Virus record (IMG/VR): IMGVR_UViG_3300032221_000120
Coordinates: 1-31,634 of that record
DNA: 31,634 nucleotides
Source: a virus
Taxonomy: Duplodnaviria > Caudoviricetes
Reading direction: 5' to 3' (one strand)
The notes beneath the pieces are model-generated. The model had not been told where the DNA came from and did no database searches. It worked only from the letters and a program-made list of their open reading frames with translations. Of the stretch, positions 1 to 31,634 are shown one piece after another. A program made the position numbers and the translations under genes. Position 1 is the first letter of the stretch; each line of letters starts with the position of its first letter.

Positions 1-18
1 GATTTCGGGCCTCTGGGC

Positions 19-53
19 AAAGAAAAAGGGGAGCGCTGGCACCGCCCCCCTTT
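19..53 (-). terminator. Rho-independent terminator ending the late operon
   Basis: Minus strand reads AAAGGGGGGCG-GTGCCAG-CGCTCCCCTTTTTCTTT: GC stem with one G-U pair followed by a U tract, about 55 nt after the stop at 109. Confidence 0.75.
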
Positions 54-108
54 CCCCCTGGCAGGTCGCTTCCCGGAGCGGGGACCAATCCGCTCCAGGC
101 TCTCCCCC

Positions 109-633
109 TTACCGCTCGCGCGTAAGCCTGTCGAGCGTCTGGCTCTTGAACATCGAGCCGGCGCTGGAGCCGAAGTGGTAGGTCACGATGGCAACGAAGG
201 CAGTCCCGAGCGTGCCGAGCATGATCAGCAGCGCCTCGCCGCCGGCATCCGGCAGGCCCTTCTCGAGCATGCGAATCAGGATGCCAAAGAAGCCCGCCGT
301 GATCGCTACCGAGAGAAACTTGGGCGTCCAGTCATTGAGCGCCATTTCCTTCTTGCGGGCCGAGTCCCGGTCGCTTGCCGCGATGCGCTGCTCGTCAAGC
401 TCCAAGGCTCGCATCGCCTTGATGAAGTCCTGGTCGGCCTGCTTGAGCGCCAGTAGCTGCTCCTGGGTCGCGCCCCTGACGGCATTGGCAAGCTCTTCCT
501 CTGTGCCATCGGATCGGCCCAGGAACACCTCGGAGACGGTGCGAGCCGCGACGGCACCCATCGGGCCGCCCAGCGCGCCGCCCAGGACCGGAGCAATCGT
601 CCGCACCAGGGCCTTCCAATCGAAGTCAGCCAT
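109..633 (-). CDS. Holin-like membrane protein (resembles 3TM phage holin family)
   Basis: Start MADFDWKAL at 633 overlaps the upstream stop (TGATG); N-terminal APxLGxALGGPxG segment, DRDSAR motif, two C-terminal hydrophobic helices ending YHFGSS; last gene of the late operon. Confidence 0.55.
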   Translation of the reverse strand: MADFDWKALVRTIAPVLGGALGGPMGAVAARTVSEVFLGRSDGTEEELANAVRGATQEQLLALKQADQDFIKAMRALELDEQRIAASDRDSARKKEMALNDWTPKFLSVAITAGFFGILIRMLEKGLPDAGGEALLIMLGTLGTAFVAIVTYHFGSSAGSMFKSQTLDRLTRER

Positions 634-875
634 CACGCGACTCCCAGCATCGAGAGCGCCTTGGCCACCATGGGCGACTCTTCGTCCACGGGCGCCCATT
701 CGTTGTTAGGGTTCCCGTCGTCGGTTCGCCAGCCGCAGCACAGAAGGTCCATGCCGCTCATCTTGAAAAACCGGCCAGCGACGAACACCACGCGGACGCC
801 ATCCCAATCCAGGATGATGGGCTTGCCGCTTCGGATTTCAGGTGGGAGCGCCGCGACGGGCGATGATTCAGACAT
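633..875 (-). CDS. Hypothetical protein, 80 aa
   Basis: ATG at 875 (MSESSPV) overlaps the end of the upstream gene and its stop overlaps the next start; fills the gap exactly. Confidence 0.55.
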   Translation of the reverse strand: MSESSPVAALPPEIRSGKPIILDWDGVRVVFVAGRFFKMSGMDLLCCGWRTDDGNPNNEWAPVDEESPMVAKALSMLGVA

Positions 876-1410
876 GGGCTGTTCCTTCTGCCTGGGCTGC
901 CAGCATATCGACCGAGGCCAGAAGGGCCTCAATCGTGGTGGCGTTGTTGATGAGCACGTCCTCTTCGATAGACGCCTGAGAGTGCTCGGTGAAGGTGTCG
1001 GTGACCACCAAGCCTGGGCGCACCACGCGCCAGATGCTGCCGCCGGCCCATTTGATCGCCGCCGCCTCCTGCGGATAGCGCACGTCGTCCGCGACTATCG
1101 GCTCGCTTGATTCCGAGTCCTCCAGAACGCGCGCCCAGGCCGCTGCCGCGACGGTCGGGTGGACCAATCGGCTGCCCCAATGGTGGCGGAGCAGTTGAAG
1201 CGGGTGGTCAGGCGCAATCGACGGAAGGGGAGCCGCCGAGGATGAGCGCGCGAACATAGAAGGGTCGAGGCCCATGCCAGTGGTGAGCGCCGCCTTGATG
1301 CAGTCCGCAAAACGCAGACGGCGGTATCCGTGGCGACGCGCGAGGTGGTCGGCGACAAGAATCTTGCCGCTGCCTGCCACCCCGACGACACCGATGACAC
1401 GAGCCCCCAT
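868..1410 (-). CDS. Deoxynucleoside monophosphate kinase-like P-loop protein (possibly divergent)
   Basis: VIGVVGVAGSGK P-loop, FADxIK, DDVRYPQEAAAIK and C-terminal INN motifs typical of phage dNMP kinases; GGAGAGG RBS. Confidence 0.75.
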   Translation of the reverse strand: MGARVIGVVGVAGSGKILVADHLARRHGYRRLRFADCIKAALTTGMGLDPSMFARSSSAAPLPSIAPDHPLQLLRHHWGSRLVHPTVAAAAWARVLEDSESSEPIVADDVRYPQEAAAIKWAGGSIWRVVRPGLVVTDTFTEHSQASIEEDVLINNATTIEALLASVDMLAAQAEGTAHV

Positions 1411-1422
1411 GTCGCCTCTCCC

Positions 1423-2802
1423 TCAGTAAGCCGCGACCGGCACCCGCCGGCCATCTTTGATCGAAACAGTCACAGGCGCAGTGCGCGTATGGCCGACCAG
1501 CCCCCAGATGTTCTTGCGGTCCTCGCGCTGCGGCCCCTCAATGTGGATCGGCACCGCACCCGTCAGGAATTCAATGCCGGCGGCAAAGAAGGGCAGATTG
1601 TCGGAGTAGGAAGCGTCGCACGCCTTCTCCCAAAGCTCGCCCTCCAGGAACATGCACGCGCCCTTGCATAGCTGAAGGACCGGGCAGTCGGCGCACTCCT
1701 GCCGCTTGCTCCAATGCGTCGACGTATTCAGCCGCACCTCGCTTAGCCGATCCACAGTGCCGATCTTGTGGCTTTCGCCATTTGGCGCCTTGGCGACCGG
1801 AGACACGTTCTGGCAAGTGATCACCGCGCCCTTCAAGGTCACGGCAACCGTGTCGCTCCGATCCATGCCGCACTTCTGGCCCAGCGCCGTCGCAGGCCGG
1901 CCCTTGCGGATGCTGTCCACAAAGTCGCCAATCTTCTGCTTGGCGATCATGAGGTTAGAGGCGCCACCAGATCGAACCTCGGCAAAGGCCCGGCGCCGAT
2001 ACTCCATGTGCTCGTCGGCTTTAAGCATGGAGGCAAGGCCGCCTTCGTCGTATGGGTCAACAAAGGAGCCTTCGCCAATAGGCACATCGGCGCCGAAGCG
2101 GTCGACAAACCACGCCTGGACGCCAGCGCGAGACTGGTTGTCTCGGTGAATCATGGAATTGAAGCTGATCCGATTCTGCGGGCGCAGCCGCGCATACAAA
2201 TCACGGATCGCTGCCGCCCTTTCAGGATCGTCGAACGGGTCTGGCCCGCGCGTCGCTTGCCCTGGACCATCGTGCGAGATACCAACATGGAAGCCCAGCC
2301 GGTCCAGCCATTCGTTGATCTCAGGCGTGAGCAGCGAGCCGTTCGTAATGACAAGGAGTCGGGCGTCAGGCATGCGAAGCCGAAGCTGCTCAGCAAGCGG
2401 CTTGAGGGTCTTCCAATAAGCAAATGGCTCGCCGCCCCAGAATTCAATCTCGAGCCCCTTGCCCCGCCCATTCAGTCCCTTCATGTCAAACCAGGACGGC
2501 AGCTTCGCCAAGAACGGCTCAATCTCTCTAAGGCCCGCGTCCACCTCATGCGGCACAAAGCGCTGGGAACAGTAGGTGCAGGAATAATTGCAGGACAGGC
2601 CCAAACTGATCTTCAGCGTCTTGATGGCGCCCTTTGAGCCCGGCGCATCCCGCGACACGACCGCTGCTGTTCCCCATGATTGCGATTGCACCTCAGCAAT
2701 CGGCTTGCCATCGGCCCACGTAAATTCGCTGGACTGATTGTCATAAAGTAACCGGACGAGAGAATTGTCCGGCCTTTGTGCCACTATCGAAAACTTCGCC
2801 AT
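1423..2802 (-). CDS. Radical SAM enzyme with C-terminal SPASM domain
   Basis: CNYSCTYC (CxxxCxxC), FWGGEPF, ITNG, ISHDG; SPASM cysteines C-x13-G-x4-C ... C-x2-C-x5-C-x3-C-x11-C. Confidence 0.93.
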   Translation of the reverse strand: MAKFSIVAQRPDNSLVRLLYDNQSSEFTWADGKPIAEVQSQSWGTAAVVSRDAPGSKGAIKTLKISLGLSCNYSCTYCSQRFVPHEVDAGLREIEPFLAKLPSWFDMKGLNGRGKGLEIEFWGGEPFAYWKTLKPLAEQLRLRMPDARLLVITNGSLLTPEINEWLDRLGFHVGISHDGPGQATRGPDPFDDPERAAAIRDLYARLRPQNRISFNSMIHRDNQSRAGVQAWFVDRFGADVPIGEGSFVDPYDEGGLASMLKADEHMEYRRRAFAEVRSGGASNLMIAKQKIGDFVDSIRKGRPATALGQKCGMDRSDTVAVTLKGAVITCQNVSPVAKAPNGESHKIGTVDRLSEVRLNTSTHWSKRQECADCPVLQLCKGACMFLEGELWEKACDASYSDNLPFFAAGIEFLTGAVPIHIEGPQREDRKNIWGLVGHTRTAPVTVSIKDGRRVPVAAY

Positions 2803-2804
2803 GC

Positions 2805-3725
2805 TTACCCCACGTTTGCGATGAAGTCCGTCTCGCCCGGCCAGTTGCGCCAGCCGACTTTGACTCGGACCTTGCTTCCTGGCTCCAGCCCCAGAGCGCC
2901 AACACGAAAGCTGGCGCGACCCTGGGTCACTTTCGCCCGGAGATTAGGGCAGTAGCCGTCCACGTCCTCCAGGTAAAGCGTCGAGTTGCAGCGCATATCC
3001 ACCTCGTCCCGCTCGGGGTGCAGGACTTCAAGGTTCACGGTTGCATAAGAATCGGCTGAAATGGTTGGCCCGCTCAAACTGCCGGGTAGGTACGCGTAGG
3101 TGATCCCATTGGCCACGAAAGACGTGATCCGAATGCGCGGCCAAATATCAGCGGGAGAAGGCGTGCCTTGCACCCGCGCGATTGTCGGCCCGAGATTATG
3201 GTGATAGCCCATGGCTTCGCTGTACTTCACAAAAATTGTGCAGTCCTCAAGCGGGCTGTCGGCGTAAGGCTGGCAAATCGTCAAAACAGAATTCGCTTGC
3301 CGATCCGCGTAAAGCAGGTCTTTACTCGCGCGGGCTGGTAGGTACTCGAGCGCTCGATTGAATGGCGCATGAAAGCCGCCGTCAAACCTGTCTAGGAACA
3401 TCCAAGCGGCCCGATCCGAGCAAGCTGCGACCCCATTCATTTCAGGTTCGAACCGCCAGCAAACTTCGTCACAAAACCGGAAGCGACGGCTCTTGTCATT
3501 ATTTCCAGAGAAGATGTGGCCGGGATAAATCAGACTTCTGTCACGAGAAACCTGCCCGAAAGGAACGCCGTGCCGCTGGAGGTCAGCTTCAATCTGCTCG
3601 CTTGACGCCATGGTGCCGCTCGCCCCATCAGTCACCTCGAAGCTACGAACAGTGACCATTCCTTCTTTGATGACAAACGAATACGCCTTGGTCGTAGGAA
3701 CGAAATTGACTGTGTAAATCTTCAT
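2805..3725 (-). CDS. Hypothetical protein, 306 aa, partner of the radical SAM enzyme; beta-rich (Ig-like?) C-terminus
   Basis: GAGGAG RBS; ends 2 nt before the rSAM start; alternating beta-strand pattern in the last ~90 aa. Confidence 0.75.
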   Translation of the reverse strand: MKIYTVNFVPTTKAYSFVIKEGMVTVRSFEVTDGASGTMASSEQIEADLQRHGVPFGQVSRDRSLIYPGHIFSGNNDKSRRFRFCDEVCWRFEPEMNGVAACSDRAAWMFLDRFDGGFHAPFNRALEYLPARASKDLLYADRQANSVLTICQPYADSPLEDCTIFVKYSEAMGYHHNLGPTIARVQGTPSPADIWPRIRITSFVANGITYAYLPGSLSGPTISADSYATVNLEVLHPERDEVDMRCNSTLYLEDVDGYCPNLRAKVTQGRASFRVGALGLEPGSKVRVKVGWRNWPGETDFIANVG

Positions 3726-3833
3726 GCCGGAATCTCCTCTGTGACCGAGATCACTCGTTTGTGCGCAGTCAAAACACTATTCATGCCGATGCCTTCGGCG
3801 AAGAAAGTCTCAGCACTCTTGCTGTACAAGGCG

Positions 3834-4877
3834 TCAGCCGCAATCGCACGCCCCACCTGCGCAGTTGCAGGCCGTCAGCGACAAGGTGCCGTTCAGGCGG
3901 ATGGTTCCTCCATCGTCGTACAGCGCGTAACCGCCAGCCAGTCCATACCCGTTGCAGTTAGTCCCACCTACTCCACCGCAATTGGTCACCGCATTGAAGA
4001 AATAGTCATGCAGCCACCCATAGGCCGACGAAGCCATCAAGCCATCGTTGCGCGTGTATGAGATGTAGGTGCCAGCGCCGCCAAGAAAGCCGATCAGGTT
4101 ACTATTGGCGTGGATGTACTTGATGCCGTTCGGCGACTCGTCGTCGAGCATCTCAATCCATGAGGACGCGCCATTGCCTTCCCACACGCGCAAACGGGCG
4201 TTCTGAATCCAGAGGTTGCCAGTGATGGTGTCACCAGCACGGTTCGCAGGGGTGTAGCCCAGCCCGCTCGAGACGTCGGCTGCAGTTAGTGACACCGCCC
4301 CAGAGCGTCCATTGAATGACGCGACGATGCTCGGGTTTGCCGAGATGCCTGTGATCCTGCCTTTCGCATCAACGGTCACATTTGCCGCTTGATATGTGCC
4401 GGGCGTCACAGGGGTATTCGCCAAGGTCAAGGCGATGTTGGCATTGGCGCTCCCGTTGAACGACGCAGAGCCCGTGGCATCGCCAGTCAGGGCAATGTTC
4501 CTAGAGGTCTGGAGCGTAGTGGCGGTCGCGGCATTGCCGGTGATGTTCCCAGGCACTTCGCCGCTAGCGTTCCTTACCGGCACAGTATTGGCCGTAGTAC
4601 CAGTGTTGGCGTGGTAGCCATCCACCATGTCCGAGTTCACAGCCAAGTTCGCCGAGCCCGCGACATTGGCGATCTCGAGCCAAGTCGGCACCGTGTCCTT
4701 CAGCATGTAGAGCTTGTTCTGGTCCGTGCGGAAGCACGTCATGCCGACCACCAATCCGGTCGTCGGAAACGCGGTGCCAGAGAAATTGCTCTTCAGCGCA
4801 TCGTCGCGGTCCAGCAGCTTTTGCCGGCTTGCCGAGAGCGAGTCAGTAGCTGGAATGTCGGGATAGCTCTGAGCCAT
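3834..4877 (-). CDS. Tail fibre protein with Cys-rich C-terminal tip
   Basis: Fibre shaft motifs ITGNAATATTLQTSRNIALTGDATGSASFNGS, PGTY..VTVDAKGRIT, VASFNGRSGAVSL, LGYTPANRAGDTITGNL; ends TACNCAGGACDCG; GGAGG RBS. Confidence 0.88.
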   Translation of the reverse strand: MAQSYPDIPATDSLSASRQKLLDRDDALKSNFSGTAFPTTGLVVGMTCFRTDQNKLYMLKDTVPTWLEIANVAGSANLAVNSDMVDGYHANTGTTANTVPVRNASGEVPGNITGNAATATTLQTSRNIALTGDATGSASFNGSANANIALTLANTPVTPGTYQAANVTVDAKGRITGISANPSIVASFNGRSGAVSLTAADVSSGLGYTPANRAGDTITGNLWIQNARLRVWEGNGASSWIEMLDDESPNGIKYIHANSNLIGFLGGAGTYISYTRNDGLMASSAYGWLHDYFFNAVTNCGGVGGTNCNGYGLAGGYALYDDGGTIRLNGTLSLTACNCAGGACDCG

Positions 4878-4885
4878 GATGCCTC

Positions 4886-6433
4886 CTAATACCCAATCGC
4901 GGACCAGCTTACGGTGCCGGCCACCGCAGTCGCAGGGTTTGACGCTTGATAGAGCCGGACAAAAAAGCTGGTCGAGGTGATTGCAGAGATGGACGGGATA
5001 GCAAGCGAAGCACCGGCTGTCACCGTCACCTGAACCTCGGGCGGGACTGAATAGACCCGGTTAAATGAAATGGTCAGGCCGCCCGTTCCTACAGCGCTGG
5101 TGCCACGGTCGTGCAAGTCCTGAACGTCAGTCGTGGTTTTCGCCTGGATCACGGAGATGTCGGCATTCGAGCCATTCGACGGCTCCGTCACGATCCCGAT
5201 GAGTGCGTTCTGGAAGCGGTAGTCGCCGGGCAGGAATTGTTTCATCTCGCTGTAGCCTTCCGGGTGGCGTGTCGCCACGATCTTCAGAAAGTCAGCGAGG
5301 GTGATCGCAGCATTACGAATGGAGATGTCGCCATAGACCCCATTCGCGTTCCGAAGCAGCGCCTCTCGAAGCCCCAGCAGGGTCAGCGATAGCTTGGAGA
5401 TCGCGGTGCTCCTGACCTCCGCAATGCTGAACGACTCCGCATTGGCCTGGAGCCAGTTGATGAAGTCCGAGTAGGTTTCGACAAACGCCAGAAGCTCGGG
5501 CTCGACATTTTCGATGCTGCCGCTCCTGCCTTCGGCAAAGGCCAAGAGCGATGAGCGCAGAACACTGATGCTGCTGGAGTCGCTGTCGGCGATACTGAAA
5601 GTTTCTGAGAAGCTGCGCAAGAACGTCAGGTCGCTATCAAGCGATTCCGAAAGGCTTAGAGCACTGTCCCACAGGCGCTGAAAGATCACCTGCCAGACCA
5701 GCGCTTCGCTGACCGCAAAGACCTCGGCGAAGCCCTTGAAGGCTTGTGCAGCGCGCCCACTCAGCAACCCAAGCGTCTCCGCTTCCATGCGCAGGAATGC
5801 GGTGGCCCGCTGACTCTGCTCCGCAAGCGTGAACAGGCTGGAGAAAGGCTGCGTGGTGCTGTTTCCCAAGCCCTCGGAGACCACCAGAGCCTCGGCAAAG
5901 CTGCGGAAGAACGAGAGCGCGACGGTCGCAGCTTCCTGAATCGGGAGCGGCTCATTGGCGTTGCGCAGAAAGGTGGCCACCTCAGAGAACACCTCTGCGA
6001 CAGCCAATGTCTCGGCGGAGTTGCGCTCGATGGCAGAGGTGTCTGCGTCAAGCGTAAGCCAAGCCTCAGACAGCGCCTTAGAAGGGCTTGTGTCCTTGGT
6101 CTCCACAAAGTCAAACGACTCACCGACATCATTAAGCCAGTTCGCCAAGTCCGAGTAGGTCTCGACGAAAGACAAGCTCTCTGAAGCATTCAGCGCCCAT
6201 GATGCAACGTCCGCATAGACCGATGCTGTTGCGAACGCCTCGGCAAAAGACGATTGGAGATCGCGAGTACCAAGCGGAGCGAATGTCGGGGCGGTGTCCT
6301 CTTCTAAGATAGACCACTCATAAGCGGTGGCGGTCTCCCAGGTACGAAGGCTCGCACGCTGGTCGTTCCAGTCCCACGCAGACCCCACCCAAGTGAAAGC
6401 CTGGGTGGGGGTTTGAGTGATCGAGACAGCCAT
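4886..6433 (-). CDS. Minor tail / virion structural protein with degenerate internal repeats
   Basis: Position in the tail module; recurring E-x-[LF]-x-[FVL]-x-E units; C-terminal small beta domain (TISFNRVYSVPPEVQVT...VSWSAIGY) typical of tail proteins. Confidence 0.7.
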   Translation of the reverse strand: MAVSITQTPTQAFTWVGSAWDWNDQRASLRTWETATAYEWSILEEDTAPTFAPLGTRDLQSSFAEAFATASVYADVASWALNASESLSFVETYSDLANWLNDVGESFDFVETKDTSPSKALSEAWLTLDADTSAIERNSAETLAVAEVFSEVATFLRNANEPLPIQEAATVALSFFRSFAEALVVSEGLGNSTTQPFSSLFTLAEQSQRATAFLRMEAETLGLLSGRAAQAFKGFAEVFAVSEALVWQVIFQRLWDSALSLSESLDSDLTFLRSFSETFSIADSDSSSISVLRSSLLAFAEGRSGSIENVEPELLAFVETYSDFINWLQANAESFSIAEVRSTAISKLSLTLLGLREALLRNANGVYGDISIRNAAITLADFLKIVATRHPEGYSEMKQFLPGDYRFQNALIGIVTEPSNGSNADISVIQAKTTTDVQDLHDRGTSAVGTGGLTISFNRVYSVPPEVQVTVTAGASLAIPSISAITSTSFFVRLYQASNPATAVAGTVSWSAIGY

Positions 6434-6934
6434 CTAGTGCTGCCTCCGCGCACCGCTTCGGATCATCGAGACAGTTGCCGCGCTGACCAGGAAGCGTTTA
6501 GCGAGTGCCGCGCCAGACTCGGTTGAGGCGCGGATGAGATCGGCTTGCGCGTCAGTCAGCTTCGAGTTGTAGTGCTTCTGACCCTGCCGCGAAGGACTCT
6601 TGTAGCCGCGAGCCTGCCGGCCCTTGGCCACCATGTCGCGCATGTTGTCGCCCTGGGAACCAAGGCGCAAATGAGCCGGATTGCAGCACGCGCGGTTATC
6701 GCAGGTGTGCATCACCGACATGCCGGCGGAGATCGGGCCACAAACAAGGAAGTACGAGACACGGTGAGCGCGGAAGACTGCGGTCTTCATGTTCTCATCG
6801 CGCCCAGCAAACTGCCCGTAGCCTTTAGTAGTGCGTGAGGCAGTCCACGGCCAGCAAGCATTAGTGCCCGCTGACCGATCCACCTTTTCCCAGAACAACC
6901 TCGCGTTAAGGTTGTGCATGACGCAAAGGCTCAC
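6434..6934 (-). CDS. Free-standing HNH homing endonuclease (HNH_3-like) with C-terminal HTH
   Basis: FWEKVD..CWPW..GYG..AHRVSY..VMHTCDNRACCNPAHLRLGSQGDNMRDM; C-terminal SKLT..IR..LAKRFLVS HTH; start is GTG 6934 or ATG 6919. Confidence 0.93.
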   Translation of the reverse strand: MSLCVMHNLNARLFWEKVDRSAGTNACWPWTASRTTKGYGQFAGRDENMKTAVFRAHRVSYFLVCGPISAGMSVMHTCDNRACCNPAHLRLGSQGDNMRDMVAKGRQARGYKSPSRQGQKHYNSKLTDAQADLIRASTESGAALAKRFLVSAATVSMIRSGARRQH

Positions 6935-7464
6935 GACATCGTGAACGTAAAGGTCTGCGTGAGGCTGTCGTCCGCGCCTTTGTTGATCACCGAGAACACC
7001 ACGCGGTCGAGCATCGTGCCGGCAGAGGCCGCGTTGAAGACGCCTGCTTCTGTGATCGCCCCGGTTGCCACGCCAGCCGCGAAGGACGCGGAGAACGTGA
7101 AGACCTTTGTGTTGAGCGTATGAGCGAAGGTGGCGGCCTGACGATTAAGCTCGGTCACCAGAGCGGTCTGCGTCGCAGCGAAGGCGGTTGCGCCGGTGCC
7201 GACCGCAATGTGCGACATGGCAGCCGTCGCGCCAGCGGCGGAGCGGTTGCCGATGGCGTGCGAGATGAAGTCGAAGCCGGCATTGGAAATGCCGTTGTCT
7301 TTGCGCCGGACCTCAATAGCGCCGTCGCCGCGCATGAGGACACCTTCCCAGGTGCCGCGCAGGCCGAAGCGCTGGATCGGCTGCTCCCGCTCGCGCTCAC
7401 GACGAAGCCATGCCAAGGCATCATCAATGGTCTTCACGGTGATCATTGATTCGGGTTTGTGCAT
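6931..7464 (-). CDS. Minor tail / virion structural protein
   Basis: HIAVGTGAT..QTALVTE, ITEAGVFNAASAGTMLDR..F..INK motif common in phage tail-associated proteins; GGAGG RBS. Confidence 0.72.
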   Translation of the reverse strand: MHKPESMITVKTIDDALAWLRREREREQPIQRFGLRGTWEGVLMRGDGAIEVRRKDNGISNAGFDFISHAIGNRSAAGATAAMSHIAVGTGATAFAATQTALVTELNRQAATFAHTLNTKVFTFSASFAAGVATGAITEAGVFNAASAGTMLDRVVFSVINKGADDSLTQTFTFTMS

Positions 7465-7473
7465 CTGGGCCTC

Positions 7474-10400
7474 CTATGCCGTCAGAGCTAGAGCGTTAAA
7501 GGTTCCGACCGGGCCAAGAAGGGCCTGAGCCGAATAGGGTGTGGGGTGCCTTCGTGTGACCGCGAAGAGCGAGCGCGACGTAGCCGCCTGGGCAATCCCA
7601 AACGTGATCACATCGTCGTTTTCGTTCGGGACCGCAAGGTCTATGCGTTCGCCCAGGTGGTCCGCGAGGTAGAACAGGCCGCTCGCAGCCTCATAGGCCA
7701 GTCGAAGCCACCCGTCGCCGGAGCGCAGCGTCGTGATGGCGTGGTCCTCGTTGACAAAGGCAAGGCCGAGGAACGGCAGGGAGAAGCGGATCGTGACGTC
7801 GACCGCCGCCCCGGTACCGATCAGCCCGCTGCGCCACTCCGGCTGGACCCATGCGGCGCCAGCCTCGTTGATCAATCTGGTGGCGTTTAGCCGCTGATCG
7901 CGCAGCGGTGCGGATGTGGGAGCGGGAACGACGACCACTCCATCAGTCAGGAGCGTGAGAGCAGAGTTGCGGACAACAAAGTAGAACCGCGACTCATCGG
8001 TCCCTGGATACGCTCCGCCGACCACTCGGGCATTGACCGCCATGCGCGCGGTGTATCCAGGCGATACAGCAAGGGTCGTGAACGATGTGTCGAACCTCAG
8101 CCAGAGGCGCGCGTTTGCCGTAGTCGTGCCATACCAGCGAACGTCGACGTATGGGTGGCCATCCTCGGTTCCTGATCCAACAATCGCGGTCTGCAGCGAG
8201 CTTTGCCCCACCGGCCCCCAGAATGTCGGTGCTGTGCCAGGAGTGCCGGCAACCGCGCCTGTGGCGTTCGGGTTCCGAATGGAGTTCGGCATCGCATCGG
8301 ACGGGCGATAGTCGAACACCACCGAGAAGATGGAAGGCACGCTGGCATTCCATTCAAGACGACCGCTCGAGGAAAGCTTCGCGCCGTTCTGAAAGCGGCA
8401 CGGCTGATAGCTCACCCCTTGACTCAATGCAGCCGCCGTGCCGAGCACGCCAGTCGTCGTATTGGCCAGCGTCCACCCTTCTGTGACCCCAGCGTCGAGC
8501 AGATCGGTTTTAGGCGAGATGTACGCGCGAGTGACAGCGGCATCGCTGTCGAGCAGATCGCCAATCCATGTTAGAGCGGTGTTGTCCGACCAAGCAAAGG
8601 GCGCCTGCCCCCAAGTCAGCCCGTCGTTTCCGATAGCCGACGAGCGAAGCTCTATCCAAGAGCGCGCGTAGTATTCCTGAGCGAGCGAGATCGGCGCGTA
8701 GTATTCAGCGCGGGGCGAGTTGACCCCATTGATCCGCGCAAGCTGCAGGGTCGTCGAGACCGGCTCAAAGTCATGCAGCACCCCAGGCCAATTGAGCGCG
8801 CCAAAGTCACGCTCCAATAGGATGTTCCGGTTTATGACGGGGGCTTGCCGCGTGGTCGCAAACGAAGCACTCGAGGAATAGACCCCCGCTGCTGAGACCG
8901 CCTTGATCCAGTAGGTGACGTCGCCATCTTGACGCACCGGATACATGACGGTGAGCGTGTTGCCAGCCGTGCGCCCGATCACGTTGCCCGTAGACCAGGA
9001 GGTTCCTTCGCGGATTTCGTACTCAATGGCGGCAGAGTCGATCCGGCTCCAGGCAGCCTGGACGCGATCCTCTTGCGCGTAGACCTGGAAGTTTTCGACT
9101 GCCGGCGGCGCGACGACGCTGGTATTCACTGACAAAGCGGTCAGGCTCTCAAGGCCCACCGAGTCCACCGCTTTGATCAAGAACGTCTGGTTCTCGGCGG
9201 TCGTGAGCCCGACAAAGAGCGATGTACCAGCCACCTTTTCGGAGATGATCGTGGCTTCAGCCCAATCCGCACCAAGCTTGATGGTGTAGCCAATGACGTC
9301 GATATCGAGCGAGGGCAGCCAAGAAAGCTGCACGCCATCCACCCGGCCTTCGGCGCTGAAGGCTTCCGGCGCGCGTGGAGGCGTGGTCTTGCCCACCACG
9401 GTATGAACGATCAGTGGCGACCAATCGCCCGCCACGCTGGCCTCGGAGATGCCACGCACGCGGATTTCATAAGCAAGCTTCGCCACCACGGGCGAGAGCG
9501 ACACCGCAGGCGCTTCAACCGACACCCGAGGCCCGGACAGCCAATTCGCTGCCCCTTGTTCGCGCCATTGCACCTCGAATGAGGCGGTGCGCACCACGCT
9601 GGCCAGCGGCGGCAGTAGCTCGATGAAGATACGATCTAGCAGCGTGCCATCGGCTTGCCGCAGGATGACCGTCTCGTCGGAGCGCACAGAGCCCACGCCT
9701 GGAACCTGTGGCTTCGCCTCAGACGGCGGGGTCTGGATCGTGATGTATGAGTTGAAGGCCGGAATCGGCCCGGTGTCAGCAGTCCAGACGCCCGGCTGCG
9801 CATCTACAAGCGTCACTCGCGCGGTGAAGTTAGAGCCGGGCTCAATCTTGCGAACAAGCATGGGCGCGGTTTCGCGCGATGCCTCGCCAAACATCACGAG
9901 GTCGCCGATGGCCGGCGCAGAAGCCATCGCCACGGGCGTCTGAAGAACGAGCGTGCCTTGATAGCCCTGAGCGCTGACCAGCGAGTAAAGCTCGCTTGCG
10001 CCGGTCGAGCGGCGCACCCTCAGCACATAGGACTTCGTGACGCCTTCCTCGAAAAGCACCTCATCTTCGAGGGTGAGCGCGGTCACCTGATTGGACGCAT
10101 TGATGGTGCGTGCGGTGATCCGCGAGGAAGCAACACCAATCGCGACCACGTCATGTGAGAAGAGAACCAAGTCGCCCAGCGAGCAGCGCAGGTTCTCGAT
10201 GTCCATCGTGACGATGTGCTGCTCGGGCCGCAGCTTGCCGACCGCAAGGAGGTAGCGGCCCTCTCGATACGCTTGCGTGGGCGATGCGCAACCGGGCAGA
10301 TCGACGGTTTCAAAGCGTGTGGCGTTCACGACGCCATAGCCATCGTCGTAGACGATGCGCTCGTCCTCCTGCCCTCCGGCCTCAGCGTTGACAAACTTCA

Positions 10401-12171
10401 CCCGCAGCGCGTGCGGGTAGTCCACGAAGGTCTTGGTGCCGCTGTAGCCCCAGCTATTGCGCGGAGTGATGTGCTGGACCGGCACTGATTGCGCCACATC
10501 ACGGACCACCGAATACTTGCCGTCGCGCATGTTGAAGTTCGCACGCGCGTGGCTGGCAATGAGCCGGAGGTTCTGAAAGACTGAGCCACCTTCGATCACC
10601 CCGTCGAAGGTCCAGTACGGCTCATTGGCGTTCGGTGCAGTCGCGTCGCATGCCGCCGCCCAGGCTTGCAGGACAGAAAGGTCAAGCCGGCTGTCGGGCA
10701 GATAGGTTTCGTTGCCGCGCCGCCGAAGAATGTCGGTGAATGCCCACGCAGGGTTTCGCGTGATCTGGTAGTTCCAGGTCGCCCCGTTATAGACCGGCAG
10801 GTAGCTCTCAGCAACGCAATTGATCGCGTTCGGCACGCCATTCAATTGTCCGGTGGCCTTGATGCGCACAGCGATGAGCGCGACGCCTTTCTGCAGGATA
10901 GGCGCAGAATCCGTCACAAAGCGGAAGACAGACCAGCCGGCACGCTCGATGTACCTGTCGCCACGAAGCGCGGTGGTGCGCTGGATGCGAACGTCGTACT
11001 GCCCCTTCGGCACGGTCCAGCGCCCGCTGCGGGTAAACGCAGAGGACTCATTAGAGGTGACGGTGATGACCCCGGCGGTGCCGAAGCCTGCATCCAAGGC
11101 GTTTGCCCACGACGCAGGCTGCCAGTTGTTGCTGCCGGCAACCGCGTACTGGACCAGGAAGTCCACCGTCAGAGGGTCGCGCCCGCCTTGGTCGTTGTAG
11201 TAGGCCAAGCCGGTCGGAAACGAGATGTCGACAATTAGCTCGGAGGTGTCCGGCTCTGAGCGTCGCTGGCTCCACTCGTTCGGGTCGAGCACCACCGACA
11301 GGTTCTGCTGCTCGATGGATCGAGTGAAAAGCGTAAGCGGAGCGTCGGTCGACCAGCCTTCGCGCACCTCGACCTCGACGCCCTCGAACGCTGTGATGGG
11401 CGTTTCGCCAATCCGAATGTCGGAGATGCGTAGTGGCCCCCAGCCGACGCACAGGGCCATCCGCATGTATTCGTCGTTGCCCTGAAGCTCGGTGTATGGA
11501 AACGAGGCGAGCAGCGGGTAGATGCGCTTCTTGCCCATGACGCGCGGGATGTTCGCGTAGGGCGCATAGCGGTTCTGTGTCCCGGTTAGCTGATACCGAG
11601 GCTGAGCGATGGGGCTTTGATCGCCACCAAGATTGACGTCCAGCGTGGGGGTCGGTGGCGGAATCAGCGCATTGAGCGCCATCTGCCCGAGCATGGTGAC
11701 GGAAACAGTGATCGCGGCGGTGGCCGCGAGCGCCGCCGCACTGCCCGCTGCTACCGTGGAGCCTGTGATGGCTCCAGCTAAAGCGACACCATAAATCTGA
11801 CCAAGCGCCACCGCCACCACGACGACAGCGATGAGCAGGATGGTGCGCAGCACCTTATCGCCGCCGCCACCGCCGCCCTGGGGGATGATGCGCACGAACA
11901 CGGTCCTGCCGGCGCGAGGGCGCACACGCGACCAGAATTCGCGCGGCACTTCGACGTCATCTACCCAGACATGCACAAAGCGCTCGTAGTGCGCCGGAAG
12001 CTTCAGTTCCGCCACAATCTGCGCGAGGTTCTGACCTTCGCCGGCCACCCCATAGTCCATCAGCCGATCAAAGGCGTTCGGCTGGTAGACGACCAAAGAG
12101 CCCGTAGGCTGGACGGCAGGCAAAAGGATCGGGGCGGGCGCTTCGGGTGTCATGCCGGTGACAAATGACAT
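7474..12171 (-). CDS. Central tail fibre / host specificity protein (lambda J-like) with N-terminal gpI-like region, FnIII-like repeats and C-terminal lectin-like domains
   Basis: 1565 aa after NlpC/P60; GQYDVRIQR, TRNPAWAFTD, WAAACD, GDLV motifs; N-terminal ubiquitin-like plus hydrophobic segment; FnIII-like VVGKTTPP..P..F..LSW repeats. Confidence 0.88.
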   Translation of the reverse strand: MSFVTGMTPEAPAPILLPAVQPTGSLVVYQPNAFDRLMDYGVAGEGQNLAQIVAELKLPAHYERFVHVWVDDVEVPREFWSRVRPRAGRTVFVRIIPQGGGGGGDKVLRTILLIAVVVVAVALGQIYGVALAGAITGSTVAAGSAAALAATAAITVSVTMLGQMALNALIPPPTPTLDVNLGGDQSPIAQPRYQLTGTQNRYAPYANIPRVMGKKRIYPLLASFPYTELQGNDEYMRMALCVGWGPLRISDIRIGETPITAFEGVEVEVREGWSTDAPLTLFTRSIEQQNLSVVLDPNEWSQRRSEPDTSELIVDISFPTGLAYYNDQGGRDPLTVDFLVQYAVAGSNNWQPASWANALDAGFGTAGVITVTSNESSAFTRSGRWTVPKGQYDVRIQRTTALRGDRYIERAGWSVFRFVTDSAPILQKGVALIAVRIKATGQLNGVPNAINCVAESYLPVYNGATWNYQITRNPAWAFTDILRRRGNETYLPDSRLDLSVLQAWAAACDATAPNANEPYWTFDGVIEGGSVFQNLRLIASHARANFNMRDGKYSVVRDVAQSVPVQHITPRNSWGYSGTKTFVDYPHALRVKFVNAEAGGQEDERIVYDDGYGVVNATRFETVDLPGCASPTQAYREGRYLLAVGKLRPEQHIVTMDIENLRCSLGDLVLFSHDVVAIGVASSRITARTINASNQVTALTLEDEVLFEEGVTKSYVLRVRRSTGASELYSLVSAQGYQGTLVLQTPVAMASAPAIGDLVMFGEASRETAPMLVRKIEPGSNFTARVTLVDAQPGVWTADTGPIPAFNSYITIQTPPSEAKPQVPGVGSVRSDETVILRQADGTLLDRIFIELLPPLASVVRTASFEVQWREQGAANWLSGPRVSVEAPAVSLSPVVAKLAYEIRVRGISEASVAGDWSPLIVHTVVGKTTPPRAPEAFSAEGRVDGVQLSWLPSLDIDVIGYTIKLGADWAEATIISEKVAGTSLFVGLTTAENQTFLIKAVDSVGLESLTALSVNTSVVAPPAVENFQVYAQEDRVQAAWSRIDSAAIEYEIREGTSWSTGNVIGRTAGNTLTVMYPVRQDGDVTYWIKAVSAAGVYSSSASFATTRQAPVINRNILLERDFGALNWPGVLHDFEPVSTTLQLARINGVNSPRAEYYAPISLAQEYYARSWIELRSSAIGNDGLTWGQAPFAWSDNTALTWIGDLLDSDAAVTRAYISPKTDLLDAGVTEGWTLANTTTGVLGTAAALSQGVSYQPCRFQNGAKLSSSGRLEWNASVPSIFSVVFDYRPSDAMPNSIRNPNATGAVAGTPGTAPTFWGPVGQSSLQTAIVGSGTEDGHPYVDVRWYGTTTANARLWLRFDTSFTTLAVSPGYTARMAVNARVVGGAYPGTDESRFYFVVRNSALTLLTDGVVVVPAPTSAPLRDQRLNATRLINEAGAAWVQPEWRSGLIGTGAAVDVTIRFSLPFLGLAFVNEDHAITTLRSGDGWLRLAYEAASGLFYLADHLGERIDLAVPNENDDVITFGIAQAATSRSLFAVTRRHPTPYSAQALLGPVGTFNALALTA

Positions 12172-12172
12172 A

Positions 12173-12592
12173 TCAGGCCCTTTTCCGATAGAACCCCTTG
12201 ATGCGGCGAGCCCAGAACGGGCGGTCGTAGGCTTCCAAGCAGGAATCCGCGCCTTCCAGGCTATGAAGCATAAAACCGGGGGCTATCACAAGACCGACGT
12301 GGATCGGCTGGGCTCTCAGCATGATGAGAATACCATCCCCGAGCCGTTCTTGCCCGGTAGGCACGACCTCGAAGTGCTGAGCGTGCTCCAGCGCGTCTTG
12401 CCCGAGCCGCTGTGCGCCGATCTGCTCGTGCCAGCCGACCCCACGGTAGAGGGGTAGTGGCTGCCCGAATTCCCGATCCCAGATCAGGTTGACGAGCCCC
12501 CAGCAGTCCACCCCGTCCAAATCCCGGCCATACATGCGGTAAGGCAGCCCGACATAGCGCGCCACCCACGCGGGAATATCCGGGCCGGACAC
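12173..12592 (-). CDS. NlpC/P60 tail assembly protein (gpK-like)
   Basis: YVGLPY..GRD..GVDCWGLV, HVGL, MLHS catalytic Cys-His-His pattern; GTG start. Confidence 0.9.
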   Translation of the reverse strand: MSGPDIPAWVARYVGLPYRMYGRDLDGVDCWGLVNLIWDREFGQPLPLYRGVGWHEQIGAQRLGQDALEHAQHFEVVPTGQERLGDGILIMLRAQPIHVGLVIAPGFMLHSLEGADSCLEAYDRPFWARRIKGFYRKRA

Positions 12593-12594
12593 CT

Positions 12595-13065
12595 CTAAAA
12601 GAGTCCAGGGAAACGAGAGGGCGTCATCGTGTAGGTGACCGGCTCGGCGAAGATGGATTCAAACAGGAGGTCACCTGAGACCGAGGAGACGTCGTAGTCG
12701 ATCTCGCGCATGGTCAGCCCGGAGAATGAGAATTCCACGGTGTCCGGGGCCGAGGCCAGAATCACTTCCAGCGTGACCAGAGGTGGCGATGAGATCGTGC
12801 GCACAGCCTCGACGATCCGGCGGTCCACGTTGTCGATCCTGAGCCGAGCCTTGGTGGGAGCATCAGCGTCCTCACCGGGAAGCTCGAAGTCGAAGGGGAA
12901 ACCTATGTAGGTTTGCCCTCGGCTCACAATGTCCTCGGTGTTGTTCACGACGCGAATGGGAGAATCAATCTCGTTGTGCTCAATGGTGAGCAGAACAAGC
13001 CACACCTCGTCCGTAGACTGCGCATTTGCACTCGCCAGAGCGGCGGGCGATAGCGACCTGGGCAT
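12595..13065 (-). CDS. Minor tail protein (DUF1833 / gpL-like)
   Basis: LLTIEH, IRVVNNTEDI, PFDFELP, LRIDNV, terminal TPSRFPGLF; canonical position. Confidence 0.82.
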   Translation of the reverse strand: MPRSLSPAALASANAQSTDEVWLVLLTIEHNEIDSPIRVVNNTEDIVSRGQTYIGFPFDFELPGEDADAPTKARLRIDNVDRRIVEAVRTISSPPLVTLEVILASAPDTVEFSFSGLTMREIDYDVSSVSGDLLFESIFAEPVTYTMTPSRFPGLF

Positions 13066-13068
13066 GCC

Positions 13069-13422
13069 TTACTCCGTGAGCAGCGTGAACGAGACGCGGG
13101 TGTACACCCCGCCGATCACAGAAAACTGAGGCGCCGGGTTCTTGAACCGGAAGCTCATCACTGTTCGCGTGAGCGGATGCACCCACTCGAAAGGCAGGGA
13201 GCCGCCGCGCAGCGTGGTCAGCCAGAAGTCCTCAAAGGTGGCCTTTTGCGCTGACGTCAGTTGCAGCGTGATCGAGAATTCACGGATGGCTTTCGTGAAG
13301 CGCCGCCGCGACTTCATGGGGCCGGAGTCCATCGAGGACTCGATGGTCTGGTTCTGAAACTTCTCGGAGTAGCCCTGCTCCAGCACAAACTGAGGCAGGG
13401 TGGACGGGTAGATTGCCGGCAT
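13069..13422 (-). CDS. Distal tail protein (Dit / gpM-like)
   Basis: YPSTLP, MDSGPMKSRRRFT, F..FW..TLRGGSLPFEW; directly after the tape measure. Confidence 0.8.
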   Translation of the reverse strand: MPAIYPSTLPQFVLEQGYSEKFQNQTIESSMDSGPMKSRRRFTKAIREFSITLQLTSAQKATFEDFWLTTLRGGSLPFEWVHPLTRTVMSFRFKNPAPQFSVIGGVYTRVSFTLLTE

Positions 13423-13424
13423 GA

Positions 13425-16400
13425 TTACCTCCGCTGCACTTGCCGCGAGAGGTTGTAGCTGGTCTGCAGGGTGCGGTCATAGTCGCCGCTATTCATCCCC
13501 TTCTTGACCTCGTCGCGGATCAGAACCGAGATCATCTTGCGGCCATCCGGCCCCATCGACTCCTCAGTCTCGGCGGCCTTCGAGTCCTTGTTCGTTCGCA
13601 TGTCGTTGATCACCACGACCGTGCCGCCACCACCGCCACCCGAGAGACCAAGCGCCCCGTCCGGGCCGCGCTTGAGCGGCAAGATCGCCTCCGGCCCGGC
13701 TTCGCCCATCAGCCCACGCCCGTTGGCCATTGGGAACAGGGTGGGGCGCGTGACGATGCCTCCGGTGGCGAAGGGGATCACGTTGCCGCTGGCAAAGGCG
13801 CCCCCCTTTGCGTAGGGCAGCAGTGTGCCGCTGCTATCGGTCACGCCCGCGTTGAGTTGCGCGTTCGTCGCCTGCATGTTCGGCGCCCCGCCTGCGCCCA
13901 TGCTGCCAAGCACCTGCATGCCAAAGGTCTTGGCCATGTTTGCCAGCGCCATGACAAAGGGCTTCACGCCGATCTCGTAGACCATTTGAGCGCCTAGGCG
14001 TGTGATGCCTTGGCCCATGGCGGCCAGAAATTCGTTCGCCTTGAATTTGCCGGTCGTGAAGACGTCTTCGAAGGTTTTGGTGAAGATGTTCCCGAAGCTC
14101 ATGATCCCGGACTCGAGCACGTTCATCACGCCATTGATGCGCGCGGTCTGCCGCTCGTACTCGAGCGTCTGCCGCTGAATCTGTTCGGTGATGGCAAGCT
14201 GCCGGGCGATCACCTCGGGGGGCGCGTTCTGAGCCTCTAGCTCGTTTCGCTTCTCGAGCAGCGCGATCTGGACGCGAGCCTCTTCAGTCGAGAAATTGGT
14301 CAGCCGTGCGCGCTGCTGGAGCAGCCGAAGCTGGTTCTGGAGCGCGTCCTCTTGCTCCTGGAACATTTTCGAGCGCTCGGCTTCCGCCTCGTTTCGCATG
14401 GCGGTGCCGAGCGCATCCTGAAGCTCCGGCGCCACATTTGCCTGTGCCTCGGTGATCTTGGCCTCTAGGTCCAGGTTGCGGCGGTCCTGCGCGGTGATGC
14501 CGGGCTGCGCCTGCGCGCGTAGCGTGGCGATGCGCTGCTCGATTCGGTAGAGGTCTTCACGCGCCTTGAGTTCTTCCTCGGCGTCGAATACGCGCAAAGC
14601 GCCGCTGCCGCTGCGACGGGCTTCTTCTTCGGCCTGGGCGCGGCGCTGCTCATACGCCTTTCCGACAAGCTCGATCTGCCGCTCAAGCACCCGAAGGCGA
14701 GACGCGTAATCGGCGCCGCGCTGCGCATCATTAAGCTGCCACTCTGCCTTGACGCTGCCCTCGACCGCAGCCTTATAGGCGAGCCAAGCGTTGACCAAGT
14801 CGACGACGTTTCGCCTTGGGTCTTCGGGGCCGCCGAGAAACCGTAGCTCATCGTTGAAGAGCCGCTGCGCCAGTTCGGCCTCACGCACAGCGCGGACACC
14901 ACGGCCCTGTGCCTGGGTGAGCAGATTGGTTTGCTCGGTCTGGATGCGCAGTGCCGCCGTTTCTTCGCGTAAGTCCTGGGCGCGTTGCCGGCCAAGGGTT
15001 CCCATGGCCCCGTCCATGGTGGCGCTCGGGTCTTGCCGGCGCGTCGCCTGATAAATGCGGTCGGCTTCCGAGAGGAAGTCAGCGCCAGACGCGGTCCCCG
15101 CGCGATTGAAGAACGACTGCCGCTTACGTGTCTCGTCCTCGAGCTTTCCTAGCTCGGTTCGCATGCCTTCAAGCTCTGCCCGTCCGATGCCGGCCTGCCG
15201 GATGAGGGATGGCAAGAGGCCCCGGTCATCATCCGTCGCGGTGCCATCCGCGATCCGCTCGCGCAGCAGCTTTAGCCCGGCCTCGACACGCTCGACGTTC
15301 TGCCGCGTGGCATTCAGCTTCTTGTTGAAGTCGTCGAATTCATTGGCGCCGAGTTCCTGCGCCTGGACGATAGGAGCGCGGGCCTTGCGCTCGGCCTCGA
15401 CAATGCGTGCGCGGGCGGCTTCCTCTTCCTCGGCGTTCTGCCGCTCCAGCAGCGTGAGGTACTCGCGGACCAGCGCGTTTTGCGCGCCAAGCTGCCGGAT
15501 GCGCCGGGCGAGGAAGTCCTCGTCGCTCTCCTGCGTGACGGACCCGTCTTCGCCAATAGGCCGCAGCCGCCGCCCGCCGGTAAGCAGCCGCTGGCGCGCA
15601 TCACTAAGCTGTTGCGAAGTGCCGGGGCCTTCAAGCGCATTGGTGGCGGAAGTGACGATCCGCCCGAAAACATCCGACACTCCGCGCACAAAGCCAGAAG
15701 AATTCCACTTCTGGCCAAGCACCGCCAGGAAGCGGTCATAGGCGTCAGCGGATCGCTGGTTTGCCCGCTCGACGGTGTCGGGCAGCCGGGCGAATTCCTC
15801 ATTGGCCTTCTTGCTGGCCTTGAGGATCGCCTCGAACACCGAGCGGCTCGATAGCTCGCCCGCTGCGCCCATCGCGCGAAGTTGCCCCACGGAGACGCCC
15901 AGGCCCTCGGCAATGGCTTTCGCCAGCGCGGGCATGTTCTCCATGATCGAGCGCAGTTCGTCGCCGTTCAGCTTGCCGGATGCCAGCGCCTGCGAAAGCT
16001 GCAGCATCCCGGAGCCGATCTCGCCCCGCGAGGCACCCGAGACCGCGCCGAGTTTGGCGACGGTGTCGGATAGCTGCTGGATTTCCTCTCGGGTCGCGCC
16101 CAGCGTCTCCGAGTTCCGCGCCACGCGAAGAAAGCTGTCGGCGGTTTCCCTGAAGCCCAGGCCGGTCTTCTGGGTGGCCTTGTAGAGCGCGTCCATGGTC
16201 TGGGTCGCGGCCACCTGCGAGCCCAGGGCGTTGCGCATCCGCGCGTCCAGGAGCGCGAGGCGGTCCTGGGCTTCGGCAAGAGGCTTGCTGAGGCCGTAAT
16301 ACGCCACGCCCAGGCCGGCCACCGCCGCAGCCGATCCGGCGACGGCACTGCCTACCGGCCCAAGGACCGCAGCAAGGCGGCCAAAGGCGCCCTGTGCGGC

Positions 16401-16733
16401 TCCGAGCGCACCAATTAGGCCAGCACCCCCACCGCCCGAGCCAAGGGCTCCAGCGAGCGCCACAAGCTGCTGTTGGCTGATCTGGAGCGTGCCTTGAATG
16501 CGGCCCAGGCTATCGCCAAGGCTACCGGCGCCGCCGTTGATCTTCTGTGCTGCTGCCGCTGCCGCATCGCCGGTCTGCTTAATGGGCTGCGCGGTCTGCC
16601 CGATCTTTCGACCAGCGGCGTCGGCAGCCGCGCCGGTCTTGCCCAGGGCATCGGCTGCCTGATCCGCCGCGACCTTCGTGCGGGCCAGCGGCGTCGTGTC
16701 AATGACAAACCCAAGCTCGAAGTTGTCAGCCAT
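13425..16733 (-). CDS. Tail tape measure protein, 1102 aa
   Basis: QLSQALASGKLNGDELRSIMENMP tape-measure domain, long helical Ala/Arg/Glu-rich middle, C-terminal YAKGG..FATGG..MGEAGPEAILPL. Confidence 0.95.
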   Translation of the reverse strand: MADNFELGFVIDTTPLARTKVAADQAADALGKTGAAADAAGRKIGQTAQPIKQTGDAAAAAAQKINGGAGSLGDSLGRIQGTLQISQQQLVALAGALGSGGGGAGLIGALGAAQGAFGRLAAVLGPVGSAVAGSAAAVAGLGVAYYGLSKPLAEAQDRLALLDARMRNALGSQVAATQTMDALYKATQKTGLGFRETADSFLRVARNSETLGATREEIQQLSDTVAKLGAVSGASRGEIGSGMLQLSQALASGKLNGDELRSIMENMPALAKAIAEGLGVSVGQLRAMGAAGELSSRSVFEAILKASKKANEEFARLPDTVERANQRSADAYDRFLAVLGQKWNSSGFVRGVSDVFGRIVTSATNALEGPGTSQQLSDARQRLLTGGRRLRPIGEDGSVTQESDEDFLARRIRQLGAQNALVREYLTLLERQNAEEEEAARARIVEAERKARAPIVQAQELGANEFDDFNKKLNATRQNVERVEAGLKLLRERIADGTATDDDRGLLPSLIRQAGIGRAELEGMRTELGKLEDETRKRQSFFNRAGTASGADFLSEADRIYQATRRQDPSATMDGAMGTLGRQRAQDLREETAALRIQTEQTNLLTQAQGRGVRAVREAELAQRLFNDELRFLGGPEDPRRNVVDLVNAWLAYKAAVEGSVKAEWQLNDAQRGADYASRLRVLERQIELVGKAYEQRRAQAEEEARRSGSGALRVFDAEEELKAREDLYRIEQRIATLRAQAQPGITAQDRRNLDLEAKITEAQANVAPELQDALGTAMRNEAEAERSKMFQEQEDALQNQLRLLQQRARLTNFSTEEARVQIALLEKRNELEAQNAPPEVIARQLAITEQIQRQTLEYERQTARINGVMNVLESGIMSFGNIFTKTFEDVFTTGKFKANEFLAAMGQGITRLGAQMVYEIGVKPFVMALANMAKTFGMQVLGSMGAGGAPNMQATNAQLNAGVTDSSGTLLPYAKGGAFASGNVIPFATGGIVTRPTLFPMANGRGLMGEAGPEAILPLKRGPDGALGLSGGGGGGTVVVINDMRTNKDSKAAETEESMGPDGRKMISVLIRDEVKKGMNSGDYDRTLQTSYNLSRQVQRR

Positions 16734-17087
16734 CAGCCTTGTCCTCCGAGTGCGTTTCGATGAAGGCGTCGTCCAGGGCTCTTATCGCGTCCACCTCCCA
16801 CGGGTCTAGTCTCATCCCGTAGAGCCGCGACCAAGCCTCGATCTCGAAGAAGGTGATGGCGTTGATGCCCATCCCCGCTTGCCGAGTGCGGTGAAGCTGC
16901 GAGAAAGCCGTCCAGAGGTAGCGCAGGTCGGGCGGCAGCTTTGGCCCTTCCTGCGCGATCTTGCGGCCTGTGGCACGGGCCACAGCCGCGTAGTGCTCCG
17001 CTATGCTGGCGCCGTCGCCGGCTCGCTTCGTGAGCCCAAACTGGTACCGCCCGTAGGCGATCAGTTCTTGGACGACGCCCGCGTAAA
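16726..17087 (-). CDS. Tail assembly chaperone, -1 frameshift extension (gpT-like)
   Basis: The -1 frame is open from the AAT-TTT site: YAGVVQELIAYGRYQF...YLWTAFSQL..R..GINAITFFEIEAW...WEVDAIRALDDAF. Confidence 0.8.
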
Positions 17088-17504
17088 ATTGGCGCGATTC
17101 CCAATGAAGGCTTCCACCTGTTCTCGGATGACGGGGTAGCTTTCAAACAAGGCGCGAGCGTTATCAGGCCCGCATGGGATGGCCTCTCCCTGGGGCGTCA
17201 TCACGTTTTCCCAGCCGACCGTGCAGGTCACCAGGAGATCGAGCGTGTCGCGCTCCACCTCGTCCATGTCGTCGCCGCTGAGCGGTGTCTGAGCGCTACC
17301 CGAAGCCGCGCGCTTGGCGAGGCGCTTGCGCACCGTCTCGCGCGTGGCAGAGCGGTATTGCGTGGAGTCCACCCCCAAGAGCCGAATCCGCACCGGCCCG
17401 CCGCTCTTGGCAACCAGCGGAGAGCCGTCCAGCTTGAGAATGGGCATCCACACGCCCGCTTGCGACATGGGCTTGGTATCAATGTCGGAGAAGTCGAAGT
17501 CCAT
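17061..17504 (-). CDS. Tail assembly chaperone (gpG-like)
   Basis: Between tube and tape measure; IRLLGVDS, CTVGWENV, YPVIREQV..F...ANF; GAGGA RBS. Confidence 0.85.
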   Translation of the reverse strand: MDFDFSDIDTKPMSQAGVWMPILKLDGSPLVAKSGGPVRIRLLGVDSTQYRSATRETVRKRLAKRAASGSAQTPLSGDDMDEVERDTLDLLVTCTVGWENVMTPQGEAIPCGPDNARALFESYPVIREQVEAFIGNRANFTRASSKN

Positions 17505-17562
17505 CGTTGTCCTCGTGCTTACATGGGGAAGGTGAGACGGGGGGCGCTAGGCGCCCGCCCGC

Positions 17563-18759
17563 TTAGACGTTGGAGCGTTGGAACACCAGGGTGCTCTGAT
17601 CGAACGCGGTGCCAGTGCCGCCGGGCTTGAGCAGCGCCTGGAAGGGGAACGACGCAACCACCCCGCCATCCGGGCCGATGGTCTTGTTCATGCCGGTCAT
17701 CTTCACGCGCTGCATGTTGACGACCATGAAGTCCTTCGGATCGGCGCCGGCAGTTTCAAGTTGGGCGACGATATCGACCTCGGACTCGTTGAGGAACGCA
17801 TTCAGCAATGAAGCGTCCTCGAGGAAGGCCGACACGTTGCCGGTCACCACCGAGCGGCCATAGAAAATGTCCGGCACGTATTGCGAGCCCACCACCGGCT
17901 GCGATGACAGGTTCGTGTTGATGGACAAGTCCAGGCTGGTCACCACGGCAGAGATCGCGCCATTGAGCGAGAGCGAGCCGTTCACCCCAGACAGGACGCC
18001 CGTGGTGGTTTCCGACGCAGGGTTGGCAAAGTAGGGCGCTGACGCGCCAGTGCTCACGACCCCGTCGCGGCCTTGAAAGGAGAAATTCGCGGTCGCCACG
18101 CCTGCGGGCGCGAGAGACAAAGCAGCTTCGCCGACGCGCATGCCGGTAAAGAGTTCGGTGATATCAAGGTCGGGGTAGTTCTGCTCGATGGTGAAGGAAG
18201 GCGTGAGCGTCCCCATGAGCAGTTTGCGACCGCGAACACCAAGCGTGAAGGTGCTCTGCGAAGCCATGTCTGTCGGCTTCGGGAAGACCGTCATCACAGT
18301 CGCCGTCAGGTTCGTGATGCGGAAGTTGCGATTAAGGTTCGCCACCGGCACACCCGCCGTGAAGCGGAACACGTCGCCGACCTTGAAGCCCGCAGTGATC
18401 AGCGAGCCGCCACCAAATGTGAAGGTGCCGCCCGAGTTGGAAGCAGTGACGCTCAGCAGCGTGGCTTGGTTGGCGGTGATGCCGGCGCTCCAGGTCGAGC
18501 GCATGACTGCGGCCAAGAAGTCGTCGTAGGATTCCAGCGACAGGTCGGCAGTGAGCACCCCCTGCGCGCGGCGCGTGCCATGGCGAGCGTCGAACACCTG
18601 CTGATCCGAGCGCACTTCATTCGAGGTGAAGGCGTCCTTGTTGACCGCGATGGTGGACGACACGCGGCGCAGCAGCTTGCCGGCGTCGGTCGAAGGGGTT
18701 CCGAATGTGGCTTCGGCGCCGTAGCGCATCGTCACATTGACATTGGATTGCAAAGGCAT
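17563..18759 (-). CDS. Major tail tube protein (non-contractile)
   Basis: EATFGTP, SNEVRSD, SFTIEQ, VTGNVSAF motifs; AAGGAGG RBS; no sheath gene nearby. Confidence 0.88.
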   Translation of the reverse strand: MPLQSNVNVTMRYGAEATFGTPSTDAGKLLRRVSSTIAVNKDAFTSNEVRSDQQVFDARHGTRRAQGVLTADLSLESYDDFLAAVMRSTWSAGITANQATLLSVTASNSGGTFTFGGGSLITAGFKVGDVFRFTAGVPVANLNRNFRITNLTATVMTVFPKPTDMASQSTFTLGVRGRKLLMGTLTPSFTIEQNYPDLDITELFTGMRVGEAALSLAPAGVATANFSFQGRDGVVSTGASAPYFANPASETTTGVLSGVNGSLSLNGAISAVVTSLDLSINTNLSSQPVVGSQYVPDIFYGRSVVTGNVSAFLEDASLLNAFLNESEVDIVAQLETAGADPKDFMVVNMQRVKMTGMNKTIGPDGGVVASFPFQALLKPGGTGTAFDQSTLVFQRSNV

Positions 18760-18770
18760 TGTGGGCCTCC

Positions 18771-19190
18771 TTAGTTGACGGTGTAGCCGATGAGCGTGAC
18801 GGTGACAGCGAGGTTGATCCAGTCCGGCTCCTGGACCACCGATGCCATCTGCGCTTGCTGAACGACCCCGGCGGTGCCGTTATAGGTCAGGCTCGTGCCT
18901 GGGCGAAAGACCTGCAGGATGGCGCCGGCCATCGCTTCAATCTGCGCGGTGCCAGGGCCAGCCGGGTAATGCAGCGTGAAGCTTGCGTTGCTGGTGTGGG
19001 CAATGGTTCCACCCAGGCCAAGGGCGCGCACGTCCGATGACAGAGGGCGATAGCTTTCGGTAAGCCATGGCGTCCCGCGCACCGGAGTAAAGGGGCGGCC
19101 CTCCCAATGCTGCGCCGGCAGGCCGGCCACAGTGAGCAGCTTCTCGCGGAGCGCCGCGCGCATGTTCGGATGGAATACCGCGACGCTCAT
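18771..19190 (-). CDS. Tail terminator (DUF4128-like)
   Basis: WEGRPFTP..GTPWL, YPAGPG..A..I..F.PG; immediately upstream of the tube; ATGA overlap. Confidence 0.72.
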   Translation of the reverse strand: MSVAVFHPNMRAALREKLLTVAGLPAQHWEGRPFTPVRGTPWLTESYRPLSSDVRALGLGGTIAHTSNASFTLHYPAGPGTAQIEAMAGAILQVFRPGTSLTYNGTAGVVQQAQMASVVQEPDWINLAVTVTLIGYTVN

Positions 19191-19582
19191 TTGGTGCCGA
19201 GCCTCTTGGCGACCTTCGCCACGATGCTTTTCCAGCGAGTCACCGTGTCCGTCAAAAAGAAACGCCCAGGCATGCGGGAGGTGCCGAATTCGACAAACCG
19301 CGCATAGCTGGCGTTGTTCGTCATCCAGTAAGTGTCGCCGGGCTTTAAGTCGACGATGGTGAGCATGACGTCCGGCTCTCCGCCACCAGGGTTTGCCGCT
19401 GGTTTTGGACTGCCGATGCTCGGCTGCCAGGACGAGCGGAGAAACCCGGTATCGACAGGAGTGTTCACGACCACCTGCTTGCTTACCTCAAAAGCGGTCT
19501 GCCGCGCGAGCGCTTCCATCCGCGCGCCGTTCTTGAGCGCCCACGCCGAGATGTCGGCTTTGAAGGTGGCCCCGTTTGCCAT
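19187..19582 (-). CDS. HK97 gp10-like neck / tail completion protein
   Basis: TPVDTGFLRSSW, NNASYARFVEFGTSRMPG. Confidence 0.88.
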   Translation of the reverse strand: MANGATFKADISAWALKNGARMEALARQTAFEVSKQVVVNTPVDTGFLRSSWQPSIGSPKPAANPGGGEPDVMLTIVDLKPGDTYWMTNNASYARFVEFGTSRMPGRFFLTDTVTRWKSIVAKVAKRLGTK

Positions 19583-19584
19583 GG

Positions 19585-19953
19585 TTACCGCTCCGCATAG
19601 GCGGTGGTGAAGATTGCACCGTCGCCTGCCGGGTCATAAGAGGTGGACCAGAAGATCGTCCAGTCCTTGCCTTGCCACGTCACCATGTCGCCCGGCCCAG
19701 GCTGGATGCTCTGCCCCTGCTGCGCGAGCGTCAGTTCAATTGCGTTCTTGCCGGCAAGGCTGCCTGTTCGAAATTCGGCCCCGCGCCCTGGCGGCATCAC
19801 CACAGCTTGGAACGTATGGCTTGTGAAGGACTCGGTTGCCGCCTGCGTCACCGGGTCATAGCTGCCAGCCACCTTGCGCTTGACCACAACCGGCCCGCCT
19901 TTCTTGGCGATCAGCGCCAGGGCAGACGCAGCCTGTGCCGCGTACTTGCCCAC
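19585..19953 (-). CDS. Head closure / head-tail joining protein
   Basis: A..LIAKKG..V, YDPVT, QPGPGD.V; position between adaptor and gp10-like gene; GTG start. Confidence 0.7.
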   Translation of the reverse strand: MGKYAAQAASALALIAKKGGPVVVKRKVAGSYDPVTQAATESFTSHTFQAVVMPPGRGAEFRTGSLAGKNAIELTLAQQGQSIQPGPGDMVTWQGKDWTIFWSTSYDPAGDGAIFTTAYAER

Positions 19954-19955
19954 CC

Positions 19956-20504
19956 CTAATAGCCGCCCGTCTGGTTATCGTGCTGCCCCAGCGAGAAGCC
20001 GCTGGATTCGCTGGCGACAAAGTAAGGCGCACCGCGTTCTTTCGGATCGCGAATGTAGGGCTCAAGCAGCTTCTGTGCGGCCTGCCACGTCTTGCCGGCA
20101 GGAGCGTCCTGGGCATAGGTGACCGAGATCGAGCCGACGCTTTCGCTGACCACCTTGCCGCCCCGATCCAAGTCTTCGAGAAGGGGCTGTGAAAGCGCCC
20201 TAAAGGCAAGCTCGCAGCACGCCCGCACGACGCGCACCGGCAATCCCGTGATGGTGTACCCGGACCAGTCCACCAGATTTGCGCGAGGGAATTCCAGCGC
20301 CTGCGACGCAAGGTTGCGGTTGCCTTTGAAGCGAAAGGCTGTGTCGATATAGGACGAGCCCTGACGAAGCGCCCGCTCGATGTCCGTGTCCGAGTGGCCG
20401 GAATAAGACATGCCTCGGTCGTCGCAGTAAATCTTGAAGCCAGCCACCGTGTGGTAGCTGTCCGCGTCAGCTTTGCCGGTACCGTCCTCGACAACCAGGG
20501 GCAT
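19956..20504 (-). CDS. Head-tail adaptor (DnaT_2-like)
   Basis: LVVEDGTG..DADSY, QALEFPR, P..V..A.CELA, ESVGSISVTY, LL.PY. Confidence 0.82.
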   Translation of the reverse strand: MPLVVEDGTGKADADSYHTVAGFKIYCDDRGMSYSGHSDTDIERALRQGSSYIDTAFRFKGNRNLASQALEFPRANLVDWSGYTITGLPVRVVRACCELAFRALSQPLLEDLDRGGKVVSESVGSISVTYAQDAPAGKTWQAAQKLLEPYIRDPKERGAPYFVASESSGFSLGQHDNQTGGY

Positions 20505-20516
20505 TTCCCATCTCCT

Positions 20517-20894
20517 TTAGCCTGCCGCGACGAGCGCCTCTGCTTCGGCCTTGGTGACCGGGCCATGAAGCTGCCGGCCTTCAGCATCCATGACGAAATA
20601 ACGCGAGAACCCTTTATGCACCACCGAAAGGCCGCCGCTGGCGGGCTGTGGCGGGGCTGTGGCGGCCTCGGGCTCCTGGGCCGCTACGGTTGCCGCAGGC
20701 TCTGCCAAAGGCGCCTCTGTGCGCGCCTTGCCGTCGACCATGCGCGCCTCATACATTTGCCTGAGCCTGCGCCCCTCGATGCCCTTGGTATCCACCTCGT
20801 CGCCGCGTTCATAGGCTCTGCCGCCCATGACAAATGGTTTGACGCACACGAAGTCCTGGTGCGGTGTGAAAGGCATCTGGTAGTGCTTGCTCAT
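20517..20894 (-). CDS. Hypothetical head-associated protein, 125 aa
   Basis: AAGGA RBS; two small domains joined by an Ala/Pro linker; directly after the major capsid gene. Confidence 0.7.
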   Translation of the reverse strand: MSKHYQMPFTPHQDFVCVKPFVMGGRAYERGDEVDTKGIEGRRLRQMYEARMVDGKARTEAPLAEPAATVAAQEPEAATAPPQPASGGLSVVHKGFSRYFVMDAEGRQLHGPVTKAEAEALVAAG

Positions 20895-20910
20895 GGCGAT
20901 CCTTGCTTTC

Positions 20911-20941
20911 CAAAAGAAGAGCAGGGGGCTTTCGCCCCCTG
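20911..20941 (-). terminator. Intrinsic terminator / attenuator after the major capsid gene
   Basis: CAGGGGGC-GAAA-GCCCCCTG followed by CTCTTCTTTT on the minus strand. Confidence 0.7.
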
Positions 20942-20955
20942 TCTCAGGCAGCCAG

Positions 20956-21942
20956 TTAGGCGACGATCCCGTTGAAGAACCCGCCGAGTTCGTTTGCGAT
21001 CATCTTCATGTCGAAGGACATATCGATCTCGACGCGGTCGGAGCGGATTGCTTCCAGGCGGAAGGAACGGATGCGGTTGCCCTCGGCCCCGTTGCCCAGC
21101 ATGCCGGTCCACGAGAACGTGTAGCCGCCCGTCGGGGTCATCAGGCCCGGAATCGGAGCCGCGTAGCAGAGCAGGGCATGCTTTCCGCCGATGAAGCTGT
21201 GGACAGCCGCCTGCCCCTCGGCAGCGGTGTTCTGGATTGCGTTCATCACCAGAACCTCGTCGACGCCAAGCAGCGAAGCCAGAACCAGCTTGTTCGCCGC
21301 TGCCGGAGCGCCCTGCGTCTGACCGTACTTGACGCGGTCGATGATGTCCGGGTGATCAAGCAGAACGTCGAACACCGCCCGACCCAGCACCAGCTTGTTA
21401 GGCTCAAAGCCGGTGGACTCGGCGATTGCACGCTTGGCAGCGCGCACGTCCTCGATAGGGTTCGAGGTCGCGTCGTTCCACCGAAGACGCTGGTTGCCGG
21501 TCGGGCCAGAATTGACGCCCGCATAATCGGTTGCCCATTTGCCGGCTGTGAAGAAGTTACCGGCAAAGATGTTCTCGCGCCGAATCAGGGCCTTGTGCGT
21601 GACGAACGTGGTCGCCTCGCGATCCGGGTTCAGCGGCGCATCGGCATTCGCCCTTACTTCATCAGGAATGTCCTTGTGGAAGGACCAGTTCTGGGCGAAG
21701 TAATTGGGGGTGTTGTCCAGCGTATAGCTGCCCCCTGCGCTTTCGGTGCCGGGCGCGCGAAGCTGCATCTCGTCCCGATTGAAGTCGCCGCGATTGTAAG
21801 TGTAGTAGCGGTCGCTCTGCTTCGAGACCGGGATGTTTGGGAACACCTTGGACGCGATAAAGTTTTCCTGGTTCTGCACGAAGGCAATGCTGATGTTGCT
21901 CAGCGGGGTGTTGACGTGGACGTCGCCGGGGGTCGGGTTCAT
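20956..21942 (-). CDS. Major capsid protein (HK97 fold, capsid E-like)
   Basis: PLSNISIAF..FIASKVFP.IPV, W.DATSNPIEDV, PNKLVLG..V...L.HP; follows the decoration gene; followed by a terminator. Confidence 0.9.
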   Translation of the reverse strand: MNPTPGDVHVNTPLSNISIAFVQNQENFIASKVFPNIPVSKQSDRYYTYNRGDFNRDEMQLRAPGTESAGGSYTLDNTPNYFAQNWSFHKDIPDEVRANADAPLNPDREATTFVTHKALIRRENIFAGNFFTAGKWATDYAGVNSGPTGNQRLRWNDATSNPIEDVRAAKRAIAESTGFEPNKLVLGRAVFDVLLDHPDIIDRVKYGQTQGAPAAANKLVLASLLGVDEVLVMNAIQNTAAEGQAAVHSFIGGKHALLCYAAPIPGLMTPTGGYTFSWTGMLGNGAEGNRIRSFRLEAIRSDRVEIDMSFDMKMIANELGGFFNGIVA

Positions 21943-21968
21943 GCGAGGATTCCTTCTCGATTAGCCGT

Positions 21969-22349
21969 TTAGGCCAGCGCCGCAAACGGGTACGGATTGA
22001 TGAGGATCGGGATGATGTCGCCGGCAGCCGCAGCGGCGGCCAGCGCAACACCAATCACCGCGTCACCAGCGGTAGCAGCCGCGATGACAGCGCCGTTCGC
22101 GTCAGCAGTGACGCGAGCGCCGGCAGTGATGGCAGCGCCAGCAATCGCCTTCGAGACGCCCGCATAATTGACCGTGGCCGGCTGACCAGCCGCGCCAGGA
22201 TCGTTATACAGAATCCCGACGACCAGGGCGGTGGCGTTTGCCACAGCAGCCTGACCGCTGGCATTGACCGTCATGCACCGATACTGCTGAGCCGAAAGGT
22301 CGGCAGCGGCGGGGAGCGTGATGCTCTGAATTGCGTTATCAAAAGCCAT
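21969..22349 (-). CDS. Capsid decoration / cement protein (DUF2190-like)
   Basis: Ala-rich; AAADLS, AGAAITAGA.VTADANG, GVAL.AA..AGDII; between scaffold and capsid genes. Confidence 0.8.
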   Translation of the reverse strand: MAFDNAIQSITLPAAADLSAQQYRCMTVNASGQAAVANATALVVGILYNDPGAAGQPATVNYAGVSKAIAGAAITAGARVTADANGAVIAAATAGDAVIGVALAAAAAAGDIIPILINPYPFAALA

Positions 22350-22365
22350 GGTGGCTCACTCCTTC

Positions 22366-23283
22366 TTAAGCGCTGCGCCGCTTGGCGACGTAGGCGGTGT
22401 AGAGCGACGGGTTCCGCTCGAGGGCTTTCGCATAAGCTGCTGCGAAGTCGATCTTCTCGGCCTCGGCGATTTCGGTTGCCTTGGCCTTCAAGACTTCTTC
22501 GGGATCGTTGGACACATCGCCGGAAGCACCGAGCGACTTGAACAGCGTGCTGGTCTTGTCGGCGGTGGCGAGGGCCTTCATCAAGGTTTCGAGCGCATCA
22601 GCGTCGGCGCTTGTGGTGGCGCCCTTACGCACGCGCATGAGCAGCGGACCAATCAGGGCTGGATCGCCAATCCCGATCTCACGGGCCTTGGCGATAGCCT
22701 GCGCTTCATCAGCGTCGGCCTGCATCTTGGCAAGGGCCTCGGTCGCGGCCTTGGCGTCGTCGCGCGCCTTGGTCACCAGGGCACGAATCCCAGGGTCCAT
22801 CGCCTTCAGGACGTCCTCCTCGGAGGCGGGAGCCGCAGACTTCTGCAGCGCCGCGATTTCATCGTCCTTGGACTTGATGATTTCGTTCGCTTCCACCAGA
22901 GCAGATTCGGCATCCACGGCACGCTTGGCCAGGGTGTCCAGCTTCTTTTCGGCGTCGTCGAGCGACTTGGAAAGGCTATCGATATCCATCTGATACTCCT
23001 CGTGAATTGCCGCCATGGCGGCGTCCTGAGTAGACGAGTCGCCCTCGCCCATGGCTTGCCCAGCACTTTCCTGGGCAGACGTCGCTTTCTTGACTGGCTT
23101 GCCGGCCTTGTCGGCCCCTGCACACTTGCCGGCTTTGGCACATTTGGCAGGGTCTGCACAATCAGCGCAGGGTTTGAATGAGCCGTAGGCGGCCTTCACC
23201 AGCACGACGCGAGCATCCGCGTTCGCCGGTTCATCAACGAGGCTCACCTCGAGAATCTCCATGTCGCGCAGATCATTCGCCAT
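22366..23283 (-). CDS. Prohead protease C-terminal strand (EVSLVDEPAN) fused to scaffold protein; nested scaffold start at 22989
   Basis: N-terminal EVSLVDEPAN motif; coiled-coil acidic/Ala body; C-terminal AYAKALERNPSLY; internal GAGGAG-TATCAG-ATG. Confidence 0.78.
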   Translation of the reverse strand: MANDLRDMEILEVSLVDEPANADARVVLVKAAYGSFKPCADCADPAKCAKAGKCAGADKAGKPVKKATSAQESAGQAMGEGDSSTQDAAMAAIHEEYQMDIDSLSKSLDDAEKKLDTLAKRAVDAESALVEANEIIKSKDDEIAALQKSAAPASEEDVLKAMDPGIRALVTKARDDAKAATEALAKMQADADEAQAIAKAREIGIGDPALIGPLLMRVRKGATTSADADALETLMKALATADKTSTLFKSLGASGDVSNDPEEVLKAKATEIAEAEKIDFAAAYAKALERNPSLYTAYVAKRRSA

Positions 23284-23286
23284 GCC

Positions 23287-23682
23287 TTAGCCCTCCACAG
23301 GGACTCGGCGGCCTTTGCCACCGATAGAAAACGCACGAAAGGTTCCTTTTCGAACCTTGTCCTGAATTTCGGGGTCAAGGATTTGCATGCCGATCCACCA
23401 GCCGCGTTTCCCGTCAGTGACTCCGAGCGCTTTCACAAAGGCATCGTCGACGATCACGCTCTCCACCACCTCGCCGATTGCAGTCCCGGCGTGCATGGCC
23501 TTCGCGACCCTCTGGTCCGTGATAAACCGATGGGCTGCTTTGCGCAATTCTATCATCGAGATGATATCACCCTGGCTGTCCTGCACAGGGGCGCCATTCA
23601 CCTCGACCACGGATGCCCAGCCACGGACGTAATTGCCGCTCTCCGAGGCTTTTTCGAATTCAAACGACACGCCAAGCTGCAT
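23287..23682 (-). CDS. XkdF-like (HK97 / S78-type) prohead serine protease, His/Ser-containing part
   Basis: VRGWASV, DSQGDII, AMH, GEVVES, GWWIG, FSIGG; AAGGAGG RBS points to ATG 23682 rather than 23709. Confidence 0.85.
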   Translation of the reverse strand: MQLGVSFEFEKASESGNYVRGWASVVEVNGAPVQDSQGDIISMIELRKAAHRFITDQRVAKAMHAGTAIGEVVESVIVDDAFVKALGVTDGKRGWWIGMQILDPEIQDKVRKGTFRAFSIGGKGRRVPVEG

Positions 23683-23780
23683 CTGCGCGCCTCCTTGTCG
23701 CTTCATCAATCACATTTCGGGGGGGGATAACAAGCCCAGGAGCGCCGCGTGTCAGCCGCGTGATACGGATGGCCTAGAAC

Positions 23781-23803
23781 GAAAAACCCCGCCGAAGCGG
23801 GGT
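23781..23803 (-). terminator. Rho-independent terminator after the cargo/partner gene pair
   Basis: ACCCCGC-TTCG-GCGGGGT-TTTT on the minus strand (UUCG tetraloop plus U tract). Confidence 0.85.
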
Positions 23804-23838
23804 AGTGCTCGCACGAAGATCAGGGCAGGCTTTGCCGC

Positions 23839-24348
23839 TTAGTCCTCGTCTGCTGGATATGGAATGCCGGTGAGCGCGTGCGCGTAAGACTCTATGATGC
23901 CGTCCAACCGCCAGCCTTCGTCGGCGACGTTTAGGCTGCGCAGAGCAATGTCATCCATCGTGTTGTAGACCTCGGTGAGAATCCCAAGGATCACGGTAAA
24001 GACGGATTCCTCCTGAGTGCATTGCATGCCATAGGTATCAATCAACCATTGCCCAAGCTGCTCGGCGCTATTCCAGGGCTGGATAAAATACTCCTGGGCG
24101 CGCTGCCCGCGCCCCATGAATACAGCAGCAAGTTCTCGTGCATCCTGCACGTCGCCTGCCTGGGCAGTCGACGCGTCCAGGTTTCCTTGAAGATATGACT
24201 CGCGGCGCGAAAGCGCGTTCGCAATGAAGACGCGCAGCAGATCGCTTGTCACGTTCAAGCTCGCCAAGATCGGCTTGTCGCCGGCAGCTTCAACCTGGGA
24301 CGCAAAGCCGCTACCAAGCTTGTCGGCGCGATTTTCGCTTTCGCTCAT
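23839..24348 (-). CDS. Acidic helical hypothetical protein, 169 aa (candidate immunity / partner)
   Basis: GAGG RBS, starts 8 nt after the 1358-aa stop, Asp/Glu-rich, followed by a terminator. Confidence 0.7.
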   Translation of the reverse strand: MSESENRADKLGSGFASQVEAAGDKPILASLNVTSDLLRVFIANALSRRESYLQGNLDASTAQAGDVQDARELAAVFMGRGQRAQEYFIQPWNSAEQLGQWLIDTYGMQCTQEESVFTVILGILTEVYNTMDDIALRSLNVADEGWRLDGIIESYAHALTGIPYPADED

Positions 24349-24355
24349 TTTTTCC

Positions 24356-27300
24356 TCACTTAAGTGATCCCTTCACGGTTGGGAGAATCAGGGCTTCGAT
24401 GATAGTCCGACCGTTCTCAGTGAACACGCGGTTGACTGCATAGCGCGCGTTCTCCGGCATGACCACTTCTTTCTCCGTCGAGTAAGCAGCCAGCGTGTCG
24501 CCAATCCAAAGCCCTTTGACACCTATTGTGGTGACAAGGCGCATCTCGACACTCATGCCGGACCCATAGCCGCCCGACTCTCCGGTAGATTCAAATTGCG
24601 GTGACTGGATGATATCGCCTGACTGCAGCGCCTGAATCTGCTTTAGCGATCCACCGGAGATGCTCATCATGCGCCGAAGCTGCGTGCCTTCAGGCAAAGG
24701 CAAGATGCCCGCGTGCATAGCCTCTGACACCTTCACAATATCGCTGGTAATCTCGCCCTTATTGCGCATCTTGTCGTTCGCGCCATAAGCCCAATTGGTC
24801 GAGTATTTATGAATCCCGTCTTGCACGGATTTCGGCAAAGCCTTTGCGTGCGTGTTGTGCTGCTCCTTCACATGCTCAGGCAGCTTCCCTTTCCAAGCGC
24901 CCTTTGCCGTGTAAGCGGACTTGACCGTTGCGGCATCGGTCTTTCCGAGCAGCACAAATGAAGCCGCTTTATTGTGGGCTGCAACGGCGGATGCTTGAGA
25001 CGTCTTGACTGGGGGAAAATGCTCTGAGTGCGCCGCGATGGCGATGCTTGGTGAGAGCGCGGCAGCAATAGGCGGGGCGTTCTTGTGAACGCCTGCCTTG
25101 GGACGTGGTGGGAATAGCTGGACCTCAAGTTCCTGAATCAAGTCCTGTTTGAATTGCGTCAGCTTTTGGCTTTGCTGAGAAAACTTGTCGTAGGACTTGA
25201 GGTTTGCGAGGTCGCCATTGCGCGCGAATTGGTAGAGCACCTCCGCGTGGTGCTCGTTCTCCTTCTTCACTGCTTGATTGGAGGTGACAAAGACCGGCTT
25301 GGTGGCAAGCTTTGTCGTGTCGAGTTTTACCGCCGTCGCGCCGGGAACCTGGGGAGGCTTCGGGATGGGCTTGTTCTGAGAGACAAGCAGGTCAGCAGCG
25401 TCGGCAGGTGCCATGCCGCCGAAAAGGGCCTTGTGGGAATTGGCCTTCTGGCCCGCCGCGACCTTCTCGCCTATCCCCAGGGCTGCCAGGGCGTCATTGG
25501 CAAGCTTTGCCTGCTTGTGGCCATAGGTATTGGAACCGAAGTTCATCCCAAGGATGGCCTTCGCATCTCCTGCCATTGCGGCAGCCTGAATCTGGTCAAC
25601 CTTCTTGTTGTGGCTCGGCGCGTTTGTGTTTGAGGCTGGCAGCTTGCTTGAATCGAAGATCGGCATGCTCGGCATGTTTGCCGTCTTGGCGCCGGGTTGA
25701 GGCACCGCCTTTGGAGTGAGCGCGTCGCTGTTGATCTTGGCCTGCAGAGCAGTGGCTTTTTTAGAGTCCAGGTCTTCCAGAAGCTTCTGGGCATAGGCGT
25801 TAAAGTTCTTTGCGTTTAGGCCGGCTCCTTGGATCGTCAAGCCCATCACTTTGTCAGCTTGGAGTATGGAGTTCAGCCCTTCAGCATCGCCCGCTCCGTA
25901 CATCTTGGTGGCTAAGTTGCTCAGCTTTCCCCACGCCTCGGCTGCACCAGGAACGGTGTCTTTGAAGACCGGCTTCGGCATAGTCGTGCTTGCGGCAGGA
26001 GCCGGAGCGGAGGTGGTGGTGGGTGCAGCAGCAGCGGGCGTCCGTTCGGTCGCGGGCTTGGGCGCGGATGCGTCAAGCGCAGAGAGAACCTTTGGCGGTG
26101 CGCCCTTAAGGGTTTTGAGGCTGTAGCCACCCTTCTTCTTTTCGGATTCCAGTTTTGCTGCGGCGTTCTTTGCTTCAATCGTGTTGGCATATTCCTTGAC
26201 CGTAACCGTTCCATCGGTCCCGATCTTGCCCCAATGAGTGGCGACCTTGTTGCCGCTCACACTCACCGCCCAGAATTTTGAGTGCCCTGGATTAGTGTTT
26301 TGGTAGATCGTCTGCAACACCGGCTTTGCCGGCTCAGAGGCTGACGCCTGGGCGGGTGCTTGCGGTGTCGGTGCTGTTCCCATCATCCATTGCGGAATGG
26401 ACGCCTCGGCCTTTGCCATAGCCTTTGCGCTGGCCAAGACGTCTGCCTTGCGCGCGATGATCTTTGCCGCCAGCGCCGCCTTCTGCGCCTCGTTACCGGG
26501 GCCATAGGAGGCGACCATTTTCTGTATGGTCGCGTCGTCGATGGCTTCCAGCTTCTTGGCGCTCTCCACAATCTGCGAAGCCGTCATGGAGCCGTAGACG
26601 GACCAAGCCTGCTGGTTAGCAGGAAGGCCCGACACAGGCCCGCGCAGTGAATTGAATTCCACCGCCTTGGTGCCGAAGGCATCTCCCTTCGGGGCGCCTT
26701 GCGCGCGATAGAGCAGGGCGCCGCCTGGATCAATGTTGATCGCCTTGCCATCGGCACCAATGACGGTGTTGTCCTTCGAGAGCCCGATGACGTCATAGTT
26801 GGCAAGCCATGCGTGCACCGCGAAGTCGGCCTGCGCTGCTGCAAGGTGCGCTTGGGATGAGCCGAGCGCTTTCACGTCGCCGATCACCTTGGACGCAACA
26901 CCGATTCCGCCGCCATACTGGCCTTCGAGATCAACCAGCATCATGTCTGGGGCGCCAGCGCCCACCGCCTGCATCAGCTTGGCGGCCAGCACCTCGTTCT
27001 TGGCCTGCTCCGTCGCGGGCGGATTGTTCGAGCCTTTGACGATCCATTTGTTGCCATTGGCGTCTTGGTACAGGCCGCCCGGATTGCTACCACCGGGCTT
27101 TGCACCGACCTTGGTCAGGTCTGACAGCTTCGCCGGCCCGCTGATAGCAGCAGCGGTCGCGGCAGCCTTTGGCTGGGCCTTCTTTTCGGTCAGTAGATGC
27201 GCAGCGTATTGGTGAAGCTGCGCGTTCCATTTGACGTGCGACGTCACCTTCTGCCCGGACGCCCATTTCTCCTTGGCGTGCTGCAGGTTCATCACCGAGT

Positions 27301-28432
27301 CGTCCAGCGCCCATAGGTTGCCAGCCTGCGCGATTGCGTACATCGCATTCGCCTTCTTTTGGTAGCCGGAGTTTGCGCCTGTCAGGCCGCCCGCGATGGT
27401 GGGAGGCATGGTGATCCCGTCCGCACCCATCGTCTTCCATTGGCCACCAAGCGGAGAACCAGACTCCCAGCGAGGTTGCCCCTGCGAGTGATGGCCTTTG
27501 CCTCCTGGCTTCGCGCCTGCCGCGTCCTTCTTGACCGCGCCATTCATTTCGCTGAGCAGGTCTTGCAGGATCGCCTTGTCATGCTCGCGGTTAAGCATCT
27601 GCTTGGCGTTGCTGAGCGGAGCCAGACGCACCGCCTGCGACTCCCAGCCCATGTCCTTTGGCGTGCCGCCGACACGCTGCGCGATGAACATGCGCGCTTT
27701 ACTGGTGTCGCGTTCGTAATCACCAAGCACGCCAGTGATGCGCACCTTTAGCCCGGTCTCTTCGTAGGCTTCCTTGATCGCGTTCGCCTGCAAAGACAGC
27801 CCAGGCTCGGCGGTCCCCTTCGGGTACGTGTTCACATAGCCACCGAAAGAATTGGTTGGGCGAGTGAGCCAGACCCGACCATCAGCCTCGAGGATCAGGA
27901 CGCCCGCGCCGGTCTTCTTGGTCGGGTGCGGTTCGAAAGGCACGTCCGCGTCAAGCTTCGGATTCTGGCCCGGCACCTTTGCCCAGCCGTCCGTGGTGGT
28001 GGGAGCCTTCCAAGAGCGGAGCGCGACGCCATTGAGCGCTTCGGGTGTTTCGCTGCCAGGGGTGAAGGTCGCGGTCTGCTTGCCATCCGCCCAGGTGGAA
28101 GCCGGGCTGGCCTTGTTCGGATAGTCGATGGTGACCGGCTGGCCTTTGTCGTTTGCCTTTGGGTGGGGCTTGGCGCCCTTCGGCGCTGGCTTAGGCCCTG
28201 GTGCGGCAGACCCAAAGAGCGAGCCGCTGTAGCCGCCCACAGCCGGCCCAGCAGAGGTTCCTTTCGGCGCGAATTGCCCACCCTTGTTGCTGCCGGCAGG
28301 CCAGCGATTCCAGTTGGCTTTGTCGAGGACGCATGCCGGATTGCTCTTCGCTTTAAGCAGTGCGAGACTGGCCCGACCAAGCGCGAGGCTCGCGCTAATT
28401 TCCGCCACGAGAGAGTCTTGATCTTCAGCCAC
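24356..28432 (-). CDS. Multi-enzyme (polyvalent-type) phage protein: Nudix hydrolase + PI3K/HipA-like kinase + WGR domain + VIP2-like ADP-ribosyltransferase
   Basis: Nudix box PKG...KEAYEETGL; kinase GSNPGG..WIVK..NEVLA..WLANYDVIG..DN..IDPG; WGR SKFW..HWGKIGTDG..EKKKGGY; ART LRR..FEST..EKEVVM; GTG start with GGAGG RBS. Confidence 0.85.
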   Translation of the reverse strand: MAEDQDSLVAEISASLALGRASLALLKAKSNPACVLDKANWNRWPAGSNKGGQFAPKGTSAGPAVGGYSGSLFGSAAPGPKPAPKGAKPHPKANDKGQPVTIDYPNKASPASTWADGKQTATFTPGSETPEALNGVALRSWKAPTTTDGWAKVPGQNPKLDADVPFEPHPTKKTGAGVLILEADGRVWLTRPTNSFGGYVNTYPKGTAEPGLSLQANAIKEAYEETGLKVRITGVLGDYERDTSKARMFIAQRVGGTPKDMGWESQAVRLAPLSNAKQMLNREHDKAILQDLLSEMNGAVKKDAAGAKPGGKGHHSQGQPRWESGSPLGGQWKTMGADGITMPPTIAGGLTGANSGYQKKANAMYAIAQAGNLWALDDSVMNLQHAKEKWASGQKVTSHVKWNAQLHQYAAHLLTEKKAQPKAAATAAAISGPAKLSDLTKVGAKPGGSNPGGLYQDANGNKWIVKGSNNPPATEQAKNEVLAAKLMQAVGAGAPDMMLVDLEGQYGGGIGVASKVIGDVKALGSSQAHLAAAQADFAVHAWLANYDVIGLSKDNTVIGADGKAINIDPGGALLYRAQGAPKGDAFGTKAVEFNSLRGPVSGLPANQQAWSVYGSMTASQIVESAKKLEAIDDATIQKMVASYGPGNEAQKAALAAKIIARKADVLASAKAMAKAEASIPQWMMGTAPTPQAPAQASASEPAKPVLQTIYQNTNPGHSKFWAVSVSGNKVATHWGKIGTDGTVTVKEYANTIEAKNAAAKLESEKKKGGYSLKTLKGAPPKVLSALDASAPKPATERTPAAAAPTTTSAPAPAASTTMPKPVFKDTVPGAAEAWGKLSNLATKMYGAGDAEGLNSILQADKVMGLTIQGAGLNAKNFNAYAQKLLEDLDSKKATALQAKINSDALTPKAVPQPGAKTANMPSMPIFDSSKLPASNTNAPSHNKKVDQIQAAAMAGDAKAILGMNFGSNTYGHKQAKLANDALAALGIGEKVAAGQKANSHKALFGGMAPADAADLLVSQNKPIPKPPQVPGATAVKLDTTKLATKPVFVTSNQAVKKENEHHAEVLYQFARNGDLANLKSYDKFSQQSQKLTQFKQDLIQELEVQLFPPRPKAGVHKNAPPIAAALSPSIAIAAHSEHFPPVKTSQASAVAAHNKAASFVLLGKTDAATVKSAYTAKGAWKGKLPEHVKEQHNTHAKALPKSVQDGIHKYSTNWAYGANDKMRNKGEITSDIVKVSEAMHAGILPLPEGTQLRRMMSISGGSLKQIQALQSGDIIQSPQFESTGESGGYGSGMSVEMRLVTTIGVKGLWIGDTLAAYSTEKEVVMPENARYAVNRVFTENGRTIIEALILPTVKGSLK

Positions 28433-28444
28433 GGAAGAGCCTCC

Positions 28445-28484
28445 AAACGAGAAAGGCCCGTCAAGTGCGCGACTTGACGGACCT
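28445..28484 (-). terminator. Hairpin / terminator-like attenuator directly upstream of the 1358-aa gene
   Basis: AGGTCCGTCAAGT-CGCGC-ACTTGACGGGCCT-TTCTCGTTT: 13-bp stem with one U-G pair and an interrupted U tract. Confidence 0.6.
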
Positions 28485-28569
28485 CGCCATCTACAAGGAA
28501 TTGGTGGCCCTTAGCCAGAGCCTTGAACGCATGGCGGCCAGGGCGATGTCCCCGGCCTCAGAGACCGCG

Positions 28570-28872
28570 TTACGCGCTGCTGCGCTGGCGATTCGAAAGC
28601 TTGCGAGCGCAGTTTTTAAGCGCGGTCTCTAGCCAGAAATAGAGACGGAGAGTGATCGGCATGGTGAAGCGCGCCTGGACCCACAGCCCGTCGAGCCCGA
28701 CCATCGGCTGATAGCCTTTGGACAATAGCCAATCACCCGCCGCTCTGGTTGTATCGAAGGTCGCCACAAGTCCGTCCGAGCCATAAAGGTTGACGCGGAA
28801 CGGGCCGAATGGCGGCTCGTCCATGCGATGCTCGACGCGAATTACTGGCGGTGGTTCTTTAAGCGTAAGCAC
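28570..28872 (-). CDS. Hypothetical protein, 100 aa
   Basis: GAGGGAG RBS before the ATG; fills the gap in the operon direction. Confidence 0.6.
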   Translation of the reverse strand: MLTLKEPPPVIRVEHRMDEPPFGPFRVNLYGSDGLVATFDTTRAAGDWLLSKGYQPMVGLDGLWVQARFTMPITLRLYFWLETALKNCARKLSNRQRSSA

Positions 28873-28959
28873 ATGCGTTCTCCCTCGTCCGTGCGCGCGA
28901 ACAAATGCGCAGGGTTTGGAGTCGCATCAACGAGTTATTGCGTCAGTGCTCAGACAGCG

Positions 28960-29412
28960 TCATTCGTTGCTGGGTTTTACCCGAATGGTGCTGATTGGTA
29001 TGCGCTGCCCGCGAGGGTTCTTCACGTCGCGGTTCTCGATAGTCATCGCAATCTTCGAGCCGTCGCTGTGGTGCATCGAGTAGCGATTTAGCCCCTTCGC
29101 GGCGTCGTATGAGGCAGAGCGCACGCGCCAGCCGGCCCGCGTCAGACCGTTCTTCACCTCAAAGCCCGCGTTTGCTGCGCCGCCAGTGATGATCCGCTGG
29201 AAGCCGTCGCCGAAATCTTTGAACCCGGCCTGCTTCAAAGACGCCTTTGCCTTCGTGCCGACAGCGCCAGTGCCGGCGCCGGGCTTCTTTCCTTCATTCG
29301 GAATGCCGTCGCCGTCCCCGTCACCAGGAATACGTCGTTTGCCAGATTTTGAGCCGGCCTTCTCTAACCCAATGTTCAGCTTCGCCAGACGGACGGACAG
29401 ATCGTCGGACAT
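28960..29412 (-). CDS. Basic hypothetical protein with DxDxDG motif (candidate internal head protein)
   Basis: Starts immediately after the MuF stop with GGAGG RBS; PGDGDGDGIPNEG motif; Lys-rich. Confidence 0.72.
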   Translation of the reverse strand: MSDDLSVRLAKLNIGLEKAGSKSGKRRIPGDGDGDGIPNEGKKPGAGTGAVGTKAKASLKQAGFKDFGDGFQRIITGGAANAGFEVKNGLTRAGWRVRSASYDAAKGLNRYSMHHSDGSKIAMTIENRDVKNPRGQRIPISTIRVKPSNE

Positions 29413-30522
29413 TTAGCCCTCCTGAAGGTCGGACGCTTCCCACATGCGAATCACCATAGTGCAGCGGCAATTCGGGTGGGCTGGTGGCATGGACATAGGC
29501 CCTTTTGGCGTAGCGAATGGCTGCCCCTGCTTCACGCCCACCTTCGGGTTCAAGCGCGGGATCGGCGCGCATATTTCGCACAGCCGCTCGTCGCGAGCAA
29601 CAATCCATTGCCGACGCACCAATGACTCGGAGACCTTGCCGGACTCAATCGCCTGCCGCCACGCTTCCTGGATGCCCATGTTGTTGGCCCGGATCGCCTC
29701 CGTGCGCGCGATGGTCCTGGCCCTAAACGCCTTGTACTTGCGCGCATAGGCCGCGACCATCTTGTCGATCTGCTCCGGGGTGAGGGGCTTGCTGGTTTGC
29801 ATGGCGCGCTGCAATTGCCCGTCATACCGGAAGTCGCGGAGTCTGCGTTCGGTGATCCCGTCCATGGGCAAGCCATCATCATCAGGCCGAAAGACCTGGG
29901 TGCCGTTCACCTTGTCCGGCTTGCTGCCGACCGAGTAACCGCCGCCTGTCCTGCGCTGGTGGAACGTCTCAAGCTCGCGACGGTAGTTCGCGACGGCTTG
30001 GGACTGCTTCTCCGTGAGCCCCACCACCTGCTTGATCTGGCGCGCGACGTCCTTTGGGTTTGCACCCTCGTTCATCCCTGCGATCAAGTAAGTGCGGATG
30101 CCCTCGCGCGTTGAGTCGCTGATCTGGCGGATCAGCCCGAGCGAGTAGGTTTGGAGCCACCGGATCAAGGTCGGGTTCAGCCGGTCAAAGGCGAAGGCGG
30201 CCCCTGTGACGCGGGGGGCGATAAGCCCGGCTGTCAGGGCGCCGGCTGAGTAGACCCCGTCCTGCAGCGCGTCGGTCGTGGCGGCCATGGCAGGCACGGC
30301 GGCCTCCATGGAGAGCAGCGCCACCACGCGGGCTATATCGCCGGACTCCAAGGCGGCCACCAGGGCATCAATAGGTACCGCGTCGCCCATAGCCTCGAGC
30401 CCCTGGGCGACGGCCTTAGCCAGCCTGGGCTCGAGCCGGGCGATCAGTGCCTCGAGCGCCTCGGACCCGCCTGCCTTCTGCACGGGGCGAAGGCGATGGC
30501 TCGGCTGCAAAAAAAGTGTCAT
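29413..30522 (-). CDS. Head morphogenesis protein (Mu gpF / SPP1 gp7-like, MuF)
   Basis: RARTIARTE, RRQWIVARDERLCEIC, PPAHPNCRC. Confidence 0.92.
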   Translation of the reverse strand: MTLFLQPSHRLRPVQKAGGSEALEALIARLEPRLAKAVAQGLEAMGDAVPIDALVAALESGDIARVVALLSMEAAVPAMAATTDALQDGVYSAGALTAGLIAPRVTGAAFAFDRLNPTLIRWLQTYSLGLIRQISDSTREGIRTYLIAGMNEGANPKDVARQIKQVVGLTEKQSQAVANYRRELETFHQRRTGGGYSVGSKPDKVNGTQVFRPDDDGLPMDGITERRLRDFRYDGQLQRAMQTSKPLTPEQIDKMVAAYARKYKAFRARTIARTEAIRANNMGIQEAWRQAIESGKVSESLVRRQWIVARDERLCEICAPIPRLNPKVGVKQGQPFATPKGPMSMPPAHPNCRCTMVIRMWEASDLQEG

Positions 30523-30607
30523 GGGCTTGATAATTCCTCTTGCTGCGCTTGGGCGATCACGGTAATCGTATCAGCACGGTGATAAACCGAACAAAGGAGA
30601 AAGCCAA

Positions 30608-31483
30608 ATGCCTTACCAGCTTAGTGATACCCAAATGCGCGTGCTGACGCTAGGAAGTGAGCACCCCGAACATTTGGCGCTTGCGCCAAAGCACCTGCCT
30701 GCTGCTGCCTGCCGGGCGGTGGTGAACAGCCTGCTCAAAAGCCGGCTTTTGATCGAGGTGCCGGCGCCGCCCCAGCCTCGCCTTCTTAAGTACCAAGCCA
30801 TGATCTGGCGCCACGGCGATCCGCAGACATGCACAGAAACAGACGCAGTCACTCGGACGCCCTACATGCTGAAGGTGACCGACGAGGGCCTGCGCGCCAT
30901 CGGCATCGACCCAAACGAGGGCGACGCGCAGCCCGGCGAGCCTGACTGTTCCGGCATCGAGGGCAGCGTGCCAGAAGGCACCAAGGTGGTGGTGATCGAC
31001 CCGCTCACGAAGCTGGACCCACCTGCCGCTCCGGCCTTGCCGGTCTTAAAGGTGACTGCGGTCTCCGACACCACACTGACGGTTCTCCCTGGCATGCGGC
31101 TCAGCCTCCGCGAGGCTGCGCAAGCGCTGCTCGATGAAATCGAGCACCAGGGGGTGCCGGGTCTCGGCAAATGGACTGACGCCCTTAACGCAGCCCTGGC
31201 GGAGAAGCGAGCCACAGCCGCGCCACGGGCGCCCAGGGCGGACTCCAAGCAGGAAGCGGTCCTCACCATGCTGCGCCGCGCCGAGGGCGCCACGGTGGCC
31301 CAAATCGCCGAGGCGATGGGCTGGCAGCAGCACACGGTTCGCGGGTTCCTGGCGGGGCTGAAGAAGCGCCCAGGCATCACGCTTGAGATCGCCGACCGGG
31401 TTCGCATGGTCGGCCCGAACAAGACCGGCGCCAAAGGCTCCTACACGGTCTACCGGGTTGCAGCCCAGGAGGCGGGGCAATGA
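30608..31483 (+). CDS. DUF3489-like winged-helix protein
   Basis: N-terminal LSDTQ..L; C-terminal SKQEAVLTMLRRAEGATVAQIAEAMGWQQHTVRGFL; AAGGAG RBS. Confidence 0.85.
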   Translation: MPYQLSDTQMRVLTLGSEHPEHLALAPKHLPAAACRAVVNSLLKSRLLIEVPAPPQPRLLKYQAMIWRHGDPQTCTETDAVTRTPYMLKVTDEGLRAIGIDPNEGDAQPGEPDCSGIEGSVPEGTKVVVIDPLTKLDPPAAPALPVLKVTAVSDTTLTVLPGMRLSLREAAQALLDEIEHQGVPGLGKWTDALNAALAEKRATAAPRAPRADSKQEAVLTMLRRAEGATVAQIAEAMGWQQHTVRGFLAGLKKRPGITLEIADRVRMVGPNKTGAKGSYTVYRVAAQEAGQ

Positions 31484-31634
31484 GCCCCGAGATGCTCCAA
31501 GTGCTCAAGCGTCTTGAGCGCGCTGCCGCCAACAGGGAAAACCACGCGGGTGATCCCAGCAACCTTTTCGTGGTGAAAGCCGAGTTGCGGGAGGCAGCCG
31601 AAGCCGCCCGCGTCCTGATCCAAAAGGTGGAGGC
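31480..31634 (+). CDS. Hypothetical protein, partial (runs off the window)
   Basis: ATGA overlap with the DUF3489 stop, AGGAGG RBS, open to the window end (MSPEMLQVLKRLERAA...). Confidence 0.6.
   Translation, partial: MSPEMLQVLKRLERAAANRENHAGDPSNLFVVKAELREAAEAARVLIQKVE

Follow-up and report, generated by a model that had tools for sequence, protein, structure and literature searches.

Radical SAM/SPASM enzymes encoded beside Asn-Cys-rich phage fibre tips are candidate fibre cross-linking enzymes

A family of radical SAM/SPASM enzymes was found to adjoin proteins with Asn-Cys-rich C-terminal tips across many phages, and phages therefore likely cross-link predicted host-binding fibres. In the window analysed here (the whole stretch of 31,634 nucleotides), the enzyme probably joins Cys residues to the preceding Asn, Ala or Asp of a putative virion fibre, a chemistry that we infer from the conserved features described below. 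As the window represents about 52% of a viral genome, absences hold for the window only. The fibre gene, a 306-aa ORF and the radical SAM gene all lie on the minus strand inside a siphophage head-tail operon, and the order given in the first-pass annotation, with the radical SAM ORF starting 2 nt after the 306-aa ORF, was confirmed. The features are as follows.

1423..2802, minus strand: radical SAM/SPASM enzyme, 459 aa, PHROG 1802
1618..1872, minus strand: seven-Cys SPASM domain (C311, C330, C383; C370, C373, C379, C395), without an eighth Cys
2569..2592, minus strand: CxxxCxxC motif (C71, C75, C78)
2805..3725, minus strand: 306-aa partner, with an N-terminal beta-rich domain and a C-terminal Big_1/invasin-type Ig domain (aa 196-306)
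3722..3829, minus strand: vestige of a probable Hint domain since lost, 35 codons in a different frame, matching relatives' Hint C-termini
3834..3983, minus strand: Cys-rich tip (aa 299-347), with two isolated Asn-Cys and a short terminal ladder (AC, NC, AC, DC)
3834..4877, minus strand: tail-fibre protein, predicted substrate, 347 aa, with PHROG tail-fibre matches

Assignment of the 347-aa protein as a tail fibre draws on its PHROG matches (best E 1e-24), on the resemblance of residues 215-347 to the trimer regions of gp37/gp34/gp36 (ESM Atlas, scores 0.90-0.91) and on the position of its gene downstream of a J-like central fibre within the tail operon. Six of its seven Cys (48, 300, 308, 337, 339, 344 and 346) were indeed located within the last 50 aa, and random placement (200,000 draws) seldom reproduced such clustering, either in the terminal 50 aa (p = 4.5e-5) or in any 50-aa window of the fibre (p = 1.6e-3). 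The ladder of this fibre is degenerate (NC x3, AC x2, DC x1). When all six frames were scanned for C[NDA]C plus NC, no other Cys-ladder ORF emerged in the window; besides the fibre, one 62-codon plus-strand frame matched, which overlaps the MuF gene. The short precursor peptide and the sulfatase that the first-pass annotation had reported missing were likewise not found, the former in the window and the latter among the 32 window ORFs scanned. A scan for promoters and terminators yielded nothing above chance expectation, and no RNA holder is listed for the stretch.

It had been proposed at the outset that the fibre tip itself is modified, in which case enzyme homologues and Cys-ladder fibres should be found together. 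Their co-occurrence proved near-exceptionless in both directions, and the idea was not refuted. Among loci with at least 4 kb upstream, a CxC ladder protein was present upstream of the enzyme in 144/154 (139 terminal, 5 Hint-capped), or in 51/55 clusters at 80% identity, as against 6/154 on the opposite strand and 0/154 downstream. In the reverse direction, among ladders with at least 1.8 kb downstream, the enzyme accompanied all 57 in-frame terminal NCNCNC ladders (28 clusters; enzymes 37-59% identical to that of the window) and none of 14 out-of-frame control matches; it was also present with 7/7 matches to the Hint-capped ladder pattern. Querying with the fibre protein gave 13/14 loci, largely redundant. 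A strict tail definition was used, replacing a first, loose one for which 22/52 background matches fell on the opposite strand, and the enzymes of Ralstonia phages RP12/RP31 (25% identity; a different three-rSAM cluster) were not counted. Since the loci are related to one another, with homology at many tip positions, these counts do not represent independent events. No ladder was found within 4 kb at 10/154 enzyme loci; one locus (L165) lies among secretion-type genes, without ladder or partner, and in phage RSP15 the tip is reduced to NCQC. The enzyme family comprises 488 clusters at 50% identity (E up to 1e-30).

The composition of the tips points to the residue preceding Cys as the bonding partner. 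Asn precedes isolated tip Cys in 131/147 cases, compared with a background of 17% and with 12/73 for Cys of the fibre body, whereas Gly is never found there (0/147); this enrichment of Asn is seen at i-1 and not at i-3. Within ladders, the residues most commonly preceding Cys are N (366 of 492), A (37) and D (31), CxC spacing dominates (Cys at +2 in 359/398) and length ranges from two Cys to more than ten.

The enzyme contains exactly ten Cys (71/75/78 and 311/330/370/373/379/383/395), in agreement with the seven-Cys SPASM domain originally described. C71, C75 and C78 are conserved without exception in the 142-143 rows that have a residue at these positions (151 aligned), and each SPASM Cys is conserved in 142-147 of 145-149 aligned rows. 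Both the radical SAM core (PF04055, 30.3 bits; cut-off 29.5) and the SPASM domain (TIGR04085, 31.5 bits; cut-off 27) exceed their thresholds. In contrast, no described maturase equivalog (PapB, SCIFF/CteB, QhpD, TIGR04463, RumMC and others) reaches its NCBIfam cut-off, the highest score among the best 25 of 33 families being 47 bits where the cut-off is 400. CteB is among the top fold matches, and cyclophane, sulfatase-maturing and thioether enzymes match the fold about equally well; together with the lack of an NCBIfam maturase family, this means that the chemistry is not fixed by such comparisons. The predicted structure has a three-strand N-terminal sheet (strands in 3-29) with no following RRE helices. 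Seven SPASM Cys without an eighth, as read from the sequence alone, correspond to an auxiliary cluster I (AuxI) ligated by three Cys, leaving one iron site open, and in 138/151 family members the first two SPASM Cys enclose no further Cys. QhpD, which acts on QhpC, an enzyme subunit, and anSME are, like the window enzyme, SPASM enzymes, and both act on proteins; anSME differs in having an extra AuxI Cys and an Asp. An identity as anSME was disfavoured: the window enzyme has neither residue, and the window contained no recognisable sulfatase among the ORFs scanned.

The thioether linkage to Asn, Asp or Gly suggested in the first-pass annotation was retained in part: the cluster-ligand pattern fits a thioether, but Gly is a less likely acceptor than the preceding Asn, Ala or Asp. 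The enzyme would modify the C-terminal Asn-Cys motifs of the fibre after translation. A 5'-deoxyadenosyl radical would take H from C-beta or C-alpha of the Asn, Ala or Asp at i-1, and the Cys thiol, held on the open iron of AuxI, would close a 7- or 6-membered thioether ring. The product would be a fibre end that is rigid, resists oxidation and proteolysis and has a role in adsorption, the fibre being the putative substrate and the tip the putative receptor-binding part. On a broader scale, it is possible, although short of probable, that tailed phages of a widespread class, comprising siphoviruses, T4-like myoviruses and prophages with hundreds of enzyme clusters, finish their receptor-binding fibres by radical chemistry, converting Asn-Cys ladders into stacks of adjacent-residue thioether rings, with an optional Hint cap, swappable partners and optional oxygenases that diversify the tip further than its sequence would.

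Several alternatives were weighed against this thioether model. By analogy with the long tail fibre of T4 and its His-x-His iron sites, the tip could be metal-binding: CxC pairs from three chains would hold a metal, and the enzyme would assemble or deliver a metal or Fe-S centre rather than form cross-links. Such a tip suits a fibre that looks trimeric and the dominant CxC spacing, and accounts equally well for the co-occurrence. However, it leaves the Asn before isolated Cys unexplained and fits poorly with the variable ladder length and with an enzyme whose fold and ligand set match peptide maturases, and is considered unlikely. Other radical chemistry on the Asn-Cys motifs, such as epimerisation of alternating residues, desaturation or conversion of Cys to formylglycine, was also given a low probability. 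Alternating ladders would suit an alternating D/L pattern like that of polytheonamide, and the matches by sequence and fold include anSME and EpeE; yet an epimerase would have no spare conserved Cys as H donor, because all ten Cys are assigned to clusters. The anSME-type Cys oxidation raised in the first-pass annotation was disfavoured because the second AuxI Cys is missing (alignment to 4K36/4K37) and because, in place of the Asp that follows the second SPASM Cys of anSME, the family has Gln (105/149) or His (27/149); formylglycine formation by this enzyme is thus unlikely.

It was also possible that the enzyme is linked to the ladder while its target lies elsewhere (the partner, a host surface molecule or a small molecule), or that fibre and partner are cross-linked to each other. 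This would accommodate one locus (L177) with partner and enzyme and no adjacent ladder, where only 3.6 kb is available upstream, below the cut-off, and the slightly more regular presence of the partner (151/154) than of a nearby ladder (144/154). We consider it improbable: the enzyme accompanies every terminal ladder whose flank is long enough, and the partner swaps between two unrelated families while the enzyme remains about 90% identical, so that the partner is unlikely to be a fixed substrate. A true RiPP core at the tip, modified and then released, for instance to exclude superinfecting phages or to act as an antimicrobial, the fibre serving as its oversized leader, is very improbable. 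Ladder proteins of only 81-133 aa, sometimes three in tandem, in some relatives and 2OG-Fe(II) oxygenases within 4 kb upstream at 129/154 loci speak for it, but no protease or exporter was found in the cassette, the Hint domain is placed for cutting after the ladder rather than before it, and the module stays within tail operons. Nor did the window, in a record about 52% complete, contain the short leader-core precursor with protease or exporter typical of RiPP clusters.

The adjacent-residue thioether proposed here has partial counterparts in described systems, as far as the available passages of the respective papers extend. Ranthionine cross-links were demonstrated for CrpC/CrpA of Methanococcus voltae (PMC13692751). 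CrpC resembles the window enzyme in its seven-Cys SPASM with the same ligand order and adjoins a protein whose C-terminal region consists of Cys-rich repeats, but it has an RRE, and CrpA, unlike the putative virion fibre, is an archaeal, non-virion protein with CxxQ/D-like rather than Asn-Cys motifs; the passages on CrpC/CrpA describe neither a Hint domain nor an Ig partner, and the text available contains 0 mentions of 'phage' or 'tail' (PMC13692751). NxxcB forms a Cys-to-Asn beta-thioether in NxxcA and accepts Asn, Ala, Gln and Asp, a tolerance matching the use of N, A and D in phage ladders, although NxxcA is a short streptococcal peptide with NxxC spacing, whereas phage tips carry Asn at i-1 (PMC9389541). 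Enteropeptin sactipeptides contain a six-membered thiomorpholine ring formed from Cys and one acceptor residue, which would imply that neighbouring residues are joined, the spacing proposed for phage tips; they differ in being small antibacterial peptides with a single ring and N-methylornithine as acceptor (PMC12395415). Tail-collar proteins have been proposed as substrates of adjoining 2OG-Fe(II) hydroxylases and sulfotransferases, likewise fibre-type proteins predicted to be modified by enzymes of adjoining genes, but in bacterial operons and, in the passages available, with no radical SAM enzyme or Cys ladder named (PMC2938197).

The bond type thus has precedent in CrpC, NxxcB and enteropeptin, and the novelty would lie in the biological system: no description of a fibre-ladder/radical SAM system was found in the literature searched, mostly outside subscription journals and without supplements. 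If correct, the thioether model would make RiPP-type radical chemistry a step of virion assembly, which appears in none of the papers found; host range would hinge on chemistry unreadable from the fibre sequence, and a fibre expressed without the enzyme would be the wrong product. The family may also offer an enzyme that cyclises a two-residue Asn-Cys tag on a protein. The idea is directly testable, since the enzyme is encoded by phages in culture (JWF, 2-1 and RSP15).

The 306-aa protein has no Pfam, NCBIfam or PHROG match. In its AlphaFold2 model (pLDDT 93.6), the Ig domain has structural matches with Z of about 10 and rmsd of 2.1-2.5, and full-length matches are to uncharacterised phage proteins only; a Foldseek search against the PDB likewise gave Ig-domain matches only, with no solved match for the barely covered N-terminal domain. 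Across the 151 loci with a partner gene, 122 encode the Ig type, 29 a helical type and none both, and these mutually exclusive families change at least 9 times on the enzyme tree (a quick tree). The protein probably serves the tip as a chaperone, an adaptor or a cap. Modelling of a complex between it and the fibre-tip trimer (aa 258-347) scored 0.00 in two runs without folded controls and counts neither for nor against this role.

The 108 nt separating the fibre from the 306-aa ORF, overlooked in the first-pass annotation, are a probable Hint-domain remnant. The four closest relatives of the fibre retain the likely Hint domain as a fusion, and the remnant aligns without gaps and end-anchored to the Hint C-termini of three of them (P0137-P0139; scores 64-70, 0/1000 shuffles each); a family-level Hint profile, by contrast, gave it only E 0.089. 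Relatives' DNA aligns into the remnant and continues into Hint-coding sequence. The stop of the remnant overlaps the ATG of the 306-aa gene (ATGA), and the remnant carries that gene's AGGAG ribosome-binding site; an intact relative (L355) shows the same 4-nt overlap of stop and start. The fibre itself terminates as CDCG-stop, lining up with the CDC[S/T]/C junction of relatives (the slash marking the start of Hint), its stop codon occupying the position of Hint Cys1. Hint-less fibres, this one included, end in this register, which gives indirect support to autocleavage at Cys1. The relatives' extension is likely a Hint domain, judging by motifs (Cys1 and TGDH/TREH) and sub-threshold Pfam Hint-clan scores (best E 9.5e-6; none for P0136); gp028 of JWF is annotated Hint. 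On sequence grounds, the Hint domain is lost here, with a stop placed at its junction. A Hint-profile scan gave no further remnant among the other loci covered, and no DNA locus was found in viral contigs for the nearest Hint-capped relatives. A sequencing artefact at the fibre end was not favoured; the one contig that is full-length (X1, depth 14.9), however, is possibly where the window itself comes from.

S74 autocleaving chaperone domains form a self-removing fibre C-terminus, and Tfa and gp38 are tail-fibre assembly proteins. The present system is similar in combining a C-terminal fibre domain, in relatives, that would remove itself with a partner gene directly behind. Its cap, however, is Hint-like and can be dispensed with, its partner has no match to such families, and a radical enzyme is encoded next. 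In capped relatives the Hint domain would excise itself, freeing the ladder, whereas the phage of this window would encode the freed end directly, suggesting that Hint serves as a cap to be discarded rather than as an indispensable ligase. This natural deletion indicates that a stop codon at the junction can replace the Hint cap.

The window is a linear viral record of 31.6 kb, about 52% complete. Its minus strand carries a siphophage head-tail operon with MuF, capsid, connectors, tail tube, tape measure and a J-like central fibre, and the genes of interest are arranged as follows:

3834-4877, minus strand: tail fibre, 347 aa, downstream of the head-tail genes
2805-3725, minus strand: partner ORF, 306 aa, between fibre and enzyme
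1423-2802, minus strand: radical SAM enzyme, 459 aa, starting 2 nt past the 306-aa ORF
further downstream, after the enzyme: dNMP kinase and membrane protein of PHROG 1544

The 347-aa protein gave several PHROG fibre matches, and its distal region resembles gp37/gp34/gp36 trimer segments. The first-pass annotation had pointed to a clustering of Cys at the fibre end, and this was borne out: the last 50 residues hold six of the seven Cys (p = 4.5e-5 for random placement), in three NC, two AC and one DC contexts. The same annotation had proposed testing whether enzyme homologues adjoin fibres with such CxC tails. With the window, the 256 collected loci gave 257 sequences, and an enzyme match was obtained in 256 of these, the exception being the locus of Ralstonia phage RP12. 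For the forward test, 154 loci with at least 4 kb upstream were used, including the window and three named phages, and a strict ladder had to hold two C[NDA]C motifs in a stretch of 10 residues, inside an ORF no shorter than 60 aa. A same-strand upstream ladder was present in 144/154 loci (139 terminal, 5 before a Hint-like domain) and in 51/55 enzyme clusters at 80% identity, while control counts were 6/154 on the opposite strand and 0/154 downstream. Among the ten misses, the ladder of L024 lies 5.3 kb off, the fetched DNA of L083 and L003 starts at the partner gene so that the fibre falls outside, phage RSP15 has a reduced tip (NCQC), and L165, set among secretion-type genes, is a true exception; the other five are L182, L033, L067, L004 and L137. 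L177 (1954-4975), under the length cut-off, has a Cys-poor 264-aa gene followed by partner and enzyme, with no ladder within the available 3.6 kb.

The reverse direction also held. The DNA pattern NCNCNCxC plus TRR retrieved 84 loci from viral contigs, and in 64 of these the match closed, in frame, an ORF of 60 aa or more. An enzyme of the window's family lay behind all terminal ladders with at least 1.8 kb downstream (57/57; 28 clusters, 37-59% identity to the window's), and behind 0/7 in-frame ladders with shorter flanks. The other 20 loci included one in-frame ladder that the contig start truncates and that has the enzyme behind it, and out-of-frame matches with enough flank, which had it in 0/14 cases. 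A ladder-Hint junction pattern gave the enzyme at 7/7 loci, and a fibre-protein query at 13/14, these loci being near-copies. About a dozen contigs occur in both the forward and reverse sets. The link is therefore tight, but owing to kinship among loci the counts do not represent that many independent events. The system is real and widespread.

Several loci vary this layout. L024 (1582-5343), L083 and L003 have five to seven extra genes of unassigned families between partner and enzyme, five of those in L024 without a Pfam match. In L065 (3549-4473), L062, L072, L081 and L086, three tandem ladder proteins of 92-167 aa precede one partner and one enzyme. Immediately 3' of fibre genes, L332 (5479-7027), L260 and L262 encode short and very Cys-rich ladder proteins (as many as 21 Cys in 133 aa); the fibre directly upstream in L332 ends with a peptidase S74 chaperone domain, and the ladder protein occupies a gp38-like adhesin position.

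Residue preference was examined in 92 non-redundant tips out of 296, using Cys outside the ladder, which played no part in the selection. Asn precedes 131/147 of these (background 17%) and Gly none (0/147); in the forward set only, the figure was 88/99. In the body of these proteins, Asn precedes 12/73 Cys. Ladder Cys (n=492) are preceded by Asn (366), Ala (37) or Asp (31). As Asn was not enriched at i-3 of isolated Cys, the signal is the adjacent Asn-Cys pair.

A Hint-like extension of about 160 aa was found on 7/24 aligned fibres, comprising the four closest relatives (71-76% identity) and three others. The order in these is last ladder residues, Cys1, TxxH block and Hint-like end, with CDC[S/T] before Cys1 in 6/7. 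Pfam scores of the domain were below cut-off, and the copy in phage JWF is annotated Hint. The window fibre ends at the Cys1 position (CDCG-stop). In another frame, the 108 nt behind it encode 35 residues matching the last 35 of the relatives' Hint domains without gaps, scoring 64, 64 and 70 (P0137-P0139), 55 (P0151) and 42 (P0136), each with 0 of 1000 shuffles, and 42 (P0150; 1 of 1000) and 32 (P0142; 41); against the family-level Hint profile the E-value was only 0.089. The stop of this remnant overlaps the partner ATG, as does that of the intact Hint in L355. The contigs of runs X2 and X3, possibly one data set, align with the window through the spacer to 3805 and then read as the relatives' Hint, and an X5 contig has 964 letters at the place where 542 stand in the window. 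By these alignments, the 108-nt spacer is a remnant of a lost Hint-like domain. In the simplest history, a stop would have arisen at Cys1, followed by a deletion sparing the partner's ribosome-binding site. This loss indicates that Hint is dispensable and that the conserved product would be a ladder at a free C-terminus, making an essential Hedgehog-like ligation unlikely.

The confident model of the 306-aa partner (pLDDT 94) joins a beta-rich domain to an Ig domain of the Big_1/invasin type, and the partner's full-length structural matches were uncharacterised phage proteins only. Across the 154 loci, 122 have this Ig type, 29 the helical JWF gp029 type, none both and 3 neither. Partner type switches 12 times on a quick tree of 71 rows; strongly supported branches require at least nine of these switches, and different types occur beside enzymes that share about 90% identity. 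The partner is thus near-obligatory yet exchangeable, a pattern more in keeping with a chaperone or cap than with a substrate. Purpose-built profiles placed 2OG-Fe(II) oxygenases within 4 kb upstream in 129/154 loci; the window's cassette has none and so represents a minimal form of the module.

The enzyme belongs to PHROG 1802 (E 3e-57) and reached none of the NCBIfam maturase families. Its confident model (pLDDT 86) matched ChlB, CteB, anSME and TigE best, all at similar scores. As previously annotated, it carries seven SPASM Cys, kept across 151 aligned family members, with an eighth usually absent; together with CxxxCxxC these make exactly ten. Radical SAM epimerases use Cys as H donor, and having no Cys to spare counts against such an activity. 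Unlike anSME in the alignment, the enzyme is without the second AuxI Cys, and it has Gln or His at the Asp position that follows the second SPASM Cys. The predicted open iron site is suited to binding a thiol and forming a C-S bond. The ligand order is that reported for CrpC (PMC13692751).

In the most likely mechanism, which is reasonably probable, Hint, where present, would be removed first, after which the enzyme would turn X-Cys pairs at the fibre end into thioether rings while the partner holds or caps the tip. The sequence comparisons show the linkage, the Asn-Cys motif, the ligand set and the Hint loss; we infer the fibre as substrate, the thioether bond and the function of the tip. Precedent for this chemistry likely exists: NxxcB makes a Cys-Asn beta-thioether, also accepting Ala, Gln and Asp (PMC9389541), and enteropeptins contain a six-membered thiomorpholine (PMC12395415). 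Set beside the Asn-Cys signal outside the ladder, metal loading of the CxC tip seems unlikely. A different radical chemistry on the same motif seems just as improbable. Alongside the linkage in both directions, a target other than the fibre was rated lower again, and release of the tip as a peptide is very improbable. The system is apparently undescribed; a literature search found no account of it, though supplements could hold relevant annotations. In passages of PMC5468394 and PMC12801897, phage radical SAM genes appear solely as annotations or antibiotic-synthesis genes, and PMC2938197 proposes that oxygenases modify tail-collar proteins.

Related gene arrangements were also observed. RP12 (L017 3145-10057) has three annotated radical SAM genes clustered among virion genes. 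A 295-aa protein there weakly matches the fold of the partner (E 2.4e-4), and the ORFs of at least 110 aa include no ladder. In a fibre region, L258 (8775-11071, pattern-match strand) encodes a protein of 242 aa that contains 28 Cys, followed by oxygenase-like and sulfotransferase-like genes (by eye), with no enzyme of the window's family. Among distant family members, P0391 has a fused GNAT-like domain (weak Pfam match), P0349 a similar C-terminal extension and P0392 a fused second radical SAM domain; L010 and L257 have an apparent second radical SAM/SPASM-like gene. Elsewhere on the window's minus strand, an HNH homing-type endonuclease (6434-6934) is inserted between two tail genes, a position at which the nearest relative, L018, shows none. 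A Cys-free tail protein with short Phe/Ala/Glu repeats and no Pfam or PHROG match (4886-6433, 515 aa) has 962 aa in L018 (1049-3937). Near the MuF head gene (29413-30522, minus strand), a 1358-aa protein (24356-28432, minus strand) combining NUDIX, WGR and a weak, below-cut-off ADP-ribosyltransferase-like domain looks like a multidomain anti-host protein, possibly head-packaged.
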